Source: Oscillospiraceae bacterium (GTDB taxonomy: Bacteria > Bacillota > Clostridia > Oscillospirales > Ruminococcaceae). From it: a stretch of DNA of 55,430 nucleotides. Of the stretch, positions 1-55,430 are shown piece after piece. A program made the position numbers and the translations under genes. The number at the start of each line of letters is the position of its first letter. Position 1 is the first letter of the stretch. The stretch is taken from contig RKCM01000119.1 in the NCBI GenBank assembly GCA_014858325.1, positions 1 to 55,430 of the forward strand. The letters run 5' to 3'. The notes below the pieces were generated by a model. That model worked only from the letters and a program-made list of their open reading frames with translations, had not been told where the DNA came from and did not search any database.

Positions 1-1
1 C

Positions 2-1036
2 ATCACGGCCCGGCGGCGGGTGCCGAAACTGGAATACGTGACGGAGAACTCCAACCGGGTATGGGGCTGCAACAGCGAGGAGAACACCATCTACTCCTGC
101 AAGCTGGGCGACCCCACCAACTGGTACAGCTACAACGGCATCGCCTCGGACAGCTACGCGGTGAACGTGGGCAGCGACGGGCCCTTTACCGGGGCGGCCA
201 CCTGCATGGGATACGTCCTGTTTTTTAAGGAAAACGGCCTGCACAAGCTCTACGGCAGCCGCCCGGCGGACTACCAGCTGGTGAGCGTACAGTGCCGGGG
301 CGTGGCCAAGGGGGCCAGCAAGAGCCTGTGCGTGCTGGCAGAGGTGCTGTACTACCTCTCGCCCGACGGGGTGATGGCCTGGGACGGAAGCCTGCCTGTG
401 AAGATCAGCGGAGGGCTGACGGGCAGCTGGCTGGTGAACGTGCGGGAGGCCGTGGGCGGCGTGATGGATACCCGCTACTACCTCCACCTGAAGGTGCCCA
501 GCCGGAAGCAGACCCGGCTGCTGGTGTACGACACCGAGCGGCGGCTGTGGCACGAGGAAGACACGGCGGGTGAAACGGAGATGAACGGCTGGGCCATGTG
601 CTCCACGGGACGGCAGCTTTACCAGTGGGACGGGAAGACCCTGTGGGCCACCGAGCCGGACTACGAGACCGACCGGGACAGCGACGAGGCCAAGGCCGGG
701 CTGGAAACCACCGTCCGCTTTGATGCCGTATCCGGCGATATCGGGCTGAAGACCCCGGCGGACAAGTACATCAGCCGAGTGACGCTGCGGGTGGACGCGC
801 TGGCCTACAGCGTGGTGACCTTGCAGGCCAGCTACGACGGCGGAGCCTGGGAAACCCTGGGCGAAGCGGCAGTGCTGAAAAAGTACACCCGGGTGAACTT
901 GCCCTTTATGCCGGCACGGCATGACACGATGCGGCTGCGGCTGACGGGCACCGGGCAGATCGCGGTGCGGAGCATTGCCTTTACGCTGGCCCAGAGCCGG
1001 GGCAACCGGGTGATGGGCGGAGAGCCGAGGAGGTGA
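2..1036 (+). CDS. Phage tail tubular/stabilisation (nozzle-like beta-propeller) protein, 5' truncated by window edge
   Basis: Frame open from base 2; NRVWG..IYSCKLGDPTNW, LYYLSPDGVMAWDG and LLVYD..W motifs resemble podoviral tail-tube-B/gp10-type proteins; lies upstream of the ejection genes. Confidence 0.6.
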   Translation: MTARRRVPKLEYVTENSNRVWGCNSEENTIYSCKLGDPTNWYSYNGIASDSYAVNVGSDGPFTGAATCMGYVLFFKENGLHKLYGSRPADYQLVSVQCRGVAKGASKSLCVLAEVLYYLSPDGVMAWDGSLPVKISGGLTGSWLVNVREAVGGVMDTRYYLHLKVPSRKQTRLLVYDTERRLWHEEDTAGETEMNGWAMCSTGRQLYQWDGKTLWATEPDYETDRDSDEAKAGLETTVRFDAVSGDIGLKTPADKYISRVTLRVDALAYSVVTLQASYDGGAWETLGEAAVLKKYTRVNLPFMPARHDTMRLRLTGTGQIAVRSIAFTLAQSRGNRVMGGEPRR

Positions 1037-1040
1037 CTTT

Positions 1041-1241
1041 ATGGCAGACATTAAGAGGCTGGGCGAGATCAGCCTGCCCAAACTGAGCGACAAGGTGGCC
1101 CCGGAAGACCGAAGGGCCATCAACAACTACCTGATGCAATTGCAGGACCAGATGCTGTACATGATGCAGAATCTGGATGAGACGAATTTTTCCGACTCCA
1201 TGCGGGACAAGCTGGAAAGCATGGGGCTGGAACTGGATTGA
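1041..1241 (+). CDS. Small phage hypothetical protein (66 aa)
   Basis: Strong RBS (GGAGGTGA) 5' of ATG; operonic; phage-like codon usage. Confidence 0.75.
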   Translation: MADIKRLGEISLPKLSDKVAPEDRRAINNYLMQLQDQMLYMMQNLDETNFSDSMRDKLESMGLELD

Positions 1242-1290
1242 CCCTCTCAGTCACGCTTCGCGTGCCAGCTCCCCCGAAGGGGGAGCCCTT
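1241..1290. repeat. REP-like double-hairpin element (short variant)
   Basis: accctctcagt-CACGC ttc GCGTG-cca-GCTCCCCC gaa GGGGGAGC; related to the copies at 14104 and 16734. Confidence 0.7.
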
Positions 1291-1382
1291 GGCAGAGCGG
1301 GAAAGCCTGAGCAGGACGATACAAGCACGACCAAACCGCAAGGCGGCGGGCCCTGCGGAAAGACGTTAGGAGGAGCAAAACA

Positions 1383-2108
1383 ATGGCAAGACACGGACAT
1401 TGGTGGGAATATGTTATCCCCGGGTGGAACATGTACCGGGTGTATCAGGATGTGACCGACCCGGACGGCGGCAAATACGGCAAACAGCCGGACTACTCCG
1501 AAAGCCCCAGCCGGGTGAACGACGCACAGAACAACCTGGACTATGTGAAGAGCCAGAAGCCGGACGAGTATAAGAGCGAATACCAGAGCCAGATTTCTGA
1601 CACCCAGAACCGGCTGAACGAGATGAACCAGAAGGGGTTCAGCTACGACTACACCAAGGATGCAGCCTACCAGCAGTATAAGGACCTGTATACTCGGGGC
1701 GCAGAGCTGGCCAGCGAGGACGCCACGGCCCGGGCGGCTGCCCGCAGCGGCGGATACGGCAACAGCTGGGGTACCAGCAGCGGGCAGGACGCCTACCAGA
1801 CCACTATGAACGGCCTCTCGGACGTGGCCAACAGCCTGTACGACCAGGCCTACAGCGAGTACAACACCAAAAAGAGTGACCTGAGCAACAAGCTGAGCGC
1901 CCTGCAGCAGCAGGAAACGCTGGCACAGAACGCCTACGACCTGAAAATGAACAAATACAACAACGAGCTGAACAGCGCCGCCAACGAATACTACGACGCC
2001 GTGAGCGCCAACCAGCAGCGGAAAGCCAACCGCACCGCCAAGTGGGGCACTGGGATGAAAGTGGCGGGCTCGCTGCTGATGGCAGCGCTGGGAATGGGCC
2101 TGATCTGA
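1383..2108 (+). CDS. Putative internal virion/DNA ejection protein
   Basis: AGGAGG RBS; Q/N/Y/S-rich helical protein with GGYGNS motif and hydrophobic Gly-rich C-terminal helix; precedes the giant protein. Confidence 0.6.
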   Translation: MARHGHWWEYVIPGWNMYRVYQDVTDPDGGKYGKQPDYSESPSRVNDAQNNLDYVKSQKPDEYKSEYQSQISDTQNRLNEMNQKGFSYDYTKDAAYQQYKDLYTRGAELASEDATARAAARSGGYGNSWGTSSGQDAYQTTMNGLSDVANSLYDQAYSEYNTKKSDLSNKLSALQQQETLAQNAYDLKMNKYNNELNSAANEYYDAVSANQQRKANRTAKWGTGMKVAGSLLMAALGMGLI

Positions 2109-2127
2109 GAAACGGAGGGAAAACGAA

Positions 2128-3537
2128 ATGTCGTTATGGAGCAGCAGAAAGCGGAAGAACGCCGCCGAACAGGAAGAGCGGGCCTGGAACCAGAACCGCC
2201 CGGCGGACTATGTGAGCCGACAGAAGGACGCCATGGACGCGGTGACGGGGCAGGTGGGCAGCGGCTTTGACTGGAACACCGGGGACGAGGCCTACCAGCA
2301 GTACCGCAAGCTGAGCGCGGCCAATGCACAGGCGGGCGCAGACAATGCCAGAGCCAACGCCGCCCTGCTCGCGGGCGGGTACGGCTCCAGCTATGCCGAC
2401 AGCGTGGCCCGGCAAGGGCAGCAGCAGACGCTGGCGAGCATTGACAGCGCCCTGCCCAGCCTGCGCGGGCAGGCTTTGACCGAATACCAGAACCAGCAGT
2501 CGAACCTTTTGAACGCCCTGAGCGGGATGGCCAGCACCGAAGCGCTGGACCGCTCCGCCTATGGGGCAAACCTGGCCCAGTACAACAACTGGAAGAACTT
2601 TTTGGCGAACCAGAGCGCCCAGGCCCGGACGGCGTACGCCAACGACAAGGCCAACGCCTGGAACTGGGTGAAAAACGTTGGCGAGGCGGTGCTGAATGCC
2701 TACGACACGTACAAGGGATTCAGCCAGCAGAAATGGCAGAATGAGTTTGCAGAGCGGCAGTACGAAGACCAGAAGAAGCAGAACATTTACAGCGAAGCGT
2801 ATGACCTGTATGGCAGGGGCGCAACCACTGCCGCCGACCAGCTGCTGGAGCCCTACGGCGTGACCTCGGAGATCTTCCGAAACATGAACGAGGGAAACAC
2901 GCAGTACTCGCTGGAGGACCAGATCGGCGGGCTGAAGCTGGCAAGCTCCCTGGCGGCGGCAGGCCAAACGGGTGCGGCCCAGTGGGTGGCCAGCAGCTAC
3001 GGCTTGCCGGAAGGCATCCTCAACTACAATCTGCCGACGAGCAGCACGAGAAGCAGCGGCTCCGGCGGCAGCCGTTCGAGAAGCTCCGGCACGAGCAGCA
3101 GCGGGAGCGGGTGGACCAACAGCCAGCTGCGCGGCATTGCCAGCGATTTTTCCAAGATGGACGGAAGCGAGCCACTGTACAACTATTACAAGCAGGTGCT
3201 GACGGACGCCGGGTGGCTGGATGCGGATACAGGAACGGACGCGGGAACGGATGCACCCACGCAGAGCCGCTATACCGGGCCCAGCGTGGGTGCTTTGACG
3301 GACCTGATGATGGGCAGCAAGTGGGGGCTGCCGAACAATGCGCTGGCGCAGAAAGGCACAAACAGCGCAAAAGGCAACACCAGCCCCAGCAGCAAGTATG
3401 ACCTGCCCACACAGCTGGCGAAGAACTACGCCAAGAAGGGATACAGCGCATGGGCCATCATGAACAATATGCACGCGAACGGATACACGGACGATGAAAT
3501 TGCACAGGCACTGGAAAATGCGGGGGTGAAATACTAA
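2128..3537 (+). CDS. Putative internal virion/DNA transfer protein, N-terminus paralogous to 1383..2108
   Basis: GGAGG RBS; AYQQYR..GGYGSS motif; Ser/Gly-rich linker; stop abuts next ATG (TAAATG). Confidence 0.6.
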   Translation: MSLWSSRKRKNAAEQEERAWNQNRPADYVSRQKDAMDAVTGQVGSGFDWNTGDEAYQQYRKLSAANAQAGADNARANAALLAGGYGSSYADSVARQGQQQTLASIDSALPSLRGQALTEYQNQQSNLLNALSGMASTEALDRSAYGANLAQYNNWKNFLANQSAQARTAYANDKANAWNWVKNVGEAVLNAYDTYKGFSQQKWQNEFAERQYEDQKKQNIYSEAYDLYGRGATTAADQLLEPYGVTSEIFRNMNEGNTQYSLEDQIGGLKLASSLAAAGQTGAAQWVASSYGLPEGILNYNLPTSSTRSSGSGGSRSRSSGTSSSGSGWTNSQLRGIASDFSKMDGSEPLYNYYKQVLTDAGWLDADTGTDAGTDAPTQSRYTGPSVGALTDLMMGSKWGLPNNALAQKGTNSAKGNTSPSSKYDLPTQLAKNYAKKGYSAWAIMNNMHANGYTDDEIAQALENAGVKY

Positions 3538-6500
3538 ATGGCATGGACAGCGGAAAAAGTTAAGGCGATGCGGGAAAGTGACCCCGCGAAAGCGGCACAG
3601 AGCGACGGGTGGACGGCAGAGAAGGTGCGGGCCATGCGCACCAAGACGCCGACGGCCGCGGTGCAGCGCACTGCGCCGACCGCAGCTGCGGCCCCTGTGG
3701 CCGATGCCGCGCCCTATGACGAGGCTTTCAGCCGTTACGGTAAGCTGGCCCAGAAGTTTAAGGCGGGCACAGAGGCGCTGGAACAAAAGAGCGACCGACT
3801 GGACGCACTGAACCAGTGGTACGACGACCCGCGCAACCAGCAGCTGGTGGCCGACCTGACGGCGAAGAAGGACCCCTTTACCACCTACGCCCAGCAGGGC
3901 ACCAGCCGGAACGCGGCCAGTGCCCCGGCCCCGCTGCGCCTGATGGGCAACTCGAACTACGGCCTGCCGACCACGCCGACCACCGAAAGCAAGTACACGG
4001 ACAAGCAGCTGGAAAAGCGTGGCTACAGCGCCGGAGAGATCGGGCAGGGGCGGCAGTACCTGAAGGAGATCAACGAGATCCCGGAGGCGAAGCAGCAGGC
4101 CCGCCGCATCCTGAACACGGCGGGCGGCATTGCGGACACGGTGGAAGCGGCTCCGCTGCTGGCCGGAGAATACATCGTGCAGGCGGGCAGGAACTTTGCA
4201 AAGAGCGCGGCGAACCGTAAGGCGCTGGAAGCGGAAGTGGCCCAGAGCCCCCGGGAGAAAAACCTTTATGAAGCGCTGCTGGAAACGGACATGGACTACC
4301 AGCCCAAGTACAGCATCGGCGACCTGCTGCAGCAGGGCTTTACCCGGGACGAGATCGACAGCATGAAAGCCCGCATTGCCGGAACGGAAGCCAAAGACAG
4401 CATCGACCCGGAGCAGAGCCTGGGCTACCAGATCTACAACCGGGGCCAGAAGCTGAATGCTGCGGCCCAGAGCGGACTTGGCCCGGCGGCCAAAGCGGCC
4501 CAGGGCATTGTGAGCAGCGCGGCGGAGAACCTTGTGGTGGGCTCGGTGAACCCGGCGCTGGTGCTGCCTGTGCTGAGCGCCCAGGGCGCAGCGGAAGCCA
4601 TGGGCCAGAGCGTGGAGAAGAACGAAAGCGCCGGCAAGGCGTTGGCCGGGGGCCTTGCAAAGTTTGGCGCTGGCTGGGCCATCAACAGCGTGGGCGCGGC
4701 CGACCTTGCCCGGAGCATGGGCTCGGACTACGCCAAGGACACGATGGCCGGGCAGATCGCGGACTGGGTGCGGGGGCTGGCCGGAGACGGGACCCTTGCG
4801 CAGAATTACCCAGCGGTGGCCAATGCCCTCTCCGGCGGCATCGACAATGCCATGCAGGCCTTTGTGGAGACCTATGCCGACCAGGCCATTGACGCGGCGC
4901 TGGGCGACGAAGAAGCAGCCCGGACCATGTTTAACAAGGACACCTTCCTGACGGCGTTGGAGAGCGGCCTTTCCGGCGGCGCTTCGGGCGCGCTGGGCGG
5001 TGCCGTGGGCACCGGGCTGGGGGCGATGCGAGAAAGAGCTGCACGGGCAGAGGCAGCCGAGCAGGCACAGGCAGAAGATGCCCGGCAGCGCAAGGCGTGG
5101 GAACGCAGCCTGGAACCGGGCGAGGCTGTGGCTTTGGCAGCGGGCTCGCCCTCTCAGACGGCTGACGCCGCCAACACGGAGCAGGATGCTGTGGGGCGCA
5201 TGAACCGCGAAGCAACGGAAACTGCCGGGAATGAGCGTGTGAACGAGAACCCGGCGGTGCAGCAGTTTGCTGAGGATGCTGCGGAGGACAGCCTGACGGG
5301 AAAGACCATTCGGCTGTTTGCACCTGAAGCCGGAAATGAAGCAAACCGTGCGGCTTTTGAAGAGGCCTACGGAGTGCAGCTGCCCGGCACGGCCGCTGCG
5401 ACCCGCCGGATGCTGCGCGACATTGCGACACAGCAACAGGCGACGCCGAACGCCGAAGCGCAGATCCCGGCCGGAAATGCGGAAAGCGGAAACAAAAGTG
5501 CGGATACTGTGCAGGAAACTGCACTTTCCGTCAGAAAAAGCCCGGAAAACGTGAGAAATACGCCGGAAACCGGGATGAACACAGAGCCCGCTCGGGTGGA
5601 AGCGCAGCCGCAAATGCAGGCTGTGGAGAACCCCGGGGAAACCGTTGAAAATGCGGCAGTTGAGAATGCCCCGATGCGGGAGACTTACGGGCTGGAAGCG
5701 CCGAAGACCCAGGAACAGAAAGCGTACTACACCGAGCAGAAGATGCGCGGCTGGGACGTGAGCGAGAAAGCGGCCAAGCACCTGAGCCAGCAGCTGCCGA
5801 AAGACGTGAACGCGGACACCTATGTAGCGGCAGCATCCAGCCTGTACCGTTTGGGCCAGATGGAGGACGTGGATACCTTTGACAAGGCCCTCCGGCTGGC
5901 GGGCAGTGAGAACGCCCTGGGCCTGAACGTGAATGAGGTGCTGAGCCAGACCACCGGGCGAAATGCTTTGGAGCAGGCCTACCTTTACGGCAAGGGCGAA
6001 CGGGAAGCCCGCGCGGAACGGATGCAGCAGCTGGGCGGTGCCCTGGGCCCCCAGAGCACCAGCGGCGAGGGCATGACCTACTACAAGGGAACGGTGCGAG
6101 AGATGGACTCTGTGGGGAGCCGGATCATCCAGCTGAACGCGCAGGGAACCGGCACCGATGCGGTGCTGAAGAACGTGCTAAACGGCCCGGACGGGGCACC
6201 GAACCCCAACGTGAAAGCCTATGTGGATACCGAGACGGCTCGCATCTTCTTCGGCGACCGGGCGGAGAACGTTTTCCAGACCGTGCTGCACGAGGATTAC
6301 CACTGGTACAACACGCTGGACAGCGAGGGCGCGAAGACCTTACAGGATCATGCGCTGCAATATCTGGCCAAGAGCAGCGGCTACGAGAACATTGACGAGC
6401 TGATCCGGGCCAAGATGGGCGACTATGCGGCCCAGAAGCTGACCTATGAGCAGGCGGCGGAAGAGCTGGTGGCCGATGCATGGGGCGGCATTTTTGACAG

Positions 6501-9500
6501 CGAGGAGAGTTTCCGGCGGTGGGCACAGTTCCAGCGGGAGCAGGCCGAGAAAAACGCAGGCAAGGCCGGGGCCATCCACAAGGTGATGCAGCAGGTGAAG
6601 ACCCTGCTGGAGAACATCCTCTCGAAAGCCAAGGAAGTGCTGCGGATGGATCCCGAAAATGCTGCCGCCCAGAAAGCCCGGCGGCTTGCTGAGGCAGAAA
6701 AGCGGGCCTTGCAGGAGGAATACTTTGCTCACGCCGAAAAAGCCATGGACAACCTGCGCAGTGCAAAAGAAAACGCCGCAGACCTCAAAAATGAGAGTGC
6801 GGCGGAAGGACGGGGCGTGAGGTTCCAGCTACAAGAAGGAGAAGAAACTCTTGAAAAACAACTGAATCGAAATCTTTTAAGGCTGGAACAGATGAGCCCG
6901 GTGATTGAAATTACAGGGAAAGAAATTGCATACGGTGCAACCAGTAAAGAAAACGCTGAAAACATCGTGCGCTTCTTTGAATCGGTCGGCGGAAAAGTAG
7001 AACGTGATGGATTTGGTGTGATCGAGCTGACTCGCAAGGGAGCAAAAGCAACCGTACAGCACGGCAATGGCCCGGCGAAACAAATTGCGGCAGCGGCGAT
7101 TCCTGATGTTATCCGTTATGGCGAACAGATCGGCTTTGTAGAGAATTGGAAAGGCCGGGGGTATAACACATATACATTTGTAGCGCCGGTCGTGGTGGCT
7201 GGAACAAAAATCTATGAGGCGGTCGTTGTAAATGAATACCGCAGTACAAAGCAAGGAAATAAGTTTTATGTCCACGAAGTGTGCGGTTCTGATGGAAGTC
7301 TGTTAGTATTGGATGATGCAGGACAGATAAAACAAAAGCAGGAAAGCGCTGACACGGTACTCAAAACCGAGGAGGGCGGTGAACGCCCGAGCTTTCCTGC
7401 TAATAGAATTATAACACAGAACGATGCCCCTGTAAAGAAAAACACCCGCTTTCAGATGGCAAGCCCTGTGGAAGTGAACAGCGAAAAAGAGCTGGTGGCG
7501 GTGCACAACCTGACCGAAGAAAATCTGCGGGAAGCGCTGGAGCTGGGCGGGATGCCCTCGCCCTCCATTGCCGTGGTAAAAGCACAGGCGGGACACAGTA
7601 AATATGGCCCCATCTCGCTGGTGTTTGGCCCGGACAGCATTGACCCGCAGGCCAACCGCGCCAACCGGGTGTACGGCTCGGATGCCTGGACGCCGACCAG
7701 GCCGAACGTGGAGTATGCAGTAAACGGAAAGGCCCTGACGGCCTTTGAAAAAGCCATCTACAACGCCAGCGAGGACGCGTTTGAAGGAAAATTTGTCAAC
7801 AGTGCGGCACTGCAGCGTATGGGCGTGGGGGAAGTGAGCAGCGAAAACAGGACGGAACTTGCCCAGAAGCTGCAGCGGGAGACCGCAGTGCAGCTGGCGT
7901 ACCTGAAAGAAAAGGGCCAAACCGTAGTGCCGATATACAAAACCGAACGGGAAACGTTTGACAGCATGGGAAACGACGTGCTGGAAAAGGTGGTGGAACG
8001 CGCAGGAGCGGACGAGATTAAAAACGCTTTCGAGAACGGCGATTTTGACCTGCTGGATAAGCTGGCCGATAAAGCGGCGGACGCACTGGAAGAAAAGTAC
8101 ACCCATGGGGCGCTGGCAGGCCAAAACAAGCGTTGGCAGATGCGCATTGACAAGCTGCGCAAGGAGAACCGCGGGCGGTTGTATGGACTGATCGAGCACG
8201 CCTACAAGATGTTGACGGATACCAGCGACGGCAAGGCTATGCTGGACGTGGAGGCAACGCGAGAGGCCATCCGTGAAGCAGCCCCGGAAGCACAAGTGGA
8301 ACGGTGGGCCTACGACAAGCTGGGGGATGTGCTGGGCGAGAAAGGAATCCGCAACCAAAAGGATCGCTTTACCAGAGGCGGCAAGAGCCGCAGCTTTGCT
8401 GAGCTGCACAACCCTTATACACTGGAAAATCTGGTGGCAGCCATGAACGCCCAGAACGCGCGGGGACAGGACGTGTGGGGACTCTCAGCTTCGACCTTGA
8501 TGTCCACCACGACTGCCGAATACAAAAACCTCGACGAAGTGCGGGCGGACAAAGGCCGCTTGCAGCAGATGCCGGAGGAAGAGTATAAGACCCTGCTGGA
8601 AAAGGCAGACAACCAGATCGAGGCTGTGATCAGCAAGCTGCGCAGCGAGACCGAAGCCCACGCTGACAACAGCTTTGAAGAGCGGGAAATTCTTGGCGAC
8701 ATTTTGCTGCGGGCGGCGCAGGGCAGCCAGACCACGGCGGCCATCGGCAAGGCTTTTGCCAAAGAGGGCTACAGCATCAGCAAGGATACGGCGGCACTCA
8801 TCCGAAAGCTGTACAAAGACGTGGCAGCCATCCCCACCGGGTACTTTGAGGCAAAGCCCCAGCGGGCGGTTGGTTTTGACGAAGTGAAAGCGGCCATTCT
8901 GCCGGACAATGCCAGCCCCACGCTGGTGGACAGCCTGAGAGAGCACGGCGTTGCCGTGCAGCAGTACAAGGCCGGAGATGAGGCACAGCGGGCAGAGCTT
9001 TTGAACAAGGTGCCCAACGTCCGTTTCCAGATGGCGGAGAACGCCGACAAGGAAGCGCGAAAGAACACCCAGCGGCAGGCCAGCCGGGCCATTGCGGAGC
9101 GGGACGCCTCGCTGAAGACGCTGATGGACTTTTTCGGCATCACACGAGGGGTGCGCATCTCGGACGACAGTATGGAAAGCCTGGCACTGAAGACCATCTA
9201 TGCGGCGGGTGCCAAGGGCAAGATGAACGCCACCGAGTTTGCCGGGAAGCTGCGGCCGCTGGTGGAGTACATGAAGGCCGACGGGGCCGATATGAGCAAG
9301 GCCCAGAGCATGGCCGAGGTGCTGGCAGGCGAGGCGCTGGACCATGCCACGACCCGCAACACCGAACTGTGGGACCAGTACCCGGAACTGCACAGCCTGA
9401 GCTACACCGTGGCCAAAGACGGGCAGGCCGAAAAGGAACTGGTGCGGCGGTACGGCAGCTGGGGCGCGGCAGTGAAGGACGCCCGGAGCCACGGGGTGCA

Positions 9501-12500
9501 GCTGCGGCGGGAAGCCGGAACCCGCGACGGCAACCCGGCGGAACAGTATGAGAGCATCGTGAACGACACCCGGGCCGTGGGCGGCGTGAAGGACGGAACG
9601 GCGGCGCTGTTCCGGCACGCGGCGGAAAGCGCCGGAGTGGCAGGGGCCTCCAGCATGGAGAGCACCGAGTGGCTGGATGTGCTGATGAACGTGCACGACG
9701 CCATCAAGCCCCGGATGATGAGCCGCTTTGCCGACGCGGCCGAATACGAGGACGCCAAGGTGGAACTGGCTGGCCAGATGCTGGGCAACGTGATGGATCT
9801 GAACGAGATGAAGGACGTGCAGGCCATTTTTGACGGCATCCAGAAGCACAACCGGGCCGTGGCCGCAGCAGCGGCCGGCAGCGAAGAGCGGGCCGCCGAG
9901 GTGCTGAAGGGTTTGAAGAGCGTGCAGAAGGAACAGACGAGGCTGTTCAACCAGAAGCTGCGGGAAAACAGCCGCCCGGCTGCCCAGAGCGAGGACGCCC
10001 GGGCAGCGGCACAGCAGGAGAAGCGGAACCGACAGGCCGAAAAGCTGCTGGACCAGAATCTTGACACGCTGGGTGTGGACATCTCCAACATAGGGAACCT
10101 GAACGAAAAGCTGGAAGTGCTGCGGGAGACCTACGAGCGGGAATGGAAGGCCGAGAAAAAGCGGCTGCGGGATGAGCGGCGGCAGATGCTGGATGAGATC
10201 GCGCTGGAACGGCGGAAGATGAAAGCGGAGAATGCCGAACTGGCCCGGCAGGTGGCAGGCGAACAGCGCCGTGCCGACCGGGCGGAGCGGCAGCTCATCT
10301 TCCAGGAGGACGAGATGCGGGAATGGGATCTGGAGAACCAGCAAAAGGCCGCCGAGTGGTACCAGAAGCAGGCCGAGAAGAATGCCATTGCCATCGAGGT
10401 GGAGCGCCAGCAGCGGGACGAAGACATTGCCGTGGCCAAGGCGCTGGCCGAGAAGCGGGCACAGAAAGCCCGGGACGCCCGGAAGGCAGACGAGCTGAAG
10501 CGGAGCATCCGCAGCAATGCGGCGGCGCTGAACCAGATGATCCTGCGGCCCAAGCCGGGGAAGTATGTCTCCAAGGCGCTGATGACCCAGGCCATGGAGG
10601 TGGCGAAGCTTGCAGATGTGACCATTTTGAACCAGAACACCGTGAACCGGCTGGCGGCGCTGGAGACCAGCATCCGGGAAGCAGGCGGCAGCAAGGACAG
10701 TACGGTGGTCTCGGCCATGAGCGAGGACTGGAAGCAGAGTGGCATTGTGGAGACCCTTGCCGCCCTGCGGGCCGACCTGACGGCCAGCAAGGAAGCAAAG
10801 CTGGCCAGGCTGAACGAGCAGCTGGCTGAGGCGAAAGCCCTGCCCGACAGTGAAAAGGCCCGGGCCCTGCAGGACCGACTGAAGATGCGCATCCGGGAGA
10901 CGGAGAACAAGACCTATCTGCCTTTGACGGTGGACCAGCTGCGGGCGTTGAAAGCCATTACCACCAGCGCGCTGCACGTGATCCGCAATGCCAACAAGAC
11001 CCTGAGCCTGGAAAAGGCACAGGAAGTGGACGCCATGGCCCTGACGGCGGCCCACGAGGTGGGAAAGGCCAAGGGCAATGAGCCCGGCGAAAAGTGGAGC
11101 GGCGTGCGCGGGGCGCTGACCCGGTACAACCTGGATATGCTGGGCGGTGTGCGGGTGTTTCGTATGCTGGGCGGCTATACCAAAAACGGCCAGATGGAGC
11201 AGCTGGCCACCATGCTGAACGATGGCCAGCGAAAGCAGACGCAGATCCTGGTAGAGGGCGAAGCGTTGTTTGACAACGTGACGGGCAAAAGCCACGTGAA
11301 GGAGATGGAACGGTTTGCAGGCCCGGGTGCAGACCTTGTGGACGTAGGCCTGAAAGACACCAAGGGCAACGCAGTGCCCCTGACCCATGCCCAGCTGTGC
11401 AGCCTGTATATGCACCTGAAGAATGCCGACAGCCGGAACCACCTGCTGACGGGAGGTCTGACCCTGCCGGACGCGAAGCTCTACCACAAGGGGAAGATCG
11501 AGGAGGCCTACCAGAAGGGCCAGAACGTGATGCTGGGTAACCTGATGAATGCCGACGGGACCCCCATGGCCGACACCATCCTGCAAACGGTGGAGAGGGC
11601 CATGACCGACTACGACCGGGCATGGTGCGAGGATATGAAGGATTTCTTTGGACGGTACACCACCAACCTCATCAACGAGACCAGCCTGAAGCTGCTGGGC
11701 TACCAGCGGGCCACCGTGAAGGACTACTACCCCATTGCGGTGGACAAGACCCAGCTGGCTACGGAGATCGAGGGCCTGAAGCTGGACGCCACCATTGAGG
11801 GCCGGGGCTTTTTAAAAAACCGCCAGAAGAGCGCAAAGCCCATCCTGCTGGAAGAGTGCAGCAACGTGGTGCAGCGCAGCCTGCGGGATACGGCGGCCTA
11901 TGCGGGGCTGGCCGCACCTCTGCGGGACGTGCAGAAGGTGCTGAACAGTAGCGTGGAGACGGCAGAGAGCATCGGCATCCTGAAAAACAAAATCATCCAG
12001 GAGCACTGGGGAAAGGATGCGGTGAACTACATCGACTACCTGCTGACGGACCTGCAATCCGCCCAGCGTAAGCGGAAAGACAGCATTGGCCGGGGGATGG
12101 GCAGGCTGCGGGGGAACTACGCCGGGGCCATCCTGACGCTGAACCCGGGCGTGGCCATCGCCCAGGCGGCGTCCCTGCCGACGGCGGGGGCGGTGCTGGG
12201 GGCCGATACCATGGCAGCGGTGGTGCCCTTTGTGAAGAACTTCTCCGGCAAGCAGCGGGCATCGCTGGAGACGGAGATCGCCCAGCACGGGGACGCCCTG
12301 CTGCGCTACCGTATGCGGGGCGCACAGGTGGGAGAGCTGAGTTCCATCGGCGTGGACAGGGGCCTTGCCCAAAACGCCATGGACAAGCTGCCGAAGAGCC
12401 TGACCGGCTGGATTAACAGCATAGACGAGATCACGGTGGCAGCGCTGTGGGAAGGGGCGAAACGGTATGTGGAGCACCACGAAACTTTGCAGAAAGGCAG

Positions 12501-13980
12501 CGAAGCTTACTGGGAGGCGGTAAATAAGACCTACCAGAAGGTGATCGAGGAAACCCAGCCCAACTACACCACCATGCAGCGGGCGGGCATCCAGCGCAGT
12601 GACAATGAGATCACCAAGGCATTGACCATGTTTACCACCCAGCGCTTCCAGAACTACGGCATCCTGGCCGATGCGATGGGCGACTACAAAGCGCAGAAAG
12701 CCCGGTACAAAGCGGACGCCAGCGCTGAGAACAAGGCCGAAGTGAAACGGGCGGGCAAGCAGCTGAACCGGGCCGTGACCAGCCAGCTGACCCAGACGGC
12801 GGTGTTTGCCCTGATGAAGATTGGCGCGGACTTCCTGCTCCACCGCTGGGACCGGGAACAGGACGAAAACGGCGACATCACGACCGCCAGCATGAGCAAG
12901 CGCTTCCTGGACCTGTATACCGAAAGCTTTGCGGGCAATTTCCTGTTTGGCTCGGAGCTGTACAGCCTGGTGGGCAACGCCATCAACGGCACGGATTACG
13001 ACGTGGTGAGCGCTACCAACATCAGCGCGGTGAACGATACCTTTGCGGCGGTAACAAAGTTTGCCGCTCTGCTGCGGAAGGACACCGGGGAGATGGACGA
13101 GGAAGAGCTGGCCAAGTACCACCAGAAGCTGATGAACGCAGGCATTGACGTGATCGAGTATGGCTTTGAACTGGCAGGCGTCCCCTTTGGCAACGCCGAA
13201 AAGATGGTGCGGGCCATGAAGAACTATGCGCAGGACGCTGTGAATCTGTACCACGGCGAGGGCTTTTCCCTGAACGGCGTGCCCGGCAGCGCCACGGGCC
13301 AGTACGACCGACTGTACAACGCCATCCAGAGCGGCGACAGCGAGGAGGCCCAGGCGGCGCTGGACAAGCTGAGTGCCATGGGCAAGGATGAAAAGACCAT
13401 CACCGGCCAGCTGAAAACCCGGCTGAAACAGTACGATGAGGACATTCTGGACGCTGCCAGGGCGAAGAATGCCGGTGACCTGGAAGCACGGAAGGACGCA
13501 AAGCAGGAGGTCTATGACCGGCTGTGCATGGCCTATGGTGTGAAGAAGCTGAACGAAAAGGGCGAGACCGACGAGGACAAGGCCCAGAGAGCCCGGTTCA
13601 GGGAACTCATTGATAAGGCGGTGGACGAAAAAGCCGAACAGCTGTACAAAGGCGGCGCGAGCGGTAGCGTGTACGACGACCTGGCCGAGGCGCTGGACTC
13701 CGGCCGGGCAAGGGATGTACAGGACGAAGTGGACCGCCTGCTGACAGCAGGCAAGAAACCTGACAGCCTGAAAACCAAGGTGACAAGCCTTGTGAAGGAG
13801 GAGTATCTGGCCGGAAACGACCGCGACCGGGAGAAGCTGGAAGCCATGCTGCTGAAGCTGACCGACGGGAACGGGAAACCTTTGTACGAGAAGAAAAACT
13901 TTGAGCAGTGGGTCAAGCAGGCCAAGAAACAGGCGGAGAAAAACGCGGGCACTGCCGACGAGTGGGCTGCACTGCGGTAA
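3538..13980 (+). CDS. Giant phage polyvalent (ejected) protein, 3480 aa: zincin HExxH peptidase, putative LPD3/BECR nuclease-like module, HNL...YFEAK module, long helical C-terminal region
   Basis: Uninterrupted ORF; HEDYH at 6289-6303 plus downstream EELVAD; RFQ(L/M) linkers at aa 1095, 1304 and 1829; architecture matches large polyvalent proteins of phages and conjugative elements. Confidence 0.85.
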   Translation: MAWTAEKVKAMRESDPAKAAQSDGWTAEKVRAMRTKTPTAAVQRTAPTAAAAPVADAAPYDEAFSRYGKLAQKFKAGTEALEQKSDRLDALNQWYDDPRNQQLVADLTAKKDPFTTYAQQGTSRNAASAPAPLRLMGNSNYGLPTTPTTESKYTDKQLEKRGYSAGEIGQGRQYLKEINEIPEAKQQARRILNTAGGIADTVEAAPLLAGEYIVQAGRNFAKSAANRKALEAEVAQSPREKNLYEALLETDMDYQPKYSIGDLLQQGFTRDEIDSMKARIAGTEAKDSIDPEQSLGYQIYNRGQKLNAAAQSGLGPAAKAAQGIVSSAAENLVVGSVNPALVLPVLSAQGAAEAMGQSVEKNESAGKALAGGLAKFGAGWAINSVGAADLARSMGSDYAKDTMAGQIADWVRGLAGDGTLAQNYPAVANALSGGIDNAMQAFVETYADQAIDAALGDEEAARTMFNKDTFLTALESGLSGGASGALGGAVGTGLGAMRERAARAEAAEQAQAEDARQRKAWERSLEPGEAVALAAGSPSQTADAANTEQDAVGRMNREATETAGNERVNENPAVQQFAEDAAEDSLTGKTIRLFAPEAGNEANRAAFEEAYGVQLPGTAAATRRMLRDIATQQQATPNAEAQIPAGNAESGNKSADTVQETALSVRKSPENVRNTPETGMNTEPARVEAQPQMQAVENPGETVENAAVENAPMRETYGLEAPKTQEQKAYYTEQKMRGWDVSEKAAKHLSQQLPKDVNADTYVAAASSLYRLGQMEDVDTFDKALRLAGSENALGLNVNEVLSQTTGRNALEQAYLYGKGEREARAERMQQLGGALGPQSTSGEGMTYYKGTVREMDSVGSRIIQLNAQGTGTDAVLKNVLNGPDGAPNPNVKAYVDTETARIFFGDRAENVFQTVLHEDYHWYNTLDSEGAKTLQDHALQYLAKSSGYENIDELIRAKMGDYAAQKLTYEQAAEELVADAWGGIFDSEESFRRWAQFQREQAEKNAGKAGAIHKVMQQVKTLLENILSKAKEVLRMDPENAAAQKARRLAEAEKRALQEEYFAHAEKAMDNLRSAKENAADLKNESAAEGRGVRFQLQEGEETLEKQLNRNLLRLEQMSPVIEITGKEIAYGATSKENAENIVRFFESVGGKVERDGFGVIELTRKGAKATVQHGNGPAKQIAAAAIPDVIRYGEQIGFVENWKGRGYNTYTFVAPVVVAGTKIYEAVVVNEYRSTKQGNKFYVHEVCGSDGSLLVLDDAGQIKQKQESADTVLKTEEGGERPSFPANRIITQNDAPVKKNTRFQMASPVEVNSEKELVAVHNLTEENLREALELGGMPSPSIAVVKAQAGHSKYGPISLVFGPDSIDPQANRANRVYGSDAWTPTRPNVEYAVNGKALTAFEKAIYNASEDAFEGKFVNSAALQRMGVGEVSSENRTELAQKLQRETAVQLAYLKEKGQTVVPIYKTERETFDSMGNDVLEKVVERAGADEIKNAFENGDFDLLDKLADKAADALEEKYTHGALAGQNKRWQMRIDKLRKENRGRLYGLIEHAYKMLTDTSDGKAMLDVEATREAIREAAPEAQVERWAYDKLGDVLGEKGIRNQKDRFTRGGKSRSFAELHNPYTLENLVAAMNAQNARGQDVWGLSASTLMSTTTAEYKNLDEVRADKGRLQQMPEEEYKTLLEKADNQIEAVISKLRSETEAHADNSFEEREILGDILLRAAQGSQTTAAIGKAFAKEGYSISKDTAALIRKLYKDVAAIPTGYFEAKPQRAVGFDEVKAAILPDNASPTLVDSLREHGVAVQQYKAGDEAQRAELLNKVPNVRFQMAENADKEARKNTQRQASRAIAERDASLKTLMDFFGITRGVRISDDSMESLALKTIYAAGAKGKMNATEFAGKLRPLVEYMKADGADMSKAQSMAEVLAGEALDHATTRNTELWDQYPELHSLSYTVAKDGQAEKELVRRYGSWGAAVKDARSHGVQLRREAGTRDGNPAEQYESIVNDTRAVGGVKDGTAALFRHAAESAGVAGASSMESTEWLDVLMNVHDAIKPRMMSRFADAAEYEDAKVELAGQMLGNVMDLNEMKDVQAIFDGIQKHNRAVAAAAAGSEERAAEVLKGLKSVQKEQTRLFNQKLRENSRPAAQSEDARAAAQQEKRNRQAEKLLDQNLDTLGVDISNIGNLNEKLEVLRETYEREWKAEKKRLRDERRQMLDEIALERRKMKAENAELARQVAGEQRRADRAERQLIFQEDEMREWDLENQQKAAEWYQKQAEKNAIAIEVERQQRDEDIAVAKALAEKRAQKARDARKADELKRSIRSNAAALNQMILRPKPGKYVSKALMTQAMEVAKLADVTILNQNTVNRLAALETSIREAGGSKDSTVVSAMSEDWKQSGIVETLAALRADLTASKEAKLARLNEQLAEAKALPDSEKARALQDRLKMRIRETENKTYLPLTVDQLRALKAITTSALHVIRNANKTLSLEKAQEVDAMALTAAHEVGKAKGNEPGEKWSGVRGALTRYNLDMLGGVRVFRMLGGYTKNGQMEQLATMLNDGQRKQTQILVEGEALFDNVTGKSHVKEMERFAGPGADLVDVGLKDTKGNAVPLTHAQLCSLYMHLKNADSRNHLLTGGLTLPDAKLYHKGKIEEAYQKGQNVMLGNLMNADGTPMADTILQTVERAMTDYDRAWCEDMKDFFGRYTTNLINETSLKLLGYQRATVKDYYPIAVDKTQLATEIEGLKLDATIEGRGFLKNRQKSAKPILLEECSNVVQRSLRDTAAYAGLAAPLRDVQKVLNSSVETAESIGILKNKIIQEHWGKDAVNYIDYLLTDLQSAQRKRKDSIGRGMGRLRGNYAGAILTLNPGVAIAQAASLPTAGAVLGADTMAAVVPFVKNFSGKQRASLETEIAQHGDALLRYRMRGAQVGELSSIGVDRGLAQNAMDKLPKSLTGWINSIDEITVAALWEGAKRYVEHHETLQKGSEAYWEAVNKTYQKVIEETQPNYTTMQRAGIQRSDNEITKALTMFTTQRFQNYGILADAMGDYKAQKARYKADASAENKAEVKRAGKQLNRAVTSQLTQTAVFALMKIGADFLLHRWDREQDENGDITTASMSKRFLDLYTESFAGNFLFGSELYSLVGNAINGTDYDVVSATNISAVNDTFAAVTKFAALLRKDTGEMDEEELAKYHQKLMNAGIDVIEYGFELAGVPFGNAEKMVRAMKNYAQDAVNLYHGEGFSLNGVPGSATGQYDRLYNAIQSGDSEEAQAALDKLSAMGKDEKTITGQLKTRLKQYDEDILDAARAKNAGDLEARKDAKQEVYDRLCMAYGVKKLNEKGETDEDKAQRARFRELIDKAVDEKAEQLYKGGASGSVYDDLAEALDSGRARDVQDEVDRLLTAGKKPDSLKTKVTSLVKEEYLAGNDRDREKLEAMLLKLTDGNGKPLYEKKNFEQWVKQAKKQAEKNAGTADEWAALR
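6765..6804 (-). terminator. Antisense intrinsic terminator-like hairpin inside the polyvalent gene
   Basis: CGCCGCA (6774-6780) pairs with TGCGGCG (6798-6804), inner CTCA/TGAG stem; followed on the minus strand by TTTTCTTTT. Confidence 0.5.
7329..7401 (-). ncRNA. Candidate ~73-nt antisense structured RNA (three-way junction plus U-tract)
   Basis: 11-bp perfect closing stem (7391-7401 with 7337-7347), two internal hairpins, U-rich tail; +1 lies 7 nt after a consensus -10. Confidence 0.6.
7408..7436 (-). promoter_or_regulatory. sigma70/sigmaA-type antisense promoter inside the polyvalent gene
   Basis: Minus strand TTTACA-17 nt-TATAAT with TGn extended -10. Confidence 0.75.
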
Positions 13981-14003
13981 CAGATCTTTCACCATCAGAA
14001 TCA

Positions 14004-14040
14004 CAAAAGGGAGACACCCCGGCGGGGCGTCTCCCTTTTG
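14004..14040. terminator. Bidirectional intrinsic terminator after the polyvalent gene
   Basis: CAAAAGGGAGAC...GTCTCCCTTTTG inverted repeat with A and T tracts. Confidence 0.85.
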
Positions 14041-14103
14041 CTGTGCTGCAAAATGTCCGCAGTATTTTTGCGCGCCGGTTTGCGGTAGACTGGAAGCAGA
14101 AGA

Positions 14104-14180
14104 AAACCTCTCACCGCTGCCGTCCGCCTAACGGCGGCGCGTTGCAGAGCTCCCCTGGTAGGGGAGCCAAGAATTAAGGA
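14104..14180 (+). repeat. 77-bp structured direct repeat, copy A (REP-like), ending at the RBS of the tail fibre gene
   Basis: aaacctctcaccgctgc...CCGCC taac GGCGG...GCTCCCCT ggt AGGGGAGC caagaattaagga. Confidence 0.85.
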
Positions 14181-14186
14181 AAGAGT

Positions 14187-15569
14187 ATGAGCGAGCTTAA
14201 CATTAAAATCCGAAAAGTGCAGGACAACGGCTCGGCCTTTAAGGCAAACCCGGACACGCTGTATCTGGGCGGTATGCGCTCGGCCAAGGTGGACCGGCTG
14301 CACTTTGAAGTGCCGGAGGAGTGGAAGGCCTGCACCATCTCGCTGCATGTGCAGCGGCTGAGCGGCACCCTGCCGGACCCGCAGATCCTGGACGAGAACA
14401 ACAGCGTGCTGGTAGACCGCCGCTGGACGCTGGAAGCGCAGGGCCATTGGATGCTGCTGGCCATGGACGAAAACGGCTACATTGCCATGTCGAAGCCCGG
14501 CCAGTACACCTGCTACGAGACCATTGACACCGACAGCACCACCGAGACTCTGACGCCCAGCATCTACGAACAGTTTGTGGCGCAGGTGACCAGCTGGGCC
14601 AACCAGGCCAAGGATAGCATGAACGCTGCGGCGGGCAGCGCGAAGAAGGCCGGGGAGGAAGCCGACCGGGCGGAGCAGGCCGTGGCAGACCTTGACCAGA
14701 CGCGGACCGACTCCATCAAGGCGGTGCAGGACGCGCAGAGCACCGCGACCACGGCGGTGGAACAGAAGAAGACAGAAGCGGTACAGGCGGTGGGGAACAA
14801 GCTCACAGAATCGCTGGGTGAGCTGGATACGGCTAAGGGCACGGCGCTGGATGAAGTGGCCGATGCGACGCAGGAAGCAAAGAACGCGGCAGCAGACTCC
14901 AAAGACAGCGCTGAAAAATCCGCCTCAGAGGCCGCGAAAGCCGAAAGCAGCGCCGGAGCGGCGAAGACCAGCGAGGGCAACAGCAAGACCAGCGAAGAAG
15001 CGGCTGCCGAGAGCAAGCGGCAGGCGGCGGTCCTGCTGAAAGCTGTGGAAGAATACTACAGCCAGGTGCGCACCATCACCATTGGCGCTATGGGCTGGTA
15101 CGCTACCCCCGAAGACCTGGCCGAGAAGAACCCCATCGGCGAAGACGGCTGGTGGGGCGTCGTCGGTACCACCGACACCATCTGGACGTGGGACAGCGAC
15201 ACCAGCGCCTGGGTGGACACCTCCGCCAAGACGACCCTCGGCGACTACCTGAGCCGCCAGCAGGTCATCGACCTGCTGGCGGGCAAGGCCGATGTGGACC
15301 ACACCCACGCCTGGGGCGCCATCACCGGCAAGCCCAGCAGTTTCCCGCCGGAAGCGCACAACCACGACGACCGCTATTACACAGAGTCTGAGATGAACAG
15401 CAAGCTGAATGCCAAAGCCAACAGCAACCACAGCCATAACTACGCGGGGTCTGGCTCAGCAGGCGGCACGGCAAACAGCACAAATGGCTTTACCTTTGGC
15501 GCACAGACAGGCGACCCGGGGGCCTGGAGCAACCTGGACACCAACCGAGTGCTGCTGGTGTACGAATGA
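14187..15569 (+). CDS. Phage tail fibre protein
   Basis: N-terminal BppU-like anchor (inferred), Ala/Ser/Lys-rich coiled region, HxH motifs (HTH, HNHDDRYYTESE, HSH) typical of trimeric fibres. Confidence 0.75.
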   Translation: MSELNIKIRKVQDNGSAFKANPDTLYLGGMRSAKVDRLHFEVPEEWKACTISLHVQRLSGTLPDPQILDENNSVLVDRRWTLEAQGHWMLLAMDENGYIAMSKPGQYTCYETIDTDSTTETLTPSIYEQFVAQVTSWANQAKDSMNAAAGSAKKAGEEADRAEQAVADLDQTRTDSIKAVQDAQSTATTAVEQKKTEAVQAVGNKLTESLGELDTAKGTALDEVADATQEAKNAAADSKDSAEKSASEAAKAESSAGAAKTSEGNSKTSEEAAAESKRQAAVLLKAVEEYYSQVRTITIGAMGWYATPEDLAEKNPIGEDGWWGVVGTTDTIWTWDSDTSAWVDTSAKTTLGDYLSRQQVIDLLAGKADVDHTHAWGAITGKPSSFPPEAHNHDDRYYTESEMNSKLNAKANSNHSHNYAGSGSAGGTANSTNGFTFGAQTGDPGAWSNLDTNRVLLVYE

Positions 15570-15588
15570 TTTCAAAATGGAGGATACC

Positions 15589-16257
15589 ATGGACGAAACC
15601 AAGATCTGCCCGGGCTATGAAGTGCCCGTATTGGACGAAGAGAAGAACGACAACTATGCTGCGGTGGAAGCGGCGGTGAACGAGCACAACCAAACCGCAC
15701 AGCCGGGCGAGAAATACTGGGGCATCTCCCTCGAAAACGAGAAGTACACCGTATACGAGTACGGCGAAGTGCCCACCCCGCCCACCGAGGAAGAGCAGAT
15801 GGAAACGCTGCGGGCAAAAAAGCTGGAGGAAGCCTCCGACGCCTGCGAAGCTGCCATCACGGCGGGCATCGACGTATCGCTCGGGGACGGGACGCAGGAG
15901 CATTTCTCGCTGGAAGTGCCTGATCAATCCAACATCGACGGCGTGTTCAACGCGGTGATGCTGGGGGCTACGGCCTACCCCTACCATGCAGATGGAAAGC
16001 AGTGCAAGCTGTACTCCGCCGCCGACATCGTGACGCTGTACACGGCAAAGCAGAGTGCCATCACCCAGCAGACCACCTACAACAACGCATTGCGGCAGTG
16101 GATCGGCCGGGAGACGAGCCTTGAGGTGCTGAAGGGCATCTCCTATGGCGTGGAGCTGCCGGAGGACCTGAAAGCCGAGGTGGCGGACATCCTGCAGAAG
16201 GCAAAAGAGCAGGTGGAGGCCATTGCGAAGAAGCTGGAGACCGCTCAGGCTCGCTGA
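15589..16257 (+). CDS. Tail-fibre-associated protein (DUF4376-like chaperone)
   Basis: GGAGG RBS; acidic protein with LRAKKLEEAS.ACE.AI..G and YHADG..C motifs; directly follows the fibre gene. Confidence 0.6.
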   Translation: MDETKICPGYEVPVLDEEKNDNYAAVEAAVNEHNQTAQPGEKYWGISLENEKYTVYEYGEVPTPPTEEEQMETLRAKKLEEASDACEAAITAGIDVSLGDGTQEHFSLEVPDQSNIDGVFNAVMLGATAYPYHADGKQCKLYSAADIVTLYTAKQSAITQQTTYNNALRQWIGRETSLEVLKGISYGVELPEDLKAEVADILQKAKEQVEAIAKKLETAQAR

Positions 16258-16318
16258 TGCTCGCCCTTGGTAAAGAGGGAAGGCTTGCGCGAAAAATTCA
16301 AAATGGAGCAATGGAGCG

Positions 16319-16735
16319 ATGAAACGGGAATTTGCAAAACTATCCATCTTAGCGGTGCTGGGCGGGATGCTTTACATGGGTGTGGAGCTGCTCTGGCGGG
16401 GCCGCACCCACTGGACTATGGGCATCGTGGGCGGGGTATGCTTTGTGCTCATCGGGGGCTTAAACAACTACCTGCCCTGGGAAATGCCCATCTGGAAGCA
16501 GGCGCTCTGCGGCAGCGCCCTGGTGACAGCCGTGGAGCTGGTAGCAGGAGTCATCCTGAACTTGTATTTGGGCCTCGGCATCTGGGACTACTCGGGCCTG
16601 CCCTGCAACCTGCTGGGACAGATCTGCCTGCCGTTCAGCCTGCTGTGGGCGGCGCTGAGTGTTCTCTGCATCTTTGTGGACGACGCGCTACGGTGGAGAC
16701 TGTTCCACGAGGAGAAGCCGAGGTATCGGTGGTAA
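16319..16735 (+). CDS. Four-TM membrane protein (putative ABC-transporter type IV permease-like family)
   Basis: GG.LY..VELLWRG.THWTM and WDYS..P.NLLGQICL.FS motifs; four hydrophobic segments. Confidence 0.75.
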   Translation: MKREFAKLSILAVLGGMLYMGVELLWRGRTHWTMGIVGGVCFVLIGGLNNYLPWEMPIWKQALCGSALVTAVELVAGVILNLYLGLGIWDYSGLPCNLLGQICLPFSLLWAALSVLCIFVDDALRWRLFHEEKPRYRW

Positions 16736-16810
16736 ACCTCTCACCGCTGCGGTCTGGCTTTGCCAGCGCCTTGCGGAGCTCCCCTACAAAGGGGAGCCAA
16801 GAATTAAGGA
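16734..16810 (+). repeat. 77-bp structured direct repeat, copy B, ending at the RBS of the variable tail gene
   Basis: aaacctctcaccgctgc...CTGGC ttt GCCAG...GCTCCCCT acaa AGGGGAGC caagaattaagga. Confidence 0.85.
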
Positions 16811-16820
16811 GTTTTTCAAA

Positions 16821-17276
16821 ATGGGAAAGAATTTACTCGTGGGCGTCGGCGGCAAAGCCCGGCACGTCAAGGCCCTGTACGTCGGCGTGGGTGGAAAGGC
16901 CCGCAAAGTCAAGAAAGTGTACGTCGGTGTCGGCGGAAGGGCAAGGCTGGTGTGGCAGGATTATGTGGCGGTGGCAGGGATTGCGTATTCCCACTTGAAT
17001 GATTCAAACTATAACGATCTTTGGATTTATTTCAAACTGACTCCGACGAATGCTACGAATTTGACGGTCACGTTTACAAAAAACGACAATGGAATACGTT
17101 TTACGTCGCCTACAACTGCTACAGCAGATAATAATGGATTTGTTTATGTTAGGTGCACTGTAGGCGGCGCTTGGAGCATGATGCAGTGGGTAACGGTTAC
17201 AGCAACCGCTGCGGATGGTAAGAGCGCATATATAAAAATACAACTTGAAGACGGGCAATGGCGCACAAGAACCTAA
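16821..17276 (+). CDS. Putative tail-tip adhesin: 3x VGVGG(K/R)AR repeat plus AT-rich Ig-like/beta C-terminal domain
   Basis: AAGGAG RBS; 14-aa period repeats; abrupt drop in GC after ~16975; Thr-rich beta-strand pattern. Confidence 0.6.
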   Translation: MGKNLLVGVGGKARHVKALYVGVGGKARKVKKVYVGVGGRARLVWQDYVAVAGIAYSHLNDSNYNDLWIYFKLTPTNATNLTVTFTKNDNGIRFTSPTTATADNNGFVYVRCTVGGAWSMMQWVTVTATAADGKSAYIKIQLEDGQWRTRT

Positions 17277-17343
17277 TTAAAGCTTGTTAGGCGGAATCTG
17301 AATATCAATCTATCGTAAAAATTTCAAAATGGAGGTGAAAACT

Positions 17344-17766
17344 ATGGGAATCGAAAGTTATTCCCTCGCCAAGGACGGCGAGAAGAAACTGAGTGCCAAC
17401 TTTAGGGTGCGAGAGTTTGCCTGCGGTGACGGCAGCGACGCCGTGCTGATCGACGAGGAGCTGGTCATCGTTTTGCAGTGCATCCGGGAGCACTTCGGCA
17501 AGCCCCTGCACATCACCAGCGGCTACCGCACCGCCAGCCACAACGCCGCCGTCGGCGGCAGCAAGAGCAGCCAGCACCTGCTGGGCCGGGCGGCAGACTT
17601 TTGGGTGGAGGGCGTGGACGTGGCCACCGTGGCCGCTTACGCTGAAGCCCTGCTGCCCACCCACGGCGGCGTAGGCCGCTACCCGAGAGACGCCAAGCAC
17701 CTGAACCGCAAAACGGGCTGGGTGCATGTGGACACCCGTGCCAACAAAAGTCGCTGGACGCTGTGA
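17344..17766 (+). CDS. Endolysin, peptidase M15A family
   Basis: SGYR...N..VGG...SQH..G.AADF...WVHVD Zn-peptidase motifs; GGAGG RBS. Confidence 0.9.
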   Translation: MGIESYSLAKDGEKKLSANFRVREFACGDGSDAVLIDEELVIVLQCIREHFGKPLHITSGYRTASHNAAVGGSKSSQHLLGRAADFWVEGVDVATVAAYAEALLPTHGGVGRYPRDAKHLNRKTGWVHVDTRANKSRWTL

Positions 17767-17779
17767 GGGGGTGAGACCA

Positions 17780-18082
17780 ATGCAGCAGATTCTCTCGTAC
17801 ATCTCCGCGCACTGGACGGAGTGGTCCATCGGGCTGCTGGGCCTTGGCTGGGGCTACCTTGTCAAAAAGGTGACCGAGTACAAGACCATCAAAGATGGCC
17901 TGCTGGCCATCATGCACGACCGCCTGTACCAGTCCTGCACCTTCTACATCAAGCAGGGCAGCATTGACACTGGCGGCCTGAAAAACCTCGAATACCTTTA
18001 CAAAAGCTATCACGCACTGGGTGGCAACGGCACGGGCACGGAGCTCTATAACCGCGCCAAAGCCCTGCCCATCCAGGACTAA
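17780..18082 (+). CDS. Phage lysis-module membrane protein (holin-like, one N-terminal TM)
   Basis: N-terminal hydrophobic helix, DRLYQ..Y..LGGNG motif; lies between endolysin and holin. Confidence 0.65.
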   Translation: MQQILSYISAHWTEWSIGLLGLGWGYLVKKVTEYKTIKDGLLAIMHDRLYQSCTFYIKQGSIDTGGLKNLEYLYKSYHALGGNGTGTELYNRAKALPIQD

Positions 18083-18097
18083 AGAAAGGACAAGACC

Positions 18098-18361
18098 ATG
18101 AACGCACACATCCATACCCCTAAGAACATCTCCGCCGCCACCGTGGCCCGCACGGCGGTGCTGGGCCTTGCGCTGACCAACCAGCTGCTGAGTGCAGCAG
18201 GCAAGCCCGTGCTGCCCATTGAGTCCACCCAGGTGGAGCAGCTGGTGAGCGCAGGCTTCACCATCGGTGCCGCGCTGGCCAGCTGGTGGTACAACAACAG
18301 CTTCACTCAGGCTGCCATCAAGGCCGATGAAGAGTTCGAGCGGCAGAAGAAGCGGGTATGA
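18098..18361 (+). CDS. Phage holin, SPP1 family
   Basis: T.ART.VL.LAL.NQ.L...GK..LPI and WWYNNSFT..A..AD motifs. Confidence 0.9.
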   Translation: MNAHIHTPKNISAATVARTAVLGLALTNQLLSAAGKPVLPIESTQVEQLVSAGFTIGAALASWWYNNSFTQAAIKADEEFERQKKRV

Positions 18362-18403
18362 TAAGGCTCCCACGCTGTACAACAGAACAGAATAACGGAC
18401 AAG

Positions 18404-18446
18404 CGCCCCCTCGCTGCGGATGATCTCCGGCGAGGGGGCGTTTTTT
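18404..18446 (+). terminator. Intrinsic terminator of the phage late operon
   Basis: CGCCCCCTCGC/GCGAGGGGGCG stem followed by TTTTTT. Confidence 0.85.
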
Positions 18447-18470
18447 GCGCCACCTCTTGCGCCACCTCTT
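18445..18470. repeat. Tandem 12-bp direct repeat TTGCGCCACCTC x2, candidate integrase arm-type sites
   Basis: Exact tandem duplication ~120 bp from the tRNA 3' end. Confidence 0.6.
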
Positions 18471-18542
18471 CAAGGAAAGAAAAGAAAAAACGGAGTAATT
18501 AAGGCACTTTTGCGAGGAAAAGCGTGCTTAGCCGGACAAACA

Positions 18543-18587
18543 AAACTCCCCGAAAACTGGCTTGGAAAGCCAACTTTCGGGGAGTTT
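18543..18587 (-). terminator. Hairpin terminator 3' of tRNA-Thr
   Basis: AAACTCCCCGAAA...TTTCGGGGAGTTT inverted repeat, T-rich on the minus strand. Confidence 0.75.
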
Positions 18588-18591
18588 GATG

Positions 18592-18667
18592 TGGAGCTAC
18601 TGATCCGATTCGAACGGACGACCTGCTCATTACGAGTGAGCTGCTCTACCGGCTGAGCCACAGTAGC
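18592..18667 (-). tRNA. tRNA-Thr(CGT), probable prophage attachment site
   Basis: GCTACTG/CAGTAGC acceptor stem, anticodon arm GCTCA-CT CGT AA-TGAGC, GTTCGAATC T-loop, encoded CCA; 76 nt. Confidence 0.97.
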
Positions 18668-18693
18668 ACATTGCATTGGCTGCAACGTTAAAT

Positions 18694-18722
18694 AGTTTAT
18701 CATAAAAGGAAGAAGCTGTCAA
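18694..18722 (-). promoter_or_regulatory. sigmaA promoter of tRNA-Thr
   Basis: TTGACA-17 nt-TAAACT with TGn extension. Confidence 0.8.
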
Positions 18723-18923
18723 GGTCGATTTGCGACTTTTCCGATACGGAAATAAGAATGCGTCATTTGTACATAGCTGGAACAATTGCGCTCCCGCAGC
18801 AGACATCTATGGAAAAACCGCCGGAAGAGACTATATTATTTTGTGCAATTTTCATAGTTTTCTAAATGTGCTTTTGGTGGTACAATAAGAGTGGATACCA
18901 AGCAAATCGTCAGGAGGAACCCT

Positions 18924-19886
18924 ATGGCAGAAAAAAGCATCGAACTGGACAGTGTGGAAATCGCTGCGGCGGTATTTGGCAACTGCGACCGCAACATTCG
19001 TCTACTGGAAAAGGAGTTCTCCGTTACGGCGGTCTGCCGTGGGACAGAGCTTCGTCTCTCAGGTGAGGCGGCCAACGTGGCGGCAGCGGCGCGGGCCGTG
19101 GAGGGAATGCTGCTCCTGATCGAAAATCACACCCCGCTGGAAGACCAGACGGTCAGCTATTGCATCAGCCTGGCCCACGACGGCGAGGAAAAGCGGGTGA
19201 AGGAGCTGACCGAAGATTTTGTTACGGTCACGGTCAAAGGGCGTCCCATCCGCCCCAAAACGCTGGGGCAGAAGGAATACCTCAATGCCATCCGCAAAAA
19301 CGCCATCACCTTTGGTGTCGGCCCGGCGGGCACAGGCAAGACCTATCTGGCTGTTGCTATGGCGGTGAAGGCTTTTAAGGCAAAAGATGTCTCCCGCATC
19401 GTGCTGACCCGCCCGGCGGTGGAAGCAGGGGAGAAGCTGGGCTTTCTGCCCGGCGACCTGCAGCAGAAGGTTGACCCCTATCTGCGGCCCCTCTACGACG
19501 GTCTGTTTGATATGCTGGGGGCGGAGACCTACGAGCGTCTGGTGGAAAAACAGATCATCGAGGTGGCTCCGCTGGCCTATATGCGCGGCCGTACGCTGGA
19601 CGATTCTTTCATTATTCTGGATGAGGCGCAGAACACCACGCCCGAGCAGATGAAGATGTTCCTTACCCGCATGGGCGTGGGCTCCAAAGTGGTCGTGACG
19701 GGCGATGTGACGCAGATCGATCTGCCGGACCGTACACGCAGCGGCCTTGTGGACGCGCTGCAAGTGCTGAAAGGCGTGGGCGGCATTGCCCAATGTTATT
19801 TTACTGAAAAAGATGTCGTGCGCCATCGTCTGGTGCAGGAGATCATCAAAGCCTATGAGGCGGCGGCCCATCCGGCTAAGCGCTGA
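18924..19886 (+). CDS. phoH: PhoH-family ATPase
   Basis: GPAGTGKT Walker A, RPAVEAGEKLGFLPGDL, YMRGRTL, DEAQN. Confidence 0.95.
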   Translation: MAEKSIELDSVEIAAAVFGNCDRNIRLLEKEFSVTAVCRGTELRLSGEAANVAAAARAVEGMLLLIENHTPLEDQTVSYCISLAHDGEEKRVKELTEDFVTVTVKGRPIRPKTLGQKEYLNAIRKNAITFGVGPAGTGKTYLAVAMAVKAFKAKDVSRIVLTRPAVEAGEKLGFLPGDLQQKVDPYLRPLYDGLFDMLGAETYERLVEKQIIEVAPLAYMRGRTLDDSFIILDEAQNTTPEQMKMFLTRMGVGSKVVVTGDVTQIDLPDRTRSGLVDALQVLKGVGGIAQCYFTEKDVVRHRLVQEIIKAYEAAAHPAKR

Positions 19887-19933
19887 GCGCTCCTCAAGGA
19901 CAGGCAGTATAAAAAGAAAGGAGAGGACGATTT

Positions 19934-20425
19934 ATGTCCAATAAAGTTTTGATCACCAACTCCCAGAAAGCCATCAAGGTCCCCTCTGGGCTTCGTATTT
20001 TGATTCGCCGTGCCTGCAACGCAGTGCTGGAGTACGAGCATTTCGATGCTCCGGCTGAGATCAGCGTAACCTTCGTGGATAACGCGGCCATTGCAGAGCT
20101 GAACAACCAGTACCGTAACAAGCCTATGCCGACGGATGTGCTGAGCTTCCCTCTGGGGGAAAACGGGGTATACGATGTAGATGAAAACAACGGCTGCAAG
20201 ATGCTGGGTGACATCGTCATCAGCATGGAGCGGGCACAGGAACAGGCGACACTTTACGGCCATCCGCTGCAGCGGGAAGTGGCTTTCCTGACCGTGCACT
20301 CCATGCTGCACCTGTTGGGCTACGACCACGAGAACGGCGGTCTGGAGGCCATGCGGATGCGCGAAAAGGAAGAGGCTGTACTGACACAGCTTGGCCTGCC
20401 CCGCACCGTCAGCTACACCGAATGA
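19934..20425 (+). CDS. ybeY: rRNA maturation endoribonuclease YbeY
   Basis: TDVLSFP, LGDIVIS, HSMLHLLGYDH. Confidence 0.95.
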   Translation: MSNKVLITNSQKAIKVPSGLRILIRRACNAVLEYEHFDAPAEISVTFVDNAAIAELNNQYRNKPMPTDVLSFPLGENGVYDVDENNGCKMLGDIVISMERAQEQATLYGHPLQREVAFLTVHSMLHLLGYDHENGGLEAMRMREKEEAVLTQLGLPRTVSYTE

Positions 20426-20447
20426 CTCAACGCGAAAAACAAGGAGC

Positions 20448-21392
20448 ATGATCTTGAAAAACGAATCCCAGAACCAGAATCACTGCGATACCTCGTCGGT
20501 CTTTGTGGCCGTCATTGGACGTCCCAATGTGGGCAAGTCCAGCCTGACGAATCTTCTGGTGGGCGAGAAGGTAGCCATCGTTACCTCCAAGCCCCAGACT
20601 ACCCGCACCCGCATCACAGGCGTCATCACCCGAGGACCGCTGCAGTATGTGCTGCTGGATACCCCCGGTGTGCACAAGGCACATAATAAGTTGGGAAAAC
20701 GGATGGACAAGACCGCCAGCGACTCCATCGCTGATGTGGACGTGTCCATGATGCTGTTTGAGCCCTACGGGGCGCTGAACGAACCCGAGATGGTGCTGGT
20801 GGAGGCGCTGAAGAAGAGCGGAGGTCCGGCCATTGCGGTCATCAACAAGACCGACCTCGTGAAAGATGCCGCCGATCTGGATGCCCGCAAGGCAGAGCTG
20901 AAGGCGCTGGGCGTTTTTGACGACGTCTACACGGTCAGCGTCCGCGAAAATGACCATTGCGAAGAGCTGTTTGATGCCCTGAGCCGCTATGCGGTGGAAG
21001 GTCCCCATTACTTTGACGACGATGCCTATACCGATATGCCTGAGAAAGAGCTGGTAGCGGAGGTCATCCGGGAAAAGGCGCTGCTCTTCATGCGGGACGA
21101 GATCCCCCATGGCATTGCAGTGGTGGTGGAACGCTTTAAGGAGCGCCCCGGCACGGATCTTGTGGACATCGACGTTAACATCTACTGCGAGCGGGAGAGC
21201 CACAAGGGCATGGTCATTGGCAAGGGCGGTGCGATGCTGAAGAAGATCGCCAGTGCGGCCCGCACCGATTGCGAAGAATTTCTGGGCTGCCGTGTCAATC
21301 TGCAGTGCTGGGTCAAAGTTAAGGCAGACTGGCGTGACAACGAGTTTTTGCTGAACAACTTTGGCTTTAAGCAGAACCCCGCCAATCGCTGA
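20448..21392 (+). CDS. era: GTPase Era (start at ATG 20448 or TTG 20454)
   Basis: GRPNVGKS, PQTTR, DTPG, NKTD, KH domain VIGKGG. Confidence 0.95.
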   Translation: MILKNESQNQNHCDTSSVFVAVIGRPNVGKSSLTNLLVGEKVAIVTSKPQTTRTRITGVITRGPLQYVLLDTPGVHKAHNKLGKRMDKTASDSIADVDVSMMLFEPYGALNEPEMVLVEALKKSGGPAIAVINKTDLVKDAADLDARKAELKALGVFDDVYTVSVRENDHCEELFDALSRYAVEGPHYFDDDAYTDMPEKELVAEVIREKALLFMRDEIPHGIAVVVERFKERPGTDLVDIDVNIYCERESHKGMVIGKGGAMLKKIASAARTDCEEFLGCRVNLQCWVKVKADWRDNEFLLNNFGFKQNPANR

Positions 21393-21425
21393 ACTTTCTG
21401 ATCTCTCCGAAAGGAGGGTGTCCCC

Positions 21426-22172
21426 ATGGAACCCATTGTAACACCGGGTCTTGTGCTCAAGGAGACGCGGTATAAAGAATCGGATCGCATCCTCACGATC
21501 TTAACGCCGGGGCTGGGCGTCATTTCCGCCTCAGCGCAGAGCAGCCTGCGGCTGAAAAACAAATTGTTCAGCGCCTGCGGGCTTTTTTGCTATTCAGAAT
21601 TCATTCTGCTGCCGGGCCGGAATATGTACACCGTGCGGGAAGCGTCCAGCAAGAACGTCTTCCACGGCATTTCGTCCTCCATTGAGGGGATGAGCCTTGC
21701 CATGTATCTGGCTGAGATGGCGGCGGCGCTTTCACCCACCGGCGAAGAAGCGGAAAAAGAGCTGCGCCTGCTGCTGAACTGCCTCTATATGATCAGCGAG
21801 AAAAAGACGGACCTGCGGGTGGTGAAAGCCGTGTTTGAACTGCGCACCATGAGCGAGTGCGGCTTTTTGCCCCAGTTGGTCTGCTGCCGGGATTGCGGCG
21901 TCTACGATGGGCCGGCGTTTTATCTTGATCCGTTGGAAGGCTGTCTGCTTTGCGCCGACTGCGCCCAAAAAGCAGGCAAAGCACCGAATCTGGATGCAGG
22001 GGCACTGTTCGCTTTGCGGCACATCTGCCTGGTAGAGGATAAGCGGATCTTCGCATTCAAAATCTCGGTGGGTAGTTTGAACAAGCTGGCTGCTGTGGCC
22101 GAACGATACGCCTTGACCCATCTGGATAAACCGCTGAAAAGCTATGATTTTTTGAAATCGGTCCTACCGTGA
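21426..22172 (+). CDS. recO: DNA repair protein RecO
   Basis: E.DRILTILT..LG OB fold; CxxC..CxxC zinc finger; follows era. Confidence 0.9.
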   Translation: MEPIVTPGLVLKETRYKESDRILTILTPGLGVISASAQSSLRLKNKLFSACGLFCYSEFILLPGRNMYTVREASSKNVFHGISSSIEGMSLAMYLAEMAAALSPTGEEAEKELRLLLNCLYMISEKKTDLRVVKAVFELRTMSECGFLPQLVCCRDCGVYDGPAFYLDPLEGCLLCADCAQKAGKAPNLDAGALFALRHICLVEDKRIFAFKISVGSLNKLAAVAERYALTHLDKPLKSYDFLKSVLP

Positions 22173-22203
22173 CCGAACCCAAGATAAAAAGGATACCAAA
22201 ACT

Positions 22204-24618
22204 ATGGAAACAAGCTATTTGAAAACGCTGGAGCTTGATAAGATCATTGCCCGCGCTGCTGAGGGCTGTGTTTGCAAGGAAGCACGGACGATGCTGCTGG
22301 AACTGGAACCTCAGTGTGACCCGGATGAGGTGCGCTACGCGCTGGAGCAGACCGACGCCATCAATACGCTCCTCATCAAAAACGGTTCCCCCCGTTTCGG
22401 CGGCGTGGAAGGAGTCAGCCAGCTGACCGCTCGCGCCGTCAAGGGCGGCGTCCTCTCCATGGGGGAGCTGCTGATGGTAGCAGGTGCGCTGCGCAATTTT
22501 CAAAACCTGAGCAGCTGGTATGGCTCTTCCGACCATGACGCTTTGCCTACGGACGATCTGTTCTATGCACTGGCTCCGCAGCCCAGCCTGGAACAGCAGA
22601 TCTCCAGCGCCATTCTGGCCCCGGACGCCATGGCCGACACGGCTTCCCATACTTTGAATGAACTGCGCAAAAAGATCCACGCTACGGAAAACAGCATCCG
22701 CGACCGTCTGGAAAGCATGGTGCGGAACATGGACACCTCCAAATATCTGCAGGAGAGCGTGGTTTCCATCCGCAATGGCCGTTATGTCGTGCCTGTTAAG
22801 AGCGAGTACCGCGGCGAGGTGAGCGGCATCATCCATGACGTGTCCTCTACGGGTGCGACCGTCTTCGTGGAACCCCAGGCCGTTGTGGAGGCCAACGCCC
22901 GCATTCTGCAGTATCGAGCACAGGAAGCACAGGAGATCGAGCGCATTCTTGTGGCCTTTACTGCACAGGTGGCCGCCATTGAGCCTCAGTTCCAGTATAG
23001 CTACAAGGCCATGCTGGAGATCGACGTGCTGCTGGCAAAAGCCCGTCTGGCATTGGACATGAAAGCCTTCAAGCCTGCTGTCCGCACCGACAGCTCGTTC
23101 TCTCTCATCCGGGCTCGCCACCCGCTCATCGATGCAAAAAAATGCGTGCCTGTGGATATTGCGCTGGGACGAGACTACGATTCCCTCATCATCACCGGCC
23201 CTAACACCGGCGGCAAGACCGTCACCTTGAAAACAGCGGGCCTGCTGTGTGCGATGGCCCAGTGCGGTTTCCTTATCCCCGCCGACGAGCGGAGCGAAAT
23301 CTGCGTATTTGATGAATTTCTGGTGGACATCGGTGACGAGCAGAGCATTGAACAGAGCCTGTCCACTTTCTCCGGCCACATGAAGAAGATCACCGGCATT
23401 TTGGAACTGGCTATGCCCCGCACGCTGGTGCTGCTGGACGAATTGGGTGCCGGTACCGACCCCGCTGAGGGTGCTGCACTGGCCGTTGCCATCATCGAAG
23501 AGCTGCGCCGCCGCGGTGTGCTGCTGATGGCGACCACCCACTATGCCGAGCTAAAGGTGTTTGCCCTTGAGACCCCGGGCGTCGTCAACGCCAGCTGCGA
23601 ATTTGATTTGGAGACTCTGCGCCCCACCTATAAGCTCAGCGTGGGCGTACCGGGCAAGTCCAACGCCTTCCTCATCAGCGAGAAATTGGGCATCCCCGAA
23701 CGGGTCATTGAAGCAGCGCAGCAGCACCTTTCTGCCGAGGATAAGCGTTTGGATGCGGTTTTGGGCCAGCTGGACGATTTGAAGCTGCAGCTCAAGGCCA
23801 GCCAGAACGAGGTGGAAGAGCTGAAGAATGAGGCTGCCCACCAGCTGGATGCCGCCCGGAAAAAGCGTGACGAGCTCATCCAGCAGGGTGAAAACGAACT
23901 GGAAGCGGCCCGTGCCAAGGCCCGCACGCTGGCACAGGAAGTCGAAAGCAAAGCGTATGCCCTGACGGATGAGCTGCGTCAGCTGCAGAAGGACGAGCGG
24001 ATGAGCGCCCAGCAGAAGGCGCAGCGCGCCCGCGAGATCGCCAAAAAAGAATCCGAGAAGCTGCTTGTGGGCTCCGAAGTGGTGCACAACCCCATCAAAG
24101 AGTTTGTGCCGCTGAAGGAAGTTAAGGTGGGGCAGGAGGTCTGCATTGCCGAGCTGAACCAGCTGGCCACCGTGCTGTCGCTGCCGGACAAAAACGGGGA
24201 GGTGCTGGTACGGGCGGGCATCATCAAGACAAAAGTGCCTCTCAAGGGCCTCAAGCAGCCCGAAAAGCTGGTCAAAGAGGTGAAAAAGCCTCAGACCAAG
24301 GCCCAGCAGCGGTATTCCCGCCTGACGGGCGACGCCAACCGCCCCAATGGCCGGGTCGAGCGGGTACAGCGCAGCGCGAAGATGGAGCTGAATCTGCTGG
24401 GCTTTACGGTGGACGAGGCGTTGCCCGAGGTGGATTCCTTTATCGACCGTGCCGTCCTGAACGGCCAAACCGTCGTTTACCTCATCCATGGCAACGGCAC
24501 CGGGGCCCTGCGCACCGCCATCCACAAGCATCTGCGCGGCAATCGCATGGTCAAGAGCTTCCGTTTGGGCCGCTACGGCGAGGGCGAAAGCGGCGTGACC
24601 GTCGTGGAGCTCAAGTAA
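22204..24618 (+). CDS. mutS2: Endonuclease MutS2
   Basis: ITGPNTGGKT, DELGAGTDP, C-terminal Smr domain IHGNGTGALR. Confidence 0.95.
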   Translation: METSYLKTLELDKIIARAAEGCVCKEARTMLLELEPQCDPDEVRYALEQTDAINTLLIKNGSPRFGGVEGVSQLTARAVKGGVLSMGELLMVAGALRNFQNLSSWYGSSDHDALPTDDLFYALAPQPSLEQQISSAILAPDAMADTASHTLNELRKKIHATENSIRDRLESMVRNMDTSKYLQESVVSIRNGRYVVPVKSEYRGEVSGIIHDVSSTGATVFVEPQAVVEANARILQYRAQEAQEIERILVAFTAQVAAIEPQFQYSYKAMLEIDVLLAKARLALDMKAFKPAVRTDSSFSLIRARHPLIDAKKCVPVDIALGRDYDSLIITGPNTGGKTVTLKTAGLLCAMAQCGFLIPADERSEICVFDEFLVDIGDEQSIEQSLSTFSGHMKKITGILELAMPRTLVLLDELGAGTDPAEGAALAVAIIEELRRRGVLLMATTHYAELKVFALETPGVVNASCEFDLETLRPTYKLSVGVPGKSNAFLISEKLGIPERVIEAAQQHLSAEDKRLDAVLGQLDDLKLQLKASQNEVEELKNEAAHQLDAARKKRDELIQQGENELEAARAKARTLAQEVESKAYALTDELRQLQKDERMSAQQKAQRAREIAKKESEKLLVGSEVVHNPIKEFVPLKEVKVGQEVCIAELNQLATVLSLPDKNGEVLVRAGIIKTKVPLKGLKQPEKLVKEVKKPQTKAQQRYSRLTGDANRPNGRVERVQRSAKMELNLLGFTVDEALPEVDSFIDRAVLNGQTVVYLIHGNGTGALRTAIHKHLRGNRMVKSFRLGRYGEGESGVTVVELK

Positions 24619-24622
24619 GCCG

Positions 24623-25483
24623 ATGGCAAACAAAGGACGTTCCAAACACACTGCTGTGCGGAAAAAGCGGCGTAAGCGGTCGCTGGGCACCGTTGTGTCC
24701 CTGCTGGTCTGCCTGTTTTGCTTCAGCGCAGCATTTTTCCTCTGGAAAGCAGCGCTGGCTGGCCCCCATTGGGGCAGCAGCGGGGGAGACGAGGACGATT
24801 TTCGCCCCGTGGTGGGGGACCCGCCTTACCGCGTTGCGGTGGACGCCGGACATGGCGGCAGCGACCCGGGGGCAAGGGGAGTCGTGGAGGAAAAAGAGAT
24901 GACCGCTGCGACCTCTGCCGCATTGCTGGGCTGGCTGGAGGCTGATCCAAACTTCATTCCGTTGACCTCCCGCGACAGCTACGATACCACCGCCAAACCC
25001 AGCGAGCGTGCCCAGACCGTCAACGCGCAGTCGCCGGATCTGCTGCTTTCCATCCATGGCAACTCTGCACCCGATGGCTCTACGGCCTTTGGCTTTGAAT
25101 GCTATCCCAGTGTGCCGGGCCGCACCTGGCACAAAGAAAGCTACTACTTTGCGAAACTCTTGGCAAATGGAATGCTCGAAGCCGGGGCGCATCTGCGCGG
25201 ACATGGGGGAGTGCGGTACATTTATTATCAGGGAGAGGCAAAGCAGCTGGTGGAGTCCACCCATGCCGAAGTGCGGGCTGAACGAAGCTTCACACTGCTG
25301 GAAGATGTAAATTGTCCGGCTGTGCTGGCAGAACAGTGCTTTGTGACCAGTGCGGAGGATGTGGCGCAGTTTGGCAGCGAAGAGGGCTGTAGGAAAACGG
25401 CCCGCGTGTACTACGAAGCCATCTGCTATTATTTTGGAACCGAACCACTGGCAGAAGCGCTCATAAACCAGAACGCGAACTGA
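24623..25483 (+). CDS. N-acetylmuramoyl-L-alanine amidase (Amidase_3), N-terminal TM anchor
   Basis: DAGHGGSDPGA, E, SIHGN, PAVLAE motifs. Confidence 0.9.
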   Translation: MANKGRSKHTAVRKKRRKRSLGTVVSLLVCLFCFSAAFFLWKAALAGPHWGSSGGDEDDFRPVVGDPPYRVAVDAGHGGSDPGARGVVEEKEMTAATSAALLGWLEADPNFIPLTSRDSYDTTAKPSERAQTVNAQSPDLLLSIHGNSAPDGSTAFGFECYPSVPGRTWHKESYYFAKLLANGMLEAGAHLRGHGGVRYIYYQGEAKQLVESTHAEVRAERSFTLLEDVNCPAVLAEQCFVTSAEDVAQFGSEEGCRKTARVYYEAICYYFGTEPLAEALINQNAN

Positions 25484-25498
25484 TACTTGCTTATAATA

Positions 25499-25562
25499 AA
25501 CAAAGATCCCGGAGCGCCATTGGACAGTGATGTGCAAGGCGTTTCCGGGATCTTTGTTTTTG
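25499..25562. terminator. Bidirectional terminator-like hairpin
   Basis: AACAAAGATCCCGG...CCGGGATCTTTGTT inverted repeat followed by T-tract. Confidence 0.7.
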
Positions 25563-25677
25563 TGCACACGGGGGAGAGTACAAATCCGAAGGATCAAAGA
25601 TGACCTACAGCAGAGACAAGATCGCAGCCGTGGAGAAAAGCAGGAAGAAGGGAGTGCCCTGTTTTGGATTTGATAAA

Positions 25678-25705
25678 GTTTCGTATAATGCACGTTATAC
25701 GAATA
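25678..25705. other. Candidate chromosome dimer-resolution (dif-like) site
   Basis: GTTTCGTATAA-TGCACG-TTATACGAATA: 11-6-11 layout with a 9-bp perfect inverted repeat; ~400 bp from the xer gene, at the gene-orientation switch. Confidence 0.75.
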
Positions 25706-26101
25706 TTAGGGGAGCGAAAAAGCCTTCTTTTCCAGATTTTATGCCTTTTGGCATCTACGGCATCCATTTGGGCCTGCCGGGCTTGTGGAATGCGCTTTTT
25801 ACGGTATGCCTGCATTTCGTGTGTTTTTTGGTTAGAGTCGCCCTGTGATGCGCAAAACTTTTTCCAGCTCCAGCGTCCAGCTTTTTGCACTGCGGTTTGG
25901 GTGCGGGCATACTCACTACCAGCGTTCTGTGATGCTTTGCATTTGCGATGGCGTCTGTCTCGTAGTACCACAGGTTCGTCTGCGCATTGGGATTTGTCCA
26001 TGGTGTGGTGTCTCCGCAGATGGTATCATGGATACTCTGCGTGTTTTTCCTGCCAGCAGGTGCGCCACTCAGTCATGAGCGCGGCTTCGTCGGCCTGCAA
26101 T

Positions 26102-27322
26102 TTATCCTGTTGTTTCTGCATCATCATGGCTGTTTTCGTCTGTCGTTTCGCTGTCCGTCAGCGCGGAAATATCCGCCCGGAAGCCTTCCCGCGCGGCACC
26201 TTCAAAGGCTTCCATGGGGCCTGCGGGGGTATCCGAATCAGCGTCCTCCTGCAGAAGTGCTTCTTCCCTGTTCCCTGCTGCCCGTTTTGTTGTATCCAAG
26301 TGAGCCTTTTCGGGTGTGACCGTACCCAGCGGGTTCTGCTCAATGGCTGCACGCACCTGAAAATCCTGTAGGTGCGTATAAATTTGAGTGGTGCCGACGC
26401 TGCTGTGGCCCAGCAGCTGCTTGAGGGTCAGGATATCCACATTGCCGGTCTGATACATCAGTGTTGCGGCAGTGTGACGGAGCTTGTGGACCGAGAAGTC
26501 CTTGAGTCCCGCCGCCCGCATGGCCCCTTTGATGAGCTGTTCTACGCGGCGGTTGGAGATGCGGTCTTTCCGCCGCCGGGTGACGAAGACGGCCCGCTCC
26601 TTGGGGTTCATTCCCTCCATCGTGTTCCGCTTGGCAAGATAAAGCCGCAAAGCTTCTATGCAGGCATCGTTGAGATAGACCATTCGCTCCTTGTGGCCCT
26701 TGCCGAAAAGCCGAATCTGCCGCTGTTCGAGGTCGATATCGCCCAGATCCATGCCCACAAGCTCCGAAAGTCGCATCCCACAGTTCAAAAACAGCACGAC
26801 CATGCAATAATCCCGCTCCGGGAAATCGCTCTGGTACTGGGTGCTTTCCAGCAAGTCCATGGATTGCTCTGCCGTCAGATATTTGGGTAAGACCTTGTCC
26901 TGTTTGGGCGGGCGAATGGCCGCCGTGGGGTCCTGCTGGATGCGGTTGACCTGATTGGTCAAATAATCGTAAAACCCGTGCAGGCTGGCCAGCCGCCGGG
27001 CAGTGGAGGATTTTTTATTGCCGCACTCGCTGCTCAAAAAATACAGGTATTCGTAGATATCTTCTTTGGACACCGCAGCCCAAAAGGCTGTATCGAGCCC
27101 CTTGGGGTCGATGTCCTTCATTTCGGCGTCGTCCGGGACAAGGCTGCGCCGCCGCTTCATGAATTTGCTGAAATTGCGCAGATCGCAGTAGTAGCTGAAA
27201 GCCGTGTTGGGGCTTTTTCCCGCAATGACTTCCAGATAGCGTACGTATTCCACAATGTCCGGCGAAGCATCATCAAAGGGTTTGTGTTTGCCGGGATTCT
27301 TTTCGTCCAGATAAATCGACAT
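26102..27322 (-). CDS. xerC: Xer-family tyrosine recombinase
   Basis: Catalytic R (GMRLSEL), K (GKGHKER), HKLRH, LLGH, Y (TQIYTH); N-terminal SAM-like domain; acidic C-terminal tail. Confidence 0.85.
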   Translation of the reverse strand: MSIYLDEKNPGKHKPFDDASPDIVEYVRYLEVIAGKSPNTAFSYYCDLRNFSKFMKRRRSLVPDDAEMKDIDPKGLDTAFWAAVSKEDIYEYLYFLSSECGNKKSSTARRLASLHGFYDYLTNQVNRIQQDPTAAIRPPKQDKVLPKYLTAEQSMDLLESTQYQSDFPERDYCMVVLFLNCGMRLSELVGMDLGDIDLEQRQIRLFGKGHKERMVYLNDACIEALRLYLAKRNTMEGMNPKERAVFVTRRRKDRISNRRVEQLIKGAMRAAGLKDFSVHKLRHTAATLMYQTGNVDILTLKQLLGHSSVGTTQIYTHLQDFQVRAAIEQNPLGTVTPEKAHLDTTKRAAGNREEALLQEDADSDTPAGPMEAFEGAAREGFRADISALTDSETTDENSHDDAETTG

Positions 27323-27336
27323 GAGTTCCCTCTTTT

Positions 27337-28749
27337 TTATAAGCGGTCTTTCTTCAATGCTTGGATGGCCTCGGAAAGATAAGCGGCTCCTACCAGCTGC
27401 ATTCCGGGGTAATCGGCGGCGTTCAGGTGGGCAAGGCTGTGCTTGGGGAGGACAGCGCGCTCAAAACCGATGCGCTCGGCTTCCCGCAAGCGCTGTTCGA
27501 GGTTCGGCACGCTGCGCACCTCGCCGCCAAGGCCCACTTCGCCGATGGCAATGAGTTTATCGCTGACGGGCTGATCGAGCAGAGACGACACCATGCTGAG
27601 GCAGACGGCCAGATCGCAGGCGGTATCTCGCAGGGCAATGCCGCCCACGATGTTGATATACACATCCAGATTGCCAAAGAAATACCCCGCCCGCTTTTCC
27701 AGTACGGCGATGAGCAGATTCATGCGGTTGTAATCGTAACCGCTGCAGGCACGGCGCGGAGCTGGGAAATTTGTTTTGGTGGCCAGCGCCTGGATCTCGC
27801 TCAGGATGGGGCGGCTGCCCTCCATGGTGCAGGCGACGCAGTTGCCCGAAACGCCCAGCGGGCGGCCTTCCAGCAGCATTTGGGAGGGGTTTTCGATCTC
27901 CTCAAGCCCCTGCCCTGTCATATCGAACATTCCCAGCTCATTGGTGGAGCCGTAGCGGTTCTTTGCTGCCCGCAGGATGCGGTAGGGCAGCATCTTGTCC
28001 CCCTCAAAGTAGAGCACGGTATCTACGATGTGCTCCATCACCTTGGGGCCGGCAATGGCACCGTCTTTGTTGACATGGCCCACGATGAACATCGGGATCT
28101 CCTGCTTCTTGGCCACGGCCAGCAAGCGGGCGGCGCTCTCCTTTACCTGGCTGACCGTGCCGGAAGAGGATGAGATATCCATGCACCGCATGGTCTGGAT
28201 GGAATCGATGACCACGAGATCGGGCTTCTCCTTCTCGATCAGGCCGCAGATCTCGTCTACGTCATTTTCCGCAGCGAGGTAGATGTTCTCCTGCGGCACC
28301 TTCAGGCGTGCGGCACGCAGCTTGACCTGCCGCACCGACTCTTCGCCTGTGATATACAGAACCGTATGCTGGTTGGAGATGGCTCCGCACAGCTGCAGCA
28401 GCATGGTGGATTTGCCCACGCCCGGCTCACCGCTCAGCAATACCACGCCGCCCAGCACGATGCCGCCTCCCAGCACCCGGTCCAGCTCGGAAATGCCCGT
28501 CAGGATGCGGCTTTTTTCTTCCGTTGTACTGATATCGGCCAGCCGCTTTGCCGTCAGGGAGGTAACGCCCTCCTGTCGGGCGGCAGCGGCCGTTTTGCCG
28601 CCGGAAAGGCCCGCCTTGGGCGCCTCGGCCACGACGTCTTCATTCATGGTGTTCCAGCTGCCGCAGCTGGGGCAGCGGCCCATCCAGCGGGGGCTTGTCT
28701 CCCCGCAGTTGGAGCAGACATATACCGTTTTGAGTTTTGGTTCTTTCAT
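27337..28749 (-). CDS. radA: DNA repair protein RadA/Sms
   Basis: C4 zinc finger, GEPGVGKS, KNRYG, Lon-like C-terminal domain. Confidence 0.97.
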   Translation of the reverse strand: MKEPKLKTVYVCSNCGETSPRWMGRCPSCGSWNTMNEDVVAEAPKAGLSGGKTAAAARQEGVTSLTAKRLADISTTEEKSRILTGISELDRVLGGGIVLGGVVLLSGEPGVGKSTMLLQLCGAISNQHTVLYITGEESVRQVKLRAARLKVPQENIYLAAENDVDEICGLIEKEKPDLVVIDSIQTMRCMDISSSSGTVSQVKESAARLLAVAKKQEIPMFIVGHVNKDGAIAGPKVMEHIVDTVLYFEGDKMLPYRILRAAKNRYGSTNELGMFDMTGQGLEEIENPSQMLLEGRPLGVSGNCVACTMEGSRPILSEIQALATKTNFPAPRRACSGYDYNRMNLLIAVLEKRAGYFFGNLDVYINIVGGIALRDTACDLAVCLSMVSSLLDQPVSDKLIAIGEVGLGGEVRSVPNLEQRLREAERIGFERAVLPKHSLAHLNAADYPGMQLVGAAYLSEAIQALKKDRL

Positions 28750-28846
28750 TCTCTGGGCTCCTGTTCGTTACACGAAATCGTTTGTCCTTATCATACCACA
28801 CAGAAGCAAAACCCGCAAGAAAGATGCGAAAGAAGCGCAGCCGGTT

Positions 28847-29599
28847 TCATCCCAAATGATTGGCCAGATACACAAGGCAGACCGCCCCGCCGCAGAGGGG
28901 CAGAAACGCCCCGCAGGCCCATGCAAACTGCCCCAACAGCCGCCGTGCACCGGGGGTGGTTCCCCTGCTTTTCCCTGCTTGGCCAAAGGAGACCGCGTGC
29001 AGGCGGCTGCTCACCCGCAGCGCTGCCGCGCCAAACAGGCAAAGCACCCCGGCTGCCAGTGCCGTTGGCACGCTGGAGAGCAGCCCCATCAGCAAAAAAC
29101 GCTTCCAGCCAAGGCCCGAAAGCAGCTGTGCCGAGAGCAGGCTCATTCCAGCACCATAAAGCATCGCAAAAAGATAAATGGGCAGCGCTCCCAGTGCGGA
29201 GAGACCCAGCAGCAGCAAAACCGTCAATGCCCCCAGCGCCGTGAGGAGCTCGGACGTAAACAGCCTGGCCACCTGAGAGGCGCTCTGGACGGCAAAGAGG
29301 CTCTGCCAGCATTGGAGGTAGTAGGCCAGCATCTCGGCCTCTCCGGCATCGCAGCGGGCCTGCAGAATGCCTGCCGCGAAGGTCCCCAGCAAATAGGCGG
29401 CCGCCAGCAGGGTGCACCTCCGGCTGAGGTGCGGAATCCGCTTTTGCTTTGGGGAAGCGGATGCCGGAGCAGCGTTTACGGCTGGGGGCCGTGGCGGCGC
29501 TGCAGGCGGGATGATCTGCTCTGGGATCGCGGGCAGGTCCGCCGGTGCGGAGGCAGGTTTTGCGATGGATCGTGTTTCGGTCTTTGGATACACCCACAT
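28847..29599 (-). CDS. Membrane protein, possibly SpoIIM-like
   Basis: Multi-TM C-terminal region; start inferred at MWVYPK behind a GGAGG RBS. Confidence 0.5.
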   Translation of the reverse strand: MWVYPKTETRSIAKPASAPADLPAIPEQIIPPAAPPRPPAVNAAPASASPKQKRIPHLSRRCTLLAAAYLLGTFAAGILQARCDAGEAEMLAYYLQCWQSLFAVQSASQVARLFTSELLTALGALTVLLLLGLSALGALPIYLFAMLYGAGMSLLSAQLLSGLGWKRFLLMGLLSSVPTALAAGVLCLFGAAALRVSSRLHAVSFGQAGKSRGTTPGARRLLGQFAWACGAFLPLCGGAVCLVYLANHLG

Positions 29600-29673
29600 G
29601 GAGCCTTGTCCCTCCTGCTGCTTCAAAAACAGGTGCACCACCTGTGGTGCACCCGCGTTGTGTGTTCTGCGCC

Positions 29674-30072
29674 TCACGAGCGCCGCCGCTTTTCGCTCCG
29701 CAGCATTCCCAGTACACCGCCGATGCAGCCAAACAGGAATACCACGGCAAACCGTATCAGCTCCCACTCCCCCGGCGGCCCGCCGGAGAAGAGAGCAAAG
29801 CAGAGCAGCAGGAAAACGAACAGTGTCCCCTGCACCACGCCGCAGAGCAGCCCCCGGCTCTTTTGCCAAAAAGCCATGAGCCAGCCGCTGAACAGGCTTC
29901 CCGCACTGACGGCGCAGGTGGCCATGGGCCAGGCCGCACTCTGCGAGAGCCCCTGCTGCACCATTCCGTAGGCGAGGCCCGCCATGCAGGCCCCGGCCAG
30001 AATGCCACCGCCGCAAAAGGCGAGCAGCGCTCTGCCCGCCGGGAATTTTGCCGAAGAAGTTCCACCAGACAT
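29674..30072 (-). CDS. TIGR04086-like four-TM membrane protein
   Basis: K.RGLL.G and GG..G motifs; typical neighbour of yajC. Confidence 0.7.
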   Translation of the reverse strand: MSGGTSSAKFPAGRALLAFCGGGILAGACMAGLAYGMVQQGLSQSAAWPMATCAVSAGSLFSGWLMAFWQKSRGLLCGVVQGTLFVFLLLCFALFSGGPPGEWELIRFAVVFLFGCIGGVLGMLRSEKRRRS

Positions 30073-30139
30073 AAAAACGCGCCTCCCTGCACTTACTGTA
30101 TGCAGGGAGACGCGTGAAACATTCGTTTTTTGCAGGAAA

Positions 30140-30454
30140 TTATTTCTTGGAGGAAGCGGCGTTGTCCATGTTCAGCTTCTCAACCGAGCTGATGGCGTTC
30201 TTGGTGAAGCGGATCTTCACGCGGTCTGCGCCGGTCTCCAGCACGAAGGTGTCGTCCTTAATGGCGACAACACGGCCGATGACGCCGCCGATGGTGGTGA
30301 CCTGATCGCCGATCTCCAGCGAAGAACGCATGGCTGCATCCTTCTTCTCCTGCTTCTTCTGGGGACGATAGATCATGAAGTACAGCAGGACGAGCATCAG
30401 CGCCAGCGTAAAGAACAGGCTGATATAGCTTTCGGTAGTGGTCAGAAAATTCAT
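30140..30454 (-). CDS. yajC: Preprotein translocase subunit YajC
   Basis: YFMIYRPQKKQ, GDQVTTIGG; upstream TTGCAA-17-TATAAT promoter at 30517-30489. Confidence 0.95.
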   Translation of the reverse strand: MNFLTTTESYISLFFTLALMLVLLYFMIYRPQKKQEKKDAAMRSSLEIGDQVTTIGGVIGRVVAIKDDTFVLETGADRVKIRFTKNAISSVEKLNMDNAASSKK

Positions 30455-30526
30455 CGGGAAAAATCTCCTCTCAAATTCATATAAGAGTATTATAGCCGTT
30501 TATTCGGCCTGTTGCAAGGGATTTGT

Positions 30527-31768
<1,242 letters not shown>

Positions 31769-31803
31769 TCAGCATGGCGGATGCGATGTTGAAAAGCTAA
31801 ATT

Positions 31804-32832
31804 TTATAAAATCAACATGGCATCGCCAAAAGAAAAGAACCGATAGCGTTCTTCCACGGCCACCTTATAAGCCGCCATGGTCTTTTCGTAGCCGTACAGG
31901 GCCGACACCAGCATGATGAGGGTGCTTTCCGGCAGGTGGAAGTTGGTGATAAGGCCGTCGATGCAATGGAACTTGACGCCGGGGTACAGGAAAATGGAGG
32001 TGTTGCCGCTGCAGGCCTTGATCTCGCCATATTTGGCGGCGACTGCTTCCAGTGTGCGGCAGCTGGTGGTGCCCACGGCGATGACCCGGTGCCCGGCGGC
32101 TTTTGTTTCGCGGATGCGCTGTGCCGTCTCCTCGCTGATGGAGTACCACTCGCTGTGCATCTTGTGGTCGGTGATTTCCTCCTCCATCACGGGGCGGAAG
32201 GTGCCGAGGCCAACGTGAAGCGTTACCTCCGCAATGCCAACGCCCTTGGCGCGGATGGTGTCCATCAGTTCCGGGGTGAAGTGGAGGCCTGCCGTGGGGG
32301 CGGCGGCGCTGCCCAGCTCCTTGGCATAGACGGTCTGGTACTGGCTCTGGTCTTCCAACTGCTTCGTGATATACGGAGGAAGCGGCATTTTGCCAAACTC
32401 ATCCAGCTTTTCATAAAGAGTCTCAGTGTCATAATAGAATGTAACGTACTTGTTGCCGTCTTCCATGGTCTCGTCCACCACGGCGGTCAGGGTGCCGTCG
32501 CCAAAGCTGACCTTGGTACCGGGCTGCATCCGCTTGCCGGGCTTGGCCAGGCACTCCCACTGGTCGCCTTTCACCTGACGCAGCAGCAGCAGCTCGCAGA
32601 TCGCGCCGGTGGGCTGCTTGACGCCCACGATGCGGGCGGGCAGGACCTTGGAGTTGTTGACGACCAGCAGGTCGCCGGGCTCCAGAAATTCGGGCAGGTC
32701 GTGGAAGATTTTATGCTGGATGCTGTCATCCTTCTGGCTCAAAACCATCAGTCGTGCGGCGTCGCGGGGGTCCGCCGGCTCCTGAGCAATGAGCTCTTTG
32801 GGTAAATCATACCAAAAATCTTTTTTGTACAT
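31804..32832 (-). CDS. queA: S-adenosylmethionine:tRNA ribosyltransferase-isomerase
   Basis: LIAQEP, YQTVYA, AAPTAGLHF, TNFHLPEST, FFSFGDAM. Confidence 0.97.
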   Translation of the reverse strand: MYKKDFWYDLPKELIAQEPADPRDAARLMVLSQKDDSIQHKIFHDLPEFLEPGDLLVVNNSKVLPARIVGVKQPTGAICELLLLRQVKGDQWECLAKPGKRMQPGTKVSFGDGTLTAVVDETMEDGNKYVTFYYDTETLYEKLDEFGKMPLPPYITKQLEDQSQYQTVYAKELGSAAAPTAGLHFTPELMDTIRAKGVGIAEVTLHVGLGTFRPVMEEEITDHKMHSEWYSISEETAQRIRETKAAGHRVIAVGTTSCRTLEAVAAKYGEIKACSGNTSIFLYPGVKFHCIDGLITNFHLPESTLIMLVSALYGYEKTMAAYKVAVEERYRFFSFGDAMLIL

Positions 32833-32857
32833 GGTTTGCAATTTGCCTTTCCGATGA

Positions 32858-32938
32858 TTGACACGGCAGCCGTATCAATGGTATCATAAAATCTGTATAA
32901 ACAGTCTCTATTATATTGCATCGTCGTCCGCTTTGCAA
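32858..32938. promoter_or_regulatory. Face-to-face sigmaA promoters for asd (+) and queA (-)
   Basis: + TTGACA(32858)-18-TATCAT(32882); - TTGCAA(32938)-17-TATAAT(32915-32910). Confidence 0.6.
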
Positions 32939-32986
32939 GCGGGGCATGTGCGAATTTTTGTTTTTTTGAAAGGAAAGGTGCTGGAA

Positions 32987-34069
32987 ATGGAAAAACAGTA
33001 TAAAGTGGGTATCGTTGGTGCAACGGGTATGGTCGGCCAGCGTTTTGTGACGCTGCTGGAAAACCACCCCTGGTTCCGGCTGACGACGCTGGCTGCTTCC
33101 GGCCGCAGCGCAGGCAAGACCTATGAGGACGCTGTGGGTGCACGCTGGGCCATGACCACCCCGATGCCCGAGGGCGTGAAGAAGATGGTGGTGCTGGACG
33201 CTTCCCATGTGGAAGAAGTGGCCTCTCAGGTCGATTTCATCTTCTGCGCCGTGAACATGCCCAAGGCTGAGATCAAGGCACTGGAAGAAGCGTATGCCAA
33301 GGCAGAGTGCCCCGTCGTCTCCAACAACAGTGCAAACCGCTTTACCCCGGATGTGCCCATGGTAGTGCCGGAGATCAATGCCGACCACATCGAGATCATC
33401 CCGGCCCAGCGCAAGCGTCTGGGCACCAAGCGCGGCTTCATTGCCGTCAAGTCCAACTGCAGCCTGCAGAGCTATGTGCCTGCCCTGCATCCCCTGATGA
33501 AGGAGTTTGGCGTCAACAAGGCGCTGGTCTGCACCTATCAGGCCATTTCCGGCGCAGGCAAGACCTTTGATCGGATGCCCGAGATCATCGACAACGTCAT
33601 CCCCTACATCGGCGGCGAGGAGGAAAAGAGCGAGCGCGAGCCCCTCAAGCTGTGGGGCCACATCGAAGGCGACCAGATCGTGAACGCTGAGAAGCCCACC
33701 ATCACGGCCCAGTGCTTCCGTGTCCCCGTTTCCGATGGCCACACCGCTGCTGTCTTTGTCAGCTTTGATAAAAAGCCCACCCAGGAGCAGATCCTGGAGG
33801 CATGGGCCAACTTCCGCGGCCCTGCACAGGAGCTCGACCTGCCCAGCGCACCCAAGCAGTTCCTGCACTACTTCACCGAGCCCGACCGTCCGCAGCCCAA
33901 GCTCGACCGCAACACGGAGAACGGCATGGCCGTCTGCATCGGCCGCCTGCGGGAGGACACCCTGTTCGATTACAAGTTCGCCTGCATGAGCCACAACACC
34001 CTGCGCGGTGCGGCGGGCGGCGCAGTGCTGCTGGCCGAGCTGCTGGCAGCCAAGGGCTATTTTGACTAA
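32987..34069 (+). CDS. asd: Aspartate-semialdehyde dehydrogenase
   Basis: [31 protein letters not shown]. Confidence 0.95.
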
Positions 34070-34108
34070 CTGGTACGCCGCCATGCGTACTCAAAGGAGT
34101 TTTTGACC

Positions 34109-34999
34109 ATGAAGAATCCCGTTTTTACCGGCGCAGCCGTTGCCATCATCACCCCCATGTACGAGGACGGCAGCATCAACTTTGATGAGCTGAGCCGCAT
34201 CATCGAGGATCAGATCGCTCGCGGCACCGATGCCATCGTCATCTGCGGCACCACCGGCGAGTGCTCCACCATGACCGACGAAGAGCAGCTGGCCGCCATC
34301 AAGTTTACGGTGGATACCGTCAACCACCGCGTGCCCGTCGTGGCAGGTGCCGGCTCCAACGATACCGACCACGGCTGCGCGCTGGCCGCCAAATCGGCCG
34401 CCTGCGGAGCGGACGCCCTGCTGCTGGTGACTCCCTATTACAACAAGACCAGCCAGGCAGGCCTCATCGCCCACTTCACGGCGATGGCGGAGGCCGGCGG
34501 CATCCCCGTCATCCTGTACAACGTGCCTTCCCGCACGGGCCTGAACATCGCCCCCGAGACGGCACTGGAGCTGAGCAAGCACCCCCTCATCAACGGCCTG
34601 AAGGAAGCTTCCGGCAACATTTCGCAGGTAGCAAAGATCGCTCAGCTCTGCGGCGACGAGCTGAACCTCTACTCCGGCAACGACGATCAGATCGTCCCGC
34701 TGCTGTCTCTGGGCGGCAAGGGCGTGATCAGCGTCGTGTCCAACGTCAAGCCCGAGCTGGTCCACAACTGCTGTAAAGCCTGGTTTGAAGGCGATGTGGA
34801 GAAGGCCCGCGCATTGCAGTTGGAGATGCTGCCCCTGTGCGAGGCTCTCTTCTGCGAGGTGAACCCCATCCCCGTCAAGTATGCGATGAATGTGCTGGGC
34901 TGGAACGCAGGCGAGTGCCGTCTGCCCCTCGTCGAGCCCAGCGACGCCAACAAAGAGAAGATCGAGCGGGCGCTGGCAGCGGAAGGCCTGCTGAACTGA
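34109..34999 (+). CDS. dapA: 4-hydroxy-tetrahydrodipicolinate synthase
   Basis: GTTGE, PYYNK, YNVPSRTG, KEASG. Confidence 0.96.
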   Translation: MKNPVFTGAAVAIITPMYEDGSINFDELSRIIEDQIARGTDAIVICGTTGECSTMTDEEQLAAIKFTVDTVNHRVPVVAGAGSNDTDHGCALAAKSAACGADALLLVTPYYNKTSQAGLIAHFTAMAEAGGIPVILYNVPSRTGLNIAPETALELSKHPLINGLKEASGNISQVAKIAQLCGDELNLYSGNDDQIVPLLSLGGKGVISVVSNVKPELVHNCCKAWFEGDVEKARALQLEMLPLCEALFCEVNPIPVKYAMNVLGWNAGECRLPLVEPSDANKEKIERALAAEGLLN

Positions 35000-35073
35000 C
35001 AAACGAGATGCGGCAATTCAGCCCGGCGGGGGTCCCTTCCGGGCTGAGACCGCAGAAAAAAGAGGAACGACAA

Positions 35074-35832
35074 ATGACCGATATTATCATTCAGGGCATC
35101 GGCGGCCGGATGGGCCATGTGCTGTGCGAGATGATCGCCCAGCGGGCCGACTGCCGCGTGATCGCCGGCATTGACCAGCGGGATGGCGAGCAGAACGGCA
35201 TCCCGGTTTACAACAGTCTGGACAAGCTGGAAGGCAAAGGCGACGTCATCATTGATTTTAGTTCTCCCGTTGCAGTGGAGAACGCCCTGCCCTACTGCGA
35301 GGCCCACAAGCTGCCCATTGTCGTCTGCACCACCGGCCTTTCCGAAGAGCTGCAGCTGAAGGTGGTGCAGCTCTCCCGCAGTGTGCCCGTTTTCAAGAGT
35401 GCGAATATGTCCATGGGCATCAACGTACTGTCTGAGCTGTGCAAACGTGCCTCCGCCATCCTGGGCATGAACTACGATGTGGAGATCGTCGAACAGCACC
35501 ACCACAACAAGCTGGACGCCCCCAGCGGCACCGCTCTCATGCTGGCCGATGCCATCAACGAGGAGAACGACGGCGCGTACCACTATGTCTACGACCGATC
35601 TTCCGTCCGCCAGAAGCGAGACCCGAAGGAGATCGGCATCAGCGCGGTGCGCGGCGGCAGCATCGTGGGCGACCATGAGGTGCTGTTCTGCGGCCCGGAT
35701 GAGGTGATCACCCTCAGGCATACGGCGTATTCCCGCAGCATTTTTGCCAACGGCGCGATCAATGCCGCCGTCTATCTGGCAAAAAAGGAGCCGGGCCTTT
35801 ACAACATGGGCAATATGATCGCAGAGATGTAA
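35074..35832 (+). CDS. dapB: 4-hydroxy-tetrahydrodipicolinate reductase
   Basis: GRMG, IDFS, EQHHHNKLDAPSGTA. Confidence 0.96.
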   Translation: MTDIIIQGIGGRMGHVLCEMIAQRADCRVIAGIDQRDGEQNGIPVYNSLDKLEGKGDVIIDFSSPVAVENALPYCEAHKLPIVVCTTGLSEELQLKVVQLSRSVPVFKSANMSMGINVLSELCKRASAILGMNYDVEIVEQHHHNKLDAPSGTALMLADAINEENDGAYHYVYDRSSVRQKRDPKEIGISAVRGGSIVGDHEVLFCGPDEVITLRHTAYSRSIFANGAINAAVYLAKKEPGLYNMGNMIAEM

Positions 35833-35885
35833 CTCTCTGAACAGCCTGTCACAAAATGTGGGATGGTGCGTCAGGAGGTTGGAGA

Positions 35886-37178
35886 ATGGCCAGGCACGCA
35901 AAACATGAAATTGTTCCCCGGCGCAGGCATTCATCGCGGCAGTCTCCCTCCCGCGGGACCGTTACGCTTCGCGCCCTGGGGGTGCTGCTGACAACGGGTG
36001 TCGCGCTGCTCTGTCTCGGCTTTTTCCAAGGAGGACGAGTCCGGGACCCGGTGCTGCCCACCGTCCTGCCGGACCCTCGTCCAGCTCTGTCGGAGGAGCT
36101 GTCCCCGCCGGAGCCGCAGCCTGTTGTGACCACGCTGCGCTTTTTGGCCGCCGGAGACAATCTCATCCACGCGCCCATCTACAAACAGGCTGCCCGGCGG
36201 GCTGCGGAAGGAGAGGGCTATCGCTTTGACGAGTGTTATGAGAATCTGAACCCCTTCTTCGCTGGGCAGGACATCAATTGGATCAACCAGGAGACCCTCT
36301 GTACCAGAGAATTGGAGCCTTCGACCTACCCCTGCTTCTCGACTCCGGGCCAATGCGCGGAGGCGCTGTACCGCTCGGGGTTCCGGGTGTTCAGCCTCTC
36401 TAACAACCACACCTATGATAAGGGCGCTTCCGGCATTGCCGCCACCCTCCGCTTCTGGGAATCGATGCCGGAGGACGTGATCACTACCGGACTGTGGAAA
36501 GGCGAAGCCGACTATGGCCGCATCCCCATCCAAACGGTCCAGGGGGTGCGGATCGCCTATCTTTCCTATACAGAGCATACCAATGGCATTCCGCAAAACA
36601 GCAAAATGACGGCCAACGTCATTTATACCAGCCAGACGGATATCATAGAGCAGCAGGTACGGGCGGCACGGCAGAACGCAGATTTTGTGGTGGTAGGCGT
36701 CCATTGGGGGGTGGAGGACAGCCATACCATTACCCAGGCACAGCAGGCTTTGGCCCAGTCTTTGGCAGACTGGGGTGCCGATGTGATCGTGGGTACCCAC
36801 CCCCATGTGCTGCAGGATGCCCAGTGGCGGAAAGCAGCAGATGGCCGGGAGGTATTTGTGGCCTACTCTCTGGGCAATTTCCTCAGCACTCAGAGCAAGC
36901 CGGATCAGCTTATCGGTGCGGTGCTGACCCTGGAACTGGAGCACACGGTCGAGCCGGACGGAAGCGTTCACTGCGCAGTCCGAACGCCGAAGCTTCACCC
37001 CACGGTGACCCACTACGATGCCGGAAAATCCAATGTCCGTACCTATCTGTTCCGGGATTATACCCCGGAGCTGGCCCAGGCCCATGGGGTCCGAGCAGAC
37101 TACCCTTCTTTCGGGTACGATTTCATCCGTCAGACAGCACAGACCTATCTTGACCCGGAATTTTTGGAGCTTGCATAA
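35886..37178 (+). CDS. CapA/PGA_cap family metallophosphoesterase-like membrane-anchored protein
   Basis: GDNLIH, NQET, NNHTYD, HWGVE, GTHPHVLQ, YSLGNF. Confidence 0.9.
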   Translation: MARHAKHEIVPRRRHSSRQSPSRGTVTLRALGVLLTTGVALLCLGFFQGGRVRDPVLPTVLPDPRPALSEELSPPEPQPVVTTLRFLAAGDNLIHAPIYKQAARRAAEGEGYRFDECYENLNPFFAGQDINWINQETLCTRELEPSTYPCFSTPGQCAEALYRSGFRVFSLSNNHTYDKGASGIAATLRFWESMPEDVITTGLWKGEADYGRIPIQTVQGVRIAYLSYTEHTNGIPQNSKMTANVIYTSQTDIIEQQVRAARQNADFVVVGVHWGVEDSHTITQAQQALAQSLADWGADVIVGTHPHVLQDAQWRKAADGREVFVAYSLGNFLSTQSKPDQLIGAVLTLELEHTVEPDGSVHCAVRTPKLHPTVTHYDAGKSNVRTYLFRDYTPELAQAHGVRADYPSFGYDFIRQTAQTYLDPEFLELA

Positions 37179-37223
37179 AGCCCCGCATCAGAACGCCCAG
37201 TGGGCAGAATGGAGTGTTTTACT

Positions 37224-37691
37224 ATGTACGGTGTATCCAAGATCCATATTGAACCGAACCTGATGATGATCAGTGTGCAGGACGCAGAGTTCAAGGACAA
37301 TACCATGGCCCGCTACCTGCAGATCTTTGCCGATACCGGCGTGGTGGTGGATATGATCAGCCAGAGCGCCCCCCATGGCACCAGCATGGATTTCAGCTTT
37401 ACGGCATCCAGCAGCGACCTGCCGCTGGTGATGAAAGCCATCTCGGCCGCAAATCTGGACAAGAATGCCAAGGCAGCCCCCCTGCTCAGCGTGGGCTACT
37501 CCAAGCTGAACCTTTTTGGCGAGGAGATGGTGACCAGCTGCGGCGTGGCCGCCCGTGCCCTGAATGCTCTGGCTGCGGCTGGCATTGAAGTGTTGCTCAT
37601 CACCACCAGCGATCTGGACATTTCCCTGCTGGTCCGTGCGGAGAACGAGGATGCGGCTTACGAGGCATTGAAGAAGGCCTACGAGCTGTAA
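37224..37691 (+). CDS. Stand-alone tandem ACT-domain protein (aspartokinase regulatory-subunit-like)
   Basis: VDMISQS and G..M...GVAA....L....I.V.LITTS...IS motifs. Confidence 0.8.
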   Translation: MYGVSKIHIEPNLMMISVQDAEFKDNTMARYLQIFADTGVVVDMISQSAPHGTSMDFSFTASSSDLPLVMKAISAANLDKNAKAAPLLSVGYSKLNLFGEEMVTSCGVAARALNALAAAGIEVLLITTSDLDISLLVRAENEDAAYEALKKAYEL

Positions 37692-37725
37692 GGACGCTCC
37701 CCCGCAAAAAGCAAGCAAACACAAC

Positions 37726-37785
37726 AAGGCCCGGAGCCTCTTCCCTTTCCTGTTTTGCAGGAAGAGGAGAAGCCCCGGGCCTTTC
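37726..37785. terminator. Terminator between convergent ACT gene and tyrS
   Basis: AAGGCCCGG...CCGGGCCTT stem with flanking A- and T-rich tracts. Confidence 0.65.
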
Positions 37786-37809
37786 TATCTGCTGTTTTGT
37801 GTTTCGGGC

Positions 37810-39027
37810 TTACAGAGTAACCTTGTGGTACACTTTCTTGCCCTTTTTGATGACAATGCCGTTTCGCAGCTGATCGGCGGTGTAGCTGACCGTGGGGGCA
37901 GCGACCTTCTCGCCGTCCACAAAGACGCCGCCCTGCACCACCAGACGACGAGCCTCGCCGTTGGACGCAGCCAGACCGGCCTTGACCATCAGGGTCAGAA
38001 TGCCGATGGAGCCGTCCGTCAGATCGGCCTCGGTCAGCTGGGTGGTGGGCATGTGCTCGGTGTCGGCCGCACCGCTGAACAGTGCGCGCGCTGCATTCTG
38101 GGCCTTGACTGCCTCTTCCTCCCCGTGGACCATCTTGGTCAGCTCATAGGCAAGGATCTCCTTGGCCTCGTTCAGGCGCTGATCCTTCCAGGTACTCATC
38201 TCGTCGATCTGCTCCAGCGGCAGGAAGGTGAGCATACGGATGCACTTCATTACGTCAGCATCCCCCACGTTCCGCCAGTACTGGTAGAACTCGAAGGGGC
38301 TGGTCTTGTTGGGGTCCAACCAGACGGCGTTGCCGGCGGTCTTGCCCATCTTCTTGCCCTGAGAGTCGGTCAGCAGGGTGATGGTCATAGCATAGGCGTC
38401 CTTGCCCAGCTTGCGGCGGATCAGCTCGGTGCCGCCCAGCATATTGCTCCACTGGTCGTCGCCGCCAAACTGCATGTTGCAGCCGTAATGCTGGAACATG
38501 TAGTAGAAGTCGTAGCTCTGCATGATCATGTAGTTGAATTCGAGGAAGGACAGGCCCTTCTCCATCCGCTGCTCGTAGCACTTGGCGCGCAGCATATTGT
38601 TGACGGAGAAGCAGGCGCCCACGTCGCGCAGCAGCTCCACGTAGTTCAGGTTCAGCAGCCAGTCGGCATTGTTCAGCATCAGTGCCTTGCCCTCGGAGAA
38701 ATCAATGAACTTCTCCATCTGCTTTTTGAAGCAGGCAGCATTGTGGGCAATGTCCTCTTTGGTGAGCATCTTGCGCATATCGGTGCGGCCGGAGGGGTCG
38801 CCGATCATGGTAGTGCCGCCGCCGATCAGGGCAATGGGCTTGTTGCCGGCCATCTGCAGCCGCTTCATCAGGGTCAGTGCCATAAAGTGGCCTGCGGTAA
38901 GGCTGTCGGCGGTGCAGTCAAAGCCGATGTAGAAGGTGGCCTTGCCGTTGTTGATGAGGTCGATGATCTCGTCATCGGTGATCTGGGCCACCAGACCGCG
39001 GGCTTTGAGTTCTTCGTACAGAGTCAT
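37810..39027 (-). CDS. tyrS: Tyrosine--tRNA ligase
   Basis: YIGFDCTADSLTAGH (HIGH variant), QFGGDDQW, KMGKT, C-terminal S4 domain. Confidence 0.97.
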   Translation of the reverse strand: MTLYEELKARGLVAQITDDEIIDLINNGKATFYIGFDCTADSLTAGHFMALTLMKRLQMAGNKPIALIGGGTTMIGDPSGRTDMRKMLTKEDIAHNAACFKKQMEKFIDFSEGKALMLNNADWLLNLNYVELLRDVGACFSVNNMLRAKCYEQRMEKGLSFLEFNYMIMQSYDFYYMFQHYGCNMQFGGDDQWSNMLGGTELIRRKLGKDAYAMTITLLTDSQGKKMGKTAGNAVWLDPNKTSPFEFYQYWRNVGDADVMKCIRMLTFLPLEQIDEMSTWKDQRLNEAKEILAYELTKMVHGEEEAVKAQNAARALFSGAADTEHMPTTQLTEADLTDGSIGILTLMVKAGLAASNGEARRLVVQGGVFVDGEKVAAPTVSYTADQLRNGIVIKKGKKVYHKVTL

Positions 39028-39057
39028 AGAAAAGATCCTCCTGTTTTGTGGGCAGAG

Positions 39058-39350
39058 GGAAAACAAAACGCCCCCTGCCAAACGTAAATTTGGCAGAGGG
39101 CGAGAAAAATCGCGGTACCACCTCTGTTTGCCGCCTCCTCACAGAAACGGCCTCACGAGTGCGCTCCTCAGAGTAGTAGGACACTCCTGCGTTTGTAACG
39201 CTCGCATGCGGCACAGCCTACTAGAAGAAAGCTCCATTCAGCCTGCAGCTCCGGGAGGTATTTCGCCCGCTGCTCTGCACACCCCTTGCACCAACCGGGG
39301 TCTCTCTGGGCAGAGCGCATCAGGGTACTTGTTCCCATCTTCGCCTTTCA
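39058..39350 (-). promoter_or_regulatory. T-box riboswitch leader (Tyr specifier UAC)
   Basis: AGTA, AGAGA and GGTGCAA stem-I motifs; GAAA-TAC specifier at 39260-39258; T-box AGGTGGTACCGCG at 39123-39111; terminator before the RBS; promoter TTGACA-17-TACACT at 39388-39360. Confidence 0.93.
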
Positions 39351-39384
39351 ACAAAAAACAGTGTATCACAGTTGGGCACAGATG

Positions 39385-41055
39385 TCAACGGGCTTTGTGG
39401 GCCTGCGCCAGCATTTCGCGGGCGTTGGCGCGGGAAAGCTCGGTGACATGGTCGCCGGAGATGATGTGCGCCAGTGCATCCACTCTCCCCTCTTCGTCCA
39501 GCGGGTGGATCTCGGTATAGGTCCGCTCGTTTGCAATGTTTTTCTGGATGAGCAGATGGCAATCCGCCAGCGCAGCGATCTGCGCCGTGTGGGTGATGCA
39601 CAGAATCTGATGTCCCTCGGCACTTTGGCGCAGCACCTCTCCGATGCGGCTGGCCGCCTTGCCGGAAACGCCGCTGTCAATCTCATCGTAGATGACGGTG
39701 GGCACGGCGTCCTTATCGGCCATGGCATTTTTGATGGCCAGCGTGATGCGGCTCAGCTCGCCGCCCGAAGCAATCTTTGCCAGGGGTTTCGGGTCCTCGC
39801 CGGGGTTGGTGGAGATATAAAATTCGATGCTGTCCTGCCCATGGCTTGCCAGCGGGCCGCGGGCATGGTGCAGCGCCATCCGCACACCCGGCATATTGAG
39901 GAAATCCAGCGTGCCGGAAATGCGCTTGTTCAGCTCTTCAAAAGCCTTCAGGCGGGTCTGGGTCAGCGTTTCCGCTTTCTCCCGGGCCAGCACATACAGC
40001 CGATGCTGCTCGGCCTGCAGATGCTCCACCCGCTCCTGCGAGGATTGGATGAGATTGAGCTCCTGCCGGGCCTTTTCGCCAAAGGCGAGGATGTCCTCGA
40101 CCGTATCTCCGTATTTCCGCTTGAGCTTGTAAATAAGGTCGATGCGCTGCTCGATCTCGTCCAGCTCGGCGTCGTTGGTATCATAGGCGTCCAGCCGACC
40201 GATGAGGTCGGCGGCGGCATCCTTGGCGTTGTAGTAAAGGTCCAGCAATTGGCCCGCACTGGCAGAAAGCTCCCCGTCCAGCTGGGCGGCTGCATCCACG
40301 GCATTGGAGGCTTCGCCCAGCAGATCCACCGCTCCCGGCGTTTCGTCGTCGCCGGAAAGCAGCGCGTAGCACTGCGCGATTTTATCCCGGATGGTGGAGG
40401 CATTGGCCAGCACTTTCCGGCGGCTTTCCAGCGTCTGCTCTTCGCCTGCCGTCAGAGCGGCGTCGTCGATCTCCTGTACCTGATAGCTCAAAAGATCAAT
40501 GCGGCGCTGCTTTTCGTTCTCATCGGTGATCTGGGCGTCCAGCTCCCGCTTCACCTTTACAAGCTCGCGGTAGACGGCATAGTAATCCTGATATTCCGCG
40601 CGGTTCTGCGCGTAGGCGTCCAAAATGCCCTCGTGGTGGGCGGGGTTCAAAAGGCCCACCGAATCGTGCTGGCCGTTGATGTTGATGAGACCGCCGCAGA
40701 GCTCCCGCAGCACCGCCGCTGTGGCGGGCATCCCATTGATGCGGCAGCTGCTCTTGCCCTCGGCGGTGATCTCGCGGCTGAGCATCAGCGCCGAGGAGCG
40801 CTCGTACCCGGCCTTTTCCAGACTGTCCAGCACTGCCTCCGGCACATCGTCAAAGGCGGCCCGGATCACGGCCTTGGCCGCGCCGGTGCGCACAAGGTCC
40901 TTGGAGGTGCGGTTGCCCAAAATGGCATTGATGGAGTCGATGAGGATGGATTTGCCCGCACCCGTCTCGCCTGTCAACACATTCAGGCCTTTTTCAAAGT
41001 GAACGTTGGCTTTCTGGATGACCGCCACATTTTCAATTTGGAGGCTGCTCAGCAT
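39385..41055 (-). CDS. recN: DNA repair protein RecN
   Basis: TGETGAGKS, ASGGELSR, DEIDSGVSG, ITH. Confidence 0.96.
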   Translation of the reverse strand: MLSSLQIENVAVIQKANVHFEKGLNVLTGETGAGKSILIDSINAILGNRTSKDLVRTGAAKAVIRAAFDDVPEAVLDSLEKAGYERSSALMLSREITAEGKSSCRINGMPATAAVLRELCGGLININGQHDSVGLLNPAHHEGILDAYAQNRAEYQDYYAVYRELVKVKRELDAQITDENEKQRRIDLLSYQVQEIDDAALTAGEEQTLESRRKVLANASTIRDKIAQCYALLSGDDETPGAVDLLGEASNAVDAAAQLDGELSASAGQLLDLYYNAKDAAADLIGRLDAYDTNDAELDEIEQRIDLIYKLKRKYGDTVEDILAFGEKARQELNLIQSSQERVEHLQAEQHRLYVLAREKAETLTQTRLKAFEELNKRISGTLDFLNMPGVRMALHHARGPLASHGQDSIEFYISTNPGEDPKPLAKIASGGELSRITLAIKNAMADKDAVPTVIYDEIDSGVSGKAASRIGEVLRQSAEGHQILCITHTAQIAALADCHLLIQKNIANERTYTEIHPLDEEGRVDALAHIISGDHVTELSRANAREMLAQAHKAR

Positions 41056-41068
41056 AGTTTCTCCTGTC

Positions 41069-41563
41069 TTATCTCTGGCCCAGATGATGGGTCAGCTCCG
41101 CACAGATGGTTTTGGCGTCCCGCTCCGAACGGGCCACGATGAGGAAGGTATCATCGCCCGAGAGGGTGCCGACGACATTTTTCCATTTCAATGCGTCAAA
41201 AACCTCGCAGGCGGCGTTGGCCATGCCGGAGTAGCACTTTACCAGCACCACATGGCCGGCGTAATCCACGCCCAGCACCGACTCACGGAAAATGGTATCG
41301 AAGCGCCCCTGCATTTTGGGGTTCAGGCTCTCGTTGTGGCTGGACACATAGCGGTATCCGTCGCTGGTAGCGGCCTTGACAAGGCAAAGCTCCCGGATAT
41401 CGCGGGAGATGGTGGCCTGCGTCACGGCAAAGCCCTCGTCCCGCAAATGCTCCAGCAGCACCTCCTGGCGGCTGATGGAGTGCTCCCGGATCAGCCGGAG
41501 GATGGTCTGCTGGCGTTCCGCCTTGCTCTTGGCGTCGCCCGTATTGTTGCGGCTCATAGGCAT
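41069..41563 (-). CDS. argR: Arginine repressor
   Basis: VTQATISRDIREL, GTLSGDDT. Confidence 0.95.
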   Translation of the reverse strand: MPMSRNNTGDAKSKAERQQTILRLIREHSISRQEVLLEHLRDEGFAVTQATISRDIRELCLVKAATSDGYRYVSSHNESLNPKMQGRFDTIFRESVLGVDYAGHVVLVKCYSGMANAACEVFDALKWKNVVGTLSGDDTFLIVARSERDAKTICAELTHHLGQR

Positions 41564-41578
41564 TTCCTCCTGTATGCG

Positions 41579-42430
41579 TTATCGTCTGCTGCGCAGTTTC
41601 TGATCGATGGCTTCAAATTGGTCGGCATTGCCGAACGTGATGAGCTGGACGGTCTCGTTGGAAAGACGCACCTCCGCGGTCGCGCCCGCCCGCAGCGGGT
41701 ACCCCGAAACGCCGTCGCAGCTGAGGAAGACCTCATCGTCTGCCACCTGGCCCACGCAGATGTTGATCTTGCGCTCCTGCGCAAACACCATGGCAGAGTT
41801 TGCCAGACTGTGGGGGCAGATGGGGGTGACCACAAACCCCTTGGTCTTGGAGTCCAGGATGGGCCCGCCCGCCGCCAGCGAGTAGGCGGTGGAACCCGTG
41901 GGAGTTGCAACGATCACACCGTCGCCGCGGTAATGCTGCACCAGAATGTCGTCGCAGTAGATGCTGAAATCGATGGCCTGCTGCAAGCGGCCCTTTGTGA
42001 CCACCACATCGTTGAGGGCGTGGCCCTTCCACTGGTTATCCCCGATGACCCGGACATAAAGCAGCATCCGGCTGTCCAGCGAAAAATCTCCCCGGGCTAC
42101 GGCGGCCAGCTTTGCCTCCATCTCGTTGATCTCGCAGGTGGCCAAAAAGCCGCAGCGGCCCAGATTGACGCCCAGAATGGGCTTCTGGTATTTCATCGAA
42201 AGGCTGGCCTCATGCAGGATGGTGCCGTCGCCGCCAATGGTCAGGATGATGTCGGTGCCCTGCAGGCACTCTTCCGGCGGCAGATATCGCACTCCCATGG
42301 TGGGACAGGCTTTTTGCAGAGCATCGGCCATCAAAATGTCGGCCCCGTGGTTGAGCAGGATCTGCGCTGCCCGCTGTGCGATGCCGTTGGCCAGCGGCTT
42401 GCCGGAGTTTGGCGAAATGTAAACGGTCAT
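41579..42430 (-). CDS. nadK: NAD kinase
   Basis: GGDGT, ALND, DG..ATPTGSTAYSLAAGG. Confidence 0.95.
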   Translation of the reverse strand: MTVYISPNSGKPLANGIAQRAAQILLNHGADILMADALQKACPTMGVRYLPPEECLQGTDIILTIGGDGTILHEASLSMKYQKPILGVNLGRCGFLATCEINEMEAKLAAVARGDFSLDSRMLLYVRVIGDNQWKGHALNDVVVTKGRLQQAIDFSIYCDDILVQHYRGDGVIVATPTGSTAYSLAAGGPILDSKTKGFVVTPICPHSLANSAMVFAQERKINICVGQVADDEVFLSCDGVSGYPLRAGATAEVRLSNETVQLITFGNADQFEAIDQKLRSRR

Positions 42431-42453
42431 ACGCGGTCCCTCCGCATCTGCGC

Positions 42454-43257
42454 TTATTTGTCCAGCGTGGAATGGCTGGCTGCCACCACCTGTTCGGCAA
42501 CGGAGTCGTCCAGCACGCCGGGGGCGTCGCTCTTCTGGACAAACATCAGATACTCAATGTTGCCCTCTGGGCCCTTGACGGGGCTGAAATCGAGCCCCTG
42601 CACCACAAAACCGTTGGCGGCAGCATAGCCCATGGCGTTGTGCAGCACCTCGCGGTGCGTGGCCGGGTCGCGGACGACGCCGTTTTTGCCCACCTTCTCG
42701 CGGCCCGCCTCAAACTGGGGCTTGACAAGGCAGACGCCCATGGCGTCCGGCGTGGTGATGGCCTGTGCCACCGGGAAAATATGATGCAGCGAGATAAACG
42801 AGACATCTACACTGAAAAATTCCACAGGCTCTTGCAGCTGGTCAAGGGTGACATTGCGGATGTTCGTCCGCTCCATGTTCACCACCCGTTCGTCGGTGCG
42901 CAGGCTCCATGCCAACTGGCCGTAGCCCACGTCCACGGCGTAGACCTTGACCGCACCATTCTGCAGCATACAATCGGTGAAGCCGCCGGTGGAAGCACCG
43001 ATGTCCATGCAGACCTTGCCTTTGGGCGTCAGCGGAAAGCACTGCATGGCTTTTTCCAGCTTGAGTCCGCCCCGGCTGACATAGCCGATATCGTGGCCGC
43101 GCACTTCCACCTTGGCATCCTCTTTGATCATTTCGCCGGCCTTGTCCACCTTCTGTTCGTTGACAAAGACGACACCGGCCATGATCATGGCCTTGGCACG
43201 TTCACGGCTCTGGATGAGGCCGTGTTGCACCAGATACTGGTCTAACCGAATCTTCAA
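42454..43257 (-). CDS. tlyA: TlyA-family rRNA methyltransferase (TTG start)
   Basis: RLDQYL S4 domain, YVSRGGLKL, DIGASTGGFTD, KPQFEAG. Confidence 0.93.
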   Translation of the reverse strand: MKIRLDQYLVQHGLIQSRERAKAMIMAGVVFVNEQKVDKAGEMIKEDAKVEVRGHDIGYVSRGGLKLEKAMQCFPLTPKGKVCMDIGASTGGFTDCMLQNGAVKVYAVDVGYGQLAWSLRTDERVVNMERTNIRNVTLDQLQEPVEFFSVDVSFISLHHIFPVAQAITTPDAMGVCLVKPQFEAGREKVGKNGVVRDPATHREVLHNAMGYAAANGFVVQGLDFSPVKGPEGNIEYLMFVQKSDAPGVLDDSVAEQVVAASHSTLDK

Positions 43258-45134
43258 AGCGTTGCTTCTCCTTTCGCTTCCCGCAGGGCCTGTGCCAGCT
43301 GTGCGGCGTCCAGCCCTTCTACGGTCTTGATCTGCGGCACCGTGGCGTGGGGCAGGCGCACGTTCTCCACGGCCCGATGGATGTACTTGCCGTTCCAGCC
43401 CGCTTTCTGGAGGGCCGCCTCCAGATGCTCGCCGATGCCGCCCCGGGCAACGCACTCCTCAGCAAACAAAATCACGTTATAAGATTGGATCTCAGCTACA
43501 AATTCTTCTGTAAAGGGATATATCTTTACAAGCTTGAACGCATCGCAGGGCGTGTTTTCGGCAGTCAGGAGCTTTGCGGCTTCCAGCGCATCCTCCACCT
43601 CGTCGGCGTAACTGACGATCGCCATTTTTGCGCCGGGAGCGGTGTAGAGCCGATCGTACTCCTTGCCGGAGCAGCCGTACTGCGCCAGCACTTTGCTCTC
43701 ACCGCCGCGCGGGTAGCGGATGGCCCGGGGCCCCTGCATCTCATTGCTGAGCAGGATGGGCAGCCAGTGCTTGAGCTCTGCATAGTTGGAGGGCGAATAG
43801 ACCGGGATGCCCACCTGGCTGAGGAAGGCCGGGTCAAAAATGCCCTGATGCGTCTCACCGTCGCCGGGCACAAAACCGGCGCGGTCGATGGCGAAGACAA
43901 CGTTCTCCTGCAGCAGGTTCACATCGTGGATGATCTGGTCGTAGGAGCGCTGCAGGAAGGTGGAGTAGATGCAGACCACCGGCAGCATCCCCTGGCTGGC
44001 AAGGCCTGCCGCAAAGGTGACAGCGTGCTGCTCAGCCATGCCCACATCAAAAAAGCGGTCGCGGTGGGTGTGGGCGAAGAACTGCAGACCTGTGCCGTAC
44101 TTCATCGCAGCGGTGATGGCGCAGATCTTTCGGTTCGCGTTCCCTTCTTTGTTCAGCAGATTGCCGAAGACCGTCGAGAAGGACTCCTTGGGAGCCACTT
44201 CGGGGTCCGGGATGCTCTGGATCAGATCAAAGGTGGACACGCCGTGGAAATTGCCGGGGTTGTTCTCGGCGGGGGCATAGCCCTTGCCCTTCTTGGTCAC
44301 GATGTGCAGAAAACAGGGCCCCTGCTGGCGGCAGATGTTGCGCAGCACCCGCTCCAGCTCCGCCTCGTCGTGGCCGTCTATGGGTCCAAAGTAGTGGAAC
44401 CCCATATCCTCGAACATGGTCGAGTGGTACATCGCCCGGCGCAGGACGCTCTTGCCGCTCTGGATGGCATTTTTGAGGGGGACACCCACCACGGGCACGC
44501 CATCCAGGAAGGTGCGCACATTTTCTTTTGCATCCAGATAGCGGTTGGTGGTGCGCAAATGGTTCAGATACCGGGCCAGCGCGCCCACATTTTTGCCGAT
44601 GGACATTTTGTTGTCGTTGAGGATCACCAGCAGGTTATCCAGCCCGCCGATGTTGTTCATGCCTTCATAGACCATGCCGCCCGTGAATGCACCGTCGCCG
44701 ATGATGGCGACGACATGGCCCGGCTCACCCCGCAGCTTTTTGGCCCACGCCATGCCGATGGCCAGCGAAAGAGCCGTGTTGCCGTGGCCCGCGATGAAAG
44801 CGTCGTGCTTGCTCTCATTGGGGTTCGGAAAACCGGAAAGGCCATTCAGCTGACGGAGGTGATCAAACCCCTCCCGGCGGCCCGTCAGCAATTTATGGGT
44901 GTAACACTGGTGGCCGACATCAAAAACGATCTCGTCTTTGGGGGTCTCCAGTACCCGGTGCAGGGCAACGGTCAGCTCCACTGCGCCCAGATTGGAGGCC
45001 AGGTGGCCGCCCGTTTTCGACACATGGTCCAGCAAAAAGCGCCGGATCTCGGAACACAGCTGCCCGATCTGCTCATTCGACAAATTTTTCAGATCGCTGG
45101 GCTGTGAAATATTTTCAAGCAAAGGGAAACTCAT
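43254..45134 (-). CDS. dxs: 1-deoxy-D-xylulose-5-phosphate synthase
   Basis: GGHLASNLG, DVGHQ, GDGA..N TPP motif, AEQHAV, DGETHQG. Confidence 0.96.
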   Translation of the reverse strand: MSFPLLENISQPSDLKNLSNEQIGQLCSEIRRFLLDHVSKTGGHLASNLGAVELTVALHRVLETPKDEIVFDVGHQCYTHKLLTGRREGFDHLRQLNGLSGFPNPNESKHDAFIAGHGNTALSLAIGMAWAKKLRGEPGHVVAIIGDGAFTGGMVYEGMNNIGGLDNLLVILNDNKMSIGKNVGALARYLNHLRTTNRYLDAKENVRTFLDGVPVVGVPLKNAIQSGKSVLRRAMYHSTMFEDMGFHYFGPIDGHDEAELERVLRNICRQQGPCFLHIVTKKGKGYAPAENNPGNFHGVSTFDLIQSIPDPEVAPKESFSTVFGNLLNKEGNANRKICAITAAMKYGTGLQFFAHTHRDRFFDVGMAEQHAVTFAAGLASQGMLPVVCIYSTFLQRSYDQIIHDVNLLQENVVFAIDRAGFVPGDGETHQGIFDPAFLSQVGIPVYSPSNYAELKHWLPILLSNEMQGPRAIRYPRGGESKVLAQYGCSGKEYDRLYTAPGAKMAIVSYADEVEDALEAAKLLTAENTPCDAFKLVKIYPFTEEFVAEIQSYNVILFAEECVARGGIGEHLEAALQKAGWNGKYIHRAVENVRLPHATVPQIKTVEGLDAAQLAQALREAKGEATL

Positions 45135-45177
45135 AGCTCCACGTCCTTCTCCCATTTTTATCCCAAATTCCTGATTT

Positions 45178-45651
45178 TTATACGCCGCTCATGGGGTAAA
45201 CGCATCCCACCACGACGCCGACCAAAACGCCTGCCACCACCTGCAGCGGGGTGTGGCCCACCATTTCCTTGAGGTGCATATTCTGCAGAAAAGGTGCATT
45301 CTGCTCGCTGATGTCGATCCACTGCTCGATCATCTGGTTGAGCACCTTGGCCTGCTCGCCGGTCTCGTGGCGGACGCCCATGGCGTCGTGCATGGTGATG
45401 ATGGCGACCACACTGGCAACCGCAAAGACGGGAGAACTGAAACCGACACTGCGCGCCGTTGCGATGACCATAGCGCAGACGGTAGCACTGTGGGCACTGG
45501 GCATACCGCCGTCGCCCCACATCCGCTCCAGCTGGAATTTCCCGAGCAGGATAAAATTGATGATCGTTTTCAGCACCTGAGCCACAAACCAGCCCAGCAG
45601 CGATACGGTCAAGATCTCGTTTGCCGAGAACAGCTCTTTGATCAGTTGCAT
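45178..45651 (-). CDS. Divergent PAP2 family (DUF212) protein
   Basis: GGMPSAHSA, DAMGVR, GHTP. Confidence 0.9.
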   Translation of the reverse strand: MQLIKELFSANEILTVSLLGWFVAQVLKTIINFILLGKFQLERMWGDGGMPSAHSATVCAMVIATARSVGFSSPVFAVASVVAIITMHDAMGVRHETGEQAKVLNQMIEQWIDISEQNAPFLQNMHLKEMVGHTPLQVVAGVLVGVVVGCVYPMSGV

Positions 45652-45679
45652 CGTGTATATTCCACCTTTTTACGTTCTT

Positions 45680-46561
45680 TTAATTGCAGCGCACCAGCAG
45701 CTTTTGGGCCAGCTGCTCCAAAAATGCGCTCTTTTCGCCAAACTCGCTGCGCAGCGAAGCGCAGGTGGCGTCGTTCAGCTCCTTTGCCAGCTTCATGGCA
45801 CCGTCGGTGCCAAACAGGGTGACAAAGGTGGTTTTTCCATTCTCGCTGTCACTGCCGATGGGCTTGCCCAGCTGTTCCTCCGTAGCGGTCACATCCAGCA
45901 CATCGTCCACGATCTGGAACACGAGGCCGATGCCGTAGGCGTAGTCTTCCAGCTCCTTGCACTGCTGCTCGGTCGCCTCAGCGGCGGCAGCGCCCATCTG
46001 GACGGCAGCGTTGATGAGCGCACCCGTCTTGTGGCGGTGGATGAGCCGCAGTTGCTCTTCGGTAGCTGCGATGGCCTCATATTTGAGGTCCAGCTCCTGC
46101 CCGTAGACCATGCCGTGGCTGCCTGCGCCCATGCCCAGAGCCTGTGCAGCCCGGACACAAACCAAAGGAGAGGCCGACGCATGGGCGATGGTGTTGAAAG
46201 CCTCCGTCAGCAGCACATCGCCCGCCAGCATAGCCGTGGCTTCGCCAAAGGCCTTATGGCAGGAAGGCTTGCCCCGGCGCAGGTCGTCGTTGTCCATACA
46301 GGGCAGATCGTCGTGGATGAGTGAGTAGCAGTGCAGCATCTCCACGGCAGCGGCAAACTGCTCGGCGGCCTCAGCATTGCCGTGCAGCATATCGCATACA
46401 GCCAGCACCAGCACGGCACGGATCCGCTTGCCGCCGCCCATCAAACTGTAACGGGCTGCTTTGCACACATCCGATCCCTCGGGCAGATAGGTCTCACAGG
46501 CAGCTTCCAGCGCCTTTTCCACGCGGGCAAGATACTCCTGATACTGCTTTTCGTAATCCAT
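45680..46561 (-). CDS. ispA: Geranyltranstransferase / FPP synthase
   Basis: GGKRIR, SLIHDDLPCMD..RRG, FQIVDDVLD. Confidence 0.93.
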   Translation of the reverse strand: MDYEKQYQEYLARVEKALEAACETYLPEGSDVCKAARYSLMGGGKRIRAVLVLAVCDMLHGNAEAAEQFAAAVEMLHCYSLIHDDLPCMDNDDLRRGKPSCHKAFGEATAMLAGDVLLTEAFNTIAHASASPLVCVRAAQALGMGAGSHGMVYGQELDLKYEAIAATEEQLRLIHRHKTGALINAAVQMGAAAAEATEQQCKELEDYAYGIGLVFQIVDDVLDVTATEEQLGKPIGSDSENGKTTFVTLFGTDGAMKLAKELNDATCASLRSEFGEKSAFLEQLAQKLLVRCN

Positions 46562-46573
46562 GATCGTTCCTCC

Positions 46574-46792
46574 TCAATCTTCGGCAGGCGCAGCACTTGG
46601 GGCGCGGGCGGCGTCGATCTCTTCCAACTGCAGCGTTGCCTTATCCAGCGTCGCTTTGCAGTATTCCATCAGAGAGGCCGCTTCCGCATACAGCTTGACC
46701 GATTCGGCCAGCGTGGTCTCCTCGCTCTGCATCTGCGTTAAAATCGTTTCCAGGCGGCTCATGCCGTCCTCAAAGCTTTTGGGTGCTCTCAT
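46574..46792 (-). CDS. xseB: Exodeoxyribonuclease VII small subunit
   Basis: SFE..M.RLE.I...L.ES..LY motif; synteny. Confidence 0.9.
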   Translation of the reverse strand: MRAPKSFEDGMSRLETILTQMQSEETTLAESVKLYAEAASLMEYCKATLDKATLQLEEIDAARAPSAAPAED

Positions 46793-47993
46793 TGATCTCC
46801 TCCACGCTTGTTACCGTACACTGAGCGGTATGGCCTGTACCCCGCAGGGTGATGTGATCTCCCTCTCGGAGTGCGTCGGCGGTGCTGACGCGGCCCTTTT
46901 CGTCATACAGCAGCGCATATCCCCGGGCCAGGACCTGATAGGGGTTCAGGGAAGCTGCCAGCGCGGCGGCATGGCGCAGGCGCTGCTGCCGGGTGCGCTG
47001 TGCGGCTGTGGCAGCCGCCTGCAGCTGCTGGCGGTATGCGTTCAGTCTTGCTTCCCCGTTCGCTGCTGTGCGGCGGGTCACATCGCCCGAAAACGCCTGC
47101 TCCATTTGCATAAGCTCATTATAGCATACATTCAAGCGACTTTGGATATTATTTTGAATATTTTCTTCTAAATTGCATAATTTCCGTGCCAGCTCTGCGC
47201 GGTCCGGCACAGCCAGCTCCGCCGCTGCCGAGGGGGTCGGAGCCCGTTGGTCGGCCACAAGATCCAGGATGGTAAAGTCGATCTCGTGGCCGATGGCGCT
47301 GATGAGGGGCGTTTTGCAGCGATACGCCGCCCGGGCAATGATCTCCGCATTGAAGACCCAGAGGTCTTCCCGGCTGCCGCCGCCGCGGGCCACGATGATC
47401 TCATCGACCTTTCCGCTTTTGTCCAGCCGGTCAATGGCCGATGCCACGTCCTGCGCCGCCTCAAAGCCCTGCACGCTCACCGGGCAGAGCAGCAGCCTTA
47501 CGGCAGGCCAGCGCCGGGAAATAACGTTGCGGACATCCTGCAGCGCCGCGCCCGTTTTGCTGGTGACGAGGCCGATGCACCGGGGGTATTGGGGCAGCGG
47601 CTTTTTGTGCTCGGGTGCAAAGAGCCCTTCGGCGTCCAGCTTGGCTTTCAGCTGCTCAAAGGCCAGCTGTGCCGCGCCGATGCCGTCCGGGAACATATTG
47701 TTGACGTAGATCTGAAACGCGCCGTCCCGTTCGTAAAGGGTGGCCCGGCAGCGGACAACGACCTTCATCCCCTCTTCGGGGCGAAAGCCCAGCCGCCGTG
47801 CGTCCGAACGGAACATGACCGCCTTGACGCTGCACGCGGCGTCCCGCAGAGAAAAATAGCAGTGGCCGCTGCGGGCATTCTGCACGAAGTTGGCGATCTC
47901 GCCTCGGAGAGCGATATCGAACAGCAGATCGTTGGCGTCCAGCAGAGTTTTGACGTACTGGTTCAGCGCCGATACGGAGATCACTTCAGCCAT
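46770..47993 (-). CDS. xseA: Exodeoxyribonuclease VII large subunit
   Basis: SGHCYFSL, RGGGSREDL, AIGHEIDFT, APTPSAAAE. Confidence 0.95.
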   Translation of the reverse strand: MAEVISVSALNQYVKTLLDANDLLFDIALRGEIANFVQNARSGHCYFSLRDAACSVKAVMFRSDARRLGFRPEEGMKVVVRCRATLYERDGAFQIYVNNMFPDGIGAAQLAFEQLKAKLDAEGLFAPEHKKPLPQYPRCIGLVTSKTGAALQDVRNVISRRWPAVRLLLCPVSVQGFEAAQDVASAIDRLDKSGKVDEIIVARGGGSREDLWVFNAEIIARAAYRCKTPLISAIGHEIDFTILDLVADQRAPTPSAAAELAVPDRAELARKLCNLEENIQNNIQSRLNVCYNELMQMEQAFSGDVTRRTAANGEARLNAYRQQLQAAATAAQRTRQQRLRHAAALAASLNPYQVLARGYALLYDEKGRVSTADALREGDHITLRGTGHTAQCTVTSVEEINESTQKL

Positions 47994-48922
47994 AAGCCCG
48001 CCTCCCGTGCAGCCAGAATGGAAACGCCGATGGCGTTGTCACTGGAATACTGCCCGGGCACAAAGTAGACCTTGGGCAGACGCTGCTGCACCCAGGCGCG
48101 GATGATGTCGCTGCTCATCACACCGCCCGCGCAGACCACCGGCAGGCCGGGATATTCGTTCTGAGCGGCCTTCGTCATCTTGACAACGGTGTCTGCCACG
48201 CAGAGCAGGCAGTATTTGCAGACGTATTCCGGGCTTTTGCCTGCTGCCAGCAGGGCATTGCACTGGTTTTCCAGCCCGGAGAGGCTGCACTGCATCCCCC
48301 GGACGCTGGATTTTGGCCGGATGGGCTCGTCGCACCGGGCGGCAAGGCGGGAAACTTCCACTCCCGCCGGGAACCCGAAGCCCAGCTTGACGCCCACCCG
48401 GTCTACAGCCTGTCCGGCGTAAAGATCGGAGCTGGTGCCCAGCGTCTTAATGTGCTTCACCTCATCGCAGAGCAGCAGGTCCGTGGTGCCGCCTGAGATG
48501 TGGAAAAGCAGCACTTTTTGGCGGAAGAGCTTCTCCCCTTCGGCGGCAAACAGGGCGGCGGCGGCGTGCCCCTGTTGATGGGTGGTCAGGATCAGTGGGA
48601 TCCCCTTTGCCAGCGCAAAAGCCTTGGCCGCGCTGACGCCTGCCAGAAAGCAGGGCATGTAGCTCCCCTCCACAGGGCGGGGCTTCTGGGATACGCCTAC
48701 GGCAGAGATTTTCGTCAGATCGAACTCTTCCGCCAGCTCGTCCAGCATCTCGGGCAGGGCGGTGGTATGGTGGAAGAGTGCATCGCTCTGGCGCAGACCC
48801 AGCTGTCCTTCTTTGACGGGGAGGAATCGCTTCTTTGCGCAAACAACCTCTCCGGCTGTATCAAAAACGGCCAGAGAGGTTGCATAGTTGCTTGTGTCGA
48901 TGCCCAGCGTGTATGTGCTCAC
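47981..48922 (-). CDS. TsaD/Kae1-like ASKHA protein (glycoprotease-family paralogue)
   Basis: LGIDTSNY, HQQGH, ISGGTT, GQAVDR, GGV, SDNA. Confidence 0.8.
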   Translation of the reverse strand: MSTYTLGIDTSNYATSLAVFDTAGEVVCAKKRFLPVKEGQLGLRQSDALFHHTTALPEMLDELAEEFDLTKISAVGVSQKPRPVEGSYMPCFLAGVSAAKAFALAKGIPLILTTHQQGHAAAALFAAEGEKLFRQKVLLFHISGGTTDLLLCDEVKHIKTLGTSSDLYAGQAVDRVGVKLGFGFPAGVEVSRLAARCDEPIRPKSSVRGMQCSLSGLENQCNALLAAGKSPEYVCKYCLLCVADTVVKMTKAAQNEYPGLPVVCAGGVMSSDIIRAWVQQRLPKVYFVPGQYSSDNAIGVSILAAREAGLWLK

Positions 48923-49362
48923 TGCTCGTCGGGCTCCACTGCATCGGCGTCCAGGCCCTTCTCGCGGGCGACAGCGCCCAGCAGGCCGTTGACGAACTGA
49001 TAATCCTCGTCGGCACCGTACTTCTTGGTCAGCTCCACTGCCTCGTTGATGACGACGCCGGGCTTTTTCTCGTCGCCGTACAGCATCTCAGCCAGAGCCA
49101 GACGCAACACCGTCAGGCTGACGCGGGGCAGACGCTCCATGGTCCAGTTGCGCAGATGGTCACGGATGAGGTCATCCACCTCGGCAGAGTGGCCGTAATA
49201 AGCGCGCAGCAAACGCTGGCCGAACACATCCACGGGGTGCTCTTCGTCACTCTCGCGGTGATTGTCCAGCGCTTCCTCCAGCGGCAGGTCACCAAAGGTC
49301 TGGGAAAAAGCCAGCAAAAAGGCGTTCTCGCGTGCTTCACGGCGGGGCAAAATGTTTTCCAT
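48919..49362 (-). CDS. nusB: Transcription antitermination factor NusB
   Basis: RREARE, W..ERL, INEAVEL.K.Y, FVNGLLG. Confidence 0.95.
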   Translation of the reverse strand: MENILPRREARENAFLLAFSQTFGDLPLEEALDNHRESDEEHPVDVFGQRLLRAYYGHSAEVDDLIRDHLRNWTMERLPRVSLTVLRLALAEMLYGDEKKPGVVINEAVELTKKYGADEDYQFVNGLLGAVAREKGLDADAVEPDEQ

Positions 49363-49440
49363 AGTATTCCTCTCACAGCGCAGCGCCGGGCACAATACGC
49401 CCTTGGCCGCTGTCGCTTTTTGTTTTGCTTCGATTGAAAT

Positions 49441-49812
49441 TCAGGCGTTCGGTTCGGCAGGCAAAGCAAGCCCGGCGATCACAAGGTCCACCCGGCTGAC
49501 GGTGATGTTGGCCATGCTCTGCACCGCACTCTTGACGTTCTCCTGCACTTTTTCTGCCACGGCAGGGATGCGTGCGCCAAAGGCGACCACAAGGTGCAGG
49601 GTGATTTCAGCGGTGCCGTCCTTCATCTCGACCACAACGGGCAGCTGGACGTTGGCACGCTCCAGCAGATCCTTCACTTTTTTGTTCTGGCTGCCGCAGG
49701 AAACCTCGGCCACGCCGTCCACTTCCAGCGCTGCGCAGCGTGCGATCTTGCCCAGCACCTCCGTCGAAATCTGTAAGCTCCCGCCTCTAAGATCCATATT
49801 CTGTAATTCCAT
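49441..49812 (-). CDS. Asp23/Gls24 family protein
   Basis: IS.EV...IA..AA.EVDGV, VQENVK.AV..M; upstream TTGTGA-17-TATAAT at 49933-49905. Confidence 0.9.
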   Translation of the reverse strand: MELQNMDLRGGSLQISTEVLGKIARCAALEVDGVAEVSCGSQNKKVKDLLERANVQLPVVVEMKDGTAEITLHLVVAFGARIPAVAEKVQENVKSAVQSMANITVSRVDLVIAGLALPAEPNA

Positions 49813-49949
49813 TCTATGGTCCTCCATCCAAAATGAGCGAAGGCTCATTCCATTTTGTTTTGCTTCGGGCAAAGCTTCCCCCTTGCCCATGAAGATTTGA
49901 TTCTATTATACCATCCTTTTTGCATTTTCACAACACTTGACAGCACTTT

Positions 49950-50573
49950 TTACTTCACTTCCACCACGGTGATATTCTGGGCCGTCACACTGCTTTTACT
50001 CAGCACGATGTCCCGGATCTGTGCCACCTGGGCTGCGGTGAGCGCATCGCCCGCCGTCATCACGGTAAGGTCGGCCCGGCCGGACTGCAAAAAGCACAAA
50101 CAGTCCGCAAAGCCTTTGGCTTTGACGAGGGTCTCGATCTCGTTTTCGGCATGGAGGTCCTCCAGATTGCCCGTCAGCTCCTGGGCGTAGGTCTTCTTTT
50201 CCTCCGCAGAAAGGCTGGAGGATTTGAGGGTCTTCTGGATGGTATCCAGTGCGGCATCGTGGGCCTTTTGCCGCTTGAGGCGGGCTTCCTCAAAGAATTT
50301 TGCGCCGCTGTCATTGGCAACGCTCACCAGCTGGGCTTCGCCATAGTTTTTGCCGGCGCTGGAAACCGCTTCCGCCTCGGTCATCAGTCCGTCGGTGACG
50401 ACTTCTGCCGCGGGTTCGGCCTGCGTTTCTGCCGCCGCCGAGACCGTTACGGCATCCTCCTGGAGGGAAACGTCTGTACGGGCATACTGCCAGTTGAGGT
50501 AAACGGCAACCACCAGCGCCGCCGCCAGTGTGATGGCCGTGGCCCGGCGGGTATGTTTGGCAATGCTTCTCAT
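49950..50573 (-). CDS. spoIIIAH: Stage III sporulation protein AH-like
   Basis: N-terminal TM, FF..ARL.R, E..IETLVKAKGF. Confidence 0.85.
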   Translation of the reverse strand: MRSIAKHTRRATAITLAAALVVAVYLNWQYARTDVSLQEDAVTVSAAAETQAEPAAEVVTDGLMTEAEAVSSAGKNYGEAQLVSVANDSGAKFFEEARLKRQKAHDAALDTIQKTLKSSSLSAEEKKTYAQELTGNLEDLHAENEIETLVKAKGFADCLCFLQSGRADLTVMTAGDALTAAQVAQIRDIVLSKSSVTAQNITVVEVK

Positions 50574-50618
50574 CCTTGGGTTCCTCCTTTTCGCAGTTCA
50601 GGGGGCGGGCAGGAGCGC

Positions 50619-51128
50619 TCAGCGGCCCCGCTGTTCTACGCAGATACGGTTGGTGGGCACATCCAGCAAGGCAGCCACCAGCTCGGTGATGCGGGCTGCC
50701 ACTCGGATGTCTCCGCCGCCCTCGCAGACGACGGCCACGCCGCAGACCGTGGGCAGATGGGTCGTTTCTTCCAGCGCGGTGCCGTCCTCCAATAAAACGT
50801 GGGTCTGCTGGGATTGGGTCTGTCCCGAGAGCGTGTCCAAGGCATAGATGGTCTCCTCCCCGCTTTCCAGTGTGAGCATGACAGTGGTTTTTCCAGCTCC
50901 GTCCACCTGGCCGATCAGCTGCTCCAATTGCTGCTCCAGCTGCTGTTTGTACGGGGCGGCAGTGGACACGGTTTCGGGTGTGCTGACAGCTGGTGCACCG
51001 GGTGCCGGGAGCAGTTCCGAAAGCAGGATCAGCACCATGGCTGCCGCACCCAGTGCCACCGCAAGTTTGGCCCGGTTCGGTTTGGCCAGCAGCTCCCTGC
51101 ACAGGCCGGGCAGAGTGGACGTTTTCAT
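50619..51128 (-). CDS. spoIIIAG: Stage III sporulation protein AG
   Basis: LE.L...V.GAG...VM.TL, P.V.GV.VVCEGG. Confidence 0.85.
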   Translation of the reverse strand: MKTSTLPGLCRELLAKPNRAKLAVALGAAAMVLILLSELLPAPGAPAVSTPETVSTAAPYKQQLEQQLEQLIGQVDGAGKTTVMLTLESGEETIYALDTLSGQTQSQQTHVLLEDGTALEETTHLPTVCGVAVVCEGGGDIRVAARITELVAALLDVPTNRICVEQRGR

Positions 51129-51415
51129 GGCACCGCCTCCCCTGCTTCTTCTGCCAGGCGAGCTGCCTCCGATGCGATAAGGTCATCCAACGTGCCGAAG
51201 AAGGCGGGCTGGGCCTGCGGCATGGAGAACGCCTGCAGCTGTGCCCCGGCCTTGGGAAGAGTGCGGGCGAACACTACTAGAATATATAGCCCTGCCACCG
51301 CTTTTATGCACCGCCGCGCCCAGCCGGACGATGTGGGCGGCACAAAAAGCGTCAGCAGCTCGGCACACAGGCAGGCGATGCAGAAAACCGCTACCGCATG
51401 AGTCAGTGCTTGCAT
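51125..51415 (-). CDS. spoIIIAF: Stage III sporulation protein AF-like (short)
   Basis: Position between AE and AG; two TM segments; only ~96 aa. Confidence 0.55.
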   Translation of the reverse strand: MQALTHAVAVFCIACLCAELLTLFVPPTSSGWARRCIKAVAGLYILVVFARTLPKAGAQLQAFSMPQAQPAFFGTLDDLIASEAARLAEEAGEAVP

Positions 51416-51420
51416 TGAGG

Positions 51421-52506
51421 TCAGCCTCCTCCTACTACGAACAGCAATGCCGTGCCCAAAACCGCCAAACCGAAAAACAGTGCCGTAGCCGCCGCCATAC
51501 AGCGCACTGCCTCGGCAAAGCAATCGAACAAGGTCCGGCAGCGATGGATCTCCGTGAGATCACAAAACAGACTGCACCCATACAAAAGAGCCAGCTGGGC
51601 CAGCATCCCCAGGTAAAGCGGCAAAAATTCCAACGTCAGGAAACCGATGGCAGCGAAGCCCAGTCCGCTTTTCAGCAGCTGGACCGCCGCCAAAATTGCC
51701 CCGGAAGCATCGCTCAGAGTGTCTCCGACAATGGGTACGCTGCCTGCCGCCAGCTGCCCGGCCCGCAGCGCGGCCCGGTCGATTTGAAACGCTGCGGCGC
51801 GCTGCAACCCCAGCAGGAATCCAAAGGCTTTCCCAGCCCAGCTCAGCGCCTGCCGAAGGGCCTTCCCCACCGCTTTGCAAAAAGAGGGCAGACCATCGCC
51901 CGTGCAAAGGCAGCAGGTCATACTGAGGGCCAGATAGCATTGGAGCAGGGGCCGCAGCAGCGCCGCCAGCCATTGGGCCAGAAAGCAGAGGGCTGTGAGG
52001 AGAAAACCGCTGGCTGCGCTCCCGGCCGCCGTCTCGCCGCCCATGCAAAGTACCCCAGCGTAAACAGGCAGAAACCCCAGCAAAAAGCCCCTCCATTCCT
52101 CCAACTGCGCACAAAGCTCATCGGCCAGGGTGAAGAGCCTGCCCCAGAGCAAAACGCCGCACCCAGCCGCGGCGGCCAGCTCCAAGAGTTCCCGTCCTTC
52201 TGTTCCGCTGATAAGAAGAGACAGCACCGCCGCCAGCAGCAGGAATACCAGCGTATCCGCGCAGCTGCGGATGGACAAGCGCAGCGTCTCCCAGAATGAG
52301 GACGGGAACAGCTGCCGCAGAGCAGAAAGCGGGTCCCGGGCAAAGGCAGCGGGGTCGAGAGGGCTTTGGTCCAGATAAGGCTGCCACTGCTCCGCCCCGG
52401 GCAGGAGGGAAAGCGCGTCCGGGCTCTGTGCAAAGGCGGGCAGCGCGCAGAACACAAGGCTTGTCCACACGAGAAGGATCGCCGCAAGTTTCTGTCTGTA
52501 TTTCAT
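51421..52506 (-). CDS. spoIIIAE: Stage III sporulation protein AE
   Basis: Multi-TM; VPIVG..LSDA.......LLK..G motif. Confidence 0.8.
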   Translation of the reverse strand: MKYRQKLAAILLVWTSLVFCALPAFAQSPDALSLLPGAEQWQPYLDQSPLDPAAFARDPLSALRQLFPSSFWETLRLSIRSCADTLVFLLLAAVLSLLISGTEGRELLELAAAAGCGVLLWGRLFTLADELCAQLEEWRGFLLGFLPVYAGVLCMGGETAAGSAASGFLLTALCFLAQWLAALLRPLLQCYLALSMTCCLCTGDGLPSFCKAVGKALRQALSWAGKAFGFLLGLQRAAAFQIDRAALRAGQLAAGSVPIVGDTLSDASGAILAAVQLLKSGLGFAAIGFLTLEFLPLYLGMLAQLALLYGCSLFCDLTEIHRCRTLFDCFAEAVRCMAAATALFFGLAVLGTALLFVVGGG

Positions 52507-52886
52507 CCCAGTAAGCTCCCGATCCGCTGCCCGATCTCCTCCAGCAGCGGCCGTGCTGCCGCCAGCGCCAGGACCCGGCCGGACAACCCCGTGCACCAGG
52601 CCAGCGCTTCGGCCCCGGCCTCCTCGCAGAGGGTGCGGGCGTAATCCGTCAGCAGCACGATGCCCGTGCAGCGCAAAAGGCATCCGTAGGCATCGCCACC
52701 TGCCGATTGTTCCAATCGGGCAAGGCCTGCCAGCACATTTTGCACCGCGCCGCCCGCTTTGGCCAGCAGAACCAGCGATGCCGCCGCCGACACAAAGAGA
52801 GCAAAGGCAGGCTGCTGCTTTTCAAACAGCGCCACCAAGACCGCAGAAATGACTGCCACACAAAGGATCGAAAGCGGCGTACTCAT
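52503..52886 (-). CDS. spoIIIAD: Stage III sporulation protein AD
   Basis: GI.......LC..AG motif; synteny. Confidence 0.75.
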   Translation of the reverse strand: MSTPLSILCVAVISAVLVALFEKQQPAFALFVSAAASLVLLAKAGGAVQNVLAGLARLEQSAGGDAYGCLLRCTGIVLLTDYARTLCEEAGAEALAWCTGLSGRVLALAAARPLLEEIGQRIGSLLG

Positions 52887-53077
52887 AATGAAAACAGCGT
52901 TTTGATGGTAACAAACAATTGGCTGATCTGCTGCACCAGCATCGACAGCACCACCACAAGCCCGGCGAGGGTGGTCATCATGGCCTGATCCTCCCGGCCG
53001 GAACGGATGAGCAGCTGGTTGAGCACCGCCACGATAATGCCAATGGCCGCGATCTTGAAGATCAAATCAATGTCCAT
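52883..53077 (-). CDS. spoIIIAC: Stage III sporulation protein AC
   Basis: MDIDLIFKIAAIGIIVAVLNQLL..SGREDQA. Confidence 0.93.
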   Translation of the reverse strand: MDIDLIFKIAAIGIIVAVLNQLLIRSGREDQAMMTTLAGLVVVLSMLVQQISQLFVTIKTLFSL

Positions 53078-53095
53078 GTTGTTTCCTCCCGGCAG

Positions 53096-53554
53096 TTATA
53101 GCAGCAGCACCCCCAGCGCCAGCCCGGCGGCAAGGCCCAGCCTGCGGGAAAGCGCTCGCCGCTGCTGCAGCTCGGCGCGGCACTGGGCCAAGGCCGTACG
53201 GAATTTGTCGGCATATTGCTCCAGCCGCTGACACTCCTGCTCGGCTTCCGTACGGCCCAGCCCGGCAAAGCAGGCATGAAACCATGCTGCTTCCCGTTTG
53301 CCCAGTGCGGGCGGCGGCAGAGCCGTCTGTATTTTGCTGTTTCGGGTGCGGAGCCGCCCTTCCTGGGTCAGGCGTTCGCAGAGTCGGCCAAGGTCCTGCC
53401 GTCGAAAGGCGATCTCTTTCTGAATGTCTTCCAGTAAGTGCACGGTGTCTTCCAGCGCGTCCACTTCGGCCTGCAATTTCTGCGCAAGTGCGTCCCCGAC
53501 GCACCATCCGCAGAGCGCCAGCATCAGCGCACCCGCCCAGCGCAGAGCGCTCAC
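53096..53554 (-). CDS. spoIIIAB: Stage III sporulation protein AB (GTG start)
   Basis: N- and C-terminal TM segments, LG..LG motif; synteny. Confidence 0.7.
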   Translation of the reverse strand: MSALRWAGALMLALCGWCVGDALAQKLQAEVDALEDTVHLLEDIQKEIAFRRQDLGRLCERLTQEGRLRTRNSKIQTALPPPALGKREAAWFHACFAGLGRTEAEQECQRLEQYADKFRTALAQCRAELQQRRALSRRLGLAAGLALGVLLL

Positions 53555-54447
53555 AGCAGGCGCACCGCGGCCACTTGTCCGGGATGGGAACGTCCTTTGA
53601 GCAGGACAGCGGCCTGCAAGGCGCCATTTTGCTGCATTGCGCGCAGCTGGGGGCGGCAGAATGCTTCTTCCCAACTGGCGGCGTGGAGCGTTGCCACAAA
53701 GTCCACACCGCTGAACATTCCCTGTTCCAGTGCCTGTACCTCGTCCATGCCGCCCAGCTCGTCCAGCAGGATCACCTGCGGCGAAAGGGTGCGCAGGGCC
53801 ATCTGGACAGCCATCCCCTTGGGCAGGCCTGCAATGCAGTCGATGGGGTCGGCGCGGATGGGGCCGCAGGCGTCTGCCGTCTCCGGGTAGAGTTCCCGCC
53901 GCTCATCGATGACGCAGAGCGTTTTGTTTTGCAGGGCAAGGAAATGCGCTGCACTGCGCAAAAGGGTGGTTTTGCCGCTGTCGGGTTCCCCAACGAGAAG
54001 GAGCCCCCCGAATTTCCGGCCCAGCAATTGCTGCAATTCCACGGGCAGAGCGACAAACTTGCGGCGGGCGATGCGAAGATTCACCGAGCGCAATTCCTGC
54101 AAAACCACGCCCTGCGTTGGGTGGAGGAAGAAACGTCCGCCTAGCCCGGCACGACAGCCGTCCGGCAGGGTGACAAAGCCCTGTGCCACCTCTGCCTGAT
54201 GGGTGTGCACCGACCCACCGCAGAGGGTATAAAAGATTTCCTCCATCTGCAGGGGCGTCAGCGGATGCCCGCCCAGTGCTTCCAGCTCCGGCGGCAGGTC
54301 CGGCGTGCCATCCAGTGTCAATCGTACCCCACAGCCCACCCGCAGACGCACTTCATGCACCTGTTCGGCCGTACGGATGGGCAGCTCGGCCAGCGGTCTT
54401 GCCAGCCAACTGGGCAGTGCGTGGATGGCGTGATAATACTCGTCCAT
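53551..54447 (-). CDS. spoIIIAA: Stage III sporulation protein AA (ATPase)
   Basis: EVRLR, G.RAGL.G, GEPDSGKTTLLR, IDERRE, ALRTLSPQVILLDELG. Confidence 0.9.
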   Translation of the reverse strand: MDEYYHAIHALPSWLARPLAELPIRTAEQVHEVRLRVGCGVRLTLDGTPDLPPELEALGGHPLTPLQMEEIFYTLCGGSVHTHQAEVAQGFVTLPDGCRAGLGGRFFLHPTQGVVLQELRSVNLRIARRKFVALPVELQQLLGRKFGGLLLVGEPDSGKTTLLRSAAHFLALQNKTLCVIDERRELYPETADACGPIRADPIDCIAGLPKGMAVQMALRTLSPQVILLDELGGMDEVQALEQGMFSGVDFVATLHAASWEEAFCRPQLRAMQQNGALQAAVLLKGRSHPGQVAAVRLL

Positions 54448-54488
54448 TTTGCTTCCCCTTTCCGCATTTCGGTTGCTCTTTTGTTTTC

Positions 54489-54516
54489 AGGATATGCGGC
54501 AGCAGTGATTTTAGAA
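54489..54516 (-). promoter_or_regulatory. Possible sigmaE-type promoter of the spoIIIA operon
   Basis: Minus strand TTCTAAA...CATATCCT resembles the sigmaE CATAnnnT -10. Confidence 0.35.
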
Positions 54517-54601
54517 CGGTACAAACAAAGCGGCCCACCCGGCAGGAAACTCCCACCGAATGAGCCGCTTGGATTCGACCTATTTTTGATTTTAGAGCCC
54601 G

Positions 54602-55430
<829 letters not shown>

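What the first reader, a model, noticed from the sequence alone, without database searches (positions are those of the whole stretch)
7329..7436. Hidden antisense small-RNA gene inside the polyvalent ORF: candidate RNA antitoxin or tRNA-mimic decoy for the adjacent nuclease module
Seen on the minus strand: TTTACA-17-(TGT)TATAAT, a 6-nt discriminator, then +1 at 7401 on the first base of AGCAGGAAAGC-UC-GGGCG(UUCAC)CGCCC-UCCU-CGGU(UUUGAGU)ACCG-UGUCAGC-GCUUUCCUGCU-UUUGUUUU. This is a perfect 11-bp closing stem, two internal hairpins and a U-tract, overprinted on the protein linker between the putative nuclease and the next RFQ joint, so it would travel with the cassette. The 7-nt loop UU-UGA-GU has anticodon-loop geometry (U33, purine 37; UGA = Ser). 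Known: BECR folds include anticodon nucleases, and type I and III TA systems use RNA antitoxins. Inference: a constitutive sRNA protects the lysogen or producer cell from the virion-delivered effector by antisense pairing or as a decoy. I am not aware of a description of this arrangement.
Basis: partly seen in the sequence, partly recalled or inferred. Interest (0 to 1): 0.9.

Follow-up and report, generated by a model that had tools for sequence, protein, structure and literature searches.

The report
Antisense small RNA tied to LPD3
Inside a giant phage virion-protein gene, the opposite strand carries a small, strongly conserved RNA gene with its own promoter and stop signal, and the same hidden arrangement follows the same protein domain (LPD3) in many unrelated phages, which points to an undescribed RNA partner of that domain.

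Summary
On the minus strand, TTTACA-17-TGT-TATAAT (7436..7408) is followed 6 nt later by a 65-nt three-way-junction RNA plus U-tract (7401..7329). It lies in the 3480-aa polyvalent ORF (3538-13980).

In about 100 related phage loci:
- the closing stem covaries;
- synonymous sites reach their minimum for the 7.2 kb of the gene examined here;
- the -10 box stays TATAnT while the encoded amino acids change.

The unit is coupled to the upstream LPD3 domain (6946-7269), not to the Pfam nuclease PBECR5 (7444-8115), which occurs with and without it. A composite detector (promoter + closing stem + U tail) fires just after LPD3:
- antisense strand: 51 of 61 viral loci and 18 of 21 loci from 19 other genomes of the class;
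- sense strand: 0 of 82.

The hits fall into 33 sequence-unrelated RNA classes. TTGACA is the -35 in 22 of 33 and the spacer is 17 nt in 32 of 33. A Pseudomonas phage (LKA5) shows a weaker version.

Expression is untested. The most likely role is an RNA antidote or regulator of the LPD3 module, acting by antisense pairing. A protein-binding decoy or tRNA-Ser mimic remains possible but unproven. No Rfam family and no paper found describes it.

The parts
7431..7436 (-). -35 hexamer TTTACA (relatives carry TTGCTT, TTGTTT or TTGATT at the same 17-nt spacing)
7408..7416 (-). extended -10, TGT-TATAAT (TGC-TATACT or TGT-TATAGT in relatives; only position 5 varies)
   Evidence: It is spelled with rare codons: ATA is 4% of Ile codons and ACA 8% of Thr codons in this ORF.
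7329..7401 (-). predicted 73-nt small RNA; +1 inferred at A7401, 3' end inferred within the U-tract
   Evidence: Fold. Covariance-model hit at 117 bits, one copy in the genome. No expression data.
7391..7401 (-). closing stem P1, 5' arm AGCAGGAAAGC
   Evidence: 8 of 11 P1 pairs show changes on both sides across relatives
7337..7347 (-). closing stem P1, 3' arm GCUUUCCUGCU
7374..7388 (-). hairpin H1, GGGCG-UUCAC-CGCCC
   Evidence: Register shift in the second group of relatives; a G.U wobble in L014.
7355..7369 (-). hairpin H2, CGGU-UUUGAGU-ACCG (YUNR, anticodon-loop-like)
   Evidence: Stem invariant in 24 of 24 distinct rows. Compared with tRNA-Ser(UGA) anticodon stem-loops.
7329..7336 (-). 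U-tract UUUGUUUU directly after P1 (terminator-like)
   Evidence: Missing only in L011, L013 and L030, where a second structured module with its own U-tract follows.
6946..7269 (+). LPD3 domain of the polyvalent protein, the domain the RNA unit is coupled to
   Evidence: Pfam PF18798, E 1.2e-09. Coupling shown.
3538..13980 (+). 3480-aa polyvalent virion protein ORF that hosts the unit
7444..8115 (+). PBECR5 nuclease-like domain; a neighbour, not coupled to the RNA
   Evidence: Pfam E 4.7e-83; modular swaps
7447..7455 (+). RFQ joint between the linker and PBECR5

Best explanation
A real small-RNA transcription unit is written on the strand opposite the polyvalent virion-protein gene. It occupies the linker just after the LPD3 domain.

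Inferred mechanism:
- A near-consensus sigma-70-type promoter starts transcription at the first base of a long closing stem.
- The RNA is about 65-73 nt here and 46-90 nt in other phages. It folds into a stem enclosing one or two hairpins and ends at a U-tract.
- The unit is inherited together with LPD3 through domain shuffling, across sequence-unrelated versions.
- I therefore read it as an RNA partner of the LPD3 module, either an antidote or a regulator.
- The most likely action is on its own complementary mRNA, as with type I antitoxins and phage antisense RNAs: contact through an exposed YUNR loop or bulge, duplex formation, then cleavage or decay of the polyvalent mRNA. This would keep the LPD3-bearing protein silent in lysogens or early in infection.

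Shown: conservation, covariation, strand bias and coupling to LPD3.
Inferred: transcription, the RNA ends, and the whole mode of action.
For: 1. Window anatomy and fold.

2. Relatives.
- 100 of 109 non-duplicate sources carry the element.
- The covariance model hits 52 of 52 distinct variants, one copy each, always antisense to the ORF.

3. Covariation.
- 94.2% of cells are paired.
- 8 of 11 P1 pairs change on both sides.
- The covariation score is 0.405, against 0.159 +/- 0.014 in shuffles (0 of 500 reach it) and 0.04-0.13 with slid partners.
- The two main groups have unrelated but complementary stems (AGCAGGAAAGC/GCUUUCCUGCU versus AGAAAGCAGC/GCUGCUUUCU) that encode different peptides.

4. 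Synonymous diversity.
- It is the lowest of 527 windows over 7.2 kb: 0.10 against 0.318 +/- 0.069. In the second data set it is 0.06-0.13 against 0.36.
- Amino-acid identity in the same stretch is lower than in the flanks.

5. Promoter: 52 of 52 full-length variants keep a -35 at 17 nt, TGn, TATAnT and 6 nt to P1. The residues encoded across the box vary: S, T or I, and A or T.

6. Strand.
- Single-sided stem changes give G.U on the minus strand: L008, L042, L025, L080, L127 and L014 types.
- Over 33 classes the minus-strand fold is the more stable in 27 (mean -5.3 kcal/mol). G.U pairs number 91 of 758 on the minus strand against 35 of 701 on the plus strand.

7. Coupling to LPD3.
- The composite detector fires on the antisense strand within 320 nt after LPD3 in 51 of 61 viral loci.
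- Controls: 0 of 61 on the sense strand, 0 of 60 inside LPD3, 3 of 60 upstream, 1 of 60 further downstream.
- In genomes of the class it fires in 18 of 21 loci, against 0 of 21 on the sense strand.
- The -35 is TTGACA in 22 of 33 classes and the spacer is 17 nt in 32 of 33.

8. Different RNA bodies on the same plan.
- L015 carries another RNA body (type B) behind the same promoter. L011, L013 and L030 carry A and B in tandem with one U-tract.
- L128-L130 and phage LKA5 show the same plan without nucleotide homology.

9. Background from one review (PMC6562991, passages read): type I antitoxin RNAs of prophages pair with toxin mRNAs, use YUNR loops and recruit RNase III.
Against: - No transcript has been seen. 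The only runs holding the stretch are assembled contigs that cannot show strand or ends.
- The plus strand folds about as well in the window itself.
- An antisense RNA 3.8 kb inside a 10.4-kb ORF cannot block translation initiation, so the pairing model needs mRNA cleavage or decay.
- A pure cis-antisense role does not explain why the unit always sits after LPD3 rather than anywhere in the gene.
- It also does not explain why short unpaired motifs (GUCUUGA, CUGAAC) are kept independently of reading frame.
- The detector was designed after I had seen the pattern. It misses 10 of 61 and 3 of 21 loci.
- The viral loci were selected by two LPD3 peptide patterns, and 23 of the 61 carry the window's own RNA type.
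- The covariation alignment was fitted to the model, and much of the signal comes from one split between two groups.
Confidence: 0.55

Rival explanations
1. RNA immunity by binding. LPD3 is an injected RNase-like effector, and the small RNA neutralises the protein directly, as a type III-like antitoxin or pseudo-substrate. In the window's clade it would do so by imitating the anticodon stem-loop of tRNA-Ser(UGA). Lysogens and producer cells would be protected.
For: - The RNA is strictly linked to LPD3 through shuffling.
- Short unpaired motifs are conserved at nucleotide level regardless of frame. GUCUUGA is read as F/I/L-K-T in 17 loci and as F-Q-D in L184. CUGAAC is read in all three frames.
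- tRNA-Ser(UGA) anticodon stem-loops are GCAGU-CUUGAAA-ACUGC in 4 same-genus genomes and CUAGU-CUUGAAA-ACUAG in a fifth. Two genomes of the same order carry CCGGU-CUUGAAA-ACCGG and GUGCG-CUUGAAA-CGCAU.
- The second group's H2 is UCGGU-CUUGAAU-ACCGA, a 5-bp stem with a 7-nt loop.
- Other classes carry GCAGUCUUGAA, CUAGUCUUGAU or CCGGUCUUGAA.
- The LPD3 model (pLDDT 81) has its best fold matches among RNase toxins: TA toxin 7vd7 Z 5.1, CdiA-CT 7m5f and 6cp9 Z 5.0, BrnT 4.2, RelE 3.9, colicin D 3.5, colicin E5 domain 3.4.
- L011-type phages carry two RNA modules in tandem, like arrays of immunity genes.
Against: - All Z scores are below the level at which the tool says a shared fold can be trusted. 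Foldseek found nothing at E <= 0.001.
- The motif occurs in only 11 of 33 classes.
- In most classes it sits in a 7-nt bulge beside a hairpin, not in an anticodon-like hairpin loop.
- The CUGAAC classes would place C at position 37.
- ARAGORN and Rfam see nothing tRNA-like.
- The hosts of the viral contigs are unknown, so mimic and host tRNA could not be paired.
- The window's own MAG lacks an assembled tRNA-Ser(UGA).
- Neither LPD3 toxicity nor RNA binding has been tested.
Confidence: 0.2
2. The act of transcription matters, not the RNA. A strong promoter followed at once by a terminator hairpin would serve as an antisense roadblock or interference device against read-through into the late operon. 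Alternatively it could be a local priming or R-loop site.
For: - In many classes the whole RNA is little more than one long imperfect hairpin plus a U tail directly after +1: 46-60 nt in L186, L191, L160 and L181.
- The promoters are near consensus.
- RNA sequences are free to diverge completely between classes.
Against: - It does not explain the constant position after LPD3 or co-inheritance with it.
- It does not explain the internal hairpins and conserved unpaired motifs.
- It does not explain tandem modules transcribed together.
Confidence: 0.12
3. The selected object is on the plus strand or in DNA: an mRNA structure that slows ribosomes at a domain border, or an inverted repeat that serves recombination between modules. 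The minus-strand promoter likeness would then be incidental.
For: - The plus strand of the window folds at -31.9 kcal/mol, z -5.25.
- The element sits exactly at module borders where homology between relatives breaks.
- Template switching at imperfect palindromes can create apparent compensatory changes. This mechanism is recalled from the literature; I did not check it here.
Against: - The promoter is kept in 52 of 52 variants with varying amino acids and rare codons.
- TTGACA at exactly 17 nt occurs in 22 of 33 unrelated classes.
- A U-rich tail follows on the minus strand only.
- Wobble pairs and fold stability favour the minus strand.
- There are 0 of 82 sense-strand units.
Confidence: 0.06

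Closest known systems
Type I toxin-antitoxin RNA antitoxins of prophages (B. subtilis RatA/txpA, SR4/bsrG, SR5/bsrE, SR6/yonT; E. coli SymR/SymE named from recall)
   Same: A small, structured, cis-encoded antisense RNA with its own constitutive-looking promoter and terminator. It overlaps the 3' part of the region coding a presumably harmful protein. It has exposed YUNR motifs and a prophage location (PMC6562991, passages).
   Different: - The partner is not a small stand-alone toxin gene. It is one domain (LPD3) in the middle of a 3480-aa ORF.
- The whole RNA gene, promoter included, is overprinted on a translated linker.
- Toxicity of LPD3 is unknown.
- No expression or RNase III data exist.
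Phage antisense RNAs such as lambda OOP (77 nt, antisense to cII) and P22 Sar (recalled, not read here)
   Same: A short antisense RNA made from a phage promoter and ended by a hairpin plus U-tract, acting on the overlapping mRNA.
   Different: Those RNAs lie in regulatory regions of single phage lineages. This one lies inside a late virion-protein gene and recurs, with unrelated sequences, wherever one protein domain occurs.
Type III toxin-antitoxin RNAs (ToxI/ToxN; recalled)
   Same: An RNA that could neutralise an endoribonuclease-like protein and is inherited with it.
   Different: - ToxI is a tandem array of repeats upstream of, and in the same sense as, the toxin gene, and is processed by the toxin.
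- Here there is one non-repeated antisense unit per locus, or two unlike modules in tandem in L011.
tRNA genes and tRNA-like decoys of phages
   Same: In the window's clade a 4-6-bp stem carries a 7-nt loop with Y32-U33-UGA-R37. This matches the loop of tRNA-Ser(UGA) from same-genus genomes.
   Different: There is no cloverleaf, no acceptor or T arm, and no ARAGORN or Rfam hit. The motif is absent from 22 of 33 classes.
Polyvalent proteins of phages and conjugative elements (Iyer et al. 2017, PMC5512222, passages read)
   Same: The host gene is a typical member. It has an HExxH peptidase-like motif, LPD3, PBECR5, a virion-gene context and extensive mosaicism.
   Different: In the passages I retrieved by term search, that paper treats LPD3 as a domain of unknown function. 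None of those passages mentions an RNA gene inside such proteins. I did not read the whole text or its supplements.

Membership tests
tRNA / tRNA-like RNA | Cloverleaf recognised by a tRNA finder or by the Rfam tRNA clan | tested here: not met
   ARAGORN finds only tRNA-Thr at 18592-18667 in the window. Rfam at E <= 10 shows nothing at 7329-7436. Nothing appears on the units of 20 other loci.
tRNA / tRNA-like RNA | Anticodon-stem-loop geometry: 5-bp stem and 7-nt loop with U33 and purine 37 | tested here: inconclusive
   Met in the window (4-bp stem, UUUGAGU) and in the second group (5-6 bp, CUUGAAU). The predicted loop closes to 3-5 nt in L014 (fold) and in L042, where I read C-G loop ends off the sequence. 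In other classes the motif lies in a bulge or is absent.
Type I toxin-antitoxin system (RNA antitoxin) | Small RNA encoded antisense to, and overlapping, the toxin's coding region, with its own promoter and terminator | tested here: inconclusive
   Promoter, body and U-tract are predicted and conserved. No transcript data.
Type I toxin-antitoxin system (RNA antitoxin) | The partner protein is toxic when expressed, and the RNA lowers its synthesis | not testable with these tools
   Needs expression of 6820-7330 with and without the RNA.
Type III toxin-antitoxin system | Antitoxin RNA built of tandem direct repeats processed by the toxin | tested here: not met
   One model hit per locus and none elsewhere. 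The tandem modules in L011 are unlike each other.
BECR-fold RNases (for the LPD3 domain) | [quoted passage not shown] | tested here: inconclusive
   Model pLDDT 81, pTM 0.79. Foldseek finds no hit at E <= 0.001. By my reading of the titles, about 15 of the top 50 VIA-align rows are RelE-type, BrnT, MqsR, colicin D/E5, RegB or CdiA-CT toxins, but the best Z is only 5.1. The PDB sequence profile finds nothing.
Rfam families (any described RNA) | Match to a curated covariance model | tested here: not met
LPD3 (Pfam PF18798), for the coupled domain | Score above Pfam's gathering cut-off of 27 bits | tested here: met
   38.8-40 bits in the window. 28.4 bits for L011, 48-59 bits for L186, L226 and L228, and 52.6 bits for phage LKA5.

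The most novel reading that the evidence does not exclude
LPD3 is a virion-delivered RNase-type effector, and the overprinted antisense gene encodes its RNA immunity factor. The RNA would be a pseudo-substrate that binds and disarms the domain. In the window's clade it would do this by imitating the anticodon arm of tRNA-Ser(UGA), which would then be LPD3's target. Effector domain and RNA immunity gene would form one mobile cassette inside polyvalent ORFs. Phages such as L011 would stack two immunity RNAs, as polymorphic-toxin loci stack orphan immunity genes.
Probability: 0.2. Interest if true: 0.95.

Novelty: new variant of a known kind. Interest (0 to 1): 0.8.

Why it matters
If the RNA is made, this is a previously unnoticed class of phage small RNAs. 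Its genes are hidden on the antisense strand of translated linkers, and it is inherited as a unit with one protein domain of unknown function.

- It would give LPD3, a widespread orphan domain of injected polyvalent proteins, its first functional handle.
- It would show that protein-domain shuffling can carry an RNA gene along.
- It would warn that conserved 'peptide motifs' in such linkers (SIAQ, NNIPQ, x-V-N/K) are in fact promoter boxes read backwards.
- The family is directly testable. The prediction fixes the start, length and strand of the RNA. A weaker version exists in cultivable Pseudomonas phages of the LKA5/F116 group.

Tried and rejected
RNA evidence
- The one search for runs gave three small-share holders, all assembled contigs.
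- Laid on 6400-8400 they cover 7205-7432 (X1), 7213-7372 (X2) and 7267-7403 (X3, which then diverges like a relative).
- Contigs cannot show strand, ends or transcription. The covered stretch is also the part most conserved among relatives, so I draw nothing from it.

Other searches that led nowhere
- Rfam: no family.
- Phage GenBank records: by DNA, only one unannotated 8-kb clone, MT836973.
- Covariance model R2 over 151 genomes of the family: only the window's own genome, plus one 28.7-bit hit that I did not follow.
- Asking for the records behind metagenome loci, to see whether PBECR5 lies elsewhere in those proteins: the records are not held.
- PDB by sequence profile for LPD3: nothing. 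Foldseek: nothing at E <= 0.001.
- Our earlier findings: nothing by place, words or sequence.

Ideas rejected
- A dedicated antitoxin of PBECR5. The RNA persists where PBECR5 is replaced or cleanly absent (L083-L094, L087). PBECR5 occurs without the RNA body in L015, L028, L029 and L002.
- An anti-Shine-Dalgarno role for the CCUCCU stretch. It is not conserved in the second group.
- An internal start codon for PBECR5. The M after RFQ is L in most relatives.

A recalled lead
- My first lead to tRNA-Ser came from a recalled E. coli sequence. I replaced it with tRNA genes found by ARAGORN in related genomes.

Literature searches (listings and abstract starts seen only, no full text)
- 'polyvalent protein' + antisense: 7 papers, none about this.
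- PBECR / polyvalent proteins.
- Antisense RNA, prophage, late operon.
- LPD3 / PF18798: 29 papers, none on an RNA.
- Hollowayvirus, F116, antisense.
Full report
**Setting**

The window starts inside a prophage. The prophage genes here comprise an internal virion protein, a 3480-aa ORF at 3538-13980, and tail-fibre genes up to about 17000. They are followed by tRNA-Thr (18592-18667) and chromosomal genes (PhoH, Era, RecO, MutS2). The window is the first 55 kb of contig C8 of a 236-contig, 78%-complete assembly.

The giant ORF is a polyvalent virion protein in the sense of Iyer et al. 2017 (PMC5512222; passages read). Its features are:
- an HEDYH motif at aa 918;
- LPD3 at nt 6946-7269;
- PBECR5 at nt 7444-8115;
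- four RFQ sites, including the one at 7447-7455.

The finding lies in the linker between LPD3 and PBECR5. The Pfam-recognised nuclease sits on the other side.

All quoted letters are present. The minus strand reads as follows:
- TTTACA at 7436..7431;
- a 17-nt spacer with TG at 7416..7415;
- TATAAT at 7413..7408;
- 6 nt, then A7401 opening an 11-bp stem that closes at 7337;
- two hairpins inside the stem;
- UUUGUUUU at 7336..7329.

The 73-mer folds at -30.1 kcal/mol, z -4.35. The complement folds equally well. The promoter is the best of 9 hits in 20 kb and the only one inside the ORF. An 11-bp inverted repeat by itself is unremarkable: the window has 7 such loci, and simulations give 1.4 +/- 1.4 k-mer hits. 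The case therefore rests on comparison with relatives.

**Close relatives**

Protein-guided scans returned:
- 27 viral loci;
- 2 genome loci;
- 74 metagenome loci;
- 26 further viral loci, of which 22 repeat earlier contigs.

Of 109 non-duplicate sources, 100 carry the element, in 53 distinct versions. A covariance model built from 7 of them finds one copy in each of 52 of 52 distinct variants. Every copy is antisense to the ORF, and there is none elsewhere in the loci, the window or the genome.

*Covariation.* On the model-fitted alignment, 94.2% of cells pair and 8 of 11 closing-stem pairs change on both sides. The covariation score is 0.405, against 0.159 +/- 0.014 in shuffles (0 of 500 reach it) and 0.04-0.13 for slid partners. 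Two caveats apply. The alignment is fitted to the model, and most of the signal comes from one deep split between two groups. That split is nonetheless plain in the raw alignment: AGCAGGAAAGC/GCUUUCCUGCU in one group, AGAAAGCAGC/GCUGCUUUCU in the other. Three further double changes occur within the second group (AGAAAACAGC, AGAAAGCAAC, AGAAAGUGGC types). Meanwhile the encoded peptides differ (KQESA...SFPA against KKESS...KLLSK).

*Synonymous constraint.* Synonymous diversity collapses exactly at this place. It is 0.06-0.13 against 0.36 overall in 46 sequences. It is the minimum of 527 windows across 7.2 kb in 18 sequences (0.10 against 0.318 +/- 0.069). Amino-acid identity in the same stretch is lower than in the flanks, so the constraint acts on nucleotides.

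**The promoter is conserved as a promoter**

In 52 of 52 full-length variants there is a -35 at exactly 17 nt, TGn, TATAnT and 6 nt to the first stem base. The counts are:

| -35 | number of variants |
|---|---|
| TTGCTT | 37 |
| TTTACA | 9 |
| TTGTTT | 5 |
| TTGATT | 1 |

- Only position 5 of the -10 varies (A, C or G). This changes the encoded residue (I, S or T).
- The box is spelled with rare codons: ATA is 4% of Ile codons, CAA 9% of Gln, ACA 8% of Thr and AGT 12% of Ser in this ORF.
- The window's group lost 21 nt of linker, and another hexamer (TTTACA) then took the 17-nt position.

**Which strand**

Single-sided stem changes give G.U on the minus strand, which would be A.C on the plus strand. 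This holds in the L008, L042, L025, L080, L127 and L014 types. The one true A.C sits at a recombination joint in L030.

**The RNA goes with LPD3, not with PBECR5**

| Loci | Arrangement |
|---|---|
| L083-L094 | LPD3 + RNA, then an unrelated module after the RFQ joint |
| L087 | PBECR5 cleanly absent, RNA intact |
| L028, L029 | A MuF_C domain replaces LPD3; no RNA |
| L015 | A divergent LPD3 (assigned by likeness to L011's, which Pfam scores at 28.4 bits), the same promoter, then a different RNA |
| L011, L013, L030 | Window-type body without a U-tract, then a type-B module with one |

- The L015 RNA is 72 nt: closing stem AGAGACCUCCG/CGGAGGUCUCU, a UUCG hairpin and a U-tract (-30.8 kcal/mol, z -4.4).
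- The type-B closing stem in L011 (AUAGAACCCUUCGG/CCGAAGGGUUCUAU) differs from L015's but is again perfectly complementary.
- This tandem arrangement explains the three 'lost' U-tracts.

**Generality**

*First look.* Three LPD3 relatives at 32-40% identity show the same plan with no nucleotide homology: TTGACA-17-TATATT or TTGCGG-17-TATAAT, then a closing stem with hairpins and a U-rich tail.

*The detector.* I then wrote a composite detector with these requirements:
- -10 TAnnnT with at least 4 of 6 matches, -35 with at least 3 of 6, sum at least 8, spacer 16-18 nt;
- 5-9 nt to a closing stem of at least 7 bp spanning 40-135 nt;
- MFE per nucleotide at or below -0.30 kcal/mol;
- at least 4 T in the next 8 nt.

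*Viral contigs.* It was run on 61 LPD3 loci from viral contigs.

| Region scanned | Loci with a unit |
|---|---|
| Antisense strand, 320 nt after LPD3 | 51 of 61 |
| Sense strand, same stretch | 0 of 61 |
| Antisense, inside LPD3 | 0 of 60 |
| Antisense, upstream of LPD3 | 3 of 60 |
| Antisense, further downstream | 1 of 60 |

Twenty-three of the 61 carry the window's own RNA type. Of the other 38, 28 are positive. The misses are L154, L155, L174, L175, L177-L180, L184 and L193. Two of them (L184, L175) show a promoter under looser rules.

*Genomes of the class.* A Pfam-guided search of 401 genomes of the class (399 scored) found LPD3 in 20, including the window's own. In the 21 loci of the other 19 genomes the unit is present in 18. 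L232, L233 and L239 have none, and L242 is doubtful. The sense strand gives 0 of 21.

*All classes together.* There are 33 sequence classes:
- TTG opens the -35 in 33 of 33, and TTGACA is the -35 in 22 of 33;
- the spacer is 17 nt in 32 of 33;
- the minus-strand fold is more stable than its complement in 27 of 33 (mean -5.3 kcal/mol);
- G.U pairs are 91 of 758 on the minus strand against 35 of 701 on the plus strand.

*Limits.* The detector was built after I had seen the pattern. It tolerates G.U in the closing stem of the strand tested. The viral loci were drawn with two LPD3 peptide patterns.

*Another phylum.* LPD3 of Pseudomonas phage LKA5 (Pfam 6.4e-14) represents 31 Pseudomonas phage records among the 32 hits. 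It is followed by an antisense 73-nt hairpin (-41 kcal/mol, z -5.0) with a U-rich tail. Its promoter is weaker, TTGCGG-16-TACACT, and falls below my detector's threshold.

**Motifs, and the tRNA idea**

No single motif is universal: GUCUUG occurs in 11 of 33 classes and UGAAC in 13 of 33. Where present, the motifs are kept at nucleotide level. GUCUUGA is read as F/I/L-K-T in 17 loci but as F-Q-D, in another frame, in L184. CUGAAC is read in all three frames.

Both motifs begin with YUNR, the U-turn signature of antisense recognition loops (PMC6562991, passages). This fits a pairing mechanism. It is also what makes the loop look like an anticodon loop.

- The window's assembly lacks tRNA-Ser(UGA); 39 tRNA rows were found.
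- Five same-genus genomes have it, with arms GCAGU-CUUGAAA-ACUGC (4 genomes) or CUAGU-CUUGAAA-ACUAG (1 genome).
- Two genomes of the same order have CCGGU-CUUGAAA-ACCGG and GUGCG-CUUGAAA-CGCAU.
- The second group's H2 is UCGGU-CUUGAAU-ACCGA.
- Other classes carry GCAGUCUUGAA, CUAGUCUUGAU or CCGGUCUUGAA.

*Assessment.* The likeness is real but not decisive, for four reasons:
- in most classes the motif lies in a bulge beside a hairpin;
- other LPD3 subfamilies lack it;
- the hosts of the viral contigs are unknown;
- neither ARAGORN nor Rfam sees anything tRNA-like.

**What LPD3 might be**

A model from 25 sequences has pLDDT 81 and pTM 0.79. The alignment has invariant or nearly invariant K, H, K, W-K-x-R-G-Y, T and Y-x-H-E positions. 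Foldseek finds nothing at E <= 0.001.

The Foldseek-independent search puts RNase toxins at the top and, by my reading of the row titles, in about 15 of the 50 rows:

| Match | Z |
|---|---|
| TA toxin 7vd7 | 5.1 |
| CdiA-CT 7m5f and 6cp9 | 5.0 |
| BrnT | 4.2 |
| RelE | 3.9 |
| MqsR | 3.7 |
| colicin D | 3.5 |
| colicin E5 domain | 3.4 |
| RegB | 3.3 |

By the tool's own guidance, Z values under 8 may reflect only a common arrangement. A BECR-like RNase fold for LPD3 is a lead, not a result.

**Reading**

I put about 0.85 on a genuine antisense transcription unit. That rests on conserved sequence and architecture; no transcript has been seen. The strict linkage to LPD3, through swaps of both neighbours and across unrelated sequences, argues that the RNA serves that module.

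- Best explanation (0.55): antisense pairing with its own mRNA. This is the simplest mechanism and has close precedents in prophage type I systems.
- First rival (0.2): direct binding or decoy action on an RNase-like LPD3, possibly as a tRNA-Ser mimic in this clade. This better explains the linkage and the frame-independent motifs. It is the most novel reading the evidence allows.
- Weaker rivals: transcriptional interference without a functional RNA, and a plus-strand or DNA-level structure.

**Expression, and prior description**

Expression could not be tested. The served runs were assembled contigs covering 7205-7432, 7213-7372 and 7267-7403, which say nothing about strand or ends.

I found no description of such a unit in:
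- Rfam;
- the five literature searches;
- the passages retrieved from the polyvalent-protein paper;
- this scan's earlier notes.

I did not see that paper's supplements or the full text of the other papers.

Noticed in passing
window 6770-6812 (minus strand): At the first RFQ joint, a GC-rich imperfect hairpin CGCCGCA...UGCGGCG is followed by UUUUCUUUUGC on the antisense strand. L015 and L104 carry a cleaner version (CGCCGCGCUCUC-GGUUUU-GAGAGCUGCGGCG). No promoter-like site lies upstream. It encodes an ALKTES-like peptide that resembles the VLKTEE of the finding's linker.
   Followed up: partly
L183 and L185, about 695-771 (antisense to the ORF): A second promoter + stem + U-tail unit (TTGGAA-17-TATAAT, 13-bp closing stem) lies about 230 nt upstream of the LPD3 match. 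It follows a domain with no Pfam hit.
   Followed up: partly
window 18543-18667: tRNA-Thr(CGU) on the minus strand has a 20-bp terminator hairpin directly behind it, next to the last phage-like ORFs. This is a likely prophage boundary or attachment site. The window begins at the contig end, so the other prophage end is missing.
   Followed up: no
window 6289-6303: An HEDYH (HExxH) motif at aa 918 of the polyvalent protein may be the zincin-like peptidase that polyvalent proteins are proposed to use for self-processing. No Pfam hit covers it. RFQ sites occur at 6820, 7447, 9022 and 12643.
   Followed up: no
linkers after LPD3 in many loci (e.g. L133, L225, L229, L237, L246): Recurrent 'peptide motifs' such as NNIPQ, DNIPQ, SIAQ and TISEL, followed 5-6 residues later by x-V-N/K, are the -10 and -35 boxes read on the coding strand (AxT-ATA..., T-GTC-AA). 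A protein-only analysis would take them for a conserved linker motif.
   Followed up: partly
L036 about 2320-3819: In this metagenome contig the PBECR5 homology stops at residue 273 of the 392-aa query (window 6940-8115). The ORF then continues into an unrelated sequence. This is either a domain swap inside PBECR5 or a chimeric assembly.
   Followed up: no
window 14004-14040: An inverted repeat of about 12 bp (loop about 13 nt) lies just after the stop codon of the polyvalent gene. It is a probable terminator of the sense transcript.
   Followed up: no
L241 and L244 (genomes G174, G510): The LPD3-bearing ORFs contain stop codons just after or within the domain, so they are probably decayed prophages. 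The antisense unit is nevertheless still detected.
   Followed up: no
G054:C48:24361-24411 (L132): A weak 28.7-bit, 51-nt hit of the RNA model in another genome of the family. It is probably spurious.
   Followed up: no

Follow-up and report, generated by a model that had tools for sequence, protein, structure and literature searches.

A probable single-recombinase dif system with a symmetric site in Faecalibacterium and other Clostridia

Chromosome dimer resolution is a gap in the biology of the Clostridia, a class that dominates the gut. In the 19 Clostridia rows of a genome-wide dif survey, prediction failed for two Clostridium genomes, the other four Clostridium predictions lay 137-176 degrees from the skew shift, and the supplementary table as available lists no Ruminococcaceae-type genome (PMC3025954). 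A locus of an Oscillospiraceae bacterium raises the question in a concrete form. In contig RKCM01000119.1 of assembly GCA_014858325.1, analyzed here over its full 55,430 nt (“the window”), a first-pass annotation made from the sequence alone had noted a symmetric site, likened to both dif and loxP, close to a gene for a tyrosine recombinase. It proposed a one-enzyme dimer-resolution module in this gut lineage, and potentially a new Cre/lox-like tool pair. Is this pair a dif system, and does a single enzyme serve it?

The evidence below indicates that it is very probably a single-recombinase dif system, spread over Clostridia. Single-recombinase dif systems are themselves already known; what is new here is a symmetric-site variant whose enzyme is sister to XerS. 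No description of this clostridial enzyme-site system was found in the literature searched, a limited collection. Since an enzyme, a site, and a candidate FtsK guide motif can all be named, the question becomes directly testable. It is also a mechanistic puzzle: models take the order of strand exchange from the asymmetry of the arms (PMC5241119; PMC2965235), and the clostridial arms are symmetric.

The site and the recombinase in the window

The dif-type crossover site (25678..25705, no strand assigned), non-coding and recognized by its sequence, single copy, conservation, and terminus position, has an 11-6-11 layout and reads GTTTCGTATAA-TGCACG-TTATACGAATA. Its left (25678-25688) and right (25695-25705) arms enclose an asymmetric 6 bp spacer, TGCACG (25689..25694, + strand), the predicted overlap region; from tyrosine recombinase chemistry, the spacer would be expected to determine how the site is oriented and which partners are compatible with it. 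Between the arms, the inner 9 bp form a perfect inverted repeat and the outer 2 bp are unpaired, for 9/11 pairing overall. The 28 bp site of the first-pass annotation is real. No second copy with up to four mismatches over the 22 arm positions is present in the 1.8-Mb, 78%-complete assembly. This single copy, conservation beside the orthologous gene, and a genus-wide pattern place the site beyond chance.

On one side, an N-acetylmuramoyl-L-alanine amidase gene (24623..25483, + strand; PF01520) converges on the site, and a short T tract (25662..25665, + strand) falls in columns at least 90% conserved over 65 loci of the genus. On the other is a one-sided flank, AGGGGAG-C-GAAAAA (25708..25721, + strand), with an outward-pointing GGGGAG at 25709-25714. 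To the left of the site GC skew is positive, and it turns negative further to the right; over the window, cumulative G-C levels off from ~26 kb and is highest at 33.3 kb, with no sharp peak at the site. Dozens of 9 bp inverted repeats with a 6 bp gap are listed, mostly terminator-like; the geometry alone is not rare.

The recombinase gene (26102..27322, - strand) encodes a 406-aa Xer-type protein, assigned from domain profiles, catalytic residues, trees, and a structural model, with a ~335-aa core and a ~70-aa acidic tail. Its stop codon is 397 bp from the site, in line with the ~400 bp originally estimated. The protein has core-binding (PF02899) and catalytic (PF00589) domains only, without an arm-binding domain, and it appears intact: R184, K208/K211, H279, R282, H306, and Y315 are invariant in all 120 aligned relatives. 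It scores below the cut-offs of the XerC and XerD models (TIGR02224, 213 bits vs. 335; TIGR02225, 210 vs. 330), the XerA model (NF040815, 196.5 vs. 220), and the XerS model (NF003462, 148 vs. 267, with a match in the catalytic domain only). There is a 12-14-residue insertion in the core-binding domain, and the clade has a C-terminal NPL where XerC and XerD have HPRA. The presumed recognition helix (RISxRxV), assigned from Xer structures, is XerC-type. The predicted structure (pLDDT 91.4) has XerA and XerH as its first structural matches.

In trees, the clostridial clade is well separated (SH-aLRT 100 and 99.6) and is sister to XerS and XerS-like proteins (SH-aLRT 99). The latter tree was a fast search of 81 subsampled sequences without XerH, XerA, or XerL; its XerS set consisted of one streptococcal-type XerS, five other Bacillota XerS-family proteins, and 20 clostridial XerS-like proteins, and the grouping could be inflated by long branches.

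The assembly, at its 78% completeness, has just one other PF00589 gene, whose 393-aa product looks by eye like a mobile-element integrase. Next to the recombinase gene, radA (27337..28749, - strand; TIGR00416, 562 bits) ends 14 bp upstream of the recombinase start. From this spacing the two are probably co-transcribed, with radA outside the module proper; radA is also upstream of the recombinase gene in a Pusillibacter record discussed below.

Conservation and distribution in Clostridia

The closest relatives of the recombinase, at up to 87% identity, are mostly from Faecalibacterium. Of 69 close loci (at least 69% identity), 65 keep the site next to the orthologous gene; three of the other four run out within 1.6 kb of it, and in the last the left arm is broken. 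An exact degenerate site pattern is found in 50/57 Faecalibacterium genomes, as one copy in 48 of these, and its reversed control in 0/57. In at least three of the seven pattern-negative genomes the orthologue is more divergent and has a variant site upstream. Within the genus the site is generally single-copy and conserved near the orthologue, a point that the first-pass annotation had proposed to check across Oscillospiraceae. Strict single copy is broken by extra perfect copies with other spacers in five genomes (G050, G052, G153, G159, and G182).

Within the 65 close loci, one arm is near-invariant (63/65) and the other variable, and perfect 9 bp inner symmetry is seen in only 18. The TGCACG spacer is kept in 49/65, and across 83 wider sites, oriented by their spacers, the first spacer base is T in 97%. 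The main Faecalibacterium clade, like the window, has the site 0.2-4.3 kb downstream of the recombinase gene.

The site is at the terminus: it lies 168-193 degrees from dnaA in all nine closed Faecalibacterium genomes (for five of which genome sizes were rounded), and in one of these, G020, it coincides with a switch in gene orientation, in local GC skew, and in GGGGAG polarity. It can thus serve to mark the terminus in fragmented assemblies. Beyond the genus, the gene is 164-190 degrees from dnaA in nine of ten further closed or near-closed Clostridia; the exception, closed genome G192, has the gene at 110 degrees and no matching site.

The recombinase gene is present in 115/120 family genomes, with a single match in 113, and its clade in about 140/200 sampled Clostridia (E ≤ 1e-55, hand tally). 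A separate clostridial XerS-like group is found in 33 of these 200 genomes, together with the recombinase clade in one only; the two are nearly mutually exclusive.

Linkage was scored where an 11-6-11 palindrome with at least 10/11 pairs lay within 1.5 kb of the gene. In the family, 60 of the 115 loci were read (the ten best-scoring, the rest mostly on long contigs): 47 have such a palindrome, 38 of them with perfect 11 bp arms, mostly ATTTCGCTAAA-N6-TTTAGCGAAAT. Corresponding counts are 5/15 for the order and, for the class, 19/29 best-scoring and 10/20 long-contig loci. Spacers of 4, 5, and 7 bp gave 0, 2, and 0 of the 60 family loci (a spacer of 8 is the same register as 6, read differently). 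No linked palindrome was found at 15 XerD loci (another 2 of 17 were dropped for want of an anchor) or at 30 XerC loci from other classes of the phylum. In the stretch read, 13/60 family loci and 14/45 class genomes have no palindrome of at least 10/11 pairs.

Arm sequence is lineage-specific, reading ATTTCGCTAAA or ATTATACAAAA elsewhere. There are 22 different perfect arms over the 83 wider sites, a count and an arm covariation that are partly circular because the sites were partly chosen for symmetry. Placement varies as well: sites may be upstream or downstream of the gene, inverted (24/83), or up to 7.9 kb away.

Crossover at sites of this class, and alternative roles

The most direct indication of what happens at these sites comes from phages. 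In a Pusillibacter faecalis record, radA and the recombinase gene are separated by a 5-kb gokushovirus-like element that encodes microvirus capsid, pilot, and replication proteins and has a dif-like site at each end. Sites of this class are found in 28 of 80 related phage contigs, and in seven of the 80 rep-VP1-VP2 is bracketed by two sites with identical spacers. The first junction reads ATTGAACAAAA-TGATAT-TTTTGTTCAAT followed by a phage flank (one contig has a single change in the left arm), and the second AATAAGCAAAT-TGATAT-TTTTGTTCAAT followed by a G-rich, host-type flank (again with a single change in one contig). Four circular contigs have only the AATAAGCAAAT-TGATAT-TTTTGTTCAAT form, with phage flanks on both sides. 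This is the reciprocal pattern that a single crossover within the spacer would leave at a host site with a perfect palindrome; judged by their junctions, these integrase-less gokushoviruses, in free and prophage forms, show crossover at sites of this class. Searched with the recombinase, the phages yielded no recombinase gene other than one flanking host gene.

The phage-evidence arm ATTGAACAAAA, from presumably related hosts, differs from that in the window, and none of 40 viral loci has a phage integrated at a Faecalibacterium-type site. The exact family palindrome occurs in 20 viral contigs, only two of which have this recombinase gene within 4 kb. Most other palindrome-bearing viral contigs have different spacers and no G-rich flank, and their palindromes may be resolution sites borrowed by extrachromosomal elements.

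There is an enterobacterial precedent, in gokushovirus prophages that integrate at dif through XerCD (PMC7062461): there too an integrase-less microvirus lies between two dif-like sites, but the host site here is symmetric, of a single-enzyme type, and in Clostridia. None of “Clostridi,” “Firmicutes,” “Ruminococc,” and “Oscilli” occurs in that paper; another mentions two Firmicutes prophages, and the whole word “dif” is absent from its text as available (PMC9239249). The attachment site of gut gokushoviruses in clostridial hosts could aid host assignment, and it suggests a conserved, neutral landing site for engineering commensals that are otherwise hard to modify.

The one-sided flank is as regular as the site itself. 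GGG[AG] is present 3-10 bp outside one arm in 65/65 close loci and on the other side in 0/65, with the consensus AGGGGAG-N-GAAAAA; with only the spacer used to orient them, the 83 wider sites have the G-rich flank on the same side in 63 cases and on the other side in 11. It is retained by 39/55 inverted or distant sites, and this persistence argues that it is more than a ribosome-binding site.

That point bears on one alternative, in which the recombinase gene is controlled through the palindrome, as an autoregulatory operator or a promoter element, and the G-rich flank is its ribosome-binding site. The palindrome does contain TATAAT; 65/83 wider sites are no more than 300 bp upstream of the start codon; the flank is at Shine-Dalgarno distance in L206, L211, L214, L216, and L218, among others; and L192 has an additional half-site just ahead of the start. 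However, the window and the main genus clade have the site downstream of the gene, no consensus promoter was found around the window site, 24/83 sites are inverted relative to the gene, and the phage junctions display crossover, so that this reading is very improbable as the primary role. Where the site lies upstream, autoregulation may be an additional use.

Extra copies raise a different alternative: that the protein is mainly a terminus-organizing roadblock, like XerD unloading SMC at XDS in Bacillus subtilis, a precedent described in a review (PMC11894783). In G050, G052, G159, and G182 there are indeed secondary perfect palindromes, with different spacers, at 28-137 kb from the main site. 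At up to one mismatch they are absent, however, from G042, G058, and G080, and from the 400 kb around the site in G020 (where there is one two-mismatch match). The catalytic residues are moreover invariant in 120/120 relatives, and no other Xer is available in Faecalibacterium. Blocking as the main function is thus very improbable; it could be an added one.

The resemblance to loxP suggests a third possibility, a Cre/loxP-like or mobile-element resolvase module, recently acquired and FtsK-independent. Recomputed against record X03453, positions 25675-25708 match loxP at 24 of 34 bases, exactly as first counted by hand; the runner-up in the 1.8-Mb assembly has 21. Gene and site are linked, as in P1, and Ruminococcus albus, Clostridium acetobutylicum, and C. 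butyricum have members of the same gene family, with a palindrome of their own, on large plasmids or chromids. On closer comparison the likeness fades. The matches to the 13 bp loxP arms are 10/13 and 9/13, with only the inner 9 bp inverted. Cre has no phmmer match to the recombinase (best blastp E 0.13) and is 37th among structural matches of the predicted model, at about 14-15% identity in the structural alignments. The gene is near-universal in the family, mostly as a single match, and its neighbors at the terminus are housekeeping genes. Only Faecalibacterium has the loxP-like arm variant, and the resemblance is likely incidental, given that arm TTTCGTATAA is also the XerC half of ordinary dif-type sites (L457 and L460) and that a predicted Heliobacterium dif has a near-identical arm (PMC3025954). 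As a statement of homology, then, the Cre/lox-like reading does not stand, and a recently acquired resolvase is a highly improbable explanation. FtsK-independent activity of the pair is nonetheless possible, and its use as a tool would require it.

There remains the question of a second enzyme. The first-pass annotation recognized that a canonical XerCD/dif pair at another terminus would count against it. In Faecalibacterium no such pair was found: no XerD scored above the curated cut-off in any of 57 genomes, closed ones included, and the exact canonical XerD-arm dif is absent from two closed genomes (G013 and G020). Weaker extra matches in the 57 genomes numbered nine (158-186 bits, over six genomes). 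In the family, XerD-like matches of at least 288 bits were found in 5/120 genomes, with seven further matches at 214-242 bits. In the class, XerD is encoded in 117/201 genomes, so that XerD may have a role at the site outside this family; among the genomes sampled, 25 of 35 with XerD and 6 of 10 without it have the symmetric site. That the protein is the XerC partner of a missed XerD in an ordinary two-enzyme system, as its XerC-type helix, the XerD genes of other Clostridia, and the incompleteness of the window's assembly might suggest, is almost certainly wrong, given the lack of a XerD above the cut-off in the 57 genomes of the genus, two arms of the same type, and the symmetry kept where XerD is present.

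Proposed mechanism and relation to other Xer systems

The single-recombinase dif reading preserves most of the original proposal. The one-enzyme module is supported by terminus position, single copy, the lack of a XerD above the cut-off in Faecalibacterium, the FtsK gamma domain, and phage crossover; its restriction to “this gut lineage” does not hold, with the gene in most sampled Clostridia. As the XerS, XerH, and XerCD systems and the genomic pattern suggest, the enzyme-site pair would resolve chromosome dimers under FtsK control; binding, catalysis, and substrate are postulated on the same basis. The recombinase would bind and recombine the palindrome beside its own gene. After replication, FtsK would bring the two site copies of a chromosome dimer together at the septum, where two monomers per site would form a homotetrameric synapse of one enzyme. 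Strands would be exchanged at the edges of the 6 bp spacer via a Holliday junction, yielding two monomer chromosomes, with FtsK, guided by polar GGGGAG motifs, licensing the reaction at the septum.

All five genomes tested, including the window's assembly, encode FtsK with a gamma domain. A candidate guide was sought in one genome, G020, using a crude gene caller: over the 400 kb around the site, GGGGAG ranks first of 2939 hexamers in leading-strand bias controlled for gene strand, with sense:antisense counts of 85:18 in co-directional and 5:28 in head-on genes. GGGGAGA is at 37:2 within 100 kb of the site, and switches there. In the window, GGGGAG is at 14:4 to the left of the site and 3:11 to the right. 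By skew and frequency, the criteria applied to KOPS in PMC3384302, it is locally a KOPS-like candidate; a Chi-like role may be an alternative.

How might a symmetric site become directional? When non-permissive KOPS were placed 10 bp from a site, FtsK was blocked on that side (PMC2965235), which suggests one way. Most speculatively, the spacer and the outward-pointing GGGGAG next to one arm could supply the asymmetry that the arms lack, shielding that side from FtsK so that the monomer on the other arm fires first. Two loci with a G-rich flank on both sides (L116 and L169) do not fit one-sided shielding.

A broader reading can be put together, which as a whole is speculative and rather doubtful. 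Most Clostridia would have swapped XerCD-dif for a homotetrameric XerS-sister recombinase acting on a fully symmetric site. The site would carry its own reversed KOPS, so that the FtsK guide and not the arms would pick the first half to react, and XerD would be kept for a separate job on symmetric sites of its own. The 20-plus diverged arms would constitute mutually orthogonal recombinase-site pairs. Clostridial phages and plasmids would use the sites for integration where spacers match, and for multimer resolution where they do not.

Among known systems, that of E. coli and Bacillota, XerC/XerD-dif, shares the 11-6-11 layout, the terminus position, and a XerC-type helix and arm (PMC3025954; PMC5357621). 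The clostridial recombinase is 30% identical to E. coli XerC and 32% to XerD, but there is one enzyme, with two like arms and no XerD arm, and the core-binding insertion and NPL motif set the protein apart from both. Cre/loxP of P1 likewise has one enzyme, symmetric arms, an asymmetric spacer, and a gene adjoining its site, with the 24/34 common bases limited to Faecalibacterium. It differs in protein sequence and in its 13 bp arms, against 11 bp here with the outer bases mostly mismatched; the clostridial gene, moreover, is a chromosomal core gene.

XerH/difH (PMC5241119) and archaeal XerA/dif (PMC2958812) are single-recombinase dimer-resolution systems, and their enzymes are the top structural matches; in sequence, the clostridial recombinase scores 51 bits against XerH (5jjv) and 105 against XerD. 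The asymmetry of the XerH system comes from its arms, unlike the symmetric clostridial site (PMC5241119), and XerA is described as FtsK-independent (PMC2958812), whereas clostridial genomes encode FtsK-gamma. XerL/dif of Legionellales is closer in form, with a single recombinase and a perfect dyad dif exploited by an integrating mobile element; the XerL gene, however, is more than 400 kb from its site, where the clostridial gene adjoins it, and XerL arms are reported to be unlike known Xer-binding motifs, where the clostridial arms are XerC-like (PMC9765430).

The nearest relative is XerS/difSL of streptococci and lactococci, in which gene and site are linked at the terminus, the site usually just upstream (PMC1914069; PMC2965235). 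From sequence comparison, the clostridial system would work like XerS/difSL and is apparently its sister, lying outside XerS by family score, tree position, and site form. Both have one recombinase linked to its site at the terminus, and a common insertion in the core-binding domain. Identity to streptococcal XerS is only 25%, and the score falls short of the XerS cut-off. The 31 bp difSL has imperfect arms, where the clostridial arms are usually perfectly symmetric (the 38/60 family loci above). The conserved one-sided GGGGAG flank, the frequent retention of XerD, and the move of the Faecalibacterium site to downstream of the gene are further differences. Many relatives nonetheless have AAAA-N6-TTTT inner arms like those of the site beside xerS in L484, whose arms pair at 8/11 positions.

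Variation of the recombinase within Faecalibacterium

A divergent subgroup of the genus (L114, L115, and L140, from genomes G017, G002, and G055) encodes a recombinase orthologue of only 44–47% identity and has its site upstream of the gene, as is usual in the wider family. Since this subgroup keeps the family arrangement, the main clade of the genus is therefore the one that has changed: a fast-evolved protein, an altered arm, and a site moved downstream. The protein encoded in the window ends in an acidic tail of ~70 aa (26102–26314, minus strand), which is found in the main clade and is missing from most family members.

Additional palindromes, half-sites, and arms within an ORF

Three loci (L195, L202, and L297; family f26) carry palindromes on both sides of the recombinase gene. 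The upstream one is of the same type as the main dif-like site; the downstream one, directly 3′ of the stop codon, is built from two XerD-type arms (in L202, AATTTACATAA-TATATA-TTATGTAAATT). All three genomes encode XerD, and the downstream palindrome is possibly an XerD-only site. Secondary palindromes, perfect or nearly so and with other spacers, also occur 28–137 kb from the main site in four genomes: G050 (L111:7930), G052 (L112:8890), G159, and G182. Where their flanks were read, the GGGGAG motif is absent; the copy in G052 has convergent housekeeping genes on either side. None was found in several other closed genomes.

Single arms are found as well. In five loci (L038, L043, L048, L061, and L092, near position 7200), an ORF of 170–190 aa, acetyltransferase-like by eye, lies between the recombinase gene and the site, with an exact arm and partial spacer inside its first codons; the arrangement looks as though it arose through capture, via a crossover at a dif-like sequence. 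Lone arm-like half-sites lie ~1.5 kb upstream of the recombinase, ahead of radA, in six loci (L067, L069, L072, L075, L076, and L094, near 4530), and ~3.1 kb upstream in three (L034, L078, and L082, near 2820–2890). In both groups a G-rich, ribosome-binding-like stretch comes next, and these half-sites are possible autoregulatory operators. None is evident upstream of radA in the window.

Plasmids, phages, and other Xer genes

Members of this recombinase family also sit on large plasmids or chromids in Ruminococcus albus, Clostridium acetobutylicum (pSOL1), and C. butyricum (L335, L338, and L339); each replicon has its own copy, and the palindrome just upstream is different in each. Among 20 viral contigs bearing the exact family palindrome (L341–L360), 18 do not have this recombinase gene nearby; two contigs that were read have tailed-phage-like genes.

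A second single-Xer lineage, XerS-like and often with its own palindrome upstream, is present in other clostridial families (L492, L496–L514), and its distribution and that of the window's recombinase family are almost mutually exclusive. Some Oscillospirales (L116, L117, and L119) have a second Xer-like gene 0.1–4 kb from the recombinase gene. By score, that of L116 (genome G032) is a true XerD; the site in this genome is 7.9 kb from the recombinase gene and has a 19-bp palindromic extension. In one closed family genome (G192:C1:2089488), 110 degrees separate dnaA from the recombinase gene, and a matching site was not found; rearrangement, misassembly, or a divergent site could each account for this.

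Other features of the window

Two small ORFs, holin-like by eye, adjoin a tRNA-Thr(CGT) gene (18592–18667) ~7 kb left of the main site, and this region (17726–18667) may mark where a prophage or island ends. Just upstream of radA is a 389-aa ORF (28847–30016, minus strand) with no match in Pfam or NCBIfam. Its middle is proline-rich and its C-terminal half hydrophobic, and its true start is probably internal.
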